From an uncultured Acidobacteriota bacterium (GTDB lineage: Bacteria; Acidobacteriota; UBA6911): a DNA stretch of 64,000 nucleotides. The stretch covers positions 64,001-128,000 of the forward strand of contig CAWJKZ010000011.1 in NCBI GenBank assembly GCA_963843575.1, given 5' to 3'. The translations under genes were made by a program, and so were the position numbers. The notes beneath the pieces were generated by a model. It saw only the letters and a program-made list of their open reading frames with translations, did not search any database and had not been told where the DNA came from. Each line of letters starts with the position of its first letter. Positions within the stretch are counted from its first letter, which is position 1. Shown in pieces: positions 1-64,000 of this stretch.

Positions 1-1
1 G

Positions 2-3000
2 CGCGACCGTTTCTCGCAGGCGCGCGGCATCGTCGATTTCACCCTCACCCGCCTGTTAGGGGACGAGGCCAGGCACGTTGCGCCCTTCCTCGACCGCCCC
101 TGGGGGGACCTGCTCACCCCGGACACGATCGTCGACCACTTCGCCGACCTGTTCGAGGTGCAGCCGGAGTTCCTGCCGATTGCGCAAAAGGTCCTCCCCT
201 ATTTTCGCGGCCAGGTCCCGTTGATGTTCGACAGCACGGCGCAGCGCGACCTCGCCTGGAGGCTCCTGAAACTGCTGATCCTGACGCACCTGTCTCCCCG
301 GCGGGAGTCGCTCGACGCGGAGCAGGCCGCGCAATGGCTTCTCCTGAGGGTTTCGAGCATCGACCCGAAGAAAAACCGGGACATCGTCCAGAAGGCGCTC
401 GAGACGATCGCGCGCCAGGGCGCCTACGTCAAGCAGCAGGGGACGGACTTTCGCCTCGACCTGGAGGACGACAGTAAGGAGCACCTCGACCAGCTGCTGT
501 CGAAGACCGTCGAGGAGATGCGCGGGCGCGGCGACTCGGTGTTCGAGGGCCTCGTGCCCCTGCTGCAGCACGCAGAGTTCAATCCGTTCGCTCAGCCGCG
601 GGACCGCTGGCACACGCGCAAGGTCCGCTGGCATTTCCACGAGTGGGACCTGCACGTTTATTTCGGCGGCAGCACCCCGCCGGAACAAAAGGGACTCGCC
701 CTGCAGGTCGGGCTCCCGTGGGGCGCGGCGCCCGAAGGCCCATGCCACCGCATCGTCCCCGCCCCGCTCGAGGCCGGCCCCGATCTGCTCGAGCTGGCCG
801 CCCTGCAGCAGCTCAGGGACAGACCGCTGCCGGCGCGGGTGCTGGCCCGCGTCCAGCAGCGCATCGCCTCGCGCTCGCCGGCGTTCTTCTCCCTCGTCCG
901 CAACGCCTACGTGGAGGCCTCCGTGCTGGACGCGGCCGGCGACAAGATCACGCCGCCGCTCGCGCCGCTGCACGGCGGCCTGGCCGGGTGGCTGAACTCC
1001 TACGGCGAGTGGATCCTGAGGCAGACCTACCCGCTGTTCGAGCGGTTCGCACCCGGGTTCGGGCCGCTGCCGCGCGAGGCGTACCGGCAGTTCATGAGGC
1101 ACGTCGCCGAACACGATCTCGGAGCCCCCGAGGCGCCGGACTACGTTAAGTTGATCCGCGAGGCCTACCTCGTCCCGATGCAGCTGATGCAGCGCAAGGG
1201 GACCGAGTACGTCGTCAGCCCCAAGCTCGAGGGGAACGAGCTGGTACGGCTCCTCGCCCCGATCCTCGAACACCACCCGTCGCCCGCGCGGGTCTACCAG
1301 CACCTGGGTTCCCCGGTCTATGGCCTGGTCCCCGACCAGGTTCACCTGCTGCTGCTCGTGCTGCTGATCCAGGGCGAGATCGACATCGTGAAGGGAGAGC
1401 AGTCCTATCGCGAGGTCTACGAGACGCTGCCGAATCCGCTGCAATACGACAGGATCCTGCCGGGCCAGGCGCTCAGCCTCAACCAGCTGCGCGAGCTGCA
1501 GGCCTTCTGCGAGGGGTTCCGCATCCCCGTCCCGAGGCAGTGGAGCGTTCTGACGCAGAAGCGCGCCGTCGAGCAGCTGCGCCGGTACGGCAGCCGTCAG
1601 CGGGACCAGCTGAGCGAGTTCGCCACCCGGCTGAAGGCGTCGGGGGAGGCGGGCGACGTCACGGCGCGGGTCGAGGCCCTCATTTCGAAATGGCTGGCGC
1701 TGGAGAAGGGGGAACACGAGATCCAGGCGTTTCAGCACTTCGAGGTCGCGGCCGGCTCCGCCCGGAGGTTCGTGGTCGAAGCCAACGAAATCGCCTCGCT
1801 GCCGCAGCGCTTCGAGCGCCTGCTGCGGGAAGCGCAGCGCTACCGCCACCTCTTCGGCGACTCGCGCCTCGCCGGGTGCGCGTCCCCGGACATCGCCACG
1901 CGGCTCGAGGCGCTGCAGCCTGCCCCGCCGCTGTCGGAGCCCGAGGAACTCGACCGCTGGCTCGAACGCGCCCGCGCTCTCTACCAGCACTACCAGGATT
2001 GGTATCGCACGCGGCACGAACAGTGGCGCGACGCCGCCGGCCGCCACCCGGTCTGGACCTACCGCGTCCCCGCGATCGCGCGCAGCAGACACGTGATGAC
2101 CGCCGGGCTGGTCCAGGAGGTGGAGACGCTGGCGGCGGAGGCGAAGGCGCTGCGCTGCGCGGGGCTGACACCGCTCGAGTTTCAACCGGTCTGCCGGTGC
2201 GGCTTCGACGGCGTCGACGGCCCGCTTTCGGGAACGCTGCGCCGCTTCGAGGACGCCTCGCGCCGGTTGGAGCAGGAGGTCGCCCTGTTCTTCCAACAGG
2301 ACAAGGTCAAGGCACGGGTGCGCGAGTGGGTCGACCAGGGCGTCGAGTTGAGCACGCCGACGCTTTCGTACCTCGAGGGGAAGAGCCGGTACCCGGAGGT
2401 GGACAGCGTCGCCCTGTTCGATCAGCACCTCTCCGGGCTCGAGCTCGTCAAGCCGGTCGAGGCCGCTGAGCTGCTGGACGTGCTGGGCGAGCGGGTCTGG
2501 GAGAAGGGGGCGCTCATGCAGGCGCTGGAGCGGTTTTTCGAACGCGCCGGCCCCCGGATCTCCCTGCGACGCAGGGAGCCGGCGCCGAGAAAGGACCTGG
2601 TCGCGTGGTGCTACGCGCAGGCCCTGGCGCACGGGCAACCGCTCCCGCCGGTGTTCTCGCCGGCGGAGCAGGGACTCGCCGCCGGCCTGATCGATCCGCG
2701 CGGTGTCGGCGAGGCGGCGCTGCGGAACATCGAGGGGCTGGGATTGGGCGAGGAAGCCCTCCTGCGGGTCGTCGGAATGGTGCTCGACGGCGCGGTGCAG
2801 CCGGGAAGCCGGCCTGCTTCGGGCCCGGTGGCGGCGGCCCTGCAGCTCCTCTCGCCCGCCCGGCCCCGGACCGCCGGGGACCTGGCGGAACTGGCGACGG
2901 CGCTCTACGAACAGCACGGGAGATTGATGAAGCTGCGGCCACAGCCCTGGCTGGCGCGGCTGGAGGAGTTGGCCCAGGCCGAACTGGCGGATGCGCCGGG

Positions 3001-3451
3001 GCCGCTCGCGGATGTCCTCCGGGAGCACGCGGGGGCACAGTGGGTGGTGGTCGACTGCCTCGGGCTGCCGTTGCTTCGGACCGTGTCGGACCTGTTGCCG
3101 GAGTGCTTCCCGCACAGACGTGCGAGTACGCCGCGGTTTGCCGCGGTCTCCGAGCGCACCACAACGAGCGGGTTCTACGACGGGCTGATCGGGCAGGGGT
3201 TGGGAAAGAGCTTCGAGAAGATCGATGCGGTCGACCGGCTGGTGCACGAGCGCACGACGATGGCGGAACTGGCCCGGCTGGCGCGCGCCGAGCTGGAGGT
3301 CGCGTTCAGGAAGGTGAACGCCCGGCTGGACGCCTCTCAACCGGTCGCCATCTTCGGCGACCACGGCTTCCGCCTGGCCGCCGACGGCATCTCGTTTGCC
3401 CACGGCGGCCCCTCCACCCTGGAGCGCCTCACGCCGGTCTTCCTGATGTAA
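2..3451 (+). CDS. BrxC/PglY-like (DUF6079-type) ATPase, C-terminal part, fused to a PglZ-like alkaline-phosphatase-superfamily domain; 5' end outside the window
   Basis: Frame is open from base 2 (RDRFSQARGIVDF...), upstream of the annotated GTG at 158. Long helical region with the Cys motif LRC...PVCRCGF. C-terminal ~170 aa has PglZ-like motifs VVVDCLG, RTTT, DRLVH, GDHGF, HGGPSTLE. The Walker motifs would lie upstream of the window. Confidence 0.65.
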   Translation, partial: RDRFSQARGIVDFTLTRLLGDEARHVAPFLDRPWGDLLTPDTIVDHFADLFEVQPEFLPIAQKVLPYFRGQVPLMFDSTAQRDLAWRLLKLLILTHLSPRRESLDAEQAAQWLLLRVSSIDPKKNRDIVQKALETIARQGAYVKQQGTDFRLDLEDDSKEHLDQLLSKTVEEMRGRGDSVFEGLVPLLQHAEFNPFAQPRDRWHTRKVRWHFHEWDLHVYFGGSTPPEQKGLALQVGLPWGAAPEGPCHRIVPAPLEAGPDLLELAALQQLRDRPLPARVLARVQQRIASRSPAFFSLVRNAYVEASVLDAAGDKITPPLAPLHGGLAGWLNSYGEWILRQTYPLFERFAPGFGPLPREAYRQFMRHVAEHDLGAPEAPDYVKLIREAYLVPMQLMQRKGTEYVVSPKLEGNELVRLLAPILEHHPSPARVYQHLGSPVYGLVPDQVHLLLLVLLIQGEIDIVKGEQSYREVYETLPNPLQYDRILPGQALSLNQLRELQAFCEGFRIPVPRQWSVLTQKRAVEQLRRYGSRQRDQLSEFATRLKASGEAGDVTARVEALISKWLALEKGEHEIQAFQHFEVAAGSARRFVVEANEIASLPQRFERLLREAQRYRHLFGDSRLAGCASPDIATRLEALQPAPPLSEPEELDRWLERARALYQHYQDWYRTRHEQWRDAAGRHPVWTYRVPAIARSRHVMTAGLVQEVETLAAEAKALRCAGLTPLEFQPVCRCGFDGVDGPLSGTLRRFEDASRRLEQEVALFFQQDKVKARVREWVDQGVELSTPTLSYLEGKSRYPEVDSVALFDQHLSGLELVKPVEAAELLDVLGERVWEKGALMQALERFFERAGPRISLRRREPAPRKDLVAWCYAQALAHGQPLPPVFSPAEQGLAAGLIDPRGVGEAALRNIEGLGLGEEALLRVVGMVLDGAVQPGSRPASGPVAAALQLLSPARPRTAGDLAELATALYEQHGRLMKLRPQPWLARLEELAQAELADAPGPLADVLREHAGAQWVVVDCLGLPLLRTVSDLLPECFPHRRASTPRFAAVSERTTTSGFYDGLIGQGLGKSFEKIDAVDRLVHERTTMAELARLARAELEVAFRKVNARLDASQPVAIFGDHGFRLAADGISFAHGGPSTLERLTPVFLM

Positions 3452-3454
3452 AAC

Positions 3455-3504
3455 GTGCGGCGCCCAGGCGCCGCTCCCAAAGCGGCGTCGAGCCGCCGCA
3501 CTCC
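3455..3504. repeat. REP family A copy (GGAG-tagged hairpin)
   Basis: gtgcggcgcccaggcgccgctcccaaagcggcgtcgagccgccgcactcc matches the RAYT-flanking repeats. Confidence 0.85.
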
Positions 3505-3513
3505 ATAGAGGAT

Positions 3514-4455
3514 ATGACCGGCCCGGTCGTGGCGACCTTGAGACAGAACATGTTCAGCGCCCTGGCCGAAGGCCGGCTCGCCGACGCCGAAGACATCCTG
3601 GCGCACCTGAAACGTGAAGACCCGCTCAGCCAGGAAACACGCGGTTTCGAGCTGGAACTCCTCCTGAACTCCAACCGGCCGACCGAGGCCGCCGCGCTCG
3701 CGCGGCAGTTGTGCCGGCTTTTTCCGCAGTCGGCGCGGATCGCCTTCCTGGCCGGGAAAACGGCGTACCGGATGAGGCAGTACGACGAGGCGGAAGCGCA
3801 CTTCCGCGAGAGCCAGCGGCTCTATCCTCACTGGCGCACGCAGCAGTGGCTGGGCAAGACCCTCACTCAGCGCGGGAGCTTCGCCGAGGCCGAGGCGCTG
3901 CTGATCGCCACCCGCGAGCACACCGGCGGAGCCCTGCTGGACCTCGCTTGGCTTTACGAGAGGAAGGGCGACCTCGAGACCGCGCTGAAGGCGTGCGAAG
4001 ACTTTCTGGCCGCACATCCCGGGCAGCCCTATGCGGAACAGCAGCGGCTCAGGCTCAAAGCCAGGATGCTCGAGCCGGAATCCCTGATCGGCGAGATGGG
4101 CGCCCTGGGGGAGCTCGGGGAGGAGATTCCCGCGCCGCTGTTCCCGGAGTTCGTGCAGAAACTGTTCGAGACCGGACAGACGGAGGAGGCGCGGGAGAAG
4201 GTTGCGGCTCAGATGAGCCGTCTCGATGAGCGGACAGGCTCCCGGGTGGCGTGGGTGTGCTACCGGGCGCGCGCATACGACCTCGCCTGCGCGCTCTTCC
4301 TGGCGCACCTGCGCGGGAACCTGCACTACTACAAGTACCTGAACGCGCTGGAGGCGGCGGCCCGCAGGTGCGACCGCGTCCCCCAGGTCCTCGAAGCCTA
4401 CCGCGCCCTGTTTTCCGAAGCCCCCCACCTCCACGGCCGCTGCAAACGCCTTTAA
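3514..4455 (+). CDS. Tetratricopeptide repeat protein
   Basis: ATG 3514 after GAGGA; TPR-like helices (LAGKTAYRMRQYDEAEAHFRES, LGKTLTQRGSFAEAEALL, LAWLYERKGDLETALKACE). The ORF-track start at 2605 overlaps the previous gene. Confidence 0.8.
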   Translation: MTGPVVATLRQNMFSALAEGRLADAEDILAHLKREDPLSQETRGFELELLLNSNRPTEAAALARQLCRLFPQSARIAFLAGKTAYRMRQYDEAEAHFRESQRLYPHWRTQQWLGKTLTQRGSFAEAEALLIATREHTGGALLDLAWLYERKGDLETALKACEDFLAAHPGQPYAEQQRLRLKARMLEPESLIGEMGALGELGEEIPAPLFPEFVQKLFETGQTEEAREKVAAQMSRLDERTGSRVAWVCYRARAYDLACALFLAHLRGNLHYYKYLNALEAAARRCDRVPQVLEAYRALFSEAPHLHGRCKRL

Positions 4456-4459
4456 TTAT

Positions 4460-4506
4460 GGAGTGCGGCGGCTTGACGCCGCTTTGTGGACGGCGCCTCG
4501 GCGCCG
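4460..4506 (+). repeat. REP family A, left inverted repeat of the RAYT locus
   Basis: ggagtgcggcggcttgacgccgctttgtggacggcgcctcggcgccg; 46/47 identical to the reverse complement of 5109-5155. Confidence 0.92.
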
Positions 4507-4521
4507 CCCTTCCCCGAGTTC

Positions 4522-5066
4522 CTAATAATCATCCACCACGTGCAGCCGGTCGATTCTGAAGCTCTTCACCAAGTTAACGAAAGCGCTGTCGCCGTTGCCT
4601 TCAAACCACGCCGCTGAACACCACGGATACTGCGATGCGACCTTCACGACGCCGTGATGCACCGGGTTCTCGTGCACATATTTCAGACGCGCCAGATACG
4701 ACCGTTCGTGGGTGACCAGGGTGTCGAAGTATTGATACATAACCCTCCGCCCGGGAGTCCCGTCCAGCAGGTTCAAGGCCTTGGCTATACCGTGGTGCAG
4801 CTTGTTCACCATCTTGGCCAGGGTGCGGACGTCGGGCGGGGACAAGGCCACGAAGTGGTAGTGATTGACCAGGACCGACCAAGCCTCGAGTTCCCAACCG
4901 AACTCGCACGCACAGTCGAACAGTTGCTCCAGCGCCAGGTCGAGCCGCTCGGGCGTGTCCAGGATGTGCGACTTCTGGTAGGTGCCCGCGGTGACCATGT
5001 AGGCGCCGCCTTCGGGTAACCGGTGCGCGGGTGCGTGGTGCAACGCAACGGCGAGGGAGTTTTCAT
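4522..5066 (-). mobile_element. rayT: REP-associated tyrosine transposase (RAYT, Y1 HUH family)
   Basis: YMVTAGT, HUH motif NHYH, catalytic YVHENPV, C-terminal YPWCS; flanked by inverted REPs. Reads from TTG 5043, or from ATG 5066 if one G is missing near 5042 (MKTPSPLR-W-HHAPAH). Confidence 0.88.
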
Positions 5067-5108
5067 GGCCTACGAAGATTAATCGCCAGCTGAGGGATTA
5101 TTTCGCGA

Positions 5109-5155
5109 CGGCGCCGAGGCGCCGTCCACAAAGCGGCGTCGAGCCGCCGCACTCC
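5109..5155 (-). repeat. REP family A, right inverted repeat of the RAYT locus
   Basis: cggcgccgaggcgccgtccacaaagcggcgtcgagccgccgcactcc. Confidence 0.92.
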
Positions 5156-5191
5156 AAAGGACACCCAAATCTTTAATAATTAAGAATTGTA

Positions 5192-5251
5192 TTGACTTAG
5201 GGCCTGGCGCGTCATACCTTGCCTTGATCACAGGTCTTAAATCTTTAAGAC
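5192..5251 (+). promoter_or_regulatory. Sigma70-type promoter plus palindromic operator upstream of the BlaI-family gene
   Basis: TTGACT(5192)-17 bp-TACCTT(5215); perfect inverted repeat GTCTTAAA-tc-TTTAAGAC at 5234-5251 just downstream, the usual position of a BlaI/CopY autorepression site. Confidence 0.6.
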
Positions 5252-5267
5252 AATCGGGTGAGCCAAA

Positions 5268-5657
5268 GTGCCACGCAGGAGGTCTCCGACCCTGACGGAA
5301 GGTGAACTCAGGTTGATGCAGATCCTTTGGGACAAACGCTCCGGAACGGTCGGCGACCTGGTCGAGCACCTGCAGCCCGAGACGGCGCTGGCCTACAAGA
5401 CCGTGCTCACGACGGCCCGGATCCTCGAAGCCAAGGGCTACGTGCGGCACGAAAAGCGCGGGCGGGCTTTCGTGTATTTCCCGGTTATCGAAAAGCGGCA
5501 CGCGCGGCACAACGCGTTGCGCTACCTTCTCACACGGTTTTTCGACAACTCGCCGGCGGCCCTGATGTTGAACCTCCTGCAGGACGAGGAGCTCGACCCT
5601 CGGGAGCTGGCGCGTCTCAAGCAGCTGATCAAGGCGGAGCTGAGCTCGTGGAGCTGA
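5268..5657 (+). CDS. BlaI/MecI/CopY family transcriptional repressor
   Basis: LTEGELRLMQILW...LAYKTVLTTARILEAKGYV...RAFVYFP winged-helix signature. Confidence 0.93.
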   Translation: MPRRRSPTLTEGELRLMQILWDKRSGTVGDLVEHLQPETALAYKTVLTTARILEAKGYVRHEKRGRAFVYFPVIEKRHARHNALRYLLTRFFDNSPAALMLNLLQDEELDPRELARLKQLIKAELSSWS

Positions 5658-7018
5658 TGTGTGAAACCCTCTGGCAGGGGTGTCGGACTTGCGCTGGTGG
5701 CCTGGTGTCTGCTCGTCGTCTTGCGCTGGTCGCGCGCTTCGGTGCGCTACGCGGTCCTGTGGGCTTCGATTGCCGCGGCCGTGTCGCTGCCGCTGCTGCG
5801 CCGGATACCGGGAGCGAGCCGGCGGCCGGAGTCGCCGCGGGCCAGGCGCATCTTCCCGCTCCAGCTCACACGTCCCGGCCGCCGGCGATTTTCGGGTAAA
5901 GTTCGCGGCGGCGCTGTGGCTGCTCGTCGCGACGCTGCTGGTGCTGCGCCTCGCGCTCGGGATCGTGGGCAGCGCGCCGGATGCGAGCGCGGTGCGCGCC
6001 GGCACCCGCGTCCGTCCTGCGCCGGCTCCGGGTTCCGATCGGGCGCCGCGGTTTTGCGGGCGAGCTGCTCCTGTGCGACGAGGTCCGCATCCCGTCGGTG
6101 CTTGGGCTCTTCCGCCCCGCGATCGTCATGTCACGTCGGCTCGTGGAGAGCTTGAGCGACGACGAGCTCGACCAGGTCCTCCTGCACGAGTGGGCGCACA
6201 TCCGGAGGCGCGACCAGTGGGCCAAGCTTGCCCAGGGCGCCGTCCGGTGCCTCTGGTTTTTCCACCCGGGGATGTGGTGGCTGAGCCGCAGCCTCGACCT
6301 TGAGCGGGAGATCGCCTGCGACGAGTGGGTGACGTCGCGGACACGCGCCCCGCGTCTCTATGCGTCCGCGTTGACCTCGGTCGCGCAGTCCCTCGTCGGC
6401 CCGCAACGGCTCGGGACGGCGCCGCAGACTGCGACATCCCGCCGGGAGATCACCCTCAGGGTGGAGCGGTTGCTGCGGAGCGAGGGGCGGCCGCCTCTCG
6501 CCATCGGGTGGAGTTGGGTGGCTGCTGGCGTGCTGTTCGCGGCGGGTGCGGCAGCGGTCCACCATTCCATGCCGGCGTTTACGCGCGATGGTGCGGGGGA
6601 AGCGCTCGTCCTTTCAGGGACCTCCCCGATCATCACTCCGGCCGCGGAGCTCGTCGGTCCCGCCGCCGAGAAGCCGCTGCCGCGTCGTGCGCCGCAGCAG
6701 GCGCGCGCTCAAAGCCGCGCGCAGTTGCCGCCGGCCGCAGATGACACGCCTGCGGCGCCGCAGGCCGACCCGGGCGAAACAGCACGCACGGAAATAGCGG
6801 GGGCAGCGGCGGGCGAGCTGCCGGGGCCCCGTTCGATGGAACTGAATGAGCTATTAATTGATGCATCCTCCCCCCCCTCATTAGCCTCAGGGCAGAAGCG
6901 CGTGGGCTTGATCGATGTGTCGGGCTTCCACAGCCTGGCCGGCAGCCTTGCGCGCTCCGGCAAGGGCGCTGGTGGATTCTTCCAGAGGCTGGCAGTCTCG
7001 ACGCGAGACTCTTTTTGA
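5657..7018 (+). CDS. M56 (BlaR1/MecR1-type) membrane metallopeptidase, frameshifted in the N-terminal third
   Basis: TGATG overlap with the repressor; MCETLWQG start; HEWAHIRRRD zinc motif, WFFHPGMWW, EREIACDE; pieces lie in several frames between 5657 and ~6000. Confidence 0.85.
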
Positions 7019-7085
7019 GCAAAACCCGAAAGCCGAAGACCTGATTTGGAATTTTTAAGGTAATATCTGCAATGGAGCAAAACAT

Positions 7086-8589
7086 ATGACGATTCATCTG
7101 GTGAATCCCAGCGATGTTTCCTTCGGTATCGGCGTCATCACGCCCCGTTGGCTGTATGTGCTTGCGGCTGCGACGCCGCGCGAGCACGGCGACCCGCTGC
7201 TCACCGACGAGACGCTGGAGCAGCTCGATGTGTCCACAATACGGTGCCGGCGATGTCGTCGGGATCGGGATCCACACGGGCAACGCCCTGCGCGGGTACG
7301 AGGTGGGCCGGATGGCGCGCGAGCGCGGCGCGTACGTGGTCTACGGCGGCATTCACGCCGGCCTGTATCCCGAGGAGGCGCGCGAACTCGGCGGTGCGCA
7401 CGCGGTCGTGCGCGGTGACGGCGACGTCGTGTGGGGGAAAGTCGTGGCCGACTGCCTCAACGGCGGGCCTGCCCCCATCTACGACGCCGGGCAGGTGGCC
7501 GGGTGCGACATGCTCCCGGCGCGCTGGGACCTGCTGCCGCCCAACCGCTACATGTGGGCTTCCGTCCAGACCGTGCGCGGCTGTCCGAAACACTGCTCCT
7601 TCTGTTCCGTCTGGCGCACGGACGGCCAGGCCCCGCGCCAGCGCAGCCCGGAGTCGATCATGCACGAGGCCGTCGAGCTGCGCCGGATGGGTTTCCGTTA
7701 CCTCGCCCTGTCGGACGACAATTTCTACCCCGTCTCGCTGGGCGACCTGGAGATGGCGCGGCGCCGCGAAGACAAGACCCGCCTGCACGAACTCGAGCGC
7801 CTTCGGGCCGAGCGGCTCGAACTGATGCGCCGGCTGGCGCAGCTCCCGTCGGACACGGTGATGTTCACCCAGATCACGATGGAAGCGGCCGAGGACAAAG
7901 AGTTCCTGAAAGGCATGCACGACGCGCGCATCAAGGGGGCCCTGGTCGGGGTGGAGTCGATCGGGGAGGAGGGGCTCAAATCGATCTACAAGGGATTCAA
8001 CCAGACGGGTGAGGCGCTCGTCCGCAGCCTGCAGGCGTTTCGCGAGGCGGGCGTCCACGTCCTGGGATCGTTTATTTTCGGCCTCCCGAGCGACACGGCC
8101 GGAGCCTGGGACGCCACGGTCGCGCTGGCGCAGCAGGCCTCGGTGACCTTCGCCCAGTTCGTCATCCTGACGCCGTTCCCGGGGACCCTCGATTTCGCGA
8201 GGTGGGAAGCCGGGTTCAACGGCAGCCCCGACATGGTCGACGGCGTTCCCGTGACCCGGCACTGGCTGCTCCCGAAGCACAGGCGGCCGAAGATCTTCTC
8301 GCCGCACCCGACGATGTCGGGCGAAGAGATCCGGACCCGCACCCAGGGCGCGTGGGACAAGTTCTACAGCCTGCCCCTGGTCTGGCAGCGGGCGCGGTGC
8401 GTCAAGACGCTGCGTTCGCGGCTGGCCTTCGTGCTGATTTCGAAGCTCTACCGGCAGATGTACGCCAACACCGGGATCTCCACCGACAGCGCCCGCGTGG
8501 CGCGCGCGGCCCGGTGGGCGCGCCTGATCGCAAAAGGCTGCCTGCGCCTGTTCGCCGGCACCCCCATGCCCGAACTGCAGGTGCCGTAG
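7086..8589 (+). CDS. B12-binding-domain radical SAM protein (1-base frameshift at ~7242)
   Basis: MTIHLVNPS...PRWLYVLA N-terminus, VYGGIHA cobalamin-domain motif, RGCPKHCSFC, DDNF, GVES, GSFIFG. Confidence 0.88.
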
Positions 8590-8592
8590 CTC

Positions 8593-8800
8593 GGAGTGCG
8601 GCGCCTCGGCGCCGCCTCGACGCGGCCCGTCGAGCCGGCGCACTCGGCGCCGCATAATTGCTCTGAGACTCCGCGTCGAGCTGCCGTAGCTCCATAGGGT
8701 AGGCCAGACGGGCTCGCATGGCTGCCGCCCGGTCCCGGCACCCCTATCGCACCCGGAGCGCGGCGCCGAGGCTCTTGCGAGCTCGGCGCCTGGGCGCCGA
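8593..8800. repeat. Degenerate REP family A copies between convergent genes
   Basis: ggagtgcggcgcctcggcgccgc at 8593; ggagcgcggcgccgagg...ggcgcctgggcgccg at ~8755-8800. Confidence 0.7.
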
Positions 8801-8849
8801 CCAGGAATCAGTTCATCCGATAGATTCTTTAGATACTCCTCCAGTATAG

Positions 8850-8876
8850 CCGCACTGGGGTCATGGCAGTGCGGCG
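8850..8876. terminator. GC-rich hairpin downstream of the oxidoreductase stop
   Basis: gccgcactg-N9-cagtgcggc, 9-bp stem; no clear U-tract. Confidence 0.3.
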
Positions 8877-8904
8877 TCAAGCCCTGCCTCACGGGATGCA
8901 CTTC

Positions 8905-10237
8905 CTAAACCACGAGCTTCCAGGGTGGGCGATAGTCGCGCGTGAGAAGCCTCTGGGCGGCGGGGCTGCCGCCGGTCAGTTTCTGGTTCGCGACATCCCA
9001 GACGATCCGCTCCTTTGCGCGCAGCGCGACGTTGGCCAGCAGGCAGGCGCTGCTGGAGCGATGCCCGTATTCGATATCGCTCATCGGGCGTGGCGCGGCT
9101 CTTCATGCACTCGATCAGGTTTCCGACGTGGTTGTACAGGCCGTCGTCCACCTGATCCATCTGCATCGTCGCCGTCCGGTCCACCTCTTTCTTCTGCACG
9201 GTCTTCTTTTCCGGGAAGACCCGAAAGCCGGACCGGTCGAGGAACATCGTCCCGTCGGAACCGTGAAACTCGATGCCGTAGCCCTTGCCGTACATCGAAT
9301 TCTCGTTGAGCAGCCGGTTCTCGTAGGTGCAGATGAAGGCCGGGTATTCGAACGTGACCTGCAGCGTGTCGGGGGTTTCGCTGTTGTCCTCGCAGGTAGA
9401 ACTTGGATCCCGAGGAAGAGATCGCCGTCGGGCCGTCCACCTTCATCGCCCACTGCACGATGTCGAGGAGGTGGATGCACCAGTCGCCCAGCCAGCCGTT
9501 GGCGTAGTCGTAGAAGTAGCGGAAAGTGGACCAGCGGTCGCCGACGCCGAAGCGATTCCAGTTGAACGGCACCTTGGGCGCCGGGCCGAGCCACATGTCC
9601 CAGTCGAGACCGGCGGGCGGTTCGCTGTCTGCCGGGTTGCCGATCCCCTCCGGGTAGCTGTTGCCGTAGTTCCAGGTGCGCACGAAGGTGATCTTCCCGA
9701 GCAGCCCCTGCTGAACGATCTGAGCGGCCCGCTGGAAGTGCAGGTTCGAGCGTTGCCAGAGGCCCACCTGCACGACGCGCTTGTACTTCCGCGCCGCCTC
9801 GACCATTTTCTTCCCTTCCTCGACGGCCACGCAGACCGGCTTCTCGACGAACACGTCCTTGCCGGCCTGGCAGGCCATGATGGCCGGAAGCGCGTGCCAG
9901 TGATCGGGGGTGGCGTTGATCACCACGTCGACGTCCTTGTTGTCCAGCAGGCGCCGGAAGTCGCCATAGGTCGCCGGGCTGCCGCCCGCCTCCTCGAGCC
10001 CCTTCTGAGATTCGGCTGGTAGACGTCGCACAGGGCGACGATCTCCGCGCCGTGCCGCTTGAAGTTGCGCATGTTGTCGCGGCCCTGCCTCCCGGTGCCG
10101 ATGACCCCCACGCGGATGCGGTCGTTGGCCCCCAGGACGTTGCGGGTGCTGGCGCCGCACATCGAGATGCTGGCGCCAGCGGCAGTCCAGGCAGCCCGTT
10201 TCATGAAGTCCCGCCGGTCGATTTCGTCGTGTTGCAT
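8905..10237 (-). CDS. Gfo/Idh/MocA family oxidoreductase with Tat signal (about 3 frameshifts)
   Basis: DRRDFMK Tat motif; ANDRIRVGVIGTG; ATPDHWH, KDVFVEKP, LDWDMWLGPAP, DWCIHLLD; ends ...PPWKLVV*. Confidence 0.88.
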
Positions 10238-10282
10238 GTGCGCCCCCTTTTGGTGGAATGGCCCGAGGATACCACGGTTTTC

Positions 10283-10333
10283 GAGTGCGGCGCCCAGGCG
10301 CCGCCCACAAAGCGGCGTCGACCGCCGCACTCC
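10283..10333. repeat. REP family A copy
   Basis: gagtgcggcgcccaggcgccgcccacaaagcggcgtcgaccgccgcactcc. Confidence 0.85.
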
Positions 10334-10340
10334 AAATTGT

Positions 10341-11549
10341 TTACGCCTTTACCGTTTTGCGGGCCTGGTCGAAGGCGCGCTTGAGGTTGTCGCGGTAGAC
10401 CTTTTTCAGGACGGGGTCGGGCAGGCCGAAGCCGTTCATCGGCCAGTGGTAGTCCCAGTTGAAGTACAGGTCCTGTTCGTAAAAGTGCTCGTCGAGCGAC
10501 TCCATGACCCGGAAAGTGGTGCTGAACATGCGCTGGTTGTAAGGCATGTCGGTCCCGTAGACCACCCGGTCAGGATACTTCTGATAAAACTGGGCCGCAA
10601 AGCGCGGGATGGTCGCGGTCTCGGCGAAGCGCGCCGAATTGTCGGCGTACATGTTGGGGTAGCGGTCGAACATTTTTCCCAGGCGTGTCAGGTCGTAGTC
10701 CAGGTTGGCCAGATGGCAGCAGATGAACACGGTGTCCCGGTTTTTGGCCAGCGTACGCTCGAGGCTCTGCAGCAGCCCTTCGTGGTTGAGGAGATCCGGC
10801 CGGTTGTCCAGTCTCCACGAAAACCCGTTCATGAGCCCGTCGTTGTGTCTGTCCTGGGGGAGGTAGCCCCAGACGGGGTCCGACATGTGGAGGATGATGG
10901 GCATGCCGAGCTGGGCGCAGCGCTGCCAGAGCGGTTCCATCAGCGGGTCGTCCGGGTGCAGGCCGTTGGTCTTGTCGGCCGCGCGCTGGTTGGCGAGGTA
11001 GGCGGGCGCGCCGGTCCCGATCACGCGGTCCAGCCCGAGACCCTTGTCGGTGGTCTCCCCGACGCCGGTGGCGCCCACGCGGTGGCAGCGTTCCAGTTCC
11101 TTGATGGCCGCCGGGCCGAATCCCGGCTGGTTCACGCCCGAGAAGTCAAAGCCGCAGAACAGCTCGAAGCGCCCCGGGTACCTGGTGCAATACAGCTTGT
11201 GCCACGCGTCGAAGCGTTCCCCGTTGGAGCGGCTGACCAGGACCGTTTTTTCGACGCCGACCGCATCCATGATCTTCACGATCGCGTCGACGTCCTCGGG
11301 GGTGCGGGCCCGCGGGTGGCAGTGGGTGTCCCAGACGGGGAACTTCGCCTTCTTGATGTCGCTGACCGGGATCTTGAAGATCGACTTGGGCCGGTAGTCC
11401 TTCAACAGGAGCTTGTCCGGCTCGACGGCCGGCGGTTCGGGTGCCGGGGAGGCGGGTTGCTGCGCCCGAGCGCGCCGGGGGCTGGCGGCGAGCGCCGCGC
11501 CGGAAAGCATCATCCATTCTCTGCGGTTTATCAAAGCGTACTTGCGCAT
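10341..11549 (-). CDS. Amidohydrolase family protein (Amidohydro_2-like), Tat-like signal
   Basis: NRREWMM; DTHCH, ILHMSDP, CCHLAN, YGTD metal-site motifs. Confidence 0.88.
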   Translation of the reverse strand: MRKYALINRREWMMLSGAALAASPRRARAQQPASPAPEPPAVEPDKLLLKDYRPKSIFKIPVSDIKKAKFPVWDTHCHPRARTPEDVDAIVKIMDAVGVEKTVLVSRSNGERFDAWHKLYCTRYPGRFELFCGFDFSGVNQPGFGPAAIKELERCHRVGATGVGETTDKGLGLDRVIGTGAPAYLANQRAADKTNGLHPDDPLMEPLWQRCAQLGMPIILHMSDPVWGYLPQDRHNDGLMNGFSWRLDNRPDLLNHEGLLQSLERTLAKNRDTVFICCHLANLDYDLTRLGKMFDRYPNMYADNSARFAETATIPRFAAQFYQKYPDRVVYGTDMPYNQRMFSTTFRVMESLDEHFYEQDLYFNWDYHWPMNGFGLPDPVLKKVYRDNLKRAFDQARKTVKA

Positions 11550-11558
11550 CTTGACTCC

Positions 11559-12755
11559 TTATTTGAGAAGTTCGAATGCCACGCGGGCCAGGTTGCGCCC
11601 GTGGGCGAGAAAAAGGTCGGTTCCGGTCCAGCGCCCGAGGTTGTCGAGGTAGCCGGTCTTCATTTCCATCAGCAGGCTCAGCGCGCCGGTCGCCGCGGCG
11701 ACGACCGATTCGGTGTTCAAGGGGTCGGTGCTCGGGTCGAACGGGCCCGTGAAGATGGTCTCGCGCCTCAGGAGCGCTTCCAGGCGGCGCGCCTCGGCCT
11801 CGCGCGTGGCGGGGGCGAAACGGATGTAGTCCCCGTCCTCGTTCCAGACCATGTCGTTGTTGTGGACGTTGACCCAGAGATCCAGCCGGTCCGTTTCGCG
11901 CCAGCGCGCGATCGCCCGCTGGATCAGGGCGATCTCCGGCGCGTCGGCCGCGTCGCGCGACAGCGGGTCGTCGCCGTGCCAGTGACGGTTCAGGTCGACG
12001 CCGCGTGCGTTGAACCGGGTCCCCCCGCGGACGACCCCGTCGGGATTGAGCATCGGGCAGATGCGGAAGCGCAGCTTCCGGCGGATGGCCTGCGCATCCG
12101 GGCCAGGCGAGGTGAGGAAGCGCAGCATCCCCTCCAGCGCCCACGATCCGCCCGCCTCGAACGCGTGCTGCCGGGCGACGAACCAGACCACTGGGCGGCC
12201 ATCTTTCGGGGCGCCGGGCTCGTCGACGTCGACCACGTAAAGGGGGCGGCCCTCCACCGACTTGCCGATCTCACTCACCTTGACGGCCGGGTGCGGGCGG
12301 ATTTCCCGCAGGAGCGCTTCGAGCCGGGACAGGGTGTACGGCGGGAGGTAGGCGATCCAGACGGGATCGCGGCTGAAGACGTGGCGGATGCGCAGCGAAC
12401 GGGTGTCCTTGTCGAAGGCACAGTCGGTGAACCGCTCCCAGTGCTCGCCGTCGTAAGAGAAGACAGGGACGGTGTTGCGTTCGAAGGGAAGGATGTCCCC
12501 TTTGCGGCCGTTGTAGACGGTGTAGTCGAGAGCCTCGACCCGGATCGTGATCTCGCGGTGGAGGACGTTGGAGAGCCGGCCGTAGAACCAGGTGATGGCG
12601 GAGTTGACCTTCTCGCGGTCCTGCTCGAGCCGCGGGGCAAAGACCAGCCGCGTGTCGTTTTCAACCCGCCAAACGCCGAGGCTGCCGGACTCGAAGCTGT
12701 CGCTGACCTGGATGGGCCCGCCCACCAGGAGCATCACGGACAGTAGGAGATTCAT
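11559..12755 (-). CDS. M14 family zinc carboxypeptidase
   Basis: ARQHAFE (HxxE), PMLNPDGV, GVDLNR, VNVHN. Confidence 0.88.
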   Translation of the reverse strand: MNLLLSVMLLVGGPIQVSDSFESGSLGVWRVENDTRLVFAPRLEQDREKVNSAITWFYGRLSNVLHREITIRVEALDYTVYNGRKGDILPFERNTVPVFSYDGEHWERFTDCAFDKDTRSLRIRHVFSRDPVWIAYLPPYTLSRLEALLREIRPHPAVKVSEIGKSVEGRPLYVVDVDEPGAPKDGRPVVWFVARQHAFEAGGSWALEGMLRFLTSPGPDAQAIRRKLRFRICPMLNPDGVVRGGTRFNARGVDLNRHWHGDDPLSRDAADAPEIALIQRAIARWRETDRLDLWVNVHNNDMVWNEDGDYIRFAPATREAEARRLEALLRRETIFTGPFDPSTDPLNTESVVAAATGALSLLMEMKTGYLDNLGRWTGTDLFLAHGRNLARVAFELLK

Positions 12756-12825
12756 AGTGCCGTGAGCATCCGGCAAATCCGCGCTCCCGTCAAGGGGGTG
12801 CGAGGAGTGAAGATAAAAACGACGG

Positions 12826-12910
12826 CAGGACGCAGGATTTCACGGATCTACGCAGCCTGTCGCTAAGTCAAAACCCGCGTGCAACCGCGCAAATCCGCGT
12901 CCGCGTTCTG
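12826..12910. repeat. Repeat family C copy (periodic CGGAT/ATCCG arms, core gcctgtcNNNaagtc)
   Basis: caggacgcaggatttcacggatct...gcctgtcgctaagtc...aatccgcgtccgcgttctg. Confidence 0.7.
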
Positions 12911-12919
12911 CCGACCAGC

Positions 12920-13966
12920 TTACGGCAGCCTTGCGGGATCGATGACGACGTGTTTCACGCGTTTTCGGTTCCAGGTGTACGTGACGTGTACCTTGCCGTC
13001 GCGGGCCTGGATCACGGCGGGGTACGAGTACTCGCCCGGGCTGTCTTCCAGCACCAGCGCCGCTTTCCACTCCTGCCCATCCGTCGAGACGGCGACGTTG
13101 AGGGGCGACCTGCCGCTGCCGGAGTGGTTGTAGACGATGAGGTGCCGGCCGTCCTTCAACGTGAGCGCGTCGGTGCCGGAGTTCGGGTTTGGGAGCGACG
13201 TCGCCGTCATGGCGCCCCAGCTGCGGCCGTCGTCCTCCGAGAAAATCTGGAAGACTTTACCCTGTCGCGTCCTTCCGACGGCCTGCAGACGGCTGCCCCC
13301 GAGAAACAGGATGGACGGTTGGATGGCGGAAAACGTGATCCCGTCGTTGACGGGTCCGATGCGTTGCCAGGTGGCGCCGAGATCGGCCGTGCGTTCGAAG
13401 TGCACCCGCCAGAGGCTCGGCCGGTCCTCGCTCTCCGTGCTTGACCCGCACAGCAGCGCGCCGTCCCGCAGTTGCACCGGTTTGTTCTTGACCGGGCCCA
13501 GGATCCCGTCGGGAAGCCGCCGCGGCGCGGACCAGGTGCGCCCATCGTCGGTGGACGTCCTGAGCATGCCCCACCAGGTGCGCGGGCTTGGGCCGACCTT
13601 GTAGAAAAGGAGCAGTGGCCCCGAGGAGGGCCGGAAGAGCACCGGGTTCCAGCACGGCCAGCGCTTTCCGTCCGACTGGAGGCCATTGGCTGCCTCGATG
13701 GGCGCCGTCCATTTGCCCGCCTGGCGCCGGGAGACCCAGATGCCGACATCCGGGTTCCCTTCGCCGGTCCCGCCGAACCAGGCGGCGACGAGACCGGCGT
13801 CGGTCTCCGCGATCGTGGATGCGTGGCACGAGGGGAATGGCGCCGTTTCGTAGATGAACTCCCCCTGCAGGTAGCCCGGCTGCTCCGGGCTGCCGGAAGG
13901 GAAAAGCCCCAAGGCGGGCGCCAGCCCGGCCTTCATGATCGTCCGTCGCGACAAAGGCACAGCCAT
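12920..13966 (-). CDS. BNR-repeat sialidase-like protein (exo-alpha-sialidase family)
   Basis: SCHASTI, Asp-boxes STDDGRTWS, SEDDGRSWG, STDGQEW; YSYPAVI; SRRTIMK signal. Confidence 0.88.
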   Translation of the reverse strand: MAVPLSRRTIMKAGLAPALGLFPSGSPEQPGYLQGEFIYETAPFPSCHASTIAETDAGLVAAWFGGTGEGNPDVGIWVSRRQAGKWTAPIEAANGLQSDGKRWPCWNPVLFRPSSGPLLLFYKVGPSPRTWWGMLRTSTDDGRTWSAPRRLPDGILGPVKNKPVQLRDGALLCGSSTESEDRPSLWRVHFERTADLGATWQRIGPVNDGITFSAIQPSILFLGGSRLQAVGRTRQGKVFQIFSEDDGRSWGAMTATSLPNPNSGTDALTLKDGRHLIVYNHSGSGRSPLNVAVSTDGQEWKAALVLEDSPGEYSYPAVIQARDGKVHVTYTWNRKRVKHVVIDPARLP

Positions 13967-13990
13967 ATCGTCACCCTCCCGACCTGATCC

Positions 13991-14215
13991 AAGTGGGTCC
14001 GGGCTTCAGCCCGGACGCTGTTTGCAGTCGCTATATAGCTTAGGTCAAAAGGCGTCCGGGCTGAAGAGGCTGTCCAACGGTTGATCTGCCCGCCCTGCCC
14101 GTAAAGCAAGTGGGTCCGGGCTTCAGCCCGGACGTCTTTAAGTCCGTTCCATAGAGTTCCACCTGCCCTGCATTGCGACCGCAAACAGCCTCCGGGCTGA
14201 AGCCCGGACCCACTT
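13991..14215. repeat. REP family B cluster (tandem REPIN-like units)
   Basis: GTGG-gtccgggc-ttca-gcccggac in alternating orientations (13993, ~14054 truncated, 14110, ~14190). Confidence 0.9.
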
Positions 14216-14317
14216 GACTTCAGACGGGGCTTTCGCTTCCTGCGCTGAGGTTTGCAGGGTTGGTGTTAGGATAGCTGCAATACACCGCCTCATACTCGCG
14301 ACTCGGGGAGGAATGCC

Positions 14318-17300
14318 ATGGACCAGAGATTCCGCTCGCCGATCCGTTCAGTGCTTATCGCCCTTGCCCTTTCCCTCCTGCTGTTCCGGTCCGGTCCGGC
14401 TCAGACGGACCAGGCCAAACTCAGCGGGATGCTTCGGCTCATCCAGGAGAAGTACTCTGCGCTCCGGGAGGGACCGTCGGCGGGCCGCGAATTTCGTTCG
14501 GACTCGGCCGTGCGGGCCCTCGCGGGCGTCGTTTCGATCGACCTGGCCGGCGCGGAACCGGTCATCCCGGTCGCCGTGGTGGTGCGGGACAACGGCGTCG
14601 AAGTCCGCCAGCAAGGCTACGCGGTCGTAGCCCAGATCGGGGACGTGCTGACCACGCGGGTGCCGGCGTCGCGGCTGGCGCATCTGGCCGGCCTCCCGAG
14701 CGTGGTGTTCGTCGAGGCCTCCACGATCCAGCGGCCGCTGGTCCACGACGTCAGCGTCCCGGAGACCAAGGCTGTCCAGGCCAGGCAGGCCTTCAACCTG
14801 ACCGGGAAAGGCGTGCTGGTCGGCGTCATCGACACCGGCATCGACTGGCGGCACGACGACTTCCGCACCGCCGACGGCAAGACCCGGATCAAGTTCCTCT
14901 GGGATATGAGCGACAAGCGGGGGCCGGAGCCGGCCGACGTCCCGGGCGGCGGCGGCACGGTGTACACGGAGGCCCAGATCAACGCCGCCCTTTCCGGCAG
15001 CGGGACCGTCGCGGAGGTGGATCGCGTCGGGCACGGCACTCACGTCACCGGCAGTTCCGCCGGCAACGGCCGTGCTGCCGGCGGAGGGTTCTCCCCGGGG
15101 ACGTTCACGGGCGTAGCGCCCGAGGCCGCGATCGTGTTCGTGAAGGGGATCCGCTCCGACTCGTCGGGCTTTGCGCTCGACGACCAGATCGCGGCGCTCC
15201 GATTCATCGACAACCGGGCGCGCGAGCTGGACATGCCCTACGTCGTCAACATGAGCCTGGGCGGGCACTATGGGCCGCACGACGGGACTGCGGCGAACGA
15301 GCGCGCCATCGACAACCTCATCGGGCCCGGAATCGCCGGCAAGGTCGTGTGCATCTCGGCCGGGAACGAGGGCGCAGACGACATCCATGCCGGCGGGACC
15401 CTCGGGCCCGGCGCCTCCGACGCCGTCGGGTTCAACGTCCCGTCCAACAAGACCCTCGCCCTGCTCGACCTCTGGTACGCGGGCGCCGGCACGTTTGAAG
15501 TAACCGTCACGACGCCGACGGGGTTGTCCACCGACACGATAACGCCGGGCGGGAATTTCCACGGGACGGCGCCTGACGGCACCGTGGTCGACATCGAATC
15601 CCTGGCTACCAACCCGCTCAACAACGCGCGTAACCTGACGGTGGTGGTCACCCACTCCGACGCCAACACCGCCATTTTGCCGGGAGAGTGGAGTGTCAGG
15701 TTGCGCAATACCTCGGGGGCGTCTGCGCGGTTCGACGCCTGGTTGATCGGACGCGCCTCGTTCATCGACCACGTCGACCCGAGCCGGCGCGTCGGGATGC
15801 CGGGCACGGCGCGCAACGCGATCACGGTCGCCTCCTACGTTACCAAGACCCGCTGGACCGACATCGACGGCGTCGCGCGCGACTACCGCGGCTGGGGACC
15901 CGCCTTCGACGCGGGACAGTCGGAGAAGTCGCCCTTCTCGAGCCCCGGGCCGACGCGCGACGGGCGTCAGAAGCCCGACATCAGCGCACCCGGCCAGGCT
16001 ATCGTCTCCGCCAACTCGGCCGACGCGGAGCAGGAGCGCAGCATGATCCTGCCCGACGGAGGGAAGCACCAGGTCATGCAGGGGACCAGCATGGCTTCGC
16101 CGCACGTCACGGGCGTGGTCGCGCTGCTGCTGCAGGCCAGCCCCAGGATGGACGCGGCCCAGGTCAAGGACTTGATCACCCGGACGGCGCGCGCCGACGA
16201 TTTCACCTCGCGCGTTCCCAACAGCGACTTCGGGTACGGGAAGATCGACGCCTACGAGGCGGCGCGGGCAATCGTGGGGAACGCCGGGACGTCGCCTCCG
16301 GTTTCCGATCCCGTCATCGCGTCGCTGGACCCGTCCTCGATCGAACAGGGAACGACGGTCCACATGCTCGTGAACGGATCGAATTTCACCGGTACGCTCG
16401 CCGCCTCCGTCACCCCCTCGGCCGGGATCGCCGTCAACCAGGTGGGGCTCGTCTCGTCGACGCGGGTTGAGCTGACCCTGGCGGTCGCCTCGGGAGCGAC
16501 CGCCGGGAACTACCAGTTGACGCTGACCGCAGACGGCCGGCGCAGCAATCCGGGACTCTTCCGGGTAGTCGCGCCCGACGCCCCGAGCACCGACCCGAAC
16601 GACGGCTACGAGCCGAACGACACCCTGGACGACGCCAAGCCGTTGCCCGGGGACGGGATCGTCCGCGGGCGCATCAGTCCGCGGAGCGACGTCGACGTGT
16701 TCAAGTTCGCGGCCACCCAGGGACGCAAGGTCACGGTGGATGTCGACGCGTCCACGCTGTCCCCCTCTTCGACACTCGATTCGATCATCGGCATCTTCGA
16801 CGCGTTCGGCAACCTGCTCGACTTCAACGACGACGACGGCCGGAGCCTCGATTCGCACCTCGAGTGGACTCCCTCGGTGACCACGACGTATTACGTCGTC
16901 GTGGCCTCGTATTCCAGCTCCGAGGAGGGCCCCACGTCATCCGGGAACTTCGTGCTCAGGCTCACCGGTCACGCCGGGGACGTGCGCCGCGACAGTACCG
17001 CCCCGTCCCTGGATGCCGGCGACATCTGGGTCCCGGAGTTCCTCAACCGCAAAGACGAGCTGTTCGCATCCTGGTATGCGTTCGACAACGAGTCGGGCAT
17101 CGACCACTACGAATACGCCGTCGGCACCTCCCCCGGCGCATCGAACGTCGTACCGTTCACCCGCACCGGCAACTGGTCCGTCGTATTGCGCGGCCTCAAC
17201 CTGTCCGACGGGGGCTCCTACTACTTCGCGATCCGCGCGGTCAACGGCGCCGGACTGGCCGGTCCCCTGGCCATCGCCGACGCGATCCGGATCGACACCA

Positions 17301-18775
17301 CCCGGCGCATGTACCCGATCTACTTCCCCCGGGTGGTCGCCTTCCCGGGGAGCTTTACCGGGATCGCCATCTCCAACCGGACGTCGTTCCCGGTCCAGGT
17401 AATTTACCGGCTGTACGACAACGAAGGGAATCTCGTGCTGGGGTCCGGGATCACCAACCCGTTTTCCCTGACCCTCGCGCCCGGCGAGCAGTGGCCGCTC
17501 CTCAGCACCCAGATCTTTGACGTCCCAAGCGGGAACACGCCCGGCTGGGTGGAGGTGCAGGCCACAAGCCCCGACGTGCGCGCGTTCTACCTGTACGGCG
17601 CCGACGACCTCTCGTTCCTCGACGGGGCCGACGTCAGCGGCGACACCATGACGGATTTCGTCTTCCACCGTGTCCAGGACGACGGCGACACCTATTTCAC
17701 AAGCTTGAGCCTCGTTAACCCCAACGCGACCGACGCCGCGATCACGGCCGACCTCCGGGACACCACAGGGAAAGTCGTGGCCACCCGGAGCCTGACGCTC
17801 GGCGCCAGGAAGCGGATCGTGAAGCTCGTGAGAGACCTGTTCCCCGGCATAACCAGCCATCCCGGAGGTACGATCCGGGTGCGGTCCAACGTGGGTCTCG
17901 TCGGATTCGAACTCTTCGCCACCGAGGCGGTCGACTTCGGCGGGATGAACCCGCAGCGCACGACCGACACCGCAAGTTCCATCTCCTTTGCGCAGATGGC
18001 GACCAAGGGAGGGTGGTACACCGAGGTTTCGCTGACGAACCCGAACGCCTTCCCGGTGACGGTCGAGCTGAAGGCGCTGCGGGACTCGGGCGACATCATC
18101 CCGGCCTCAGGCAATCCCCGGACGGTTCAGATCCCCGCCTGGGGCCAGTACAACGCCGAGGCTTCCCAGATCTTTGGGTTTGCCGGCAGCGAGGCCAGGG
18201 TGGGATACGTCGTGGCGAAGGTCGTGTCGGGCAGCGGAGGGATTTTCGGCCACGCCGCGTTCGGCACGACCAACGGCATGTCGCTCGCTGCGTTGCCGGT
18301 CCAGACCAGGGGAAGCCGGACGATGGTGTTCTCCCAGGTGGCGCAGGGCGGCGGTTTCTCTACCGGCCTCACCCTGCTGAACCCCGACACGGTGTCGGAG
18401 GCGCTCGTGACCACGGAAGTGTTCGACGCGGACGGCCGTTCGCGCGGGTCGTGGACCGAGACCTTCAAGGCTGGGGAGAAGAAGGCGCGCGTCATCAACC
18501 AGATCGTGTCCGGGGTGGTCGACCAGTCGTCCGGCTACATCGTCGTGAACGCGGATCGACCCATGATCGGGTTCGAGTTGTTCTGGGGGCTGGACGATCA
18601 GTACGGGGTGGCGTTCCTGGCGGCGGTTCCGCCCCAGGTGTCCTCCGGGATCGGCGCCCCGGATGCGCCGCTCCCGATGCGGTCGCAGGCGCAGGCCCGG
18701 TCGATCCGGCTGCGGCGCAGCCCGCCGTCGTCGTCGCCGGCGACCACGCTCCACCGCGCCATCTCGAGGAAGTGA
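14318..18775 (+). CDS. Secreted S8 subtilase with PPC/Ig/FN3-like domains and a four-repeat C-terminal module
   Basis: Signal peptide; triad motifs IDTG, HGTHV, GTSMASPH; YEPNDT PPC-like region; DNESGIDHYEYAVG FN3-like region. Confidence 0.92.
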   Translation: MDQRFRSPIRSVLIALALSLLLFRSGPAQTDQAKLSGMLRLIQEKYSALREGPSAGREFRSDSAVRALAGVVSIDLAGAEPVIPVAVVVRDNGVEVRQQGYAVVAQIGDVLTTRVPASRLAHLAGLPSVVFVEASTIQRPLVHDVSVPETKAVQARQAFNLTGKGVLVGVIDTGIDWRHDDFRTADGKTRIKFLWDMSDKRGPEPADVPGGGGTVYTEAQINAALSGSGTVAEVDRVGHGTHVTGSSAGNGRAAGGGFSPGTFTGVAPEAAIVFVKGIRSDSSGFALDDQIAALRFIDNRARELDMPYVVNMSLGGHYGPHDGTAANERAIDNLIGPGIAGKVVCISAGNEGADDIHAGGTLGPGASDAVGFNVPSNKTLALLDLWYAGAGTFEVTVTTPTGLSTDTITPGGNFHGTAPDGTVVDIESLATNPLNNARNLTVVVTHSDANTAILPGEWSVRLRNTSGASARFDAWLIGRASFIDHVDPSRRVGMPGTARNAITVASYVTKTRWTDIDGVARDYRGWGPAFDAGQSEKSPFSSPGPTRDGRQKPDISAPGQAIVSANSADAEQERSMILPDGGKHQVMQGTSMASPHVTGVVALLLQASPRMDAAQVKDLITRTARADDFTSRVPNSDFGYGKIDAYEAARAIVGNAGTSPPVSDPVIASLDPSSIEQGTTVHMLVNGSNFTGTLAASVTPSAGIAVNQVGLVSSTRVELTLAVASGATAGNYQLTLTADGRRSNPGLFRVVAPDAPSTDPNDGYEPNDTLDDAKPLPGDGIVRGRISPRSDVDVFKFAATQGRKVTVDVDASTLSPSSTLDSIIGIFDAFGNLLDFNDDDGRSLDSHLEWTPSVTTTYYVVVASYSSSEEGPTSSGNFVLRLTGHAGDVRRDSTAPSLDAGDIWVPEFLNRKDELFASWYAFDNESGIDHYEYAVGTSPGASNVVPFTRTGNWSVVLRGLNLSDGGSYYFAIRAVNGAGLAGPLAIADAIRIDTTRRMYPIYFPRVVAFPGSFTGIAISNRTSFPVQVIYRLYDNEGNLVLGSGITNPFSLTLAPGEQWPLLSTQIFDVPSGNTPGWVEVQATSPDVRAFYLYGADDLSFLDGADVSGDTMTDFVFHRVQDDGDTYFTSLSLVNPNATDAAITADLRDTTGKVVATRSLTLGARKRIVKLVRDLFPGITSHPGGTIRVRSNVGLVGFELFATEAVDFGGMNPQRTTDTASSISFAQMATKGGWYTEVSLTNPNAFPVTVELKALRDSGDIIPASGNPRTVQIPAWGQYNAEASQIFGFAGSEARVGYVVAKVVSGSGGIFGHAAFGTTNGMSLAALPVQTRGSRTMVFSQVAQGGGFSTGLTLLNPDTVSEALVTTEVFDADGRSRGSWTETFKAGEKKARVINQIVSGVVDQSSGYIVVNADRPMIGFELFWGLDDQYGVAFLAAVPPQVSSGIGAPDAPLPMRSQAQARSIRLRRSPPSSSPATTLHRAISRK

Positions 18776-18776
18776 T

Positions 18777-18856
18777 GGAGTGCGGCGCCTCGGCGCCATC
18801 CCGGTTTGCGACGTTACGATGCCCGCCCTGCGGGCGGCGCCGAGGCGCCGGACTCC
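18777..18856. repeat. REP family A inverted pair between convergent genes
   Basis: ggagtgcggcgcctcggcgcc...ggcgccgaggcgccggactcc. Confidence 0.8.
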
Positions 18857-18860
18857 ACAC

Positions 18861-20320
18861 CTACGCTTCGGAGTCCGGCTCTTCCGGGAAGAGGCCGTGG
18901 TCTGTTTTTCCCAGTAGTGCGGGCGGCGCATGAGCTGCAGGAATCCCTTCCAGGCCGCGATGGAAATCAACACCCAGTAGAACGGGCTGGCCAGTGCAAA
19001 CAGTACGTAGCTGAAACCAAGGTGGCGCCTCAGGCACCCCATCACGTTGAAAGCGATAAACAGGAAGTTCGCCAGGATGAGCACCGAGGTCACCGACGGC
19101 TGCAGGACCTCCCTGAAGTCGATCGCGCCCCAGTCTGCGCGGACCAGATCTACGATCGCCACCGCCCAGAACACCGGGTTCACCAGCATCACCAGCGCAT
19201 GACCCCCGACGGACATGAGGAAGCTGAACGAACCGGCGAGCCCCAGCTCGCGCAGCGCGCGCCACGGCCGGCGGCTGTGCACCATGTGGGTTTGCAGGTA
19301 GCCTTTGACCCAGCGCGAGCGCTGACGAACCCAGTTGCGCAGCCGGGAGTTGGCCTCCTCCCACGTGGTCGTGTCCAGCATCGCGGTGCGGTAGCCCAGG
19401 CGATGCAGCCGGATGCCGAGGTCGCAGTCTTCGGCGACATTGAAGGGATCCCAGCCCCCGACCTCCTCGAGTGCCTTGCGGCGCAGGTGGTTCGAGGTTC
19501 CACCGAGCGGGATCGGGAACTTCAGACGGTAGAGCCCCGGCAGATAAAGATCGAACCAGGACGCGTATTCCATCGTGAACCAGCGGGTCAGCAGGTTCTG
19601 GCCCGGATTGTAGTAGCTCAGCTTCGCCTGCAGGCAGATGACGCGCTCGGGGAGGCGCCGGAAGGCGACGGCGGCCTTCTTGAGCTGATCGGGTTCGGGG
19701 CGGTCTTCGGCATCGTAGATAACGAGAAACTCACCCTTGGCCTCGCGGAGTCCCCAGTTGCAGGCCTTCGGTTTGGTGCGCGGCTGCGTGTCGGGGACTT
19801 CGATGACCCGGAAATACGGTGGCAGCGGCACCTGGGCCAGCGCGTCGCGGGTGAGCTGGTCGTCCTGCTCCAGCAGGAGCAGGACCTCGATCCTGTCGCG
19901 CGGGTAATCCAGCCGGTTGAGGTAGCGGACGGTCTTGGCGGCCACTTCCGGCTCGTGGTACAGGGGCACGAGTACCGTGTAATAGGGCCAGCCCGAAGCG
20001 CCCCCCCAGCGCAGGTCTTGCCGGCGCAAGACGATTTCCGGGTGTCCGAAGAGCGCCAACCCCACCGAGAGCGTCCGGAATAGGATGACCGCCAGGTAGA
20101 ACCCGTAAAACAAATAGAGGAAGTCCGTGGAAGCCAGCCAGTCCCAAACCGAGAAGGCGACGAGCACCACCAGGACGGCAAAGTAGAAAGCCCGCTCCCC
20201 GGCAGTCCACGTCCTCTCGGCCGACTGGCCGGGATGCCGCGCGAGAAAGTCCGCCGTGGTCTGGTCACCCCAAGCGGGCGCCGTCCGGGCGGGCTGTGCA
20301 TCAGGAGTCTGCGAAATCAT
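18861..20320 (-). CDS. Membrane GT2 family glycosyltransferase (frameshift in an A-run at ~18905)
   Basis: VLVPLYHE, TKPKACN, YDAED, AEDCDLG, RQRSRW; adding one A restores the ending YWEKTDHGL and the stop at 18861. Confidence 0.9.
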
Positions 20321-20451
20321 GGCACACGATAATAATCACCGACCGCGCTTTGCGGAAACGAAAATGCGGTTCAAGAGGGTGACTGAGCCCCTGTTTCATG
20401 CGAAAATCTCTGTTCCGCCAGTTGCGAAGTACGTCCCTGGAGTCGCACACG

Positions 20452-23208
20452 ATGATGAAGAGGTCTGTCGCGCCCGCGTTTCTGATCCTTGCCTGTCTCG
20501 CGTTCGAGGCACGGGCCGCGGAAACGGCCAATCCCGACGCGCTGCCCCAGGCTCGAAGCATCCTCGAGTACCTGTCCCGCCTGCCGGCGCGGCATGACCG
20601 TCGCGTCGTCTCCGGCCGGCAGATCGCGGGTTCGGCGACCCTCGACGCACAGTTCAGCCGGACGGCCATCATCGGGGCCGACTACGGCTACCCCAAGGGT
20701 TCCGCCCCGGGGGCGCCGCCGCCCGCCTGGCGGCAACTGAACCGCGTCCTGATCGACCACTGGAAATCCGGCGGGCTGGTCACCGTCAGCTTCCTCGCCA
20801 GGAACCCCTGGACGGGCGGGACCGCCTGGGACACCCAGGCACGAAACCTCGACGAAATCCTGTCGCCTGGGACCGCGGCCAATGCCGCCTGGATGAAGGA
20901 ACTCGACCGGGTCGCCGAGGGATTGGCCGAGCTGCGCGACGCCGGGGTTGTCGTCCTGTGGCGGCCGCTGCACGAGATGAACGGCGATTGGTTCTGGTGG
21001 GGCCGGCGGCCGTCCGAAGAGTTCCGGCGCGACGGGATCGTCAACCTCTGGCGGCACATGTTCGACTACTTCACCCGCACGAAGAAGCTGAACAACCTCC
21101 TGTGGGTCTACTCGGCGGCGTCCTCCTCGCACCGGAACATGTCCGCCACCGCTTATTTCCCCGGGAGCGAATACTGCGACATCGTCGGGCTCGACTGCTA
21201 CTCGACCGACCTGGTCTGGGACGGGTACAGCGAGATGGTGCAACTCGGGAAGCCCTTCGGCGTGACCGAACTCGGGCCGTCGCCGGAGGAAGCTGGGGGG
21301 CTGGACGGCGGCAGGCTCATGAAGGCGATCCGGTTGTGGTATCCCCTGACGTCGTTCTTCGTTGCCTGCGGCGAGGGCTGCGCAATCCTCGACGGCCCGG
21401 GCGGCGCCGGGGTGATGGGGGACTCGTGGACCGTCGCGCGTGAGGAGCTCGGGTGGGCCGTGCCGGGGTTTCGCCGTTGGAAGAAGGCACAGCCGCTGGC
21501 GGTCGACAGGGTCGAGGTCCTAACGACGTCCCCGGCCTGCTGGAAGCGCGTTGACCTCCGGATCGATCTGAGGGCGACCTTCGAGACGCCCTTCGATTCG
21601 GACCAGATCCAGGTGGACGCCCTGCTTACGACCCCCTCCGGCAAGAAGATGACGGTGCCCGCCTTCTTCGACCAGCCGTTCGAGCGCCACGTCTGGGGCG
21701 GCGGCCGGTTCAGCGAGGAAGTGATGGTGGAGGCGGGGCCTCCCGAGTGGCGCGTTCGCCTCATGCCGTCCGAACCGGGCGAGCACCGGGTCGTCATACG
21801 CGTACGGGACCGCACCGGGTCGGTCGAGTCGCAGCCCGTCGTTTTCACGGCGCGGGCGGCCCCCGGTCCCGGCTACATCCGGGTGTCGTCGAAGGATCCA
21901 CACTATTTCGAGTTCGACGACGGGACGCCTTTTTTTGCCATCGGGATGAACATCGTGGAGCACCCGCTGTCGGAGTACTACCGGTACATCCCGCAGCTGG
22001 CGGAAAACGGCGGCAACTTTTCGCGGCTGTGGATCGGGTTCGAGTACTTCGGGCTCGAACTCGGCACCATGGGCGACTACCGGCTCGACAGCGCCTGGCG
22101 CCTCGACCGGGTCATGGAGCTATCCGAACGCTACGGCGTCTACCAGAAGCTGTGCATCGAGTGGATCCGCTACATCACGCCGCGCGGGGAGCCTCGGCAT
22201 TTTTTTGACCCGCCGGAGAACGCCTACATCACCGCCAACGGCGGTCCGTGCCGCGACATGAAGGATTTTTTCACCTCGGGGGAGGCCCGGCGCCTTTTCA
22301 AGAACCGTTTGCGCTACATCGTGGCGCGCTGGGGCTACAGCCCGAACGTCATGGCCTGGGAACTGTGGAACGAAATCGACCTGGTCGATCCGAAAGCCGC
22401 CGACACTTCGGTGATCGTGCCGTGGAACCGCGAGATGGGCCGCTACCTCAAGTCCATCGACCCGTGGCAGCACCTGACCACGAACAGCATCGCGGGCCGG
22501 AGCATGGGGCAAGCGCTGTGGTCCCTCGACGAGAACCAGTTCGCACAGCGGCACGGCTATGCGACGCCCAGCCCGCGGGCTGTGCAGGCGCACGCCGACA
22601 TGGCTGCCAACGTCCTCCAGTGGCTGGACGACGTCTCGGAGTTCAACAAGCCGTACCTCATGGCTGAGTTCGGGCTGCAGCGCGACCGCATGGAGATCCG
22701 GGCCCTCTGCGACCGCGACCGCGAAGGGATCCACATGCACAACGGACTCTGGGCGGCGCTGGCGCACGGCTCGGCGGGGACTGCGCAACTGTGGTGGTGG
22801 GGCCAGTACGTCGACCCGAAGAACCTCTACTCCCATTTTCGCGCGGTGGCCGATTTCACCAGGGGCATACCGTGGACGACGGCAGGGTTCAGAAAGGCGC
22901 AGATTGTGACCCCCGGAGACAACCTCCGGGCAGTCGGGCTGCGCGGCGACGCCGTTTCGATCCTCTGGCTGCAGAACACCGCCCACACCTGGTGGAACGT
23001 GGTCAACGAGACCCCGATCCCTCCGGTCGCGCCCGGCGAAGTGAGGATTGACGGGTTCCCGGCGGGTAGCTATCGGGTGGAGTACTGGAACACTTACACG
23101 GGTGTGATCGAGTCGACGACGACCGCCGTCGCCGCCGGGGGGAGCCTGCGTGTACCCACCCCCCTCATCGCGACCGACATCGCCGTGAAGATTTTGGCGA
23201 CCAAGTGA
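20452..23208 (+). CDS. Bimodular glycoside hydrolase: GH26 (beta-mannanase-like) + DUF5060-like Ig domain + GH5-like TIM barrel
   Basis: Signal peptide; WRPLHEMNGDWFWWG and DIVGLDCY (GH26); YFEFDDGTPFF, ARWGYSPNVMAWELWNE and MAEFG (clan GH-A). Confidence 0.85.
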   Translation: MMKRSVAPAFLILACLAFEARAAETANPDALPQARSILEYLSRLPARHDRRVVSGRQIAGSATLDAQFSRTAIIGADYGYPKGSAPGAPPPAWRQLNRVLIDHWKSGGLVTVSFLARNPWTGGTAWDTQARNLDEILSPGTAANAAWMKELDRVAEGLAELRDAGVVVLWRPLHEMNGDWFWWGRRPSEEFRRDGIVNLWRHMFDYFTRTKKLNNLLWVYSAASSSHRNMSATAYFPGSEYCDIVGLDCYSTDLVWDGYSEMVQLGKPFGVTELGPSPEEAGGLDGGRLMKAIRLWYPLTSFFVACGEGCAILDGPGGAGVMGDSWTVAREELGWAVPGFRRWKKAQPLAVDRVEVLTTSPACWKRVDLRIDLRATFETPFDSDQIQVDALLTTPSGKKMTVPAFFDQPFERHVWGGGRFSEEVMVEAGPPEWRVRLMPSEPGEHRVVIRVRDRTGSVESQPVVFTARAAPGPGYIRVSSKDPHYFEFDDGTPFFAIGMNIVEHPLSEYYRYIPQLAENGGNFSRLWIGFEYFGLELGTMGDYRLDSAWRLDRVMELSERYGVYQKLCIEWIRYITPRGEPRHFFDPPENAYITANGGPCRDMKDFFTSGEARRLFKNRLRYIVARWGYSPNVMAWELWNEIDLVDPKAADTSVIVPWNREMGRYLKSIDPWQHLTTNSIAGRSMGQALWSLDENQFAQRHGYATPSPRAVQAHADMAANVLQWLDDVSEFNKPYLMAEFGLQRDRMEIRALCDRDREGIHMHNGLWAALAHGSAGTAQLWWWGQYVDPKNLYSHFRAVADFTRGIPWTTAGFRKAQIVTPGDNLRAVGLRGDAVSILWLQNTAHTWWNVVNETPIPPVAPGEVRIDGFPAGSYRVEYWNTYTGVIESTTTAVAAGGSLRVPTPLIATDIAVKILATK

Positions 23209-23307
23209 TAGGTAAGTCTTAGGGGGACAATCTTTGGGATACTTAGTACCCCATTTCGCAAGTACGCTAACGCATTCTTGGGATGGAGCTGGTCACCGAT
23301 TGACAAC

Positions 23308-23589
23308 AGCAGAACGCGGATCTTCGCGGATTTTGCGGATTCACGCGGATCGGCCGCGCCCGGCATTCCTCCCCGAGGGCCGGCGCTTCGCGCCGATGCA
23401 TCAAAGCCCGGCTCCCGCAGGAAAGCGCGCGGTTGGAAGGATGCCGCTTCGATTCAAGGTCCACGTTTTCCTGCGGGAGCCGGGCTTTGATGCGTGCCAA
23501 AGGCAGCCCTCGGGGAGGAATGCCGGGCGCGGCCTGCCACCAGGCAGCAATCCGCGTGCATCCGCGATAATCAGCGTCCTGGAAACGTT
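23308..23589. repeat. Repeat family C copy carrying a long nested inverted repeat
   Basis: CGGAT-periodic left arm; perfect 29-bp (23352-23380/23506-23534) and 27-bp (23398-23424/23467-23493) inverted arms; right arm atccgcgtgcatccgcg...gcgtcctggaaacg. Confidence 0.85.
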
Positions 23590-23607
23590 ACGGTGGAGGA
23601 GTATCGC

Positions 23608-24240
23608 ATGACGGAACGTGAACAACCGGGCCGGCTGGGGGCCGGGGACGCGCTGCAGGACTTGTGCCGGGTCTGCAAGGCCGTCCGTGCCCACACCGTG
23701 ATCGTCGTCGACGGCGAGGGCCGGCCGCTGCGCGTGATCTGCGATTACTGCGGCAGCCAGCACAACTATCGCGGCCCGGACCGGGAGGAGCCCCCCAGGG
23801 CACAACCCAGCCCGCCGGCTGCGGCTCTCGATCCGCTGGTCGCGGAGCGTGAAAGGAGATTCCCTGTGGCGAACATGAGCACGGACGACGGCGCACCCGT
23901 CGACCTCGAACTGCTGCTGAGGACGATCATACGTGAGGAGATCGGCCTGACCCCGGTGCCGATCGCGGAGAAGTGGCGGGGCGGCGACCTGATCCTCCGC
24001 CCCGGCAAAGCCGGTCTCCAGGAGAAGACCTGGCCGATTGACGTGTTTTTCCACAAGGTCGTGATGCTGAGAAACCGGTTGCGGGTTCTGGAGCAGCAGG
24101 TAAACGCGATGGACGTCCCGGAAGACCAGAAGATCAAGCTTCAGGGCTACATCTCCGGATGCTACGGAACGTTGACGAGCTTCAACGTGCTCTTTGCCGA
24201 GGAGAAAGAGCGGTTCCACGGCAGCGCGTCGGACGAGTGA
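23608..24240 (+). CDS. Hypothetical protein: N-terminal zinc ribbon + conserved helical domain
   Basis: RBS GGAGG; CRVC...H...CDYCGSQH; C-terminal FFHKVVMLRNRLRVLEQ...YISGCYGTLTSFNVLF. Confidence 0.7.
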   Translation: MTEREQPGRLGAGDALQDLCRVCKAVRAHTVIVVDGEGRPLRVICDYCGSQHNYRGPDREEPPRAQPSPPAAALDPLVAERERRFPVANMSTDDGAPVDLELLLRTIIREEIGLTPVPIAEKWRGGDLILRPGKAGLQEKTWPIDVFFHKVVMLRNRLRVLEQQVNAMDVPEDQKIKLQGYISGCYGTLTSFNVLFAEEKERFHGSASDE

Positions 24241-24244
24241 TCGA

Positions 24245-24994
24245 TCAGGAAGCCGCGGCTTTCAGGACTTCGTCGACGAGACGGCGCATCCGCCGATAAT
24301 GCGAACCGTTCCAGTACACGCGGCCGCACCCCGGACACCTGTGGAACTCGTCGCACTCTTCCCGGCTACGCAACGGCACGAGATGGGCGACTTCGGTCTT
24401 GGACGCGGTCTCGAGGACGGCGTTGCAGACCAGGCAGCGGCTCAACGGCGACACGCAGCCGGTCAGGTCGAAACGCCTGACGACGTCGACCAGTTGTTCG
24501 CGCCAGCTCCTCTGCCGCACGTAATACCCGTGGGTCACCGCGGCGCGCATCAACAGGCCGCGGTCGCGGGTCAGGATGATGCGGTGCTCCGAGCCGGATA
24601 CTCGCACCAGCTCGTCATCGGAGTAGTCGCTTCGGAACAAGGCATCCAGCCCCAGGATCCTCAGGTAGCCAGCCAGCCTTCCCAGGTGGGCGTCCAGGAC
24701 GAACCGGGTCTGCCGCAGCGGCTGGGGCCGGACACGCGAGACTGCCGCGATGTCCAACGCTTCGAAGACCGGGTAGACGCTGATCTGATCCCCGTCGCCG
24801 GGGACAAATGAGAAATCGACCGATTCGTTGTTGACAAGGACGAGGTCGACCTCCGTGTGAGGGACCCCTGCCGCCTCGATGAGGTGTTTCAGGCTTTGCG
24901 GCCCTGCAAAGGAGTATGGAAATCGGAGCGCGCGTTTTCCCCTCGGCAGAAAATCGTTCAACTCCGCGTAGAAACGGAAGTAGACCGTGGTCAT
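24245..24994 (-). CDS. Ubiquitin-like + Mut7-C RNase (PIN-fold) domain protein
   Basis: FRFYAELNDFLP...GVPHTEVDL (Ub-Mut7C); FVLDAHLGRLAGYLRILGLD, LTRDRGL, RCLVCN...CPGCGRVYWNGSH. Confidence 0.9.
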   Translation of the reverse strand: MTTVYFRFYAELNDFLPRGKRALRFPYSFAGPQSLKHLIEAAGVPHTEVDLVLVNNESVDFSFVPGDGDQISVYPVFEALDIAAVSRVRPQPLRQTRFVLDAHLGRLAGYLRILGLDALFRSDYSDDELVRVSGSEHRIILTRDRGLLMRAAVTHGYYVRQRSWREQLVDVVRRFDLTGCVSPLSRCLVCNAVLETASKTEVAHLVPLRSREECDEFHRCPGCGRVYWNGSHYRRMRRLVDEVLKAAAS

Positions 24995-25091
24995 TCCGGT
25001 ATCAATACCCCTGAGTGGGCCGCGTCGGCCCGACGCGGCCCCGGACATCTCACATCCGTCGCCGGCGGGGGCGAGCCGCCCCCGCCCATTG

Positions 25092-25868
25092 CTACCGGAG
25101 GAGCTCGTTGACCCGGACGGGGCGGTAGCCTTCGGCGGCCAGAAAATCGAGCAGCGCGGCGAAGCGGGTGTGGAACTTGTCAGCACGGCCGGGCCCGGAG
25201 CCGACGTGCAAGAGCAGGATGAAGCCGTTCAATCCGGCCGCGTCGCCGCGGGCGCGTGCAACGATGCTGTCGAATATGACGCGCGACGGGACGAAATTCG
25301 GGTCGCGCTCTTCGGCGTAGTCGGCGTTCGAGCGCGTCCCGGGGGTGAAGTTGATGAGCGTGAGGCCCATTTCAGCCGTCCAGTCGGCGACCTGCTGATT
25401 GTAGTGCTCGTAGGGGGGAAGGAAGTACCGCACTTCCGCCCTTTGCCTGCCCAGCTGCTCGATCTTCTCGAGGTTGGCCAGCAGGTCGTCGCGGAACTGC
25501 TCACGCGTGACCAGCAGTCCGCGGGAAGCGTCCCACGTGCAATACAGGAGGTGCTTGTCGGAGTGCGGGCCCAGGTAATGGCCTTCGCGGACGATACGCC
25601 GAAGGAGCGGCTGGAACCGGGAGTTTGCCAGAAAATCGCCGGTCAGGAAAAAGGAGGCCTTCCAGTGGTGACGATCCAGGTCGTTGAGGATTGTCTCGCC
25701 CCCCTCGCCGAACTCGTGGCCCGTGAACACCAGGGCGAGCGTCTTGTCAGCCGTGGGACCCCTTGTGATCACGGTCGCGGCGGGGAAGACCGCCGTGCAG
25801 CACAAGATCACGGCAACGCACCAGCGGCCAAGGTGGGCGGGGCCGGCCCGCCCCCGCCCCCGCCCCAA
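25092..25868 (-). CDS. Polysaccharide deacetylase (NodB-like); start uncertain
   Basis: LALVFTG, ASFFLTG, GPHSDKH, FLPPYE, ILLLHVG. Confidence 0.8.
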   Translation of the reverse strand: MGRGRGRAGPAHLGRWCVAVILCCTAVFPAATVITRGPTADKTLALVFTGHEFGEGGETILNDLDRHHWKASFFLTGDFLANSRFQPLLRRIVREGHYLGPHSDKHLLYCTWDASRGLLVTREQFRDDLLANLEKIEQLGRQRAEVRYFLPPYEHYNQQVADWTAEMGLTLINFTPGTRSNADYAEERDPNFVPSRVIFDSIVARARGDAAGLNGFILLLHVGSGPGRADKFHTRFAALLDFLAAEGYRPVRVNELLR

Positions 25869-25876
25869 TTCCTGCC

Positions 25877-26437
25877 TCAAGACGGCCACAACCAGCCGAA
25901 GGTCCCGGCCGTCAGGAGCGCGTAGACGAGGCCGTCGAAGGTCGACTTGAGGGTGGCCTTCCACGAGCGCTTGTACCAGATCACGTTCTGCCAGAGTGAG
26001 AGCGAATACCCCACGAACGCGGTGCACCCGGCGAACCGGAAGACGGCGAGGTAGTAGGCGCCGGGGCCCAGGGCGCGGCCGGCAATATAGGCTGAAAAAA
26101 TCCCGACGACCACGCTGTAGACAAACCACAGCGAGAGGCTCGAGACCATCGAAGGGGGACCGCTTTTCATGACCGTCAGGCAGGCGACTGGCCCCTTCTG
26201 CATCTTGGCGACGAATTCCGGGCTGCCCAAGTCCTTGGGGCTTCCGGCGCAGGGGACCAGGTAGTCGCCTGGCGCGATGCCGAACTTGCGCAGCGCGTCC
26301 ATGACCTTGTCTTCGTCAGGGAGCTTGCCGAAGTCCGTGCGATGGTAGGGGAGCAGCATGTGAATGATGGAGCTGACCACAAATACGATTACCGCCGAGA
26401 GCAGGATCGGAATCCACAGCGAGGCTAAGGGGACCAT
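25877..26437 (-). CDS. Conserved membrane protein of unknown function
   Basis: RBS GGGAGG; four hydrophobic segments; ends FGWLWPS. Confidence 0.75.
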   Translation of the reverse strand: MVPLASLWIPILLSAVIVFVVSSIIHMLLPYHRTDFGKLPDEDKVMDALRKFGIAPGDYLVPCAGSPKDLGSPEFVAKMQKGPVACLTVMKSGPPSMVSSLSLWFVYSVVVGIFSAYIAGRALGPGAYYLAVFRFAGCTAFVGYSLSLWQNVIWYKRSWKATLKSTFDGLVYALLTAGTFGWLWPS

Positions 26438-26515
26438 CGTAACCTCCCTATACTGGAGTGAAAGGCGACGTCCGCGACCGCAGGGGACATGCTACCACGC
26501 CTGCGTCCCGCGCGA

Positions 26516-26953
26516 TCAGGCCGGCTTGGCCTTGAGCACCCCCAGTTGCAGCAGCAGGCCCGTGAAGTCATAGATGCTTCGCATCCTGGCGATGCTCCCG
26601 TCCCGGAACTCCAGGACGAACACCCCGTCGAGGCGAAACGTCCGTCCGGTGCCCGAAAGCCCGCAGAAATCCCCCGAGTGACTGCCCCGCTGAGACCAGA
26701 CGAGCGCAACCCGATCCCCGTCGATCAAGCGCTGTTCGACCTCGAAAGCCATGTCCGGGAACGCCGAGAACCAGGAGCGGTAGAGCGATTCGATGGCCTC
26801 GCGTCCCCGCACCTGGCCGGCCAGCATGCTGTCGTACACGCCGTCCTCGGCGTGCGCCCGGCTGAGGGCCGCGGCGTCACACCTTCCCCAAGCCTGCATC
26901 CACTCTGCCACAACCGCCTCGACGCGTTGACGATCCATCATCACCCCCTCCAA
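26516..26953 (-). CDS. SnoaL-like / ester cyclase (NTF2 fold) protein
   Basis: VRGREAI...FSAFPD...GSHSGDFCGLSGTGR...FRDGSI. Confidence 0.85.
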   Translation of the reverse strand: MEGVMMDRQRVEAVVAEWMQAWGRCDAAALSRAHAEDGVYDSMLAGQVRGREAIESLYRSWFSAFPDMAFEVEQRLIDGDRVALVWSQRGSHSGDFCGLSGTGRTFRLDGVFVLEFRDGSIARMRSIYDFTGLLLQLGVLKAKPA

Positions 26954-27206
26954 GCCCGGGAGTTGCCTGTTTCACTGTTGATGGTCGATGGCGGGAAGAT
27001 GAGCTGAAACCAGGAGCCGCCCAACCTCTCATCCGGTGTGGCTGCGGCCGGGAAGACGCTTCTGCCAGGAAATCCGCACCCGGAAGGGGTCCGGCGACTG
27101 CTCGCGCGCAACGAGTTTGCCGTCGGCCATTGCGCCGGTCTTTCTTCACTCGATAATAGCCCGTGAGTTCGTGAGAAGCCAGAAGAGCCAGAAGCCATTA
27201 ACACAG

Positions 27207-27300
27207 CAGGACGCGGATTCCCGCGGGTTTCGCCGATTTACCCGGCCTGTCACCAAGTCGGCATTTTAGTGTATCCGCGTACTTCTGCGTCCTGGAAACG
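27207..27300. repeat. Repeat family C copy
   Basis: caggacgcggattcccgcgggttt...gcctgtcaccaagtc...atccgcgtacttctgcgtcctggaaacg. Confidence 0.8.
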
Positions 27301-27387
27301 TCGGCGCGTTTCTGAACACGGGTACGAAGTCTTGTCGGGACAATGCCGGGCACCGGGGATATACCCCGGCCAAACCCGGCGAGCCGC

Positions 27388-28200
27388 CTACGGGTTGAAA
27401 GGGACGGAGACCGTGATGGTGCTCCTGAGGTTGGTGCCGTCCCGGTGTGCCGGCTTAAACCGGCATCTGGCCACCGCCCGCGCCGCAGCGGGGCGCAACA
27501 TCGACGGTCCCCTGACCGCGACGGCGCGCACCACCTTCCCCCGCTCGTCGACGTCCGCCCGGACGTCCACCACGCCCCCGATGCCGAGCCTTCTCGCCCT
27601 GGACGGGTATGTGGGAACGATCTTGTCTATGGCGACCGCCGGGCCCACGGAACCTTGACCCGGCGCGGGTGCGCCCTGTGGCGGAGACGGCGGCGCCGTC
27701 TTGGAACGGGCCAGCCCAAACGGATCGACCCAATAGAGCAGGTTGAGAAGGCAAAGCAGCGCCGCCGAGGCAGACGCCCAGGCGAGCACGCGCGCCCGTC
27801 TTTGCTCGGCGCGGCGAAGCCGAAGAGTCTGCGTATCGTGCATCGCCTTGAAGCTGTGGGGAAACCGGTCATCCTCGGCCTTGTCGATGGACGGCGGGGG
27901 CGCGACGTCGTCCATGAGCAGGATATCGATGTTGCGGTATGGGAGAGGCCTGGTCGCCGGTTGGGACGCATCGCCCGGTTTCGCTTCTTCGCCAGCCGAA
28001 CCGGCGGCGGCTTGGGTCTGCGCATCCTGCGGCGCTTCCGGCACCAAAACGTCGGGCGCCGACGCCCTGCGGGTTTGCCCGGCCGCATCCCGAGCCGCGC
28101 CTTCCAGGGAGTCGCTGAGGTCGTTCAGTTCCGACAGAAAGTCGGACACCATCTTGTCGACGTCGCGCGAGCCGTCCATTTCGGCCATGGCATTCGTCAC
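27388..28200 (-). CDS. TonB C-terminal domain membrane protein
   Basis: Single TM helix, Pro-rich linker, PTYPSRARRLGIGGVV...VDERGKV...RFKPA; GTGA overlap with the upstream ATPase. Confidence 0.8.
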   Translation of the reverse strand: MTNAMAEMDGSRDVDKMVSDFLSELNDLSDSLEGAARDAAGQTRRASAPDVLVPEAPQDAQTQAAAGSAGEEAKPGDASQPATRPLPYRNIDILLMDDVAPPPSIDKAEDDRFPHSFKAMHDTQTLRLRRAEQRRARVLAWASASAALLCLLNLLYWVDPFGLARSKTAPPSPPQGAPAPGQGSVGPAVAIDKIVPTYPSRARRLGIGGVVDVRADVDERGKVVRAVAVRGPSMLRPAAARAVARCRFKPAHRDGTNLRSTITVSVPFNP

Positions 28201-29591
28201 CTGGGAACGCGCTCGCGCAAAACCGGCGCGGCTCCCGTTGCGGCCTGAAGCTCCGTGCCTGTTCGACGGGCCGCCTCCGAGTCGCCGAACGGGCCGAGGT
28301 AGACGACATACCAGCCTTCGTCATCCAGCCCTGGATGGTGCACGACGAACGACGGGAAATTCAGCCCCTTCAGCTCCCTTGCGCCCTCTTCCGCCTTGGC
28401 GCTGGTGCGGAACGAATAAACCTGAAGCAAGTATTCCGCCGCAGGCGCAGCGGCGGCGTCCCCCACGGGGGGCTCGGGGGGCGGCGTCTTCACGGTTGAT
28501 GGCGCCCTCTCGGCTGGCGGCGTCTTCACGGTGGGCTGCGTCCGCACGGCTGGCGCCACGGGCTGCGGGTCCAGGCGTTTCGTCCGGGTGGGTTCCGGTC
28601 GTGTTTCGGCCAGTTTGCCGGAGCTCGTGCGCCTGGCGGGCCAGAGCTGCCAGACCAAGAGAGCTAGAAGAAGGGGCAGCAACACGGCAGCAGCTATCTT
28701 GATCCATTTCGATCGGGCACGCGGCGGCTCCTCTTTCCGGGCGAGGTCGGCGACTGACTTGTGGACCATCTGCCGCGTCACCGTGTAGGACCGCTGTCGC
28801 GAGGCCTCTCTCAGGCTTCGGTCGCAGATGATGTTGATGAGCCTCGGGTACCCCTTGGATTGCTTGTGAATCAAGCGCAGCGCGCCGGGCCCGAACCGGA
28901 TCACGTGCGTCCCCCCCGCGACCTGCAGGCGGTGGCGGATGTACTTTTCGGTGTCCTGCCTGGACAGGGTTTCCGTCTGGAACCGGACCGAAACGCGCTG
29001 GTCCAGTTGCCTTAACTCCAGCAGCTTCCTGTCAAACTCGAGCTGTCCCAGGAAAATGATCTGAAGCAGTTTCTTCTTGGTGGTTTCGAGATTCGACAGC
29101 AGCCGGAGCTGTTCCAGCATCTCGAGAGACAGGTTCTGCGATTCGTCGATGATGAGAACCGTGAAGACGTTTTCCCGGGCCCGCTCTGCAAGGAAGGTGT
29201 TGAGGTGATCGATGAGCTCCTTCTTCGTCAAATCCCTCGTCCACGACGCGCCAGAAGCCTGCAGGTCCTCGCCCTCGGGCCAGGCTGCATCGGGACGCAC
29301 CCCGAGATCCTGCAGGATGCACCTCAGCATGTCCACGTCCGGGAGCATCGGATTCTGAATGAGGACCGTGCGGATGTTCTTCTCCCGTTCGATCTTCTGC
29401 AGGAGCGCGCACGAGAGGGTGGTTTTGCCGGTGCCCACGTCGCCAACGATCACGGCGAAGCCTTCCCGTCGCTCTATACCGTAGAGGATTTCCTCGAAAG
29501 CCTGCTTCGTGCGTTCGTTGAGGTATAGAAAGTCCGGATCGGGGGTGAGACTGAAGGCCTTCTGCTTCAGGCCGAAGAAGCTCTCATACAT
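28197..29591 (-). CDS. ExeA/GspA-like AAA ATPase with TM helix and SPOR domain
   Basis: MYESFFGLKQKAFSLTPDP, GDVGTGKTT, IIDESQNL, LRLLSNLET, GYPRLINIICD; C-terminal YLLQVYSF...WYVVYLGPF. Confidence 0.9.
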   Translation of the reverse strand: MYESFFGLKQKAFSLTPDPDFLYLNERTKQAFEEILYGIERREGFAVIVGDVGTGKTTLSCALLQKIEREKNIRTVLIQNPMLPDVDMLRCILQDLGVRPDAAWPEGEDLQASGASWTRDLTKKELIDHLNTFLAERARENVFTVLIIDESQNLSLEMLEQLRLLSNLETTKKKLLQIIFLGQLEFDRKLLELRQLDQRVSVRFQTETLSRQDTEKYIRHRLQVAGGTHVIRFGPGALRLIHKQSKGYPRLINIICDRSLREASRQRSYTVTRQMVHKSVADLARKEEPPRARSKWIKIAAAVLLPLLLALLVWQLWPARRTSSGKLAETRPEPTRTKRLDPQPVAPAVRTQPTVKTPPAERAPSTVKTPPPEPPVGDAAAAPAAEYLLQVYSFRTSAKAEEGARELKGLNFPSFVVHHPGLDDEGWYVVYLGPFGDSEAARRTGTELQAATGAAPVLRERVPR

Positions 29592-29635
29592 AACAGGGGG
29601 TCGTTCCGTGTCAGTTCTTCGGATGTCCCGAGCCT

Positions 29636-29663
29636 TGGAGGTGAAATGAAGGATTCACCTCCA
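29636..29663. other. Intergenic hairpin
   Basis: tggaggtgaa-N8-ttcacctcca, 10-bp stem between the receiver gene and the ExeA-like gene. Confidence 0.4.
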
Positions 29664-29691
29664 GGATTCGAAGCACTCGAAGAATCTCGAA

Positions 29692-30492
29692 CTACTGCTG
29701 CCGTTCTTCTTCGGGGAGCACCATATGCTCGATCGTAGCCCGGCTCTCTTCTACGGCCGCCAACCTCTGCTTCAGCAGGGTGCGCCAGAGGTCCCACTGC
29801 CGGCGCTCGGTCTGGAACTCCTCGATTTGCCGGGCGAGCCGGCTTTCCAGCGCCCGCACATTCTCCTGCAGATGGCGGCGCTCTTCTTCCGACACCTGCA
29901 ACTGTTCTTTCAAAGCGTCAACCGAATCCCGTTGTTCTGCTGCCTCCGGAACCGTTTCGGTTGCCTGCAGGTCCCGCAGCAGAATGCAGCTGGCACCGGT
30001 AGGGTCGCGGCGGGGCGGGACCGCCTTGAGCGCCGTCGGGGATGGGGCAGCTCCCTGGTGCGCTTCTGCAGGTGCCCGGACATAGATCGTCCTGGGCGGG
30101 CCTTGCGCACCCTTTGCCGCACAACGCTGCCCGCAGGCACGGCTCAAGACCTCGGGCAGAGAGTCGACGAAGCCGGCCCGCTTCAAAACACAATCGTCGG
30201 CCCCGGCCCCGACTGCTTCTGCCCCCCAACCGGAATCGTCGGGCCCGGCCAGGCCAATCACCGCAATCGGGATGTTCCAGCCGCGGATCGCCCTCACGAC
30301 TGCGAGCGGATCGCCCTGCTCGAGCGCCGAATCCAGCAGCACGGCGTTGTAACGGCCCGGGATCGTCGACAACCGTATCGCCTCAGGGACGTCCTGGGTG
30401 ATGTCAAGGCGCATGTCGGGTATGCGGCTGGTCAGCTCGTTCCTGATCAAGCCGGCATCCTGCAGGTTTTCTGTTACAAGCAGAATATTCAC
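29692..30492 (-). CDS. Atypical response-regulator receiver domain + coiled coil
   Basis: MNILLV, YNAVLLD, AVGAGADDCVLK; C-terminal heptad region. Confidence 0.7.
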   Translation of the reverse strand: MNILLVTENLQDAGLIRNELTSRIPDMRLDITQDVPEAIRLSTIPGRYNAVLLDSALEQGDPLAVVRAIRGWNIPIAVIGLAGPDDSGWGAEAVGAGADDCVLKRAGFVDSLPEVLSRACGQRCAAKGAQGPPRTIYVRAPAEAHQGAAPSPTALKAVPPRRDPTGASCILLRDLQATETVPEAAEQRDSVDALKEQLQVSEEERRHLQENVRALESRLARQIEEFQTERRQWDLWRTLLKQRLAAVEESRATIEHMVLPEEERQQ

Positions 30493-30573
30493 GACGGTCG
30501 CTCATCCGTTTGTCGTGCTCGATTATACGCCGGGAGGGGTCTCCGCGATCGAGATTCTGCTGCCGCCCGGTCT

Positions 30574-30700
30574 GGAGTGCGGCGCCTCGGCGCCGCTTTC
30601 GCTTATGCCCTGGCCGGAATACCCGGCGCCTCGGCGCCCTATAGGAAGTGGTGCGGCGCCCAGGCGCCGCACCCATAGCGGCGTCGAGCCGCCGCACTCC
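30574..30700. repeat. REP family A cluster (four hairpins)
   Basis: ggagtgcggcgcctcggcgccgc...ggcgcctcggcgcc...gtgcggcgcccaggcgccgcac...gcggcgtcgagccgccgcactcc. Confidence 0.85.
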
Positions 30701-30706
30701 AGATCC

Positions 30707-33700
30707 CTATTGGATCGCCCCGGGGGGAACGGCGGACAGGAAGTTCATTCCCGAGTCCCCGAACAGCTGTTGTGCAATAAGGGGCTGGGTGGAGCGAAGC
30801 GTGATGAACCCCCTCATCTGGCCGGTAGAAGCCGGCACCAACTGTGTCAGCAGTTTCGAGATCCGCGAGTTCGCGCCCAGCTGCAGCGTCGCCTGACCCG
30901 TCTTTGCGCCTGTTTCCGCATAGACCTCCAGGGTGACGGTGGCAGCGGCCTGATTGGGATTGAAGAGGGCGAGGCCGGTGAAGTAGCCGTCGGCATTTGC
31001 GACGTGGTGAAAGACCGCCTGTTTGACCCTGCGGGTCTGAAGCGGAAAACTGGCGGCGAAGTTCATGCTGCGCGGATCGCCGAAAAGGACGTCGCCGAGG
31101 ACCCCCGGCCCGTCCGAGCTCACCGCGAGCGAACCGATCACGGCTGCGGCCGGGTTCAGCGCGAGAGCCTGGACTGCGTCCTGCTCGACGGATTGTCCCG
31201 CGCTCAGGCGCAGTTTTGCCGCCGGTGCCAGTGGGGTGCCGTCGTCGGAGGTCCCCTGAAGCGAAATCGTGCGCGGACTGTCGGACACATTGGTCAACTT
31301 GATGTGCGTGAAGTAATCGGCGGTGTTTGCCAGCTGGGCAGAGTAGAAGGCTGAGGCACCCCACTCGGAAACCGCGTTCAGCCCCAGAACGGTCTTCACC
31401 CCGGGGAACTCGATCAACTCGAACCCGACGGCCCCGTCGCCCGAAGTGACCTGCACGTCGACGTGAGCGCTCGACACCGAGATCCCCTGTCCGAAGAGAT
31501 CGGAAATCGACCGATAAAGAAATCCGCTCGCGGGTATCGACTCGGTGCGGGTGGAGGCAAGCACCTGGCCGGGGTCAGGTCCGAGAAGATTGAGGGACAA
31601 CGTCACCGGCTGACTGGTCGGATTGGCGATGCTGATGTGGGTGACCGCGTCCTGTCCGTGAAATGCCTTGGGACCCTCGAAGACCCGCGTGAACCTGAAA
31701 TGTTTCGCCGCCTGGGTCTGGGCGACGGAGCCGTCGAGTTGTGCCGTGCTGCCGAACTGGAAGAAGCAGCCGATCTCCGTGCTGTCAGCGGTCATCCGGA
31801 TCCACCCCTGTGCGGGAGAAGCCCCTGTGCCGAAGATTTCCTCACCCACTTTTGCCAGCTGGGCGTGGGATTGGAGCGTGAAGCCGGAGGGATTCCTGGG
31901 CAGGGCGAGCGGCTGGCCGTCGGTGCCGAAGGCCGTGAACTGGATGTTGGCGCTGCTGCCTGAGTAGTTCGTGACGGCCAGTCCCGTGTAGGTCGACGGG
32001 CCGGTCTGGTAGAAGGGCACCAGGAACGATTGGGTGACATCCAGCGCGATTGTTCCGAGGTTGGAGTCGAGCGCACCGTCGGAGGCGGCGAAGGTAAACG
32101 AATCTGCGCCCGCGTAGCCGCCGAGGGAATAGTAGGTCGCCGTCGTGCCGTTGATCCCGACGGTGCCGTGGGCCGGTTGCGTGACGACACGCAGTTGAAG
32201 GGGGTTGCCGCCGGGACTGGACGCTTTCAGGGGAAAGGTCGCGGGCGTCCCGTTGCTCACGGCCACCGTGTCGTCGCTCACCGCCGGGGCCGGGTTCGGG
32301 TTGGCTCGTTCGCTTCCCGGGCCGTTGTGGCACGTGTAGCAGCCGATCTGGGAGCCGCGCCAGAACTGCTTCGCGCCGAATTTTGTCGATACGGTCCGGT
32401 TCCCCAAAGACCGGGACAGGACGGTGCCGCCGTAGTCGCGGCCGTGGCACCTTTGGCAGGCCGTGCTCCCTCCCCGCTCGACGGCTTCTTCGTGGCTGTT
32501 GGCCCAGGCCTGGCCGATGGGATGCATGCCGTGCGGCCCGCCATTGACTGTGTTCGGCTGCACGTTGTGACAGGTGGGGCATTCGGAGATGGTCCCGACG
32601 TGGTTCTGGAGTTGCAGGGCCTGGATGTTGTCGTTCCGGTGCGAGCTGGGATACTCGGCATGCGTGGAATGGTGACACGCAGAACACTGCAGGCCGCCGT
32701 GCCCGCTGGAAAACCGGTAGAGCGAGGTGCCCGCCGCCGGCGTATTCGGGTTGGTCGCGAAGGTGGTGTCCGTGGGGACGCGGGGGAGGCCGGACGCGCC
32801 GAACGCCGACGTGAACCGGATCTGTCCGCTGTTGTTCAATGCCGTCCCGGTGTGGCAGTTCTGGCAGTTCGGCTCGTCGAGCCAGCCCTGCCGTCCGGAG
32901 GATCCAACCCTGTTCATCGTCCCGTGGCAGTTCTGGCACTGGATCTCGAACGAACCGTCCGCAGCCACGGCCGTCCCCATCGCGCCGCGAAGGCAACGAG
33001 TCTCGCCCCCGGGGTGACACCGGTAGCAGGCCGATCGGTTTGCGCTGGCGTCAAGGGTCTGGCCATTGGTGGGATCGAGCACGTGGGCGTGAAAGGCGTG
33101 CATCGCCCGGGTGAGCGGCAGTATCGTGCCGATTCCCGTTCCCGGAAGCGCGTTGGAGGAGTGGCAGCGGGCGCACAGGACGGCCTTGTTTCGGTCCACG
33201 GCAGTCGGATAGAGGCCGCTTGAATCGTAACCGGCCGCATCCAGGGCGGCGCGGAAATCCGCGGACCCGCCGTTTTTTTCGTCGTGCAGCCGGAGGATGT
33301 TGAGCCGGTAATCCCGTTCCGGATCGGCGTCGTAAATCCAGCCGTCGAGTGGCTGGCCGGCAGCCGCAGAGCCCGAGGCATGGCACGCCCGGCAGTCCAT
33401 CTCGTCGGAAACCGGCAGCACGATGTCCGTCGTCGCCAGGATGTTCCCTCCGGCGGCGCGAGCCACGAGGTGCATCATCGGGTACGGGTTCTTTTGCCCG
33501 GCGTCGTCGTAGGGTGTAATCGGAATTCCCTCCGCGACAAAGGCGTTCACGCTCGCGTCGAATCTCATCGGCTGGGGCTGGTTCGCGGCCCCGGGCATCC
33601 GGCTGCCCGCCAGGCCCGTGTCGACGGGGAGTGTGGCCCCGAACAGGTTGAAAAGCTGCAGCCAGAATGTGGTCTTGTTCGCCGACGTCGAGTTTATCGA

Positions 33701-33970
33701 TCCGGTGGGGTCTGCAAGCGCCTCGTACGTGACCGTCACTCCCGAAGGGATCCTGACCAACCGGCCGGAGGCGTCCATCAGGTGTGCCTGGACGGTGTTG
33801 TAGGGCGGCAGTATCGAAAAGACGGTGTAGTCGGAATCCATGCAGTGCATCCCCAGGTTGTTCCAACCGACCAGGGTCCATCCGCCCGCGCCCGCGCCTC
33901 CAAGATAGAGGGAGTGGCTGAAAAGTGACAACGTGAGGACAAGGGCCGCACTGAGAGTCTTGTGTCTCAT
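30707..33970 (-). CDS. Secreted nine-heme cytochrome c with an Ig-like domain and a four-repeat C-terminal module
   Basis: Signal peptide; WNNLGMHC; nine CxxCH (CRACH, CARCH, CYRCH, CQNCH x2, CSACH, CPTCH, CQRCH, CYTCH); PAHGTV...GADSFTFAASDG Big_9-like domain. Confidence 0.9.
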   Translation of the reverse strand: MRHKTLSAALVLTLSLFSHSLYLGGAGAGGWTLVGWNNLGMHCMDSDYTVFSILPPYNTVQAHLMDASGRLVRIPSGVTVTYEALADPTGSINSTSANKTTFWLQLFNLFGATLPVDTGLAGSRMPGAANQPQPMRFDASVNAFVAEGIPITPYDDAGQKNPYPMMHLVARAAGGNILATTDIVLPVSDEMDCRACHASGSAAAGQPLDGWIYDADPERDYRLNILRLHDEKNGGSADFRAALDAAGYDSSGLYPTAVDRNKAVLCARCHSSNALPGTGIGTILPLTRAMHAFHAHVLDPTNGQTLDASANRSACYRCHPGGETRCLRGAMGTAVAADGSFEIQCQNCHGTMNRVGSSGRQGWLDEPNCQNCHTGTALNNSGQIRFTSAFGASGLPRVPTDTTFATNPNTPAAGTSLYRFSSGHGGLQCSACHHSTHAEYPSSHRNDNIQALQLQNHVGTISECPTCHNVQPNTVNGGPHGMHPIGQAWANSHEEAVERGGSTACQRCHGRDYGGTVLSRSLGNRTVSTKFGAKQFWRGSQIGCYTCHNGPGSERANPNPAPAVSDDTVAVSNGTPATFPLKASSPGGNPLQLRVVTQPAHGTVGINGTTATYYSLGGYAGADSFTFAASDGALDSNLGTIALDVTQSFLVPFYQTGPSTYTGLAVTNYSGSSANIQFTAFGTDGQPLALPRNPSGFTLQSHAQLAKVGEEIFGTGASPAQGWIRMTADSTEIGCFFQFGSTAQLDGSVAQTQAAKHFRFTRVFEGPKAFHGQDAVTHISIANPTSQPVTLSLNLLGPDPGQVLASTRTESIPASGFLYRSISDLFGQGISVSSAHVDVQVTSGDGAVGFELIEFPGVKTVLGLNAVSEWGASAFYSAQLANTADYFTHIKLTNVSDSPRTISLQGTSDDGTPLAPAAKLRLSAGQSVEQDAVQALALNPAAAVIGSLAVSSDGPGVLGDVLFGDPRSMNFAASFPLQTRRVKQAVFHHVANADGYFTGLALFNPNQAAATVTLEVYAETGAKTGQATLQLGANSRISKLLTQLVPASTGQMRGFITLRSTQPLIAQQLFGDSGMNFLSAVPPGAIQ

Positions 33971-34059
33971 TCGAGGTTCCTCCGCAGCCTGGCGACGGGA
34001 GTCAAGCTGGTCCTCATCATACTTCTACAGGCTGTCGGAGTATTAGGAATTCGGTTCCC

Positions 34060-34262
34060 GGAGTGCGGCGCGCTTGTCCGGCCTTGACACCGGCCAGGAA
34101 AGACAAGAACAAAAGCAGAACGCGGATTTTCACGGATTGGACGGGTTCACGCGGATCGGCCGCGCCCGGCATTCCGCCACGAGGGCTGCCGGTCGCGGCC
34201 TGTCACCAAGTCAAAATCTGCGTGCATCCGCGCAAATCTGCGTCCTGAAAACGTTAGCGCAT
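34060..34262. repeat. Short REP family A remnant followed by a repeat family C copy
   Basis: ggagtgcggcgcgc; aacgcggattttcacggattggacgggttcacgcggatcggccgcgcccggcattcc...gcctgtcaccaagtc...atctgcgtgcatccgcgcaaatctgcgtcctgaaaacgttagcg. Confidence 0.8.
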
Positions 34263-34302
34263 CTGGGAACGCGATTGCTTATTTCCGTGCAGGCTCGGCG
34301 GC

Positions 34303-35640
34303 TCAGACCGAGCGGCGGCCCCGATGCGCGCGCCAGTACACCGGGACGCCGGTCAGCACCAGCGCAAGCCCCAGGAGCGAGCTCCGCGGCGATTCCACCA
34401 GCGTGTTGATCACGAACATCGCCGAGACGACGACGAACACGAGCGCCGTCCAGGGATAGCCAGGCAACCGGTATGGACGCGGCCAGTCGGGGTGCCTGAC
34501 CCGCAACACGATCACGGAGGCCACCGCCATCGCGAAGAGGATCCACCCCGCGAACATGGCCATCGTGATCAGGTGCTCGTAGCCGCCGGTCAGGGTCAGA
34601 ACCGCCGCCCACAGGCTCATGATCACGATGGCATGCGCCGGCGTCTGGTAGCGCGGGTGAATCTCGCTGGCCCAGTGGAAGAAGGGGTTGTCGCGCGCCA
34701 GCGCAAAGAAGATGCGCGGCCCGGCAAGCACGTTCGCGGCGATGGCCCCGAAGGTCGAGCAGAGGATCGCGAGCGTGATCAGGGTGCCCCCGGCCGGTCC
34801 GACCATGGCTACCATGGCGTCGGTGGCGACCCGGGTAGATCCCGCGATGGCCGCCTGCCCGAGCACGTAGATGTAAGCCAGGTTGGCGCTGACGTAGACG
34901 CCGATGACGATGAAGACGCCAAGCAGGATGCCGAGCGGGATGTTGCGCTGGGGGTTCCGGATCTCTCCGGCGGTGAAACCGACAAAGTGCCAGCCGTCGT
35001 AGGCAAACAGGGTCGAGATCATCGCGACCCCGACCGCCGCGGCCAGCCCCGTCCGGTAAGCCTCCGGCCACAACGGGAGGAAATTCCGGGCCGACGCTCC
35101 GTCCGGGTGCATGAATAAGGCGAGCCCGACCAGGGCGGCGATGCCCGCGATCTTGAGAAACGCGAACAGATTCTGCACCCGCGCGCCCCACACGGTCCCG
35201 CGGCAGTTGACGGCCGCAAGCACCAGGATCAGCACTATCCCCATCCCCTTTTCCTGCCACGGCGCCAGGGGGAGGAAATACTTCAGGTACATCAGGAACG
35301 CCGCCGTCAACGCGGCGATCGGCGCGGCAATCACCACCAGGAGGTTGGTCCAGCCGTAAAGAAAAGCCCAGAACGGCCCGTACGCCTCCCGGATGTAGAC
35401 ATACAGCCCGCCGGAATGGGGCAGCATCGCCCCCAGTTCGGCGAGCGTCAGGGCGCCGCACAGCACCAGCAACCCGGTGAACAGCCAGATCGCGATGACG
35501 AGCCCGGGCTCGGCAATCCGTTGGGCGATCAGGCTGGGTACGACGAAGATCCCGGAACCGATGACGGCGCCCACCAGCAGGAGCGCGGCATCCGTCAGGC
35601 CAAGCTTGCGAGGCAGTTCGGTCGTTACCGGCATGTTCAT
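34303..35640 (-). CDS. APC family amino acid permease
   Basis: VIGSGIF, AELGAMLPHSGGLYVY, FAYDGW, GEIRNPQRNIP, RPYRLPGYP; ~12 TM. Confidence 0.92.
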   Translation of the reverse strand: MNMPVTTELPRKLGLTDAALLLVGAVIGSGIFVVPSLIAQRIAEPGLVIAIWLFTGLLVLCGALTLAELGAMLPHSGGLYVYIREAYGPFWAFLYGWTNLLVVIAAPIAALTAAFLMYLKYFLPLAPWQEKGMGIVLILVLAAVNCRGTVWGARVQNLFAFLKIAGIAALVGLALFMHPDGASARNFLPLWPEAYRTGLAAAVGVAMISTLFAYDGWHFVGFTAGEIRNPQRNIPLGILLGVFIVIGVYVSANLAYIYVLGQAAIAGSTRVATDAMVAMVGPAGGTLITLAILCSTFGAIAANVLAGPRIFFALARDNPFFHWASEIHPRYQTPAHAIVIMSLWAAVLTLTGGYEHLITMAMFAGWILFAMAVASVIVLRVRHPDWPRPYRLPGYPWTALVFVVVSAMFVINTLVESPRSSLLGLALVLTGVPVYWRAHRGRRSV

Positions 35641-35782
35641 GGCCGCTCATCATAGCCCACCCGAAGCTCCCGCGAGAACCTAATGAATCGCCCAAACCGG
35701 CTGGGGGCGCTCTTTTTGCTTTGCCTGGACGGGCTCTTTCGCTTTAATGGCACCATACGGGTCGAACTCCGGAGGCAGGACG

Positions 35783-36784
35783 ATGAAGAAGCTCATCAAC
35801 GATCCCCGCGACTTCGTGGCCGAAATGCTCGACGGCCTGCTCAAGGCGCACCCCGATCAGCTGGGCTTCGCGGCGGGAGATCACCACTGCATCGTCCGGG
35901 CGGATGCGCCCGTCGACGGCAAGGTGGCGCTCGCAACCGGCGGCGGGTCCGGACACCTGCCGGTTTTTCTCGGGTACGTGGGGAAAGGCCTGCTGGACGG
36001 CTGCGCCGTCGGGGACGTTTTTGCCTCCCCCAATGCGGAGCAGATGCTCGCAGTCACTCGCCGCATCCACGGGGGGAAGGGCGTCTTGTACCTGTACGGG
36101 AACTACGGGGGTGACGTCATGAATTTCGACATGGCGGCGGAGATGGCCGCCATGGACGACATCGAGGTCCGCACCGTCCTGGTCAAGGACGATGTCGCTT
36201 CGGCGCCGGCCCTGGAAGCGGACCGGCGCCGGGGCGTGGCCGGCATGGTCTTCGCCTTCAAGGTGGCGGGCGCGGAAGCCGACCGGGGCGGTTCCCTGGA
36301 CGACGTGGAGCGGGTGGCCCGCAAGGCGCTCGCCCACATCCGCACCATCGGGGTGGCGCTTTCCCCGTGCACGGTGCCGGCCGCCGGGCGTCCGACCTTC
36401 ACCATCGGCGAGAACGAGATGGAGATCGGCATGGGTATCCACGGCGAGCCCGGGGCGCGCCGCGAGGAACTCAAGAGCGCCGACCAGATCGCCGAGCGCA
36501 TGACGGAGGCGATCCTGGCCGATATGCCCGTCGGACCCTCGGATCGGGTCGCGGTGATGCTCAACGGGCTCGGGGCCACCCCGCCCGAGGAACTCTACAT
36601 CCTCTACCGCCGGGTGCACGACCTCCTCACAAAACGGGGCGCGCTTGTCCATCGCGCCTACGTCGGCGAGTACGCGACGAGCATGGAGATGGCGGGGGCG
36701 TCGCTGACCGTCTTCAAGCTGGACGACGAACTCGTTGCGCTGCTCGACCGCCCGGCGCGCTCCCCGTTTTTCGTGCAGACATAG
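35783..36784 (+). CDS. dhaK: Dihydroxyacetone kinase subunit K family
   Basis: MKKLINDP, GGGSGHLP, NYGGDVMNF, DDVAS, GMGIHGEPG. Confidence 0.9.
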   Translation: MKKLINDPRDFVAEMLDGLLKAHPDQLGFAAGDHHCIVRADAPVDGKVALATGGGSGHLPVFLGYVGKGLLDGCAVGDVFASPNAEQMLAVTRRIHGGKGVLYLYGNYGGDVMNFDMAAEMAAMDDIEVRTVLVKDDVASAPALEADRRRGVAGMVFAFKVAGAEADRGGSLDDVERVARKALAHIRTIGVALSPCTVPAAGRPTFTIGENEMEIGMGIHGEPGARREELKSADQIAERMTEAILADMPVGPSDRVAVMLNGLGATPPEELYILYRRVHDLLTKRGALVHRAYVGEYATSMEMAGASLTVFKLDDELVALLDRPARSPFFVQT

Positions 36785-36791
36785 AGACCGC

Positions 36792-37436
36792 ATGGCAGAC
36801 GGAACTTTCAACGGCGAGCAGGTGCGCCAAGCGGTTGTGCGGGTCTCGGAGCGCCTGGGCGAACTCGGGGATCTGCTCAACCGGCTCGACGCGGCGGTCG
36901 GCGACGGCGATCTGGGGATCACCGCGGTCAAGGGCGGGGCGGCTCTCCGCGAGTACGCCGCGGCGCAGCCTCCGGTTTCCGATCTCGGAGCCTTCTTGAG
37001 CGGGGCGGGCATGGCTTTCAACCGGGCGGCGTCGAGCACCTTCGGAGCCCTGGCCGCCACGGCGCTCATGCGGGCCGGCAGGGAACTCAAGGGGCTCGAC
37101 GCACTCGATGCCGCATCCCTTGCACGGGCCCTGACCGCCGCCGATGCCGGCGTCCAGGAGCGAGGCAAGGCCCGCCCGGGCGACAAGACCCTGGTCGACG
37201 CCCTGCACCCCGCCGCCGAGGCGTTCGCCGCCGCCATTGCCTCGGGCCACGATGTCAGAACGGCAGCCACGTCGATGCTGGAGGCCGCCCGGGCCGGCCG
37301 CGACGCCATCGTCCCGCAACAGAGCCGTATCGGCCGCGCATCCTGGGTCGGCGAGCGCACCCGCAACCAGCCCGACCCCGGCGCCGTCCTGATCGTCCAC
37401 CTCCTCGAAGCAATAACAGGGGACGGACCCGGGTAA
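36792..37436 (+). CDS. dhaL: Dihydroxyacetone kinase subunit L (Dak2) family
   Basis: LDAAVGDGDLG, RGKARPGDKTLVDAL, GRASWVGER, DPGA. Confidence 0.9.
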   Translation: MADGTFNGEQVRQAVVRVSERLGELGDLLNRLDAAVGDGDLGITAVKGGAALREYAAAQPPVSDLGAFLSGAGMAFNRAASSTFGALAATALMRAGRELKGLDALDAASLARALTAADAGVQERGKARPGDKTLVDALHPAAEAFAAAIASGHDVRTAATSMLEAARAGRDAIVPQQSRIGRASWVGERTRNQPDPGAVLIVHLLEAITGDGPG

Positions 37437-37730
37437 CGCTATTTGTTATAAATGGTTATGGCAGTTTTCGACCACAAAATGGCCCTTATTTCGTGTTTTT
37501 GACGCCTTTTTCTTGAAATAGTGCATGCGGCGGCAGGCAGTCGTTGCGTCGCTCGCGGTGAACCTCTAGATTACTTTCTGTTACGCCGAACGCCGCACAA
37601 AGGAACTTGGAGATTCTGCGAGTGCTTTGAGCCTTGGTGGCGAGCTTTAGACTGACCTCCAGGGCTCAAAGTATTCACAGAACCTCGAAGAGCCCTGAAG
37701 AACAACGTGCGAGGTGTTGGGGGAGATCGT

Positions 37731-38594
37731 ATGCCGGATATGAAGAAGCGGATGGCCGAGAAGAAGCCCCTGGTCGGGGTGGGTGCCCGCGACGCGCTCG
37801 AGGCGCGATTAATCGAGCGGGCGGGATTTGATTTTGTCTGGTCGAGTGGTTTTGCGATTTCCGCGGCCTACGGCGTGCCCGACGCGAGCCTGATCACGAT
37901 GAGTCAGCTGGTCGAGTCCGCCCGCGCCATGGCCGAGGTGATCGACATCCCGATCCTGGCCGATTGCGACACCGGCTTTGGCAACGCCATAAACGTCATC
38001 TACGCGGTCCGGAAATTCGAGGATGCGGGCGTTGCGGCCATCTGCATGGAGGACAAGAAGTTCCCCAAGGACACCAGCTTGCTGCCGGGGGGCAGGCAGG
38101 AACTGGTCTCCGTAGAGGAGTTCGCCGGCAAGATCGCGGCGGCGGTGGATACGCGCAGGAGCCGCGATCTCGTGGTCGTCGCCCGCACCGAGGCGCTCAT
38201 CGCCGGCTGGGGGCAGGAGGAGGCGCTCGAGCGTGCGCGTCGCTACGAGGAGGCCGGGGCGGACTGCATCCTGGTTCATTCCAAGTCGAAGACCCCGGAT
38301 GAAGTTCTCGAATTCGTCTCCAGGTGGGACGGGAAAGTGCCGGTGGTGCTCATCCCCACGAACTATCCCAGCCTTACCGAGTCGGAGGTGTGCCGGCTGG
38401 GGAAGGTGGGGATGGTGATTTACGCGAACCAGATGCTTCGCGCCGCCATAACCGCCCAGGAGGCTCTGCTCGCCGAAATCAGGAAGACCGGCGGCATCCA
38501 CACGGTCAACGCCTCCATCGTGCCGGTCGCGCGCGTGTTCGAACTGCAAAACGTCGCCGGCATGAAAGAGAACGAGAAGAAATACCTGCGGTGA
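37731..38594 (+). CDS. palA: Phosphonopyruvate hydrolase (PEP mutase/isocitrate lyase superfamily)
   Basis: WSSGFAISA, ADCDTGFGN, loop EDKKFPKDTS (hydrolase-type DTS, not the PEP-mutase NS), GRQELV, ARTEALIAG, HSKSKTPDE. Confidence 0.75.
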   Translation: MPDMKKRMAEKKPLVGVGARDALEARLIERAGFDFVWSSGFAISAAYGVPDASLITMSQLVESARAMAEVIDIPILADCDTGFGNAINVIYAVRKFEDAGVAAICMEDKKFPKDTSLLPGGRQELVSVEEFAGKIAAAVDTRRSRDLVVVARTEALIAGWGQEEALERARRYEEAGADCILVHSKSKTPDEVLEFVSRWDGKVPVVLIPTNYPSLTESEVCRLGKVGMVIYANQMLRAAITAQEALLAEIRKTGGIHTVNASIVPVARVFELQNVAGMKENEKKYLR

Positions 38595-38645
38595 TTCGGG
38601 CGGCGGAACCGATGTGCCAGTTTTTGTGAGCCAGGAGTTTGAACG

Positions 38646-39530
38646 ATGCCGGTCCGAGTGGGTTTCGTCGGTTGCGGTGAGGTCGCCTCGATCTTTTCCG
38701 CGGCCATGCTCGAGCGCGGCGCGGATGTTGCCGCGTACGATGTCGTCCGGGAGAAGGCCGCGGGGGCCGGGCTGGCTTTCAAGCCGTTGCCCGAGCTGGT
38801 CGAGTGGTCGGACTACCTGCTGTCGACCGTCACAACCTCGTCGGCCGCGGCCGTCGCCGCAGCCTGCACGCCTAATCTGAAGGTGGGGCAGTTCTATGTC
38901 GACCTCAACTCGACCTCGCCTTCGCTCAAAATCCGCCTGAGTGAGGTCGTCCGGCCGAGCGGGGCGCGGTTCGTGGAGGGCGCCATCCTGGGAGCGGTCG
39001 GGGTCACGCGCGCGGGCACCCCCATTCTGCTCGGTGGGACCGCGGCTGAGGAAGCGGCTGCGGCACTCGCCGCGCTCGGACTGCGCGTTTCCGCCTATAG
39101 CGCGGAGATCGGCAAGGCGTCGACGTTCAAGATGCTGCGCAGCATCTTCTCCAAGGGACTGGAGGCCCTGATCCTCGAATTGCTCATCGCCGGCCGCCGG
39201 GCGGGGATCGAAGCGGACCTGTGGAGGGATGTCTCGGAGTTCATGGCGCGCAACCCTTTTGAGCGCGTCGCCGATAACTGGCTGCAGACGCACGCCGTCG
39301 CCTTCGAGCGGCGCTACCACGAAATGGTGCAGGTGCGGGAGACCATGGGCGAGATCGGGCTGGAACCGATCATGACCCGGGCGACGGAGGCGTTCTTCGC
39401 GCGTTCGTGCACGCTCGGCCTGACCGATGCCTTCCCTTCGAAGCCGTCCTCCATGGACCAGGTGGTCGCCTATCTGGAGCGGCGCCTCGGTCCCGAGCCG
39501 CCGAAGAGCCGGGAAGGGCAGGCCGATTGA
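38646..39530 (+). CDS. NAD(P)-dependent oxidoreductase, 6PGD/beta-hydroxyacid dehydrogenase family (DUF1932-like C-terminus)
   Basis: GFVGCGEVA Rossmann motif, VDLNSTSP, ASTFKMLRS, RRYHEM. Confidence 0.8.
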   Translation: MPVRVGFVGCGEVASIFSAAMLERGADVAAYDVVREKAAGAGLAFKPLPELVEWSDYLLSTVTTSSAAAVAAACTPNLKVGQFYVDLNSTSPSLKIRLSEVVRPSGARFVEGAILGAVGVTRAGTPILLGGTAAEEAAAALAALGLRVSAYSAEIGKASTFKMLRSIFSKGLEALILELLIAGRRAGIEADLWRDVSEFMARNPFERVADNWLQTHAVAFERRYHEMVQVRETMGEIGLEPIMTRATEAFFARSCTLGLTDAFPSKPSSMDQVVAYLERRLGPEPPKSREGQAD

Positions 39531-40879
39531 TGCTCCCGCTTTTCGAGAGGCTTAAACCGGCGCCCGCCGCCGCACCGCTCACCGATGCCCGGGAAATCGA
39601 CGACACCTACCGGCGCTGGCGTTCCAGGACCCTCTGGGGCTGCTTTTTCGGCTACACGGTATTCTATTTCTGCAGGCGCAACATTCCGCTTGCCCTCCCG
39701 AAGATGGCTGCCGAGATGGGATTGAGCAAAGCGCGCCTCGGCATGATCGAATCGGCCGGCCACATCGCCTACGGAACCGGCAAGTTTGCCAACGGGGTGT
39801 TAGCCGACCGGACCAATCCCCGATACTTCATGGCGCTGGGCCTGTTTCTTACGGCGCTGACCAACATCCTGTTCGGGTTGAACTCCTCGCTGCTGGTCCT
39901 CACACTGGTCTGGGGCCTGAACGGCTGGTTTCAAAGCATGGGATTTCCGCCGGGCGCGCGGCTGCTGAGCCACTGGTTTTCCCCCGCCGAGCACGGCTGG
40001 ATCTGGGCCATCTACGGCTGTTCGCACCAGGTCGGAACCGCGCTCATCAGCGTCGCGGCCGGCTATCTGGTCGGGTCCGGGTGGCGACTGACATTCCACG
40101 TCCCGGCCGTTGCGGCGCTGCTCGGCTCGGTTTATCTTTATCGCCGGCTGCGCGACATCCCGGCGTCGATGGGACTGCCGCCGGTGGAGCTCTACCGCGG
40201 GGACTTCGTCGACCGCAAGAGCGTCGAGGCGCTCGAGCAGCCTCTCACGGCAAGGGAAACCCTCCTCGGCTACGTCCTGAACGACCCCCACATCTGGTTT
40301 GTCGCCCTCGGCAACTTCTTTCTGTACATCGCGCGCTATGGCGTCAACACCTGGCTCCCCATGTTTCTCCAGGAGGACCGGGGCATGTCGATGGCGACTG
40401 CGGGCTGGATGTCGGCCGTTTTCGAGGCCGGCGGGGTCCTCGGGATGTTGAGCGCCGGGTGGGTCTCCGACAGGTTCTTCGGTGCGCGACGCGGTCCCGT
40501 CATGGGCATCTTCATGGCCGGGCTGTCCCTGGCCATGCTGGGGTTCTGGCGCGCGGACTCGGTCGCAGCGTATGTGCTGGCGCTTGCCGGGAGCGGGTTC
40601 CTCGTGTATGGGCCCCTGATGCTGGTCAGCGTGGCCGCCGCCGGCTTTGCCGGCAAGAAAGCCGCCGCCAGCGCGGCCGGCTTGTGCGGCTTCTGGGGGT
40701 ACATGGGTGCGACCGTTTCGGGCGCGGGCGTGGGGAAGCTCGTCGACGTGGCCGGGTGGAACGCAGGCTTTGCCTTCCTCATCGGCTCCTCGGTGCTGAG
40801 CTCGTTCTTCTTCGCGCTGACCTGGAACGTGAAGCCGCGCGCGATGCAGGCGTCCGCCGGCAAAGCCGCCGGCGCGTGA
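39530..40879 (+). CDS. MFS organophosphate:phosphate antiporter (GlpT/UhpC/PgtP family)
   Basis: TGATG coupling; GYTVFYFCRRN, YGTGKF, LNGWFQSMGFPP, HWFS, AGWVSDRFF, FLVYGP. Confidence 0.88.
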   Translation: MLPLFERLKPAPAAAPLTDAREIDDTYRRWRSRTLWGCFFGYTVFYFCRRNIPLALPKMAAEMGLSKARLGMIESAGHIAYGTGKFANGVLADRTNPRYFMALGLFLTALTNILFGLNSSLLVLTLVWGLNGWFQSMGFPPGARLLSHWFSPAEHGWIWAIYGCSHQVGTALISVAAGYLVGSGWRLTFHVPAVAALLGSVYLYRRLRDIPASMGLPPVELYRGDFVDRKSVEALEQPLTARETLLGYVLNDPHIWFVALGNFFLYIARYGVNTWLPMFLQEDRGMSMATAGWMSAVFEAGGVLGMLSAGWVSDRFFGARRGPVMGIFMAGLSLAMLGFWRADSVAAYVLALAGSGFLVYGPLMLVSVAAAGFAGKKAAASAAGLCGFWGYMGATVSGAGVGKLVDVAGWNAGFAFLIGSSVLSSFFFALTWNVKPRAMQASAGKAAGA

Positions 40880-40904
40880 CGCTTGCCCGATGTCTCCGAC
40901 TCGA

Positions 40905-41017
40905 GTGGGTCCGGGCGGTCCGGGCTTCAGCCCGGACGCTGTTTGCGGTCGCCATAACGCGCGCGTCGTCACATAGATCAGATCAAAAGACGTCCGGGCT
41001 GAAGCCCGGACCCACTT
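40905..41017. repeat. REP family B REPIN-like unit
   Basis: gtgggtccgggc(ggtccgggc)ttcagcccggac-spacer-gtccgggctgaagcccggacccactt. Confidence 0.9.
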
Positions 41018-41070
41018 GTGTTTTTTGGCCTATGATGCCGAAGTAAAACGAGCGTCGCGGGACAATCGCC

Positions 41071-41079
41071 TGATATAAT
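41071..41079 (+). promoter_or_regulatory. Extended -10 promoter element
   Basis: TG-a-TATAAT 32 bp upstream of the 41112 start. Confidence 0.55.
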
Positions 41080-41111
41080 CGGGCCGATTCGCCCGTTGCT
41101 GGAGGTCGGGA

Positions 41112-42270
41112 GTGAAGTACGTGGTTACTGCGTTTCGCCCCGCGCTCATGGTTGTGGGGATCTTGCTTGCGGGGATGTCCGGCGATTCGCAGGCCTGCAA
41201 CGTGCCGGCCTTCCGTTATGCGCTCGAACGGTGGCCTGCCGACCCCTATCAGATACTGGTTTACTGTCAGACCGCGCCGCAGGGCGAAGCGTTCGACCTG
41301 CTGCGGAAGGGCGCGGCCGGACGTGGCGGCGCCAACTATTCCCTGAGACCGGTCGACGTTACCACACCCGAGGGAAAGGCGCTCGCGCAGGAGCGCGGTA
41401 TCGTCGCCTACCCGTGGGTCGAAGTCTTCTACCCAGTACATTTCCACGTTCGCGCTCCAATCTGGTCAGGCCCCCTCACCCCCGACCGTGTCACGCACAT
41501 CCTGGCTTCGCCCCGGCGGTCAGAGGTGGCCCGGAATCTGTTGGGTGGAGACGTCGCGGTCTGGGTCCTGATAAAAAGCGGCAGTGAACGGGAGGACGAG
41601 CGGGCGCTGCTGACCCTCAAGGCCAGCCTGGAACGTGCTTCGGCGACGCTCCGTATGCCTGAAATCGGCACGGACCTGAACGGCAACCCGGTCGAAGTCA
41701 CGGATTTCAAGACCTACCCCGTGCGCTTCAGCCTGTTGACCGCAGCGCGCAACGACCCTGAAGAAGAGCTGCTGGTCAGCGCTCTGCTGAAATCGGAGCC
41801 CGACCTGGAACAGGCTGACGGGCCGGTGGCCTTCCCCGTTTTCGGCCGTGGTCGCGCCCTTTATGCGCTTGTCAGCGGCGGTATCCAGGAGAAAAACATC
41901 CTCGAGGCGTGCCAGTCGATGCTCGACTGGTGTTCATGCGAGATCAAGGCGCAGAACCCGGGGACCGACCTGCTGATTGCGGCGGACTGGTCCAGACCGT
42001 CCGGCGGGAAGATGGTCAAGGACCCGGAGTTGCCCCTGGCCGGGCTGAGTGGATTTCGCCCAGATCAAAAGGTAGCGGAAGCCGTGGCGGCCGTCGACAA
42101 GCCCGACCCCGCCGAACCGCGGGTGGCGGTGCGCCCCGATCGACACCGCGGCGCCGGCGCCGGCTCCACGCAGGAGCCCGCTCGTGCGCAACGTGCTGTA
42201 CCTGGCCGGCGCCGCCGGCCTGGTGCTGGTGGCCCTCTCGGTGGTCGTGACCGTGAAGTCGAAGAGATGA
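41112..42270 (+). CDS. Exported Cys-motif protein with C-terminal membrane anchor (frameshift at ~42135)
   Basis: Signal peptide ending SQA-CNVPAFRYALERW; FPVFGRGRAL; WCSCEIKAQNPG; the shifted frame gives ...VRNVLYLAGAAGLVLVALSVVVTVKSKR*. Confidence 0.7.
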
Positions 42271-42345
42271 ACCTGCGTCCATCTTCGAGGTTCTTTCAGC
42301 TCTTCGCGCCTTCGAGGTCGATTCTCTGTAGCCTGGTGACCTGAC

Positions 42346-43608
42346 GTGAGCATCTGGCAATTGGCGACCAAGGAGATCCTCCGCAGGAAGGCGAACTTCG
42401 CCTCCGGCCTGATCGCCGTTACGTTGGCCGTTGCCGTCCTGGCCGGGGCGATGACGATGCTCCGGCTCCACGACCTGCGCACCGAACGCATCGTGGCCCA
42501 GAAGGAGCAGGAGACCCGGCAGCGCATGGCGCTGCTCGAAGACGACTACCGGAAGATCATGAAGAACCTGGGCTTCAACCTGCTGATCCTCCCGAGCACG
42601 CAGAAGTTGTCCGACTTCTATGCGGACGACGCTCTCTCCTCCTACATGCCGGACACCTACGCGACGCGGTTGGCCGAGGCGAAAATAGTGACGATTCGCC
42701 ACCTGCTGCCGAGCCTGCAGGAGAAGGTCAGGTGGCCCGAAAGGAAACGCGCCATCATTCTCATCGGAACGCGCGGCGAAGTCCCGTCCATGTTCCGCGA
42801 CGCGCGCGAGCCGATCCTGGTCGCGGTCCCCAAGGGGAGCGCCGTCGTCGGGCACGAACTTGCCGAGAGCTGCGGCCTCAAGGCCGGCGACCGCATCGCC
42901 TTGTTCGGCCGGACGTTCACGGTCAGCCAGTGCAACGAGGAACGCGGCTCCAGCGACGACATCTCCATTTGGATCGACCTGGCGCAGGCGCAGGAGATAT
43001 TGAACAAACCCGGGAAGATCAACGCCATCCTGGCCCTGAAGTGCATCTGCGCCGGGAACGAGCTGGCGCTGGTCCGGCGGGATGTGGCCGCGGTGTTGCC
43101 GGGCGTCCAGGTGATCGAGCAAGGCTCCAAGGTCCTGACCCGCGCCGAGGCCAGGGACCGCGCCGCACGCGAGGCTGCCGACGCCCTCGCGGCCGAGGTG
43201 CGCAATCGCCGTCAGCTCCGCGAGGAGCAGGAGAAACTCTCTTCGATCCTCGTGCCGCTGGTGCTGCTGGTCAGCGCGCTCTGGATCGGCCTGGTCTTCT
43301 ACACGAATGTCCGGGAGCGCCGCAGCGAGATCGGCATTCTGCGGGCCCTTGGCGCCCGGGCAGGCACGATACTCCGATTGTTCCTGACCAAAGCCCTGCT
43401 GATGGGCATCGCCGGCGGCGTCGTGGGTTACGCCCTCGGGACCCTGGCCGGCCTGAGCCGCCAGGCGGAATTCAGATCCGCATTCTTGCAGGCGCCCGTG
43501 TTCTTCCTGGCTACTTGCACCGCGATAGCCCTCTCCCTGGCCGCCAGCTGGGTCCCGGCGTATTACGCCGCGCAGCGGGATCCGGCTGAAGTCTTGAGGG
43601 AGGAGTAA
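42346..43608 (+). CDS. ABC transporter permease, MacB/FtsX family
   Basis: NVRERRSEIGILRALGA, PAYYAAQRDPAEVLREE. Confidence 0.88.
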   Translation: MSIWQLATKEILRRKANFASGLIAVTLAVAVLAGAMTMLRLHDLRTERIVAQKEQETRQRMALLEDDYRKIMKNLGFNLLILPSTQKLSDFYADDALSSYMPDTYATRLAEAKIVTIRHLLPSLQEKVRWPERKRAIILIGTRGEVPSMFRDAREPILVAVPKGSAVVGHELAESCGLKAGDRIALFGRTFTVSQCNEERGSSDDISIWIDLAQAQEILNKPGKINAILALKCICAGNELALVRRDVAAVLPGVQVIEQGSKVLTRAEARDRAAREAADALAAEVRNRRQLREEQEKLSSILVPLVLLVSALWIGLVFYTNVRERRSEIGILRALGARAGTILRLFLTKALLMGIAGGVVGYALGTLAGLSRQAEFRSAFLQAPVFFLATCTAIALSLAASWVPAYYAAQRDPAEVLREE

Positions 43609-43613
43609 CCGGG

Positions 43614-44279
43614 ATGCTCCTGCTCGAGAAGGTTGCCAAGATTTATTTCAAAGGAGACTCGCAGATCACGGCGCTGGCGGAGCTCGACCTGAGGGTCCGT
43701 CCGGCCGAGTTCGTCGCGCTGCAGGGGCCCAGCGGGAGCGGCAAGACCACCTGCCTCCTGGTCGCGGGCGGGCTGCTGCGCCCGGACCGGGGGAGGGCGC
43801 TCGTCGACGGCTGCGACCTCTATGCCATGACGCGCAACCGTCTCGCCGCCTTCCGCTCGCAGAACATCGGGTTTGTCTTTCAGCAGTACCACCTCATCCC
43901 ATATCTGACCGTGCTGGAGAACATCCTCGCTCCCGAAGCCGCGGGCGGACGGAGCGTCGACGTCGGCCGCGGCCGCGAGCTCGCAGGGCGGTTCGGCCTC
44001 GAGCACCGGCTCGATCACACGCCGGCCGAGCTGAGCTCCGGCGAGAAGCAGCGCACGGCGTTGGCCCGGGCGCTGCTGTTTCAACCCAGGCTCCTGCTGG
44101 CAGACGAAATCACCGGGAACCTGGATCAGGCGAATGCCCAAATCGTCCTCGGTTACCTGACGGACTACGTCAAGTCCGGAGGTTCGGTCCTGCTGGTGAC
44201 GCACGACCGCGAAATCGCGAGGCAGGCTCACCGCGCCGAGTATCTGGCTGACTCCGCAGGATTGGAGGTTCCGCGGTGA
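43614..44279 (+). CDS. ABC transporter ATP-binding protein, LolD/MacB-like
   Basis: GPSGSGKTT, GFVFQQYHL, LSSGEKQR, LLADEITGNLD, VTHD. Confidence 0.92.
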   Translation: MLLLEKVAKIYFKGDSQITALAELDLRVRPAEFVALQGPSGSGKTTCLLVAGGLLRPDRGRALVDGCDLYAMTRNRLAAFRSQNIGFVFQQYHLIPYLTVLENILAPEAAGGRSVDVGRGRELAGRFGLEHRLDHTPAELSSGEKQRTALARALLFQPRLLLADEITGNLDQANAQIVLGYLTDYVKSGGSVLLVTHDREIARQAHRAEYLADSAGLEVPR

Positions 44280-47200
44280 AAGAGTTGGTTGCGCGCGTCG
44301 CGCTCGGATTCCTGTTGATCGCAGGCCTGCTGCTGCCTTCGGCCCTGGCCGGTGATTGGCCGATGTGGCGCCACGACGCCGGGCGGACGGCTGCGGCCCC
44401 GGAGGAACTGCCGGCGCAGCTCCATCCGCAATGGGTGCGCCAGTATTCCCCGCGGGAACCGGTCTGGGACGATCCCTTGAATCAGGACCTGATGCCCCTC
44501 GACGGCGTGTTCGAGCCGATCGTGCTGGGCGACACGTTGTATGTCGGATTCAACGACCGCGACAAAGTGGTGGCCCTGGACACCCGAACCGGGGTGGAGA
44601 AGTGGTCCTTTTTCGCCGACGGGCCGGTTCGCCTGCCGCTGGCCGGCCGGGCCGGCCGGCTCTATTTCACCAGCGACGACGGTTATCTCTACTGCCTCTC
44701 CGCAGACACCGGAACCTTGCGGTGGAAATTCCGGGGCGGCCCCGCAGACCGGAAGATCCTGGGCAACAAGCGCCTGATTTCCACCTGGCCGGCACGGGGC
44801 GGGGTGGTCGTCTACGGCAACGTCGTGTATTTCGCCGCCAGCATCTGGCCGTTCATGGGAACGTTCATCTACGCCCTGGACGCCGAGACCGGCCGCGTCA
44901 TCTGGCGCAACGAAGGCACCGGCGCGGATTACCAGAACCAGCCGCACAACTCCCCCGCATTTGCCGGGATCGCGCCCCAGGGCGCGCTCGTGGCCCTGGC
45001 CAACCGCCTGCTCGATACCGGGCGGACGGTCCGTGCCGGCTTGCTTCGACCGCCGCACGGGGAAGCTCCTGTACTATCACCTGGCCGAGTACAACAAGAC
45101 CGGCGGCGCGTTCGTCGCCGCCGACGAGGCCCGCTTCTTCAATCACTACAGGGATCGCGACACGGACCTGTACGACGTGCTCAACGGCAAGGTCGTGGCG
45201 CGGAAGGTCGGCAGATACCCGGTCCTGTCCAGGTACGCCTACTACATGTCCGGCGACTCGATCACCGTGCGCGACGCCCGGCAGCCCAAGGCCGCGCAAT
45301 TCGCGCTGAAACTGGATGCGACGGGCGACCTCATCCGCTCCGGGTCCCGCTTGTACGCCGGCGGCGAAGGCCAGATCGCCGCCGTGGACATCGTGTGGAA
45401 CGGCAAACTCCGCAAACGCAGTCTGAAAACCGCGTGGGTGCAAAAGGTGGAGGGCAAGGTCGGGCGGTTGGTGGCGGCCAACGGCATGCTCTTCGCCGTC
45501 ACGCTCGACGGCAAGCTGATCGCCTTCGGGAAGGAAGACGTTTCCGGTCCGGACCCACCTGGAGAAGGCCGCGGCCCCGGAAATCACGCCGGACGAAGCG
45601 CGAACAGGCCCGCGCCATCCTCGACCACACGGGGGCGAAGGACGGGTACGCCCTGCTCTACGGTGTCGGGAACGGGGATTTGCTCGCCGCCCTGGCCGCA
45701 GCGTCGGACCTGCACATCGTGGCGGTGGAGCCAGGAGCAACGGCGGTGGCCGATCTGCGCCGCCGCTTCGACGCCCTTGGCCTGCTGGGAAAGCGTGTCC
45801 ACCTGCTCGAAGGAACTCCCGACACGTTCGAGGCGCCCCCCTACTTCGCCTCGCTGATCGTGCTCGCCTCCGGAGGCGAGCGCTTGCCCAGCGACGAGTC
45901 CCTGCGGAAAATGGTGAGGTCTGCGAGACCTTACGGGGGAAAATCTGGCTGCCGTCGGGCGCCGGGCAGCAGGCCAGCCTCGCCCGGCTGCTCGGGAAGT
46001 CCGATGGTGCGACGCTCTCCGTCCGGTCATTCGCGCGCGGTGCGGTGTTGAGCAAGGACGGGCCGCTCCCCGGAGGCGCCGCCAACTGGACGCACCAGTA
46101 CGGCAACGTCGCCAACACGGTGAAATCGGACGACGGCCTGGTCAAACTGCCGCTGGGGGTGCTGTGGTTCGGGGGCGTTTCCAACCTCGACGTCCTGCCG
46201 CGCCACGGACACGGCCCGCCGGAACAGATCGTCGACGGCCGCCTGATCATCGAAGGCATCGACTCCATCAGCGCCCGCGACGTCTATACCGGCAGGGTGC
46301 TGTGGAAAACCCCCTTGGACAAGGCCGACACGTTCGGCCAGTATTACGACGAGACCTACCAGCAGGACATCCCGCTGACCGTTATCACCAATCAGCGGCA
46401 CATCCCGGGCGCAAATGCCCGCGGGACGAATTTCGTCGCGACCTCCGACCGTGTCTACGTCGTGCAGGGGAATCGCTGCTATGCCCTTGATCTCACGACG
46501 GGCGAGACGAAGAGCGTCTTCTCCCTCCCCGCCGAAAACGGCGCAGAGCCGGCCCGCTGGGGATACGTCGGCGTTTCCGGCGACAGTCTGATCGCGGGGA
46601 GCGACTTCGTTCCGTTCTCGAGCTCATCCCAGAGCGCGGCGAGCCCCGGGGAAACTGCGGCCCTGACCGAACGGGAACGAGCCAGGCTCAAGGTGTCCCC
46701 CGTGTTCGACCTCACGGCCAGCAAGTCGCTGGTGGTCATGGACCGCCACGACGGCTCGGTCAAATGGAAGATAGACGCGCGCCACGGCTTCATCCACAAT
46801 GCCATCACCGCGAGCGACCGGGTGGTGTTCTGCCTCGACAAACTGCCGCCCTCGCTCGAGAAGAGGTTGCGGCGCCGCGGCCTCGAGCCGCCCACCGACT
46901 ATCGCCTGCTGGCCCTGGACCTGGAGACGGGGCGGGTCCTGTGGGAACGGAATACGGGTGTCTTCGGCAGCTGGCTGAGCTACTCGCTGGAGCACGACCG
47001 GCTACTGCAGGCGACCCGGCCCTCCAGCGACATGATCGCGGACGAGACGGGCGAACGCATGGCGGTCTACGCCGCGTCGACCGGAACACTCGTGTGGGAC
47101 AGGCCGATCAAGTACGGCAACCCTCCTATCCTGTACCGGGACGAGATCATCACCGACCGTGCGGCCTACATGCTGGCCACCGGCGAACGGAAGCTTCGGG

Positions 47201-48042
47201 TGGATCCGGTGACGGGCGAAGAGATGCTCTGGAGCTATTCGCGCGCCTATGGCTGCAACTACAACATCGCCAGCGAACACCTGCTGTCTTTCCGGTCCGC
47301 TGCCGCCGGGTTCTATGACCTGTTCTCGGATGGCGGCACCGGGAACCTGGGCGGCTTCAAGTCGGGGTGCACCTCCAACCTCATCGCCGCCGGCGGCGTG
47401 CTGAATGCGCCCGATTACACCCGGACGTGCCAGTGCTCCTATCAGAACCAGACGTCCCTGGCGTTCATCCACATGCCCGAGCTGGAGTACTGGACGACGA
47501 ACGACTTCGTGTGGAACGCCAAGCGAGTCGGGAGGCTGGGCATCAACCTCAACGCGCCCGGCGACCGGGTCGCGTCTGACGGCACCCTCTGGCTGGACTT
47601 TCCCAGCGTGGGCGGGAAATCTCCCGACCTCCCCATCGTGTTCGATCCGGCGAAGACGCGCCCGATCCGCAGGCATGCCCTCACCCTGAAGCCGAACGGG
47701 TACGAGTGGGTGGCCGCCTCCGGGCTATCCGGACCGCTCAAACTGAAAATCACCCTGTCCGGCGAACCGTCGGACAAGGCGACTTACACCGTCAAACTGC
47801 ACTTCGCCGAGCTGGAGAACAAGAAGCCCGGCGAACGCGTCTTCAACGTCAGGCTTCAGGATAGCGAGGTCCTGCACGGATTCGATATCGCGAAGGAAGC
47901 GGGCGGGGTCGACACCCCGGTGGTCCGGACCTTCGAAAAAATCGCGGTGAAGGACGCCCTCACCGTCGAGTGCCTTCCCACCACGGCCGGGACCGGGGCC
48001 CCGCCGCTGCTGAGCGGCATCGAGGTCATCCTGGAAGAGTAG
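44276..48042 (+). CDS. Large PQQ-type beta-propeller protein with a methyltransferase-like insert and a C-terminal malectin-like domain (about 3 frameshifts)
   Basis: DWPMWRHDAGR; repeated ALDxxTGxxxW blades; GYALLYGVGNG; WTHQYGN; YTRTCQCSY; YTVKLHFAE...GERVFNV; pieces 44276, 44961 and 46045 join across indels at ~45018, ~45560, ~45940. Confidence 0.75.
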
Positions 48043-48068
48043 CGCTCGAGGCTGATTTCTTGAATCCC

Positions 48069-48629
48069 ATGGCCAAAGATCTCCTCCAGCTCGAGGCCGG
48101 CAGCCGCCGGCAGTGGCGGACGTGGCTGGGGAAGCACCACGCGTCGAGCCCGGGCGTCTGGCTGGTGTTCCACAAGGGGCACACGGGCGTGAAATCGATC
48201 GCGTACGAGGACTCGGTGCGCGAGGCGCTCTGCTTCGGCTGGGTCGACAGCCTGGTCAAGCGCCTCGACGACGAGCGCTACGCCCGCAAGTTCACGCCGC
48301 GCAAGCCCACGAGCAAGTGGTCGGACAGCAATCGGCGGCGCTGGCTGGAACTCGAAACGGCCGGCCTGCTCACCCCGGCCGGTCTTGCGGTGGCGCCGAC
48401 GGACAAAGGCTACGCGCCGCCGCCAGCCATCCCTGAACTGCCCGCTTACATCGCCCGGGCCTTGCGGGCGAACCCGAAAGCGTGGACCTTCTTCCGGGAG
48501 CTGGCGCCGACGTACCGGCGTCACTTCGTGGGTTGGATTCATTCGGCCAAACGAAGCGAAACGCGTGAGAAACGCACGCGTGAAGCGGTCGCGCTGCTGG
48601 AGGCGGGGAAGAAGCTGGGCCTGAAGTGA
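48069..48629 (+). CDS. YdeI/OmpD-associated (bacteriocin-protection) family protein
   Basis: WRTWLGKHH, EALCFGWVDS, FTPRKPTSKWS, SAKRSETREKR. Confidence 0.9.
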   Translation: MAKDLLQLEAGSRRQWRTWLGKHHASSPGVWLVFHKGHTGVKSIAYEDSVREALCFGWVDSLVKRLDDERYARKFTPRKPTSKWSDSNRRRWLELETAGLLTPAGLAVAPTDKGYAPPPAIPELPAYIARALRANPKAWTFFRELAPTYRRHFVGWIHSAKRSETREKRTREAVALLEAGKKLGLK

Positions 48630-48673
48630 CCGGATAGAGAGCCGCGCGTTTCTTGAAGTGATGGTACTGATAT

Positions 48674-48862
48674 TGACAAATACGCCAACGTATTTGTCAG
48701 GACGCGGATGCGCGCGGATCCCCACAGATCGACCTGGCGACAGGCGGCGGTCGATCCGCGTGAATCCGTTGGATCCGCGGAATCTGCGTTCTGTTCTTGC
48801 TTTTGTCTTTCATCGCCCGGGTTGTTCTGCGTCCTGAAAAAATGCGTCAGCCCGGACCCACT
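48674..48862. repeat. Repeat family C copy (reverse orientation) with a flanking hairpin and a half REP-B
   Basis: tgacaaatacg-ccaa-cgtatttgtca hairpin; caggacgcggatgcgcgcggat...gacctggcgacaggc...atccgcgtgaatccgttggatccgcggaatctgcgttctg; cagcccggacccact at 48848. Confidence 0.8.
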
Positions 48863-48873
48863 ACAATGGGGCG

Positions 48874-50778
48874 CTATTCCGGATCGATTACCGCCTCCGC
48901 ATATTCCCCGATTCGTCTGCCGTTGATGGTGAGGTCGGCCGTGACCACCCGGCGTCCCTTGCCCACGCTGCGCAACTCGAACGGCAGCGCGATCCCGGAT
49001 TTGGGCGGAATCGTCACGGTCCTGTCGGCCGAGGCGCACGTGACACCCTGCGGGCAGCTTGAGCCGGATCCGAACCAGCGCCGGCCTGAACAGGTGGTTG
49101 CGCACCCGCAGCTCCAGGTCGACCGCCCGGCCCGGTTCGGCGATCGTCCGGTACGGGTACAAGTGGCACCAGCGGTAATCGACGCCGAAGTTCGGGTCGG
49201 GTTGATCGACGAGCGACGTCATGACTTCCCTGAGCTGCCGCGCCCAGCCGAGGAAGCCCTGGAGGTCTTCGCGCGTCGGCGAGTACTCCTCGGTGTGGGC
49301 AGGGCAGACGAGGTCGGGCATGGTGTCGAGCATCGTCTGGGCGCACCGTATGAAGCCCCCGTCCAGGAAGTACTCGTTCTGCGGCACTAGCGGACCGTTG
49401 CGCACCTTGCCGGGGTACTTCTTGTTCCAGGTGTTGTCGCCGGTGAAGAGCACCTTCTTGCCGTCGATGGCGACCAGGAGCCCCTGGTGGAACTCGGTCT
49501 GGCCCGGCAGGTGGAGGAACTCCATCGAGTACTCGTGCCAGTGCAACCTTCTCGCGTCGCGCACGCACGCGGTCGGCTGGGATCGGAAACGGGATCAGGC
49601 AGGGCAGTCGGAATCGCGCCGGGATGCTCGAGGATGTCGCGCATGTTCTCGAACACCCAGACTCGCGTGTCCTCCGGCAGCAGTTCGTGCGTGCGGATGA
49701 TGTGGTCGTCGTGGTAGTGGCTGAACGAGACCGCGTCGATCCTCTTCACCCCGAAACCGGCTCTTCAGCTCGTCGATCCGCGAGCGGTCGACGTAGCCGT
49801 AGTCGTACAGGAAAGCGCTCCCGCTGTCCGACAGGATGGCGTAGCAGTTCGCGCCGCACGAAGACGAGGTGCGGCAGGATCTGCCGCACCTCCTGTTGCA
49901 CCCGGTGGAGTTCATTCGGCACCAGCATGTCGCGGAGGACGGCATAGACGCGCCGGTTTGCCGCCATGGCCGCGCGTGGATCCGCGATCGGGTCTCCCTG
50001 GCGCCGGCAGGAGCCAGTCCGGCTGCTCGCTTCTCGAGGGCCGCGAAGGCTCTTCTCGGACGCATCGATCCCCTGAGTGAACCCGTAGTAGTCCCAGTGC
50101 AGGTCGAACCAGTTGGGCACCTTGCCGGTCCCGGAGATCAGGTTTCCCGTGAAGGCGGTCTTCCGGCCGTCGACCTGAACGACAAACGAAATCGCGTGCT
50201 CCGTCGGGCCGGGCGTTTCGACGACCTTCAACTCGATAGCCTCGCCACGACACCACGTCCCCCGCGTTCAGCCTGCGGTCCACCCGGACGCTCTTCCGGA
50301 GCGTGTTCCAGTGCGAACGGCAGTTGTAGTTGATGTAGAGCTTGAGATTGTCCCAGAACTGCTCGACTTTCTCGAAGTGTCCCGCCTCCTGCGCCGGGAC
50401 GGCCACCTGGAATGCATAGTCCTGCAGGTCGCAGAGTCCCTGCGCCTGATCGCGGTGGTGGTGGGTGAGAAGGACCTGCTCCACCCGGTCAACGCCGAGG
50501 GCAGGGAGCTTCTTCAGGACGTCCCCGGACCCGAAGCCGACCAGGAGCGCGGTGCGCCCGTCGCGCAGCACATAGACGTTGCAGGTATCCTCGTAGACGG
50601 CCAGGTGCTCGCTCAGGTTCTTCACGGCCCCGGATGGGCGGAAGTCGCGCTCGTGTCTGCGTGCGGGGTCCGCGGGGAAGGGTGGAAGCGGCCGAGGGGC
50701 AAGATCGCGGCGCGTCTGGGCGAACGCGACGAATGAGACGCACAAGATGAGAACGGCCGGGAATGTCCGTCGCTTCAT
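48874..50778 (-). CDS. Tandem metallo-beta-lactamase-fold hydrolase (several frameshifts)
   Basis: THHHRDQ and SHYHDDH motifs, TPGPTEH and LPGQTEFH, FTGN and FTGDN; pieces spread over several frames; ends GEYAEAVIDPE*. Confidence 0.75.
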
Positions 50779-50811
50779 GGTAGGTTCTCCGCTTTTTGCT
50801 GGACCTGTATA

Positions 50812-50882
50812 GATCGGACGCGGCTTGTCACCAACTGTCATTCTCTGTTTTTTAGTCCGCGTGGATCGGCGTGAATCTGCAT
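50812..50882. repeat. Repeat family C remnant overlapping the Kelch gene stop
   Basis: gatcggacgcggcttgtcaccaac...gtccgcgtggatcggcgtgaatctgc. Confidence 0.55.
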
Positions 50883-53318
50883 CCGACCTGCCCTGTCGTG
50901 ATCGTACCGGAGTGCGAACACCTCCGCCCTGCCCAGGTCGGAACGCGTTCCGCCGAGCACCATGAGCACGAGGTCGTGTCCGGGATCGTACGTCCAGGCC
51001 CGGTTCTGGCTCACCAGGTCGGACGCCTGCCTGCCCGGCGGCGCGGCAATCCCGAGCTTGTGCCAGCGGTTTTCGCCCACGTGGTACGCATACAGCGCCG
51101 GAGCCTGCCTGCCCGCGGGGGAACCCGCGGTGAGCATCACGTCCCACTTCGGGAGGTAGACCGCTTCCCGGAAGCAGACGGGAGGTTTACCGCCGGCACC
51201 TTCGGCGAACCGGGGCAGGATCTTCTCCCACCTGCTACCGGGCAACCTGTAAACCCAAAGCTCGTCCTGCTGCGGCCCGCCGCCGTGCAGTATCAGCTGG
51301 TCGCGCCTGGAGTCGTAGACGAGCGCCGTCATCTCGTAGAGGTTCTGCGGCCACGGCCCGGGATTCGCCAGCTTGCGCCACTCCCGGCGAGCGACATCCA
51401 GCAGGTACACGGAATTGGGCGCGTTCGTCTTCACCTTCGCTTCGACCATGTCCCAGTAGTGATCGACGCCCATCACACCGTGAGGCGTAGTGACGGTCAG
51501 GTCGAGTCCTGGCACGCCGGAGCACAGCACCTCGGTTCGTTCGGTCGACGGGTCGTAGGTGGTCGTGACCCACTTCCGGTAGGACGATCTCGTGAAAGCC
51601 TCGCCGGCGCCCAGATCCGGGTTCCGGGGCTCGATTCCGCGCAACGGCTCCGGTTCGTAGCCGGCGGTCAGCAGGATGGTCTTGGTGTTTACGATGAGTT
51701 TGCTCACGGGATCGTAGGCGTAGACTTTGCGGCCGTGGCGCACGAACGGCACCCCGCCGAACGTCACCCCCGCCGCATTGATGCCGCGGTCCCACGCCCG
51801 CTCCGGGTACTCGGCGACGACCGGGCTGGCGATCCAGGTGTTCTGCTCCACGTCGTAGAGGTCGTAATCGGACCCGCCATATCCGCAGTGTCCGCCGCCC
51901 CAGTAGACAATCCGGCCCTTGTCCGTGTCGAACGCACACGAGCCCCAAGTCCGCAGCACGCCCGGCCGGCCCGCCCCGTCGAAATGAACCCATTGGTTCA
52001 GGGGCATGTTCCGGATACGCTCGGCCTGCCGTCGCGCACGCTCCGGGTCCGGTTGCGTGCCCGCGGTAGCCTCCTCCACGGTGCGCTTCGGCATGTCTTG
52101 CCGCGGTTGCGGCTGGACGCTTGCGTCCAGGAGCCCCTCGCGCCGGACTCTGAATCCCCAGGTCGTACGCACGGGGTAGATCTCGTTGCAGGACATCCGG
52201 TCGCCTCTGGACTTCTCGGCGGTCGTCAGGATGATGAGGCTCTCTTGCTCCCGCGGCATGAGATCGGCAGCGACATGCCACCCGGTGGGGACTTCGCCTT
52301 TGAGTTTCATCCAGCGGTCCGCCGGGGCGTCGTACGCCCACATGTCGGCGAGGTCCTCGCGGTTGTATCCGCCGCCGATGATCACCCACCCGGTGCCGGG
52401 GTCGTATACGGCGAAATGACCGGCACGCGGTGGCGGGCTTCCAGCCGCCCTGGACTGCCTCCACCGCCGGCCGCGCATGTCGTAGATCCAGGTGTCGGCC
52501 AGGTAGCGGCTCTGGCCGTCCCCCCCGAACATCACCATGACTTCGTTTTTCGTGTCGCAGACCAGCCGCGTGCTCATCCGCGGGGGAGGCTCGATCCCCG
52601 AATCCAGGGCGCGCCAGCGCGAGCTCGAACACTCGAACAGCCAGGTGCCTGTGTACCCCACCAGCCCGCCCCCCGGGCCCTTTTCGGCCACGTGCCCCCC
52701 AGCGGCGAGCACCATTTCGTCGTTCAGCGCGTCGTAGGCGAGCGTCGCCGCACTCACCGGGGGCGGACCCTGGGCGTTTGGGGCCGCATCGGCCCACTTG
52801 CGGGCGCGCACGTCATAGGAGAACGTCCTGCCGCCGGTGAAATAGATCATTCGGGCGCGCCTGGAGTCGTAGGCCACCTGGTCGAACACGATGTTCAAGT
52901 CCGGGCGCAGCACGCCCTCGCGCATTTTGAGCTGCGGGCGATAGCTGCCCGTGGTGATTCCCTGGTAGGCGCTGCACTCGTGGACCGGCGGCGGCTGGCT
53001 GCGCCATTCGTCCCGCTTCTCGAACGGATACTGGCTGACCCACCTGCCCACGTTCGGGTCGAACGCCACCACGTCGTACTCCTTGTTGCCGCTCCAGGGC
53101 TCTTCGGGGTTGCCGTAAAACTCCGTCACGTGACCCATGTAGCCCCAGAGCAGGAAATAGCCGCCGCCGTCGTCGACGAAGCGGAAGGCGCTGCCGCGCC
53201 GCGCGCCTTGCGGGTCCTGGGCGATCCGCGTCCAGGTGTTCACGGCGATGTCAGCCGGCCCGCCCGTGCTCAGAAGCACGGCAACGAAGGGAAGAAACCA
53301 GCAGAGATATCGGGGCAT
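50838..53318 (-). CDS. Secreted Kelch/beta-propeller repeat protein
   Basis: Signal peptide; repeated YD...xxGG...DTWxYD...W blades; YWGGGHCGYGG. Confidence 0.8.
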   Translation of the reverse strand: MPRYLCWFLPFVAVLLSTGGPADIAVNTWTRIAQDPQGARRGSAFRFVDDGGGYFLLWGYMGHVTEFYGNPEEPWSGNKEYDVVAFDPNVGRWVSQYPFEKRDEWRSQPPPVHECSAYQGITTGSYRPQLKMREGVLRPDLNIVFDQVAYDSRRARMIYFTGGRTFSYDVRARKWADAAPNAQGPPPVSAATLAYDALNDEMVLAAGGHVAEKGPGGGLVGYTGTWLFECSSSRWRALDSGIEPPPRMSTRLVCDTKNEVMVMFGGDGQSRYLADTWIYDMRGRRWRQSRAAGSPPPRAGHFAVYDPGTGWVIIGGGYNREDLADMWAYDAPADRWMKLKGEVPTGWHVAADLMPREQESLIILTTAEKSRGDRMSCNEIYPVRTTWGFRVRREGLLDASVQPQPRQDMPKRTVEEATAGTQPDPERARRQAERIRNMPLNQWVHFDGAGRPGVLRTWGSCAFDTDKGRIVYWGGGHCGYGGSDYDLYDVEQNTWIASPVVAEYPERAWDRGINAAGVTFGGVPFVRHGRKVYAYDPVSKLIVNTKTILLTAGYEPEPLRGIEPRNPDLGAGEAFTRSSYRKWVTTTYDPSTERTEVLCSGVPGLDLTVTTPHGVMGVDHYWDMVEAKVKTNAPNSVYLLDVARREWRKLANPGPWPQNLYEMTALVYDSRRDQLILHGGGPQQDELWVYRLPGSRWEKILPRFAEGAGGKPPVCFREAVYLPKWDVMLTAGSPAGRQAPALYAYHVGENRWHKLGIAAPPGRQASDLVSQNRAWTYDPGHDLVLMVLGGTRSDLGRAEVFALRYDHDRAGRMQIHADPRGLKNRE

Positions 53319-53427
53319 AGGTTCCGTCCATTTCCGTTGATTACGTGTGAAAGATTCACCTAGCCTGAGTCCGGTTTCGATCCGTGTCAAGACCTGGTCG
53401 ATAATCGTGGGTGGGCGAGTAGGTATC

Positions 53428-53499
53428 CAGGACGCTGATGCACGCGGATGCACGCAGATTGTGACTGATCTGCGTGCATCCGCGTCCATCCGCGTCCTC
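53428..53499. repeat. Repeat family C minimal copy
   Basis: caggacgctgatgcacgcggatgcacgcagat-tgtgactg-atctgcgtgcatccgcgtccatccgcgtcct. Confidence 0.8.
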
Positions 53500-53601
53500 A
53501 ACAATGTAGTTTTGCAGCATTCGGGATTAACGCTCGCCCCCGGGCCGGGGCTACAATCGTTGTGCCCTGTTTTCCCGTCTGCCAATTCGGAAGGAGCCTC
53601 T

Positions 53602-55032
53602 ATGTTCAAGACGATTGAGCGAAGAGAATTCCTGAGCCTGTCGATTGCGGGGTGTGCGTCGTGCCTGGCCGCGAGACGAGGATTCCCGGCCATCCAGGCT
53701 CCCGGAGCACCGCTGCTCGTAAGCCCCGGCTGCCGCAGGACGAAAGTCCGCGTCGCGAAGATCTATCTCGGCATCCCTCAAGCACTCTGGCCACACCCCA
53801 AGATGGATTTGCAGGACGAAATCCAAAGGTACGAGTCGGAGTTCACCCGCATGAAGCAGGAGTTCTCCGATATCGACTTCGTGGTGAACGACCTTGTGAC
53901 GCAAAAGGGCCAGATCGGCCGGATGGCAGACCGGCTCAAAGACGTCGACGGTATTCTCGCCATCCACCTCTCCATGGGGGTGAGGGAGATCCTGGCGGAG
54001 GTCCTGGCACTCAAGCGACCTGTGATGCTGTTCGCCGCTCCCTATTCCGGCCACGAATGGACATCTCTCGGAGCGCTGCGCAACGAGGAAGCCGGAGCGC
54101 TCCTGGAGTGCATCCTCAGCAGCAACTTCAACGACCTTGCCGTCGCCGTGCGGCCCTTCCGTGCGATTCACCACCTCCGGGAAGCGAAGGTCGTCAACGT
54201 TTCGACGCGCGCTCCCGAGGCGGGCTACTTGAAGTGGGTCTCGGAGCGGTTCGGCACCGAGATCAAGACGATCGGCCTGCAGCCGGTGATGGCCGCCTAC
54301 AATTCGATCGCCGATGCGGACGCCGAAGCCGAGGCCGGGCGATGGATCAGCCGGGCGGAGAAGGTCGTGGAACCTCCCCGCGACGAGATCTTCCGCTCCA
54401 GCAAGCTGGCGCTTGCCTTTGAAAAGCTGCTCAACGACGAGAACGCCACTGTCATCACCGTGGACTGCTACGGATCGATGTATCGCCGGCTCCCGGCGTT
54501 CCCGTGCGTCGGCTTTGTCAGGCTGAACGACATCGGGCTGGGAGGCATCTGCGAGTCCGATCTGAATTGTGCGATGACCCACATACTTCTCCAGGGACTC
54601 TCCGGGCGTCCGGGTTTCATCAGCGATCCGACGATGGACGAATCCGTCCAGGGGATCATCCTGGCGCACTGCCTGGGGAGCACGAGAATGGACGGGCCGG
54701 ACAAGCCCGCCGCCCCGTTCAAGCTGCGGACCATCATGGAACGCCAGGAAGGGTGCGTGCCGCAGGTGAGGATGCGCGTCGGGCAGAAAGTCACGCAGGC
54801 CCAGCTCGTCCAGGACGACAAGCTCCTGTACTTCACCGGGGACATCATCGAAACGCCGGATGTTGAAAAAGGCTGTCGCACCAAGATCACGGTGAAGATC
54901 GATGGCGACGCCGAAAAACTGTGGCAGCACTGGTCGCACGGCCTGCACCGGGTAACCGTCTATGGGGACTTGACCAGGGACTTGAAGCGTCTCTGCCGTT
55001 TCAAGGGCATCAACATGGTCAACGAGGCCTGA
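53602..55032 (+). CDS. L-fucose/L-arabinose isomerase-like protein with Tat signal
   Basis: RBS AAGGAG; ERREFLS; ITVDCY, GICESD, GFISDP, LAHC, GCRTK, HRVTVYGD. Confidence 0.65.
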   Translation: MFKTIERREFLSLSIAGCASCLAARRGFPAIQAPGAPLLVSPGCRRTKVRVAKIYLGIPQALWPHPKMDLQDEIQRYESEFTRMKQEFSDIDFVVNDLVTQKGQIGRMADRLKDVDGILAIHLSMGVREILAEVLALKRPVMLFAAPYSGHEWTSLGALRNEEAGALLECILSSNFNDLAVAVRPFRAIHHLREAKVVNVSTRAPEAGYLKWVSERFGTEIKTIGLQPVMAAYNSIADADAEAEAGRWISRAEKVVEPPRDEIFRSSKLALAFEKLLNDENATVITVDCYGSMYRRLPAFPCVGFVRLNDIGLGGICESDLNCAMTHILLQGLSGRPGFISDPTMDESVQGIILAHCLGSTRMDGPDKPAAPFKLRTIMERQEGCVPQVRMRVGQKVTQAQLVQDDKLLYFTGDIIETPDVEKGCRTKITVKIDGDAEKLWQHWSHGLHRVTVYGDLTRDLKRLCRFKGINMVNEA

Positions 55033-55186
55033 AGCGGTCACGCGAGCGCACACAAACCTAGTGGGCCGCGTCGGCTCGACGCGGCTCCGGAACGTGTCGA
55101 ACCTCCCAAGTGCCCTCCTTTCATGGAAGGATGCCGCCGAAGCCTGTCACCCGAACTATAATGACGGCTCCTATCTCCGGAAGAAA

Positions 55187-55898
55187 TATGAAGGCGATCC
55201 AGGCGGTGCGGTTTGTCCGCGGAGCGTTGACGGGGCACACGGCCCGGGCAGGGCCGTTCTTCGTCAACCTGGATGTAACGGACCGCTGCAACCTCCGTTG
55301 TCGCGGTTGCCGCACCCATTCCCTGGACGCCGCTGGCGCCGCAGCTCGGGCTGGAGGTGGGGAGCGATGAAGTGTCCTTTTCGCCGCTTCTTGTCCACCG
55401 CGGGAGATTCAGCGCGGACGCACTCGAACCCGGGCAGGAGGCGACGCTCCGCCTGTTGCTGAACCGCCTGCGGAGGGACCTGCGCCGCGCGCCGCATACG
55501 ATCGTTACGGGCCGTTTCTGCCGGGGTCGTACTGTTCGGATACGGCGTTTCACCGGCGGATGGCCCGCGACGGCCAGAAGGTCCTGATCGTCCCTGAATT
55601 GCTGATCTTTCACACGGTGCGGTACGGCCTGGGCGGGTTCCTGCGGCATATTGTCGGCCATCGGCGCAGCTATGCCCTCGTGAATGCGAGGGAGAAGGGT
55701 CTTACCGGGGGACGGAGGATCGCAGCGTCCGTTGCGGCCGGTCTCTCGCCGCCGCTCCTCCTGGGCGCCATTGCCTGGCGCGTGTTCAAGTCGCGGAAGC
55801 ACTGGGGCCAATTCGTCATGGCGTGCCCCGTCGTTCTGCTCGGCATCCTCGCCCGTGCCTGGGGTGAGGTGCTCGGCTATGCGCAGGGGCGTGCGTGA
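55187..55898 (+). pseudogene. Chimeric remnant: radical SAM N-terminus + GT2-type glycosyltransferase C-terminus
   Basis: MKAIQ...LDVTDRCNLRCRGCRTHS then the frame breaks; later GPFLPGSYCSDTAFHRR...IFHT...LARAWGEVLGY. Confidence 0.6.
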
Positions 55899-58585
55899 CG
55901 CCTGCGGACCGGCTGAGGATATATACTGTGCGGGAGAGTATGCACGACCATGACGACCCCCGAATCGGAGGCGAACCGGGGACGCTCCTCGATCTCCTCG
56001 CCTTTGATGCTGCGGAGGGCACACGTGCGGCGATCCTGGGGCCCGGCCGAAAGGACCTGGCACGCGACCGCCTGCTGCCGCAGGTCGGGGCCGTCGTCGA
56101 ACGCCTGTATGCCCTGGGCGTCGGCCGAGGCGACCGGGTTGCAGTCGTGCTCCCCAACGGGCCGGACATGGCCGTGGCGTTCCTGGGCGTGGCCGCCGGC
56201 GCCGTCTGCGCCCCGCTGAATCCCGCCTACCGCGAACCTGAGTTCGACTTCTACCTGTCCGACCTCAATGCACGGGCCGTGATCCTGCCGGCCGGAACGG
56301 GATCTGCCGCCCGCGCCGCGGCACGAACCCGTTCGATCCCCGTGCTCGAGCTCTGCCTGGGCTCCGAGGCCGGCGTCTTCTCCCTCGACGGGGGCCCGAC
56401 AGCACGGAAGGTGTCGACCGGCCCCGCCGCCCCAGGCGACGTAGCGCTCGTCCTGCACACGTCCGGCACGACGTCGCGTCCGAAGATCGTCCCCCTCACC
56501 CACGCCAATCTCTGCGCCTCCGCCCGCAACATAGCGGTCTCCCTCGAACTGACCGCGACGGACCGCTGCCTGAACATCATGCCGTTGTTCCACGTGCACG
56601 GGCTGGTGGCCGCGTTGCTCGGGGCGCTGGGGGCAGGCGGCAGCGTCGTCTGCACGCCGGGCTTTGACGGCGAACGCTTCTCCGCGTGGCTGGACGAGTT
56701 CCAGCCCACCTGGTACACGGCCGTCCCGACCATGCACCAGGCCATCCTGGCCCGCGCGGGGGCGTTGGCCGACGCGCCGCCGCGATCATCCCTGCGGTTC
56801 ATCCGTTCCTGCTCGTCGGCCCTGCCGCCGCAGGTCATGGCAAGGCTCGAGGACCTGTTTGGCGTGCCTGTGGTCGAGGCCTACGGCATGACGGAAGCCG
56901 CGCACCAGATTGCCTGCAACCCGCTGCCGCCCCGGCCGCGCAAGGCCCGTTCCGTCGGCGTCGCGGCCGGACCCGACGTGGCGATCATGGACGCAGGCGG
57001 GAACCTGCTCGGACCGGAATCCACCGGCGAAATCGTTATCCGCGGCCCCAACGTGACCCCGGGCTACGAGAACAACCCGACGGCGAACGAGCGCGCCTTC
57101 ACCTCCGGCTGGTTCCGCACCGGCGACGAAGGGACGATCGACGCCGGCGGCTACGTCTTCATCACCGACCGCATCAAGGAGATAATCAACCGCGGGGGCG
57201 AGAAGATATCGCCGCGCGAGGTCGACGAGGCGCTCATGGATCACCCCGCCGTGCAGCAGGCGGTCGCCTTCGCCGTGCCGCACCCGCAGCTCGGCGAGGA
57301 CGTCGTCGCCGCCGTGGTGCTCCGGCCAGGGGTGTCAGCTACGGCCGCCGAGCTGCGGGAGTTCACGGCCGACCGCCTGGCAGCCCACAAGGTCCCGCGG
57401 CAGGTTTTAATGGTCGGCGAGATCCCGAAGGGACCGACCGGAAAGCTCCAGCGGATCAAACTGAACGACCTGCTCGGCGACCGCCTCAAGCCCGCCTACG
57501 TGGCGCCCCGGGACGCCGTCGAGGCACGACTGGAGGCGCTCTGGGGCGAAATACTTGGCGTCGAGCGCGTCGGCGTGCAGGACAACTTCTTCCTGCTGGG
57601 CGGCAGCTCACTCCCCGCAGCGCAGATGCTCGCTGGCGCCGCGGAAGAGTTCCACGTCGCCTTGCCTCTGGACCACTTCTTCCGGCATTCGACCCTGGGG
57701 GACCTGGCCGATGCCATTCGTTACGGACAAGGCGCCGGCCATGAGCCCGGCGGCGGCCTGGACGCGCTGCTCGGGCAACCGGTCGTTGTGCCCGTGCAGC
57801 CGAACGGGTCACGCCCACCGCTGTTCCTCGCCGTGACCGGACTCGGGTGGGAAGCCCGGCACGTGGCCAAGTACCTTGGCCCGGACCAGCCGGTCTTCGG
57901 CCTGCGCCCGACCGCCCTACTCGCCGACGCGCGCGGCGCGGCCGGCGCCCGGAACATTGCGGCGCACTATGTCGAGGCCATCCGCGGCGTTCGCCCGCAC
58001 GGCCCCTACTTTCTCGCCGGAGGGTGTGCCGCCGGCATCGTCGCGTTCGAAATGGGGCGGCAGCTCATGGAGTTGGGCGAGGACGTCCCGCTGGTCGTGC
58101 TCGTGGACGTCGATTACCCGCTCCCGGCCTGGGTGCCGACCGCCCTGGCCGTCAAACTCATGCGCCTGCCGCGCGAGTGGGCCAGGGTGCGGCGGCTGCG
58201 GCTGCGTCAGCAGTGGGAAAGCGTGACCCAGCATCTGAAGCGGTTCGCCGCCTGGATCGCCGACACCATACGGCCGGCGCCTTCGACTCCCGACCTGCAG
58301 AAGGAACTCTGGCGCCTGCGCGACTCCGTGTGGCGCTACACCCCGGCGGCCTACCCCGGACGCCTCGCCCTCCTGCTCCCGGAACAGACCGGTGTGTGGT
58401 TCCACCACGACCGCCGCCGGTACTGGCGGCGCATCGCGGGCGGCGGGAGCGAGATCCAGCCGATCCCGGGCGAGCACAGCGCTGCCCTGCAGGAACCCCA
58501 CGCTGCCGCCGCCGCCCGGGTCATCCGGGCCTGCATGGACAGGGCCCTCGCGGGTTCTTCGAGATCCACCGAGCCGTCGCGGTGA
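55895..58585 (+). CDS. NRPS-like A-T-TE protein with an oxalate--CoA-ligase-type adenylation domain
   Basis: LHTSGTTSRPK, MPLFHVHGL, WYTAVPTMHQ, FIRSCSSAL, EAYGMTEAAHQ, PKGPTGK; carrier motif DNFFLLGGSSL; TE with GGCAAG and PGEH. Confidence 0.85.
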   Translation: MTPADRLRIYTVRESMHDHDDPRIGGEPGTLLDLLAFDAAEGTRAAILGPGRKDLARDRLLPQVGAVVERLYALGVGRGDRVAVVLPNGPDMAVAFLGVAAGAVCAPLNPAYREPEFDFYLSDLNARAVILPAGTGSAARAAARTRSIPVLELCLGSEAGVFSLDGGPTARKVSTGPAAPGDVALVLHTSGTTSRPKIVPLTHANLCASARNIAVSLELTATDRCLNIMPLFHVHGLVAALLGALGAGGSVVCTPGFDGERFSAWLDEFQPTWYTAVPTMHQAILARAGALADAPPRSSLRFIRSCSSALPPQVMARLEDLFGVPVVEAYGMTEAAHQIACNPLPPRPRKARSVGVAAGPDVAIMDAGGNLLGPESTGEIVIRGPNVTPGYENNPTANERAFTSGWFRTGDEGTIDAGGYVFITDRIKEIINRGGEKISPREVDEALMDHPAVQQAVAFAVPHPQLGEDVVAAVVLRPGVSATAAELREFTADRLAAHKVPRQVLMVGEIPKGPTGKLQRIKLNDLLGDRLKPAYVAPRDAVEARLEALWGEILGVERVGVQDNFFLLGGSSLPAAQMLAGAAEEFHVALPLDHFFRHSTLGDLADAIRYGQGAGHEPGGGLDALLGQPVVVPVQPNGSRPPLFLAVTGLGWEARHVAKYLGPDQPVFGLRPTALLADARGAAGARNIAAHYVEAIRGVRPHGPYFLAGGCAAGIVAFEMGRQLMELGEDVPLVVLVDVDYPLPAWVPTALAVKLMRLPREWARVRRLRLRQQWESVTQHLKRFAAWIADTIRPAPSTPDLQKELWRLRDSVWRYTPAAYPGRLALLLPEQTGVWFHHDRRRYWRRIAGGGSEIQPIPGEHSAALQEPHAAAAARVIRACMDRALAGSSRSTEPSR

Positions 58586-58774
58586 ATCCTGCAGAATCGT
58601 CGACCTTGGGCCGGCGGGAAGCGCTTATCACGCGAAAACAGGGCCAAAAAGTGGAAATAAGACCTGTTTTGGGGTGGCTAAAACGAGTTAAATTGCCTAT
58701 TCGCAGCAATTATCGTGGTCCGTCCCCTAAAGTTGCGGGCGCACCGTACCGATCTGAGTTGGGGGGGTGCGGTT

Positions 58775-59503
58775 TTGGAACCTGCCACTTTGAATTGCCC
58801 GAACTGCGGGGCGGCGGCGTCGCCGGACAGCACGAGGTGCGCCTATTGCCTCTCCACGCTCGCGGTGCTGGTCTGCGCGAAGTGTTTCGGCGCCATCTTC
58901 TCGGGCATGAAGCACTGTCCCTGGTGCGGGGAGGAGGGCGGGGCCGCGCGGCCCAAGGCGGATGGTGGGCTGAAATGCCCGCGTTGCGCGAAGCCGCTGG
59001 CTCACATCCAGCTCAACGAACACGGGCTCGCCGAGTGCCTGAGGTGCGGCGGGTTGTGGGTCGACAGCGAAACGCTGCAGAAGGTCTGCGCCACGGCCGA
59101 AGATCAGGAGGCGGTGCTCGCAATGGATCGGAGTGCCCTTCCCGTCGCACCTGAGGGAGCGAAACCCGGCCGAACCTATGTTCCGTGCCCCATGTGTGCG
59201 AAGCTGATGAACCGAACGAACTTTGCCGGCTGTTCGGGCGTGGTCGTCGATTGGTGCAAGCCGCACGGCAGCTGGTTCGACAAGGACGAGCTCCGCCGCA
59301 TCGTCGAATTCGTGCGCAACGGAGGCCTCAGGAAAGCGCGGGAACGCGAGAAAGAGCGGCTGAAACAGGAGAGTGACCGTCTGAAGGAGCAGCAGCGACA
59401 AGTCGCCCGGCTCGGCAGCGTCGACATTGCCGCTGCCAGGCAGGCGAACTCGGGCATGGACACGTTTTTCGAAGCCGTTACCCGAATGCTGGCCGACCGT
59501 TGA
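58775..59503 (+). CDS. Multi-zinc-ribbon protein (double zinc ribbon + two zf-TFIIB-like modules)
   Basis: CPNC/CAYC, CAKC/CPWC, CPRC/CLRCGGLWVD, CPMC/CKPHGSWFDKDEL. Confidence 0.8.
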   Translation: MEPATLNCPNCGAAASPDSTRCAYCLSTLAVLVCAKCFGAIFSGMKHCPWCGEEGGAARPKADGGLKCPRCAKPLAHIQLNEHGLAECLRCGGLWVDSETLQKVCATAEDQEAVLAMDRSALPVAPEGAKPGRTYVPCPMCAKLMNRTNFAGCSGVVVDWCKPHGSWFDKDELRRIVEFVRNGGLRKAREREKERLKQESDRLKEQQRQVARLGSVDIAAARQANSGMDTFFEAVTRMLADR

Positions 59504-59521
59504 CCGGCGGCCTCCCTCACC

Positions 59522-60835
59522 TCATCCTCGCAGCAAGCGATCCAGTGAAAGGATGCTCAGCATCAGCTGGCGCGGGGGATGGTAGTTGTCCTGCCGCGCC
59601 ACGTGGGGCTGCTGCACCATCTTGCGGCCTGAAAAGAGCATGTAACCGGCCTGCCCGAGCTTCCTGCGCGAGAATTTCTCGTCGATTACCCCCTGCGCCA
59701 TGCCGAAGAAGCGCGCCGCCCACTCGCTGCGCGTGCGCTCGAAGACCTTCACGCAGGCTACCAGGATTTCGTTGAGCGACCACAACGTCTTCATGTACTG
59801 GTACTCGCCGCGGAACCGGAACTCGAGGTCCGTGCCCACCGGCCGCTCAACAGGCCAGGCGTAGTCCCCCTGGTCGACGTTGACCCATTGCGACAGGCCT
59901 CCGTATACCCAGTCCCAACCCACTTCGATGTGGCGGCGGATGCGGTCCGCGCCGAGCTCCCACAGCTTGAGGTCGTTGGTGCGTGAGGCTTCGTCCATCA
60001 CCATCCAGAGCGTTTCGATGGAATGGCCCGGAATACACTTCGTCTCCTCTCCAGGCGGCCTGCTGAAGTCGTGGTTCAGGTTTTCGTTGTTCAGCCCGAT
60101 GTCGGGATTGTAGTGCCTGTTGATGACCGCGTCGACGGACTGTTGCGCTACCCGCTCGATCTCGGGGTCGCGCCACCGTTTGAGGAACTGGGTGGCGATG
60201 TTGAGGTTGACCATCCAGATCCCCTGCGGACGGCAACCCGGCCCCGGCGTGCCGGGCAGGACCACCGTGGGATCCTCGATGTGCCGGTGGAGCTTCCTGA
60301 TCAGCTCCACCGCCGTGCGGCGGGATTCTTCGTGCTTTGCGGCCCAGGCGTACTCGAGCAGCCCTTCGGCCACGAAATACATGCCGTAGACGTCGCCTTC
60401 GAATCCCCGGCGCACCTGCCCGTCGCGCGCCAGCATCTCCGCCCACCAGCCGTCGGCCTGCGGGGCGTGGCGCAGCACGAACCCCCGCGTCCGGGCCGCG
60501 ATCTCCAGGTGGCGTGGGTTTCTGCCGAAGTTGTTGTACAGGAAGCTGTAGACCCAGATCGCCCGTCCCTGGAACCAGAGCAGCTTGTCGGAGTGCACGA
60601 CCGTGCCGTCGTAGTCGAGGCCGTGCATGACGCCCCCGAACTCGTGGTCGACGCCGTGCCCGTCCCAAAACGGCAGCACCACCCCGAAGAGCTCGTCATG
60701 GTAGCGCTTGCGCAGTTGCGCGAGCGGCAGGCCCGCCAATCTGGCGCCTGCCTCGGCCGCGCCTGCAGCTCCGCCCCAGCTGAGCGGTCCCAGCAACCCT
60801 GCCCCCGCAGACCCGATGAATGTGCGGCGTTTCAT
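59522..60835 (-). CDS. AGE family (N-acylglucosamine 2-epimerase-like) protein with Tat signal
   Basis: MKRRTFIG; LPFW...DHEFGG, KLLWFQGRAIW, PGHSIETLW, GWDWVYGGL, YHPPR. Confidence 0.88.
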   Translation of the reverse strand: MKRRTFIGSAGAGLLGPLSWGGAAGAAEAGARLAGLPLAQLRKRYHDELFGVVLPFWDGHGVDHEFGGVMHGLDYDGTVVHSDKLLWFQGRAIWVYSFLYNNFGRNPRHLEIAARTRGFVLRHAPQADGWWAEMLARDGQVRRGFEGDVYGMYFVAEGLLEYAWAAKHEESRRTAVELIRKLHRHIEDPTVVLPGTPGPGCRPQGIWMVNLNIATQFLKRWRDPEIERVAQQSVDAVINRHYNPDIGLNNENLNHDFSRPPGEETKCIPGHSIETLWMVMDEASRTNDLKLWELGADRIRRHIEVGWDWVYGGLSQWVNVDQGDYAWPVERPVGTDLEFRFRGEYQYMKTLWSLNEILVACVKVFERTRSEWAARFFGMAQGVIDEKFSRRKLGQAGYMLFSGRKMVQQPHVARQDNYHPPRQLMLSILSLDRLLRG

Positions 60836-60873
60836 TTCGGCGCCCCTCCAAAAGCGGCCGACTCTGCTCAATC

Positions 60874-61117
60874 AAGTGGGTCCGGGCTTCAGCCCGGACG
60901 TTTTTTAATCTGATTTATGTGGCGACGGGCGCACGTTATAGCGACCGCAAACAGCGTCCGGGCTGAAGAGGCTGTTCAACGGTTGAACCGCCCGCCCTGC
61001 CCGTAAGACAAGTGGGTCCGGGCTTCAGCCCGGACGTTTTTTGATCTGACTTATGCGGCGACGGGCGCACGCTATAGCGACCGCAAACAGCGTCCGGGCT
61101 GAAGCCCGGACCCACTT
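60874..61117. repeat. REP family B cluster (tandem REPIN-like units)
   Basis: Two units of GTGG-gtccgggcttcagcccggac + ~55-nt spacer + inverted REP; the linker matches the one at ~14055-14110. Confidence 0.92.
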
Positions 61118-61136
61118 GTATCTTGTCCTCTTCCAG

Positions 61137-62081
61137 CTATCTGGTCTCCACGTTTCCCTTTGCGTCGACGGCTGCAATCCACTGGTCTTTCGCAATCTGG
61201 TGGAGATCCACGTGGTGCATGGCGTCGGCGTTCCAGCCCTTCGATGTGGCGCGGACCAGCGGCGCAGCCAGCATCTGTTCCCTGTATTTGGTGGTGCTTA
61301 TCTCGCCCACTCGGAAAGCAAAGGCCTGGTTGCCGTACGTGGGGTAGCAGTCCTGGCCGATCCGGTAGAGGACCCCGTCGATGACGACGGGTCTCCCCGC
61401 CGGTCGCGCGGTGTTCAGGTCTTTGACGACGGGGCTGAGCGGGTGCTCTCTCCACTTGCCTTTCAAGTCTTCCGCGAAAAACAGGCGCAATGTGTCGTTC
61501 CCGAGGCCTCCCGCGAACATCCACCAGAGGTCGGCGTACCGGACGACGGAGGGGCTGATGAAGACGTCGCCGGTGAGCAGGTCTCGTTCGTAGGTCCATT
61601 CATTGGGGAACGATCTGGCCCTGTACAGCCGGACGAACTTCTCGGTGTACGACTCCGGTATCATGTAGTAGTCGTTCTGCCATTTGAACACGTACGGGTA
61701 GGACAGTACGAAGGGCTCCTTCAAGACTATCCGTTTGTACTCCCACCTGAAGCCGTCTTTGCTTTCGGCCAATCCTATGCCCGATTGTTCTTTGCCCAGA
61801 TCGTTCTTGGCCGTGAAGAACATGTAGTACTTGGAGCCGGAGATCACCATGAACGGATGGGCGACGATGTTCACCTTCCAGTCGGTGACAGCCGCCGGCG
61901 TCAGCACCGGGTTTGCCACGCCAGCCGGCGCTGCAAGCTGAAACGGCGACGTGCCGGTGTAGATCCCTATGGACCAGATGTTCTCTGAGGCCGTCCGGGC
62001 TGTTTGGCTGCGGATCGGCGTGCCGGCCCAGGCGCACAGCCCGGCCAGCAAGGCGGAAACGGCAAGGAACCGGATCTTCAC
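61137..62081 (-). CDS. Secreted five-bladed beta-propeller glycoside-hydrolase-like protein (GH43/32/68 clan or GINT1 N-terminal-like)
   Basis: GTG after GGAGG; WSIGIY, NPVLT, VAHPF, LSYPYVF, YYMIPES, ARPAG, MHHVD. Confidence 0.7.
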   Translation of the reverse strand: MKIRFLAVSALLAGLCAWAGTPIRSQTARTASENIWSIGIYTGTSPFQLAAPAGVANPVLTPAAVTDWKVNIVAHPFMVISGSKYYMFFTAKNDLGKEQSGIGLAESKDGFRWEYKRIVLKEPFVLSYPYVFKWQNDYYMIPESYTEKFVRLYRARSFPNEWTYERDLLTGDVFISPSVVRYADLWWMFAGGLGNDTLRLFFAEDLKGKWREHPLSPVVKDLNTARPAGRPVVIDGVLYRIGQDCYPTYGNQAFAFRVGEISTTKYREQMLAAPLVRATSKGWNADAMHHVDLHQIAKDQWIAAVDAKGNVETR

Positions 62082-62139
62082 GAAGCACCTCCAGTGATAT
62101 GTCCTCCACCGCCCCGGACCCGAAGACTGCAAAGCCTCC

Positions 62140-63999
62140 TTAAAAGAGGTTCGGGAGGTATTCCAGCTCATCGGAGAACGGCTTTGCGGCCCCCGAAGCG
62201 ACCTCGTAGGCTGCCTCGTGACTTGCGATGGCCGCCGAGCCCAGCTCTTCGTAGGGACGGTTGCACACGTCGAGGAAGCCGATGTTGTAGTTCTCCCCGT
62301 CGAAGCGGCCCAGGGCGGACTCGTCGTAGAGCGTGAACCAGTGAGCCCCCACGCACACGGGATTCGCCGCGGCGTCCTCGAGATACACGCGGTACGCTTT
62401 CCCCCGATCCACCTGGTTCTTGAGATGCCCGATTCCCGAGGAGGGCAACCCCACGTCCAATGCGCCGAAGTGCCACTCGCCGATCATTATGGGCATTTTC
62501 AGCATCGCGTGGATTTCTTCGGTCTGGGCCCGCGGCACCTTCTTCTGATAACAGTTTATGCTGAAGACGTCAAAAGAGCGCATCCCCTCGACGGCCCAAC
62601 GGGGCGGCACGCCCGCCCAGCGCATCCCGAGGTTGAGGTGGGCGGGATCGATCTTCCTGCAGGCCTCCGACAGGGCACGGAAGTAGGTATCCGCCATCCT
62701 CACGCTGAATTCCTGCAGGTCCGCCCTGGCTCCAGGCGTGAAGATGCCCTCCCATCGTCCCGACGCGACCCGCTGGAAGCTCGTCCTGACGCCCCATGCC
62801 GCCGACAGCTTCGCGGCGTCGCCGTGCTTCTTGCGCAACCAGTCCGCGAGTACCTTGCGGGCCGGGCAGTCCGGGGTGTTGTAGAGCATGCCCGCGGCCG
62901 GCAATTCCGAGGAGAAACCCCATTCGGGCTCGTTCATCAGGAAGTAACCGACAAATGCGGGGTCGTCCTTCGTGTCGGCAAGCTGGCCGGCATATTCCGC
63001 CACGTCCCGCGCGAAGGCGGGATGAAAAACATCGGGAAAATCCCGATACACGTATGGCACCCTCGTTCCGCGAAAATCCAGCGGGCGGACGTAAGGGAAG
63101 CGGGCGTCGCGCGCAAAGTTCCACTCCGACCAGTTCCCGACCGTGTTGAAGCGCAGCCGTTTCATCTGCGCCAACGCAATCCGGGCCCACTTGTCCCTCC
63201 AGCCCAAGGCGCCGAAAGCCCGGATGAAATTGGCCGCCAGGTAGTTGACGGACTTCTCGTTCCTGCGCCCCTCCCCGCGAAGCGGGCCGAAAATGTCGGC
63301 AAATTCAGCTCGGCCTTCCGGGAGCCAGGCCAGGGCCGTTTCCAGGCCCGCGTAGCTGGCCGCGGTATCGACCCGGACGCAGTCCAGGCCCGCGGACCAG
63401 AAGGCATAGCCGTCCGGATCGACGAGCCACCAGCGCCGCCCGTCGTTGTGCGTGCGGAAGAAGCCTGCGCCGTCGGTAAGCTTGCGCGCCTGCCATCCGC
63501 CCCACCGCGTGAACGAGGCGGGCCAGGCCAGCGTGGGCGCTTCCTCCAGTTGCGATTGAAGCCGCCCTTTCAGGGCGTTGATCGTGCGCGTCTTCCCAGG
63601 CCATTCGTGCAGCGTGCTCTGACCCAGCTCATCCAGGAGCACCCCCCTGGTGAGAACCGGTTTATCGATCCGCGGCGCTTCTGTCTCGACGGCGGCAAAC
63701 GGTGTCATACACCAGCGCGCCGCCTTGGGCCCTTTGCGCTGGACCACGAACTTCATGCGGTCCACCTTGGAGAGCTCGATGCGGTCTCCGCCGCAGCGCG
63801 GCTTCAGGAACGCACCTTCGCGTTCGATGCCCCAACGATTCTGGTCGACGAGGCTCAGCGGCATCCGCACCCGGAACGAACACTGATTCAGGCCGCCAAA
63901 CTGGAATGTGAACCTGCGGCCATCGTCCCCTTCCTGGAGCCAGAGCTGAAACATGACCATGCTGTTGCCGTCGAGGAGCATGTCTGCGGTGAGATACTT
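62140..63999 (-). CDS. GH50/beta-agarase-like glycoside hydrolase; 5' end outside the window
   Basis: RWWLVDPDG, FNTVGNWS, FPDVFHP, GYFLMNEP, IMIGEWHFGALD, VGAHWF, DGENYNIG. Confidence 0.8.
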   Translation of the reverse strand, partial: KYLTADMLLDGNSMVMFQLWLQEGDDGRRFTFQFGGLNQCSFRVRMPLSLVDQNRWGIEREGAFLKPRCGGDRIELSKVDRMKFVVQRKGPKAARWCMTPFAAVETEAPRIDKPVLTRGVLLDELGQSTLHEWPGKTRTINALKGRLQSQLEEAPTLAWPASFTRWGGWQARKLTDGAGFFRTHNDGRRWWLVDPDGYAFWSAGLDCVRVDTAASYAGLETALAWLPEGRAEFADIFGPLRGEGRRNEKSVNYLAANFIRAFGALGWRDKWARIALAQMKRLRFNTVGNWSEWNFARDARFPYVRPLDFRGTRVPYVYRDFPDVFHPAFARDVAEYAGQLADTKDDPAFVGYFLMNEPEWGFSSELPAAGMLYNTPDCPARKVLADWLRKKHGDAAKLSAAWGVRTSFQRVASGRWEGIFTPGARADLQEFSVRMADTYFRALSEACRKIDPAHLNLGMRWAGVPPRWAVEGMRSFDVFSINCYQKKVPRAQTEEIHAMLKMPIMIGEWHFGALDVGLPSSGIGHLKNQVDRGKAYRVYLEDAAANPVCVGAHWFTLYDESALGRFDGENYNIGFLDVCNRPYEELGSAAIASHEAAYEVASGAAKPFSDELEYLPNLF

Positions 64000-64000
64000 C

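Follow-up and report, generated by a model that had tools for sequence, protein, structure and literature searches.

A putative BREX-derived module of two genes, a BrxC-PglZ fusion and its TPR partner, in an uncultured Acidobacteriota bacterium

The stretch of 64,000 nucleotides analysed here (the window), from the genome of an uncultured Acidobacteriota bacterium, opens with a two-gene module derived from BREX: a protein in which a BrxC-like ATPase and a PglZ phosphodiesterase are fused, and a TPR protein. Judged by its sequence, the ATPase half is an AAA+ protein of the BrxC type (ORC/Cdc6 clade) with intact Walker A and Walker B motifs. In the structure model, the PglZ part consists of a helical linker and a 140-aa core of the NPP fold, a predicted metallo-phosphodiesterase in which every metal ligand and the Thr nucleophile are kept. 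We think it somewhat probable that the module as a whole works as an ATPase-controlled, tethered PglZ, with the TPR protein as its regulatory or target-recognition subunit. The features of the locus are as follows (window positions).

1..3451, plus strand: 3' part of the brxC-pglZ fusion gene, 1149 codons plus stop of 1421
173..466, plus strand: end of the AAA+ lid and first winged helix-turn-helix (wHTH), BrxC-like (residues about 330-427)
599..931, plus strand: alpha+beta domain (residues about 472-582), from the secondary structure of the model
1478..2341, plus strand: long helical, coiled-coil-like region (residues about 765-1052)
2156..2200, plus strand: Cys motif C991-x11-C1003-x-C1005, invariant in homologues, in a loop of the model
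2609..3028, plus strand: linker of the PglZ module, helical (residues about 1142-1281); linker and core align jointly to BREX PglZ and PorX
3029..3448, plus strand: minimal NPP/alkaline-phosphatase core of the PglZ type (residues 1282-1421), with D1290, T1327, D1350/H1354, D1392/H1393 and H1406
3455..3500, no strand assigned: REP-like palindromic repeat between the two genes, with 43 matches in the genome
3514..4455, plus strand: TPR partner gene, 313 aa, all-helical, with AGAGGA just upstream of its ATG

An earlier, sequence-only reading of the window had noted that the large frame is open past the 5' edge, and the upstream contig indeed continues it. Followed in the same frame, the fusion gene comprises 1421 codons, starting with a TTG at G000:C11:63186, 815 bp before window base 1; positions 2..3451 of the window (plus strand) cover the last 1149 codons and the stop, and the AAA+ P-loop domain (residues 1-290) lies nearly all upstream. 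The GC content of the locus, 68-72%, leads to long open frames on both strands. One of these, an antisense ORF at 56..3403 (minus strand), was considered as a gene and rejected as unsupported, its translation being of the Arg/Pro/Gly-rich, low-complexity kind typical of high-GC antisense.

The relationship of the N-terminal half to DUF6079, until now a matter of motif resemblance, is borne out by Pfam: PF19557 matches in two stretches (101 bits, E 4.7e-29; cut-off 23), the better one covering residues 124-286. The same domain is found in all full-length homologues among the matches listed, the sole listed exception being a 1127-aa partial sequence. The P-loop ATPase expected upstream in the same frame is present, with GHYGSGKSH as Walker A and LLVIDELSE as Walker B, and none of the residues G62, G65, G67, K68, S69, D142 and E143 varies among 32 full-length homologues. 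The BrxC models of PADLOC match the ATPase part, down to 1.9e-22, and a PDB profile search matched the Acinetobacter BrxC at 6e-7; apart from these weak BrxC matches and SspC ATPase matches, PADLOC offers no fitting model. The NCBIfam equivalog for type-1 BrxC (BREX_BrxC, NF033441) gives 81.8 bits, below its cut-off of 400, and by this measure the ATPase half is a distant relative of type-1 BrxC and not an orthologue. Elsewhere in the genome, a second DUF6079-like gene (contig C14) was considered as a possible BREX locus and dismissed, being a weak match among ordinary neighbours.

Between the two catalytic parts, the fusion protein is composed of winged-helix modules, the alpha+beta domain and a long helical arm, the tip of which bears three cysteines. 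The model of the 1149 residues encoded in the window found no Foldseek match at E up to 0.001. Every domain shows good conservation from phylum to phylum; mean pairwise identity among the 32 homologues is 44% for the alpha+beta domain and 56-62% for the wHTH regions. The Cys motif RCAGLTPLEFQPVCRCG is present as described before; its spacing, however, is C-x11-C-x-C, where ten residues had been counted between the first two cysteines. C991, C1003 and C1005 are invariant in the 32 full-length homologues and again in a set of 51 sequences, and the motif occupies the loop that joins two long helices at the tip of a helical hairpin (717-740 in the model of residues 273-1421), where it could form a metal knuckle or hook.

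All the PglZ-type motifs that had been read from the C-terminus occur in the translation: AQWVVVDCLG, SERTTTSG, VDRLVH (DxxxH), FGDHGFR and AHGGPSTLE. In the 32 full-length homologues D1290, G1293, T1327, K1345, D1350, H1354, D1392, H1393, G1394, H1406, G1407 and E1413 are invariant, as are D1290, T1327, D1350, H1354, D1392, H1393 and H1406 in 51 C-terminal sequences with 25-57% identity to the window protein. The C-terminal domain, put earlier at some 170 aa, is real, although the model divides it differently, into a core of about 140 aa (1282-1421) and, ahead of it, a helical linker, again about 140 aa long, which is also part of the PglZ module. This part is modelled with confidence (pLDDT 94, pTM 0.84) and has the alkaline-phosphatase/NPP fold on which the earlier proposal depended, closest to PglZ-domain proteins. 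The top Foldseek matches are to PorX (7.5e-4, probability 0.99), and a wide search made without Foldseek gave the same top three. Linker and core together align to residues about 297-747 of BREX PglZ (9zn5) and to 120-515 of PorX, which scores somewhat above BREX PglZ in the structure comparison. The PorX chain range aligns over only 211 residues, and the core, at about 140 aa, is much shorter than those of PorX and BREX PglZ (about 300 aa); inserts are thus probably missing from the fusion, going by the model. A three-stranded cap insert is described as a hallmark of PglZ (10.1101/2025.10.09.681413).

By sequence the PglZ relationship is distant. Pfam PglZ (PF08665, cut-off 25 bits) has no match in the protein even at E up to 1, and the best sequence match in the PDB is a PglZ protein, 9nv3_C, with a weak E of 0.068. 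It is because this profile is silent and the NCBIfam BrxC model stays so far below its threshold that both halves are regarded as distant relatives of their BREX counterparts. The connection is made through P0262, which scores 27.1 bits on PF08665, above the cut-off, and is reached by the A2 profile at about 1e-12; hhalign pairs A2 and P0262 over 219 columns (probability 98%, E 2.7e-13), with D, TTT, DxxxH, DHGF and HGG..E aligned. Taken from this alignment and the order of the motifs, rather than from coordinates, the D/T/DxxxH/DH/H residues would be equivalent to the ligands of PorX and NPP. T1327 opens the helix after strand 2 in the model.

The architecture had been thought unusual and compact. 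The fusion of ATPase and PglZ is genuine, but, far from being a one-off, it is the usual architecture of a whole family, with 322 confirmed genomic matches over several phyla. More than 120 clusters of full-length homologues occur at 44-74% identity; there are cultured carriers, Sulfidibacter corallicola M133 and Acanthopleuribacter pedis KCTC 12899. A longer protein of 1654 aa, P0258, combines DUF6079 with a C-terminal match to the PglZ-like profile and is 26-38% identical to the window protein in the ATPase and the last 140 residues only, which places it, on sequence, in a different subfamily of longer BrxC-PglZ fusions. Of 36 other genomes from the family, 7 have the big gene; the counts in two genera are 1/16 and 1/9, and none of 24 genomes from other families of the class has it. 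There is one copy per genome in the genomes searched. Values of dN/dS (0.148 for the big gene, 0.12 for the TPR gene) are about equal to those of flanking genes and indicate that both are under purifying selection.

The second gene runs from an ATG at 3514 to a stop at 4455, and its product matches Pfam TPR_16 at 4.9e-12; a search of the ESM Atlas with the protein returned generic TPR clusters only. The linkage on which the earlier reading relied is found in homologous loci, where a TPR gene adjoins the big gene in 68 of 80 cases, and all five well-flanked unlinked genomes carry one TPR orthologue elsewhere. Among 61 related genomes the big gene is present in 8; seven of these have the TPR gene, against 0/53 of the others, and the one genome with a big gene and no TPR match is 78% complete and has the big gene on contig ends. 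Furthermore, loci more alike in one protein tend to be more alike in the other (r 0.82 for pairwise identities; Mantel 0 of 999). By these sequence comparisons the TPR gene is a dedicated partner that co-occurs with the big gene. Its co-orientation, noted before, is true of this locus but not of the family, in which the TPR gene usually lies upstream and divergent (66 of 68 linked loci); downstream tandem placement is confined to this genus, and the gene has moved in this lineage from the usual position to the present one. The 52 divergent intergenic spacers (20-465 bp), read by eye, contain promoter-like TGnTAnnnT elements only. The REP-like repeat between the two genes here forms a predicted hairpin of -37.2 kcal/mol (z -6.5) and has more than 40 copies in the genome. 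Three longer representatives of the fusion (1675-1783 aa) were considered as possible TPR fusions and rejected, their N-terminal extensions being of low complexity and without TPR similarity (best E 1.1); these are probably mis-called starts.

The surroundings of the module lack the other BREX components. No BrxB, BrxA, BrxL or PglX is found in the locus, and no methyltransferase or PAPS reductase from -15 kb to +9 kb. BrxB (PF08747) and Pfam PglZ (PF08665, six-frame scan) were not found in this 88%-complete genome; nor was BrxA (PF08849), a weak blank, as the BrxA control matched no control genome. Across 15 diverse loci the neighbours are housekeeping genes of metabolism, transport and regulation, with no integrase, transposase or known defence family among them and no methyltransferase among 96 neighbour ORFs; no further neighbour family recurs in more than six loci when ORFs that overlap the two genes are left out. 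This context points away from defence and bears little resemblance to a typical defence island. Searches of 72,556 plasmids, 50,697 phages and 2.9 million viral contigs returned no full-length relative; these blanks are weak, since the uncultured phyla concerned are thinly represented in the plasmid and phage collections.

How might such a protein work? It is somewhat probable that ATP-dependent dimerisation or oligomerisation of the BrxC part, together with DNA binding, positions and switches on the tethered PglZ phosphodiesterase. The covalent fusion would then replace the BrxB bridge that joins BrxC to PglZ in BREX, and the TPR protein would be the putative regulatory or target-recognition subunit. 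As the methyltransferase is absent, the choice between self and non-self cannot rest on methylation. For the putative role we lean towards restriction of foreign DNA, with the TPR or DNA-binding modules as the trigger, the balance being about even. Since PorX scores somewhat above BREX PglZ, an oligonucleotide is as possible a substrate as DNA.

Alternatively, the module may be a cellular machine outside defence, acting on the host's own DNA in repair, in the processing of particular DNA structures or in the maintenance of chromosome or nucleoid, and would be either a BREX core that has been domesticated or a relative of the ancestor of BREX. We hold this to be unlikely. In its favour stand the housekeeping neighbourhoods free of integrases, transposases and known defence families, the lack of plasmid, phage or viral-contig copies, a selection regime the same as that of flanking genes, the single copy per genome searched and a uniformly high conservation that includes the DNA-binding wHTH modules. 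On the TPR tree, phylum labels are also grouped (15 changes, where shuffling gives a mean of 29.2), but the same tree has several between-phylum placements, and the patchy distribution within family, genera and class is unlike that of a core function. Moreover, the characterised relatives of both halves, in BREX and Pgl, are all defence components, and the blanks among plasmids and phages weigh little, for the reason given above. It is doubtful, at a similar level, that the pair is a conserved chromosomal machine for DNA processing, outside immunity, in which the BrxC-type ATPase, its coiled-coil arm bearing a metal hook, loads together with the TPR protein on a conserved DNA feature, to be nicked or trimmed by the tethered PglZ.

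The resemblance to PorX, reported to cut both cyclic and linear oligonucleotides with its PglZ domain (10.1101/2025.10.09.681413), brings in a nucleotide or oligonucleotide phosphodiesterase switch of the same kind. Its PglZ core would act on cyclic or linear oligonucleotides in place of DNA, with ATPase and TPR protein as putative sensors of a signal and a regulatory output. This seems distinctly improbable: the Z values differ little, and those for BREX PglZ come from low-resolution hybrid models; what remains of the protein is predicted to be a DNA-binding scaffold of the BrxC kind, equipped with wHTH modules; a receiver domain is absent, and no conserved gene for a cyclase or effector lies nearby. 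That the locus is a functionless remnant of a decaying BREX operon, or a mis-called GC-rich ORF, could be suspected from the long frames that its base composition opens on both strands, and from the copy in the sister genome G001, which was matched as three pieces. These pieces, however, form one continuous alignment with only 9 gap positions, which fits sequencing indels rather than decay. With the full-length homologue clusters, the invariant catalytic and Walker residues, a dN/dS of 0.15 and confident structure models also against it, conservation refutes the idea as far as sequence analysis goes, and we give it next to no credence.

Returning to the BREX-derived module that we favour, its interest lies in a mechanism that is still unsolved, namely how BREX stops phage and how its ATPase controls PglZ. 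BrxC, BrxB and PglZ are reported to form one complex, in which BrxC attaches to BrxB:PglZ by way of its AAA+ domain; for PglZ, a nuclease activity that nicks and cuts DNA is reported (PMC13326643). With a natural fusion, a single TPR partner and no methylation layer, the coupling of ATPase and phosphodiesterase could be studied directly in two genes. The housekeeping-like evolution also raises the question of a non-immune role for the BREX core. If the cellular reading were true, this core would have a cellular counterpart or ancestor and would be seen to function without the layers of methylation and phage sensing.

No description of the fusion module was found in the literature searched, and term searches in the text of both versions of Rakesh and Krishnan (NAR 2026; PMC12839542 / 10.1101/2025.10.09.681413) found neither a TPR partner nor a BrxC-PglZ fusion. 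Lacking a PglX-type methyltransferase and having brxC and pglZ joined in one gene, the locus falls outside BREX types 1-6. Among its closest known systems is the BREX core BrxC:BrxB:PglZ (type 1; Acinetobacter 9zdx, 9zll and 9zn5; Salmonella 9nv3). The N-terminal two-thirds of the fusion are a BrxC/DUF6079 ATPase with a BrxC-like lid and wHTH, while the C-terminal 280 residues superpose on the linker and phosphatase core of BREX PglZ (residues about 300-747), with the catalytic residues kept. In BREX, however, these are two proteins bridged by BrxB, and the fusion, a single polypeptide, has neither the N-terminal BrxB-binding domain of PglZ nor its HTH units and C-terminal Ig-like domain. The TPR partner has no equivalent in BREX, and the conservation of the fusion is much above that which the BREX survey, in its text, describes for BrxC. 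PorX, the response regulator of type IX secretion (7pv7, 7pvk, 8tff), shares the PglZ domain at 12-14% identity, but carries an N-terminal receiver domain and a PglZ domain of roughly 300 aa with inserts, in contrast to a core of about 140 aa on an AAA+ ATPase. The HerA/FtsK-centred BREX-related systems and the type-3 'BR' systems, according to the text of the same survey, are non-canonical systems that likewise draw on an ATPase of the DUF6079/BrxC-like kind, together with a PglZ that is shortened or stands alone. Unlike the fusion module, they keep ATPase and PglZ as separate genes, in sets of 5-7 genes with methyltransferase, helicase, STAND, HerA and others.

The DNA of the window is 64-72% GC, and long open frames therefore occur on both strands. 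The plus-strand frame at 2..3451 translates into ordinary protein sequence; the overlapping antisense frame was discarded as a gene, its translation being low-complexity and rich in Arg, Pro and Gly. In the contig DNA upstream of the window, the plus-strand frame extends to a TTG at G000:C11:63186 (L009:15186), where G000 is the source genome (6.68 Mb in 27 contigs, 88% complete), C11 the contig CAWJKZ010000011.1 and L009 the stretch of it that holds the upstream DNA. The stop-to-stop frame comprises 1429 aa, only 8 codons more than from this TTG, so that the gene fusing a BrxC-like ATPase to PglZ has 1421 codons. The start also fits the homologue alignments, which begin at residue 1-3 of the protein.

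Features of the fusion gene and its partner
G000:C11:63186 (TTG) to window 3451, plus strand: fusion gene, 1421 codons
Window 3455-3500, also 10285-10329 and 30651-30696: REP-like GC-rich palindrome of about 45 bp, at least 43 genome matches at 82-100% identity
Window 3514-4455, plus strand: TPR gene, 313 aa

In many of the 52 loci whose TPR/brxC-pglZ spacers were read by eye, the start of the big gene is preceded, at a distance of about 15-35 nt, by a promoter-like TGnTAnnnT element (e.g., TGTGATACGAT, TGTGGTACATT, GCTAGTATACAAT; in the source genome GCTGTAGAAT, L009:15150-15165). Some of the divergent spacers are only 20-50 bp.

For the ATPase half, the DUF6079 assignment, which the sequence-only reading had made from motif resemblance, is borne out by Pfam (PF19557, 101 bits against a cut-off of 23, with generic AAA matches too), and the P-loop ATPase looked for upstream in the same frame is present as Walker A (GHYGSGKSH) and Walker B (LLVIDELSE) motifs at the N-terminus. 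DUF6079 is described as in effect a profile of full-length BrxC (BREX-diversity paper, PMC12839542 / 10.1101/2025.10.09.681413). The PADLOC BrxC-PglY and SspC models match at 1.9e-22 and weaker, and a profile built from 32 full-length homologues picks out the BrxC of Acinetobacter among PDB sequences (6e-7). The NCBIfam type-1 BrxC equivalog reaches 81.8 bits, far under its 400 cut-off, which places the protein short of a type-1 BrxC orthologue. The C991-x11-C1003-x-C1005 motif is invariant across homologues and, in the predicted model, occupies the loop at the turn of a long helical hairpin, where it may form a metal knuckle or hook. The same genome encodes a second, weak DUF6079-like P-loop protein of 1021 aa (G000:C14:910264-913329, L093:10264-13329; PF19557 30.2 bits, PADLOC BrxC 1.6e-7), with no BREX partners nearby, its neighbours being a class A penicillin-binding protein and a spermidine-synthase-like gene.

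The Pfam PglZ model has no match in the fusion protein, so the PglZ assignment needed other tests, and it is conservation, fold and sequence comparisons that identify the C-terminal 280 residues as a PglZ module cut down to a helical linker and a catalytic core of about 140 residues. Across 51 C-terminal sequences with 25-57% identity to the window protein, twelve residues never vary (D1290, G1293, T1327, K1345, D1350, H1354, D1392, H1393, G1394, H1406, G1407 and E1413). The predicted model of residues 1100-1421 (pLDDT 94, pTM 0.84) retrieves PorX first in Foldseek (7.5e-4, probability 0.99) and BREX PglZ (9zn5_B) tenth (9.3e-3), followed further down by phosphopentomutase, MCR-1 and alkaline phosphatases. 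A Foldseek-independent search of 48,161 chains ranks PorX (12.3), BrxC (12.2) and BREX PglZ (11.1) as the best three. Among 1.84 billion representatives, the C-terminal profile finds 264 proteins at E <= 0.001; the strong matches all fall at the C-terminus of proteins some 1400-1450 aa long or belong to fragments of such proteins, while the weak tail includes P0262, which at 27.1 bits exceeds the Pfam cut-off for PglZ, and two PglZ proteins that stay below it. By hhalign the profile and P0262 align at 98% probability (E 2.7e-13), with the D, TTT, DxxxH, DHGF and HGG..E motifs all in register; the best PDB sequence match, a weak one (E 0.068), is also a PglZ protein. Fold, catalytic set and profile homology thus agree on PglZ, the Pfam model being the exception, and the PglZ domain and alkaline-phosphatase fold first proposed from motifs are upheld. 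The search also recovered P0258, a DUF6079 protein of 1654 aa in which the PglZ-like profile matches roughly the final 80 residues (E about 1e-14); with 26-38% identity to the window protein, only in the ATPase and C-terminal core, it is a second, longer fusion subfamily.

How closely is the TPR gene tied to the fusion gene? Of 322 confirmed homologous stretches (one-genome-per-species contigs), the 80 best were compared, and in 68 of these a TPR orthologue (32-91% identity) lies near the fusion gene, within the sequenced flanks available. It is upstream and divergent in 66 of the 68 (61 of these within 592 bp), downstream and convergent in one, and downstream in tandem in one, L010, the locus of the 93%-identical sister genome. 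The linkage that had been proposed therefore holds widely, and the co-orientation holds for the window and L010 but for none of the other linked loci. In the window's genus, the TPR gene has moved from its usual head-to-head position to directly downstream of the fusion gene, 62 bp away; the spacer contains the REP-like palindrome (-37.2 kcal/mol, z -6.5), whose matches are spread across the genome's contigs, then AGAGGA and the ATG. Twelve loci have no TPR match, seven of them flanked by <1.2 kb on one or both sides, and each of the five genomes with good flanks carries exactly one strong orthologue elsewhere (E 1e-87 to 1e-131). Across 61 related genomes, with at most 37 first-pass candidates scored per genome, the TPR gene occurs in seven of the eight that have the big gene and in none of the 53 that do not; the single miss is a 78%-complete genome with the big gene on contig ends. 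That the pair stayed adjacent through rearrangement, and shares a genome even when unlinked, points to a functional dependence of the two genes and not to proximity by chance. Over 40 loci, pairwise identities of the TPR protein track those of the C-terminal domain (r 0.82, Mantel 0 of 999), for which shared descent alone could suffice. When 3911 ORFs from 81 loci were clustered all against all, no third conserved gene emerged, no other neighbour family occurring in more than six loci; larger clusters were set aside as ORFs overlapping the two genes in other frames.

In the source genome nothing BREX-like flanks the pair on either side. Upstream lie an EEP-family gene, a tricorn-type protease, a ceramidase and a rhamnosidase; downstream, a BlaI/BlaR1-type pair, a radical-SAM protein and peptidases. 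Pfam PglZ, BrxB and BrxA have no match in the assembled genome (88% complete), the BrxA blank being weak since that control was positive in no control genome. Among 96 ORFs scanned from 15 loci (of 161 selected from 17), matches are to transporters, amino-acid and cofactor enzymes, two-component and sigma-54 regulators and peptidases. Methyltransferases, integrases and transposases are absent from this set, and just three neighbours have a nucleic-acid or defence flavour: one SNF2 helicase (L068), one MutS fragment (L035) and one patatin (L075). As to the flanks themselves, the tricorn-type protease (L009:10825-15067, G000:C11:58825-63067) reads as three ORFs with S41, PDZ_Tricorn and PD40, which may reflect a frameshift or assembly error; neither it nor the EEP-family gene, which is immediately upstream of the fusion gene, has a counterpart at this position in L010, even though the flanks are colinear. 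Window 5268-7018 encodes a BlaI-type repressor (Penicillinase_R, 1.1e-29) and then a BlaR1-type M56 peptidase, and the ~800 bp between it and the TPR stop hold no recognisable gene and are unmatched in the sister genome.

The fusion gene is patchy: of 36 other genomes of its family 7 carry it, the counts for two genera are 1 of 16 and 1 of 9, and none of 24 genomes from other families of the class has it. The TPR tree requires 15 phylum changes (minimum 6, shuffled mean 29.2). Full-length relatives are absent from 72,556 plasmids (10 records match the ATPase only, at <=24% coverage), 50,697 phages and 2.9 million viral contigs, collections poor in the phyla concerned. Over 32 sequences drawn from several phyla, the AAA+ domain averages 60% pairwise identity and the wHTH regions 56-62%, while the PglZ core averages 47% and the alpha+beta domain and coiled coil 43-44%; the BREX survey calls the corresponding BrxC modules fast-evolving (PMC12839542 / 10.1101/2025.10.09.681413). 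Given this distribution, tree and conservation, the pair is an accessory chromosomal module, slowly evolving and now and then transferred. Beside such conservation and such neighbours, a cellular DNA-handling function is a possibility, though a rather doubtful one. A PorX-like oligonucleotide phosphodiesterase switch, which the leading place of PorX in both structure searches would favour, is improbable.

The fusion-gene copy of the sister genome (G001:C6:103373-107638) matches as three separate segments (residues 1-579, 579-1155 and 1163-1421), probably through sequencing indels rather than decay, since at the nucleotide level the alignment runs unbroken, with just 9 gap positions. Compared between the two genomes (a single pair; Nei-Gojobori method, Jukes-Cantor correction), the fusion gene has a dN/dS of 0.148 and the TPR gene one of 0.12, with 0.10-0.36 for the five flanking genes. 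It is hardly credible that the pair is a relic or artefact.

Domain composition, intact catalytic motifs, obligate TPR co-occurrence, the lack of a methyltransferase and purifying selection form the established part of our model, and we are highly confident of the molecular description of the pair. In BREX, BrxC forms dimers or oligomers with ATP and DNA and uses its AAA+ domain to bind BrxB:PglZ, and PglZ nicks and cuts DNA (PMC13326643). Here, the covalent fusion would take the place of BrxB as the bridge, assembly on DNA, driven by ATP, would position or activate the tethered phosphodiesterase, the TPR protein would regulate it or supply target recognition, and the Cys3 tip might join two arms. 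The model as a whole, restriction-type role included, has in our estimate slightly better than even prospects. The main text of the BREX-diversity paper yielded no description of a BrxC-PglZ fusion with a TPR partner, nor did the other papers searched. Of the proposal of a non-canonical BREX-related system, the DUF6079 ATPase joined to a PglZ module stands; methyltransferase and BREX neighbours were looked for and none is at the locus, and with no modification enzyme and no separate BrxC and PglZ genes the pair falls outside BREX as defined. The order AAA+, wHTH, alpha+beta domain, wHTH and coiled coil with apical subdomain, described for BrxC (PMC12839542 / 10.1101/2025.10.09.681413), recurs in the predicted model of the fusion protein. 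BREX PglZ is described with an N-terminal BrxB-binding domain, HTH units and an Ig-like end (10.1101/2025.10.09.681413), whereas the window protein's module has none of the three. The fusion gene and the TPR gene are best filed as a BREX-related two-gene module.

Follow-up and report, generated by a model that had tools for sequence, protein, structure and literature searches.

Background

Only a small number of activated substrates are known to undergo hydrolytic cleavage of the carbon-phosphorus (C-P) bond, and the locus described here raises the question of which imported compound could be led into such a reaction by a dehydrogenase rather than by the aminotransferase of the known pal (phosphonoalanine) gene cluster. 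The three genes concerned, g1, g2 and g3, lie in a window of 64,000 nucleotides (the whole stretch of DNA that was analysed), and the original prediction assigned to them the import, oxidation and hydrolysis of either 3-phosphonolactate or 2,3-dihydroxypropylphosphonate. We consider the chance somewhat better than even that g1, g2 and g3 form a single operon for the breakdown of a C3 hydroxy-phosphonate, the likeliest substrate being 3-phosphonolactate (2-hydroxy-3-phosphonopropanoate). No dehydrogenase-fed route into phosphonopyruvate hydrolase is described in the literature that we searched.

Organization of the locus

The three genes lie on the plus strand. The first, g1 (37731-38594, 287 aa), has its ATG 5 nt after GGGGGAG; g2 (38646-39530, 294 aa) follows after a gap of 51 nt with AGGAG 8 nt upstream; and g3 (39530-40879, 449 aa) is coupled to g2 by a TGATG, in which the g2 stop codon TGA (39528-39530) overlaps the g3 ATG (39530-39532). 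The open reading frames and their translations thus agree with the predicted three-gene operon and the TGATG coupling of its last two genes. The genes for DhaK and DhaL, overlooked in the original prediction, are located directly upstream on the same strand (35747-37436), and FtsX/ABC genes are the downstream neighbours. No regulator linked to the operon was found in the window.

Between dhaL and g1 lies an intergenic leader or promoter region (37437-37730, plus strand), in which a strong hairpin at 37606-37700 had also been overlooked. Its arms of 35 nt (37606-37640 and 37656-37690) pair imperfectly, an alternative pairing joins 37657-37667 with 37690-37700, and the predicted RNA fold has an energy of -60.4 kcal/mol (z = -5.45; none of 200 shuffled sequences is as stable). 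The hairpin is unique in the genome (the single blastn match is the hairpin itself), and the leader is not conserved among the corresponding regions of 5 relatives. A search of Rfam assigned it to no family and returned sub-threshold miRNA-hairpin matches only, and no sigma-70-like promoter was found in the leader. On the other side of the operon, two palindromic GC-rich hairpins of the form GTCCGGGC-loop-GCCCGGAC occupy positions 40905-41015. This element is a dispersed intergenic repeat with 559 blastn-short HSPs across the assembly; at this site it has a terminator-like match, and it probably acts as the operon's 3' boundary or terminator.

The PEP-mutase-fold enzyme g1

The product of g1 matches Pfam PEP_mutase (PF13714) with 192.5 bits. 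Its residues 105-117 read CMEDKKFPKDTSL and include the loop EDKKFPKDTS, in which Thr115 aligns (phmmer) with the Thr of the solved Variovorax phosphonopyruvate hydrolase 2dua (EDKTFPKDTSL) and with the Asn of the PEP mutases 5unc and 1m1b, so that the hydrolase-type loop claimed in the original prediction is borne out. The Variovorax enzyme is also the best solved relative of g1 (E 1.4e-95), with PEP mutases next. Residues W37, S39, G40, D51, D78, D80, E107, K113, S116, R152 and H183 align with active-site residues of the mussel PEP mutase, and the last eight of these are aligned with both 2dua and 1m1b; we take the Asp/Asp/Asp/Glu set to be the metal site and the Lys, Ser, Arg and His to be those of a mutase-type active site. 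Lyase and decarboxylase members of the superfamily score far lower with g1 in phmmer (~100-112 bits, against 323).

The NCBIfam model for phosphonopyruvate hydrolase, TIGR02321, gives g1 342.1 bits (cut-off 374.4) and the model for PEP mutase, TIGR02320, gives 278.2 bits (cut-off 319.55), both scores being below the respective cut-offs. An identification of g1 as a PEP mutase was rejected by motif and score, i.e., Thr replaces Asn in EDKx5NS and the TIGR02320 cut-off is missed. According to a review (PMC3266647), a single active-site substitution probably separates phosphonopyruvate hydrolase from PEP mutase. Judging from its sequence, g1 is probably a phosphonopyruvate hydrolase-type, C-P-bond-cleaving enzyme. 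In a FastTree phylogeny of 179 rows it falls in a separate clade with Asn-type proteins, and the best tree of a careful IQ-TREE analysis (84 rows) likewise places it with Asn-type relatives, outside the clade of the characterised Variovorax enzyme. All Thr-type rows are united in 2% of the bootstrap trees, compared with 96% in the quick tree, and the AU test does not reject a single Thr-type clade (p 0.11).

The rest of the genome was represented by an assembly of 6.68 Mb that is 88% complete. It contains no PEP mutase, and searches for Ppd (phosphonopyruvate decarboxylase), PhnJ, PhnX and PhnA found nothing above cut-off. Its one other PEP-mutase-family member has the loop EDQVFPKRCGH, presumably lyase-type. 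As had been stated earlier, the locus is free of an aminotransferase: no PalB-like match above 100 bits occurs in the window, and the best PalB match in the assembly (34% identical) is located away from the operon.

The dehydrogenase g2 and the carrier g3

The product of g2 belongs to the DUF1932 branch of the beta-hydroxyacid dehydrogenase superfamily, with Pfam scores of 37.3 bits for the helical C-terminal domain DUF1932 and 37.2 bits for the N-terminal Rossmann domain NAD_binding_2, both above cut-offs. Its best NCBIfam matches, TIGR01505 and NF043037, are weak (E 1e-5 to 3e-4) and far below cut-offs. The best solved relatives are 4ezb, 3qsg and 1i36, all three with function unassigned, and Foldseek also places these three at the top for the AlphaFold model of g2 (pLDDT 94.6), followed by imine reductases; the literature and other sources searched hold no assigned function for any DUF1932 member. 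Thirteen residues are invariant in 76 relatives (G9, G11, D32, D86, N88, K95, E111, K162, R165, K170, R222, R223 and R253). Among these, K162 is carried near the start of the long interdomain helix (157-186) of the model, and we infer that it may be the catalytic Lys. An Asp after strand 2 of the Rossmann fold indicates NAD rather than NADP, and because Asp32 is invariant at this place the cofactor of g2 is predicted to be NAD.

Phosphonate contexts are not exclusive in the g2 family. Among 45 unique relatives, 12 adjoin HpcH/HpaI aldolases, with no phosphonate genes near these 12 loci, and 8 adjoin neither partner. All conserved residues are common to the aldolase-linked and the mutase-family-linked dehydrogenases, and a single column, 199 (F/L), separates the two kinds consistently, in a comparison that left out 7 divergent rows.

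The carrier g3 matches Pfam MFS_1 (190 bits) and E. coli GlpT (1pw4, E 4.6e-90); a visual estimate over 420 residues puts its identity to the latter at ~45%. In the alignment g3 retains the binding-site Arg, Lys, His and Arg of GlpT, which we take to have substrate-site roles. By its MFS fold and these site residues, g3 is assigned by sequence comparison to the organophosphate:Pi antiporter family (GlpT/UhpT/PgtP). Unlike the named members, however, it scores under every NCBIfam equivalog cut-off (GlpT 371.7, PgtP subfamily 350.4 and UhpC 349.9 bits), and its closest relatives among the matches listed are a small group travelling with g1 and g2: the best 4 of at least 80 relatives listed (51-74% identity) all adjoin homologues of both genes. 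A second GlpT homologue elsewhere in the genome is 38% identical to g3. We propose that g3 may act as a phosphonate/Pi exchanger.

Gene linkage in other genomes

In the first 80 loci a g2 homologue was present in 14 of the 26 D[TN]S-clade loci and in none of the 54 others. When all fetched loci are considered, it is found within 4 kb of the g1 relative in 25 of 138 unique D[TN]S-type loci from many phyla, mostly 15-140 bp downstream; these scans detect loci by the peptide or DNA words that they share, and their sampling is biased. No dehydrogenase lies within 4 kb in 106 of 120 DTS-type loci, many of which have cut flanks. All three genes, the carrier sharing 50% identity or more with g3, are found together in at least 7 unique loci from four phyla (the window, L001, L003, L084, L171/L244, L298 and L223), labelled Bryobacterales, Gemmatimonadota, Bacteroidota (three) and Pirellulales; a cultured organism, Adhaeribacter aerolatus NBRC 106133, is among the carriers of the trio. 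Conservation of the neighbourhood had been set beforehand as a check, and both the pair and the trio recur across phyla. In the host lineage the module is a rare accessory unit, probably acquired horizontally.

The slot held by the dehydrogenase can be occupied by other enzymes. In locus L012 a PalB-type aspartate aminotransferase stands in exactly the place that the dehydrogenase takes in the closest relatives (L009, L011 and L227), and four NC10-type loci have a short-chain dehydrogenase (SDR) there. The importer next to the g1 relatives also varies (MFS, two ABC types, TctABC); among the genes of related loci are those for ABC binding proteins (PhnS2-like and SBP_bac_1), for TctC/TctA and for LysR regulators, and no biosynthetic or tailoring genes were found among the neighbours in the related loci examined. 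Many partners of g2 homologues keep the mutase-type Asn, including those in many anaerobe-type lineages (FPKDNS). Some Firmicutes have a genuine PEP mutase as the partner, next to TctABC importers, and one Firmicutes partner scores above the PEP mutase cut-off (396.6 versus 319.55 bits).

Comparison with known systems

The closest known counterpart is PalA/PalB of Variovorax sp. Pal2 and Burkholderia cepacia Pal6 (palR-palABCDE), which has the same type of C-P enzyme (PEP mutase fold, Thr in EDKx5TS), a feeder enzyme converting a 2-substituted 3-phosphonopropanoate into phosphonopyruvate, and clustered uptake genes. The differences are that the feeder is a DUF1932 dehydrogenase in the window and a class I aminotransferase in pal, that uptake would be by a GlpT-family MFS antiporter rather than an ABC system encoded by the pal transporter genes, and that the window has no LysR regulator. 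An identification as a pal gene cluster was rejected because adjacent PalB, pal transporter genes and LysR are all missing. The enzyme g1 itself differs from PalA in its TIGR02321 score (342 bits, versus 547.5 for the Polaromonas PalA orthologue) and in its position in the best tree, among Asn-type relatives and apart from the PalA clade of Proteobacteria. Of the palA genes known, 99% are proteobacterial (PMC10574752), whereas units of the type found in the window occur in loci labelled Acidobacteriota-type, Gemmatimonadota, Bacteroidota, Planctomycetota and Chloroflexota.

The logic of dehydrogenating a hydroxy-phosphonate to a beta-oxo phosphonate that a hydrolase then cleaves is shared with 2-hydroxyethylphosphonate catabolism, where PhpC-type or PbfG dehydrogenases are reported to feed the phosphonate hydrolases PhnX/PhnA (Protein Sci 2026, PMC13576164). 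That substrate is C2 rather than C3, the alcohol dehydrogenases are Zn-dependent and unrelated to g2, and the hydrolase is PhnX, not a PEP-mutase-fold enzyme. The phosphonopyruvate/phosphonolactate redox couple itself is shared with VlpB and malate-dehydrogenase-like reductases of valinophos and related clusters (PMC8942020), although these act in the opposite direction, in biosynthesis beside PEP mutase, have a 2-Hacid_dh_C or Ldh fold instead of NAD_binding_2 plus DUF1932, and have had their phosphonopyruvate reductase activity only inferred (PMC8942020). GarL/GarR (HpcH-family aldolase and tartronate-semialdehyde reductase) and LtnD resemble the pair g1-g2 in that an enzyme of the beta-hydroxyacid dehydrogenase superfamily is encoded beside a pyruvate-releasing Mg2+ enzyme, and some g2 relatives adjoin HpcH aldolases as well; g2, however, scores far under the GarR and LtnD cut-offs and has the DUF1932 C-terminal domain.

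Proposed pathway and alternative explanations

In the proposed pathway, g3 would bring the phosphonate in and internal phosphate out, g2 with NAD+ would form phosphonopyruvate by oxidising phosphonolactate at its C2 hydroxyl, and g1, with a Mg2+/Co2+ site, would hydrolyse phosphonopyruvate to pyruvate and Pi, as its 2dua-like sequence and active site suggest. Hydrolysis by g1 would pull the unfavourable oxidation forward and provide Pi for the antiport. The dehydrogenase is placed before g1 because a hydrolase yielding pyruvate and Pi leaves no aldehyde to reduce. The core of the original prediction receives comparative support from the gene linkage, the slot displacement, the importer and LysR neighbours and the lack of PEP mutase and decarboxylase, tempered by the wider contexts of the g2 family. 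The evidence supports a catabolic module in which phosphonopyruvate is formed from a 3-phosphonopropanoate substituted at C2, phosphonolactate being the likeliest. The caveat that this dehydrogenase family oxidises beta- and not alpha-hydroxyls appears weaker than stated, as the C2 hydroxyl of phosphonolactate would be beta to the phosphonate. L-threonate dehydrogenase LtnD oxidises a C2 hydroxyl.

As to the two substrates suggested earlier, phosphonolactate fits better than 2,3-dihydroxypropylphosphonate because there is a single redox enzyme and because TctC/TctABC uptake in related loci is of carboxylate type. Import of another hydroxy-phosphonate, such as the latter compound or an ester or peptide of it, with extra enzymes encoded elsewhere, would suit a GlpT-family carrier of glycerol-3-phosphate-like molecules, the CocE/NonD-type S15 hydrolases that adjoin a g3 relative (L246) and a g2 relative (L213), and the DhaK and DhaL genes just upstream in the window; we find it quite unlikely, since the route from the diol to phosphonopyruvate takes three oxidations and DhaKL is absent from all other fetched loci. 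Phosphonoalanine, an abundant natural phosphonate (PMC10574752), would be the substrate if g2 were an NAD+-dependent deaminating dehydrogenase that releases ammonium and replaces PalB, and the PalB-type enzyme in the g2 slot of L012 and the imine reductases as best superposition of the g2 model (TM 0.74-0.79) point this way. The invariant Lys162, however, stands at the catalytic-Lys position of the beta-hydroxyacid dehydrogenases, where imine reductases have Asp or Tyr, and GlpT-type or TctC-type carriers fit anionic acids better than a zwitterionic amino acid. To our knowledge the g2 family includes no amino-acid dehydrogenase, and we rate phosphonoalanine as equally improbable.

It is also unlikely, if slightly less so, that the module handles no phosphonate at all and that g2 oxidises an ordinary 2-hydroxy acid (malate-, 2,4-dihydroxybutanoate- or sulfolactate-like), the 2-oxo acid then being cleaved or decarboxylated to pyruvate by g1 as by other superfamily members. 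The 12 aldolase-paired dehydrogenases with the same residues and the score of g1 under the hydrolase cut-off would be explained in this way, against which stand the whole phosphonyl-binding loop and metal ligands of phosphonopyruvate hydrolase and PEP mutase in g1, its low scores with lyase and decarboxylase members, the family of g3 and the PhnS2-like binding proteins of sister loci. Least probable is a biosynthetic pair, in which g1 is a PEP mutase, g2 pulls the equilibrium by reducing phosphonopyruvate to phosphonolactate, and g3 exports the product. Such a reduction is a recognised biosynthetic branch (VlpB; PMC8942020), and the Asn-type partners of g2 homologues, with the one above the PEP mutase cut-off, would be in keeping with it; the window's g1, however, has Thr, related loci combine binding-protein-dependent importers and LysR regulators with a lack of tailoring genes, and Asp32 suggests NAD+. 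GlpT-family carriers, moreover, are Pi-linked uptake systems.

Conclusions

We conclude that the trio probably allows a soil-type bacterium to import a hydroxy-phosphonate and convert it to pyruvate and phosphate. The module is proposed as a functional counterpart of the PalB-PalA route, with a dehydrogenase for the aminotransferase and an MFS antiporter for the ABC system. If this is true, hydrolytic C-P cleavage would gain a fourth entry route, one that starts from a hydroxy acid where PalB starts from an amino acid, and a DUF1932 protein would have its first function. A possible but rather doubtful extension is that the DUF1932 dehydrogenase with a PEP-mutase-family enzyme is an old and widespread phosphonolactate-catabolic core, of which PalA-PalB would be one proteobacterial offshoot. 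Asn-type partners would then run "backwards" as catabolic PEP mutases, converting phosphonopyruvate to PEP and keeping the phosphorus of the phosphonate in the form of a high-energy phosphoryl group, and the Thr-type hydrolase of the window would be derived once or twice from the Asn-type state. Because the EDKx5NS motif, by which biosynthetic PEP mutases are annotated (PMC8942020), also marks proteins from uptake and catabolic contexts, counts of phosphonate producers may be inflated. In the literature searched, phosphonolactate is recorded from the spent medium of one producer only (PMC8942020). Adhaeribacter aerolatus NBRC 106133, as a cultured carrier of the trio, makes the pathway directly testable, and if the pathway is as proposed, phosphonolactate would be a nutrient scavenged by soil and sediment bacteria of several phyla.

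Results

Layout of the locus

The window carries three consecutive forward-strand genes, namely g1 (37731-38594, +; 287 aa ORF), which encodes a phosphonopyruvate hydrolase-like enzyme of the PEP mutase fold, g2 (38646-39530, +; 294 aa ORF), a dehydrogenase, and g3 (39530-40879, +; 449 aa ORF), a carrier. The g2 start lies 51 nt after g1 with AGGAG ahead of it, and the start of g3 overlaps the g2 stop as TGATG. ORFs, translations and alignments confirm every detail of the original prediction concerning a three-gene operon, its TGATG coupling and the loop EDKKFPKDTS. The G+C content of the window is about 65%, and composition is unbroken around the trio. The dihydroxyacetone-kinase subunit genes DhaK and DhaL (35747-37436, +; Dak1 415 bits, Dak2 134 bits) lie directly 5' on the same strand, 294 nt separating dhaL from g1; they were ruled out as part of the unit, as no other fetched locus contains them. 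A 540-aa ORF overlying them (35744-37366, -) has no Pfam match and is probably a shadow ORF. The same region holds a gene for a 1087-aa protein with MtrC/MtrF-like multihaem cytochrome, cytochrome c7, Big_9 and cadherin-like domains (30707-33970, -), which adjoins an APC-family amino-acid permease gene (34303-35640, -).

A long, imperfect leader hairpin with 35-nt arms and an alternative downstream pairing (37606-37700; z = -5.45) lies 31-41 nt ahead of the g1 start. It occurs once in the genome, is not conserved in the leaders of five relatives, and at permissive Rfam thresholds gave only sub-threshold miRNA-hairpin matches. Lacking both an Rfam family and conservation, it is not claimed as a riboswitch; its possible roles are those of a leader or attenuator structure or of an operator. 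A search of the g1 leader for sigma-70-like promoters gave none. Downstream of g3 lies a copy (40905-41015) of an intergenic, REP/MITE-like repeat about 100 nt long, composed of two palindromic GC-rich hairpins and dispersed over many sites of the source assembly (559 short-blast HSPs). The search for expression returned no matching RNA dataset and 17 matching DNA datasets, each with at most 0.13 of the sequence words.

Identity and phylogeny of g1

The g1 product belongs to the PEP_mutase fold (Pfam, 192.5 bits) and scores below cut-off against both relevant NCBIfam models, phosphonopyruvate hydrolase (342.1 bits, cut-off 374.4) and PEP mutase (278.2 bits, cut-off 319.55). Its top solved relative is the Variovorax phosphonopyruvate hydrolase 2dua (E 1.4e-95), and the PEP mutases 5unc and 1m1b rank after it. 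Alignments with these three structures show that g1 has the same metal ligands and shares the mutase active-site residues Lys, Ser, Arg and His, while the mutase Asn is replaced by Thr115 in the loop EDKKFPKDTS, with Thr likewise in 2dua. Arg188 of the Variovorax enzyme was rejected as a second hydrolase marker, because Lys stands there in the Polaromonas orthologue (490 bits to 2dua) and in g1 itself. A review (PMC3266647) attributes the divergence of hydrolase and mutase, with probability rather than certainty, to one active-site substitution.

Relatives with an FPKDTS loop (Thr-type) and an FPKDNS loop (Asn-type), together D[TN]S-type, form a supported clade in all trees, and differ from ordinary PEP mutases by the derived states Thr59Ser, Ser89Ala and Gly228Lys and two one-residue insertions (Variovorax numbering). 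Both FastTree (179 rows) and a careful IQ-TREE search (84 rows), the latter of better likelihood than a quick search, place g1 in a group that comprises 13 Thr-type and 9-11 Asn-type proteins, almost all with a linked dehydrogenase. This group is separate from the proteobacterial PalA (phosphonopyruvate hydrolase) clade, to which the solved enzyme is tied through the Polaromonas orthologue. Two independent origins of Thr are favoured by these two trees and contradicted by the quick tree, which unites the Thr-type rows; all Thr-type rows are united in only 2% of bootstrap trees, and a single Thr-type clade is not rejected by the AU test (p 0.11).

Gene linkage and distribution

Of the best 80 of 364 confirmed g1 relatives, 26, the closest loci, share the loop FPKD(T/N)S and constitute a clade. 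A g2 homologue is found in 14 of these 26 and in none of the remaining 54, a set composed of ordinary PEP mutases whose neighbours are of the phosphonopyruvate decarboxylase (Ppd) type and of a group with different residues at the loop positions. Scanning DNA for the pattern of the Thr-type loop gave at least 119 loci, mainly proteobacterial PalA-like genes, and, among the matches listed, further g1 + g2 and g1 + g2 + g3 loci. Pooling and de-duplication left 138 unique D[TN]S-type homologues among the matches listed, many with cut flanks; g2 lies within 4 kb of g1 in 25 of them (14/120 Thr-type, 11/18 Asn-type), mostly 15-140 bp downstream, and a PalB-like aminotransferase (PalB being phosphonoalanine aminotransferase) is present in 17. 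Among the same matches an SDR directly follows the g1 homologue in four Asn-type loci and lies 3.2 kb off in one Thr-type locus. The conservation of the trio, proposed originally as a check, is borne out by its recurrence in at least seven unique loci when the g3-type carrier is required to share 50% identity or more; by record title these are the window, Bryobacterales, Gemmatimonadota, Chitinophagales and Pirellulales MAGs (the last with an Asn-type g1), Flavihumibacter and Adhaeribacter aerolatus NBRC 106133.

Next to the pair in sister loci of the Asn-type are binding-protein-dependent ABC systems, whose binding proteins include a PhnS2-like one (173 bits, under cut-off) and one of the SBP_bac_1 type, as well as TctC receptors and LysR regulators. 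Locus L012 has a PalB-type aspartate aminotransferase at the exact slot occupied by the dehydrogenase in its nearest relatives, and in the NC10/Methylomirabilota loci L018, L020, L021 and L022 a FabG-like SDR replaces the DUF1932 dehydrogenase about 200-240 bp after an Asn-type g1 relative. No importer was seen near the g1 relative in these four loci, and the role of their g1-SDR pair could be catabolic or biosynthetic. Judged by gene content, the neighbours mark uptake and catabolism, with interchangeable feeder enzymes predicted to make phosphonopyruvate.

In the source assembly (6.68 Mb, 88% complete) we found no PEP mutase, no close PalB, and no Ppd, PhnJ, PhnX or PhnA over cut-off. The sole other PEP-mutase-family gene of the genome (G000:C26:155837-156559; 35% identity to g1) has the loop EDQVFPKRCGH, which we take to be lyase-type, resembling methylisocitrate lyase or carboxyPEP mutase. 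The assembly also holds one further GlpT homologue (38% identity). None of 50 other genomes of the order has a match to g1 with an E-value of 1e-60 or lower, and a phylum sample of 400 genomes gave four matches of 44-51% identity; the unit is consequently a rare accessory in the lineage.

The carrier and the dehydrogenase

The g3 product is a GlpT-family carrier (1pw4, E 4.6e-90) that retains the binding-site Arg/Lys/His/Arg and falls under every named NCBIfam equivalog cut-off. Among its best 80 relatives only the four closest (51-74% identity) adjoin g1 + g2; an Aquiflexum relative of 51% identity is not beside that pair, and the others, Bdellovibrionota and Chlamydiae carriers, have at most 48% identity. 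Genes for CocE/NonD-type S15 hydrolases (Peptidase_S15 + PepX_C) adjoin a g3 relative in an Aquiflexum MAG (L246:5321-7189) and a g2 relative in a locus with oligopeptide ABC genes (L213:697-1872); the substrates of these hydrolases may be ester or peptide conjugates.

The g2 product consists of NAD_binding_2 and DUF1932 domains (Pfam). Its sole clear solved relatives by phmmer against PDB are three structural-genomics proteins labelled unknown function, and Foldseek with the predicted structure (pLDDT 94.6) ranks the same three entries first, followed by imine reductases. Across PDB, NCBIfam, ESM Atlas and source names, the search for a function returned only 'unknown function', 'DUF1932', '3-hydroxyisobutyrate dehydrogenase-like' and imine reductases. 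Common to 76 relatives are Asp32 after strand 2, Lys162 heading a long helix, and a Lys/Arg/His set; Asp after strand 2 usually indicates NAD rather than NADP.

Among 32 fetched loci of g2 relatives, 11 have a PEP-mutase-family neighbour and 12 an HpcH/HpaI aldolase immediately 3', the latter being ordinary HpaI/GarL/YfaU-like enzymes. This second arrangement is a compact module of Proteobacteria MAGs (L218, L219, L221, L224-L226, L228, L229, L232, L234-L236), often with GntR/FCD and TctC genes, whose dehydrogenases share 47-55% identity with g2. The aldolase-linked proteins nest among the mutase-family-linked ones in the g2 tree, share all conserved residues with them and show a consistent difference at a single column; a scan of 10 ORFs neighbouring the aldolase-linked genes gave no phosphonate genes. 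We infer the same chemistry in both contexts: a g2-type enzyme would oxidise a 2-hydroxy acid and yield the 2-oxo acid, and the adjacent Mg2+ enzyme would cleave the C3-X bond to give pyruvate, X being P for g1 and C for the aldolase. On this two-context reading a phosphonate-specific g2 is a candidate only.

Discussion

The original prediction of hydroxy-phosphonate import, oxidation and hydrolysis is supported in part by comparative genomics. We lean towards a route in which g3 would import phosphonolactate by Pi antiport, g2 would oxidise it at C2 with NAD+, and g1 would hydrolyse the resulting phosphonopyruvate to pyruvate and Pi, the last step being suggested by how closely g1 resembles an enzyme that is both solved and characterised. 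The weak point of the phosphonolactate reading is g2. The aldolase-linked relatives bear on a non-phosphonate 2-hydroxy-acid route, which we consider unlikely given the similarity of g1 to 2dua. Oxidative deamination of phosphonoalanine by g2, to which the imine reductases in the Foldseek ranking and the aminotransferase of L012 are relevant, is a little more doubtful still; another hydroxy-phosphonate needing further enzymes is just as doubtful. Biosynthesis plus export seems highly improbable beside the uptake systems of the sister loci.

The closest known system is the pal route with PalA, PalB, transporters and LysR (PMC10574752, PMC3266647); closest in logic is hydroxyethylphosphonate catabolism, where dehydrogenases feed PhnX (2026, PMC13576164). 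Reduction of phosphonopyruvate to phosphonolactate appears in PMC8942020 only as a biosynthetic, inferred step, with folds unrelated to g2. The literature searched, with few subscription journals and no supplements, gave no description of phosphonolactate catabolism, DUF1932 function or a catabolic PEP mutase.

One subgroup of the PEP mutase family, distinct and well supported, occurs in Acidobacteriota/Vicinamibacteria- and Nitrospira-labelled records (L036, L037, L057, L062, L063, L065-L067, L070, L072, L075, L076, L078, L079), with Asn replacing the Lys at loop position 112 and Cys replacing Asn/Thr at position 118. Separately, g2-family dehydrogenases stand beside Asn-type relatives and, in Firmicutes, beside a protein passing the PEP mutase cut-off (396.6 bits; loci of both kinds L007-L013, L016, L214, L223, L227; L217, L222, L231, L233, L239), and importers (ABC with binding proteins, TctABC, MFS) and LysR regulators adjoin these pairs. 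The mutase-type relatives that stand beside importers are candidate catabolic PEP mutases. Because the EDKx5NS motif also occurs in uptake contexts, it is no proof of a biosynthetic role; the cultured carrier of the trio, Adhaeribacter aerolatus NBRC 106133, makes the proposed pathway testable.
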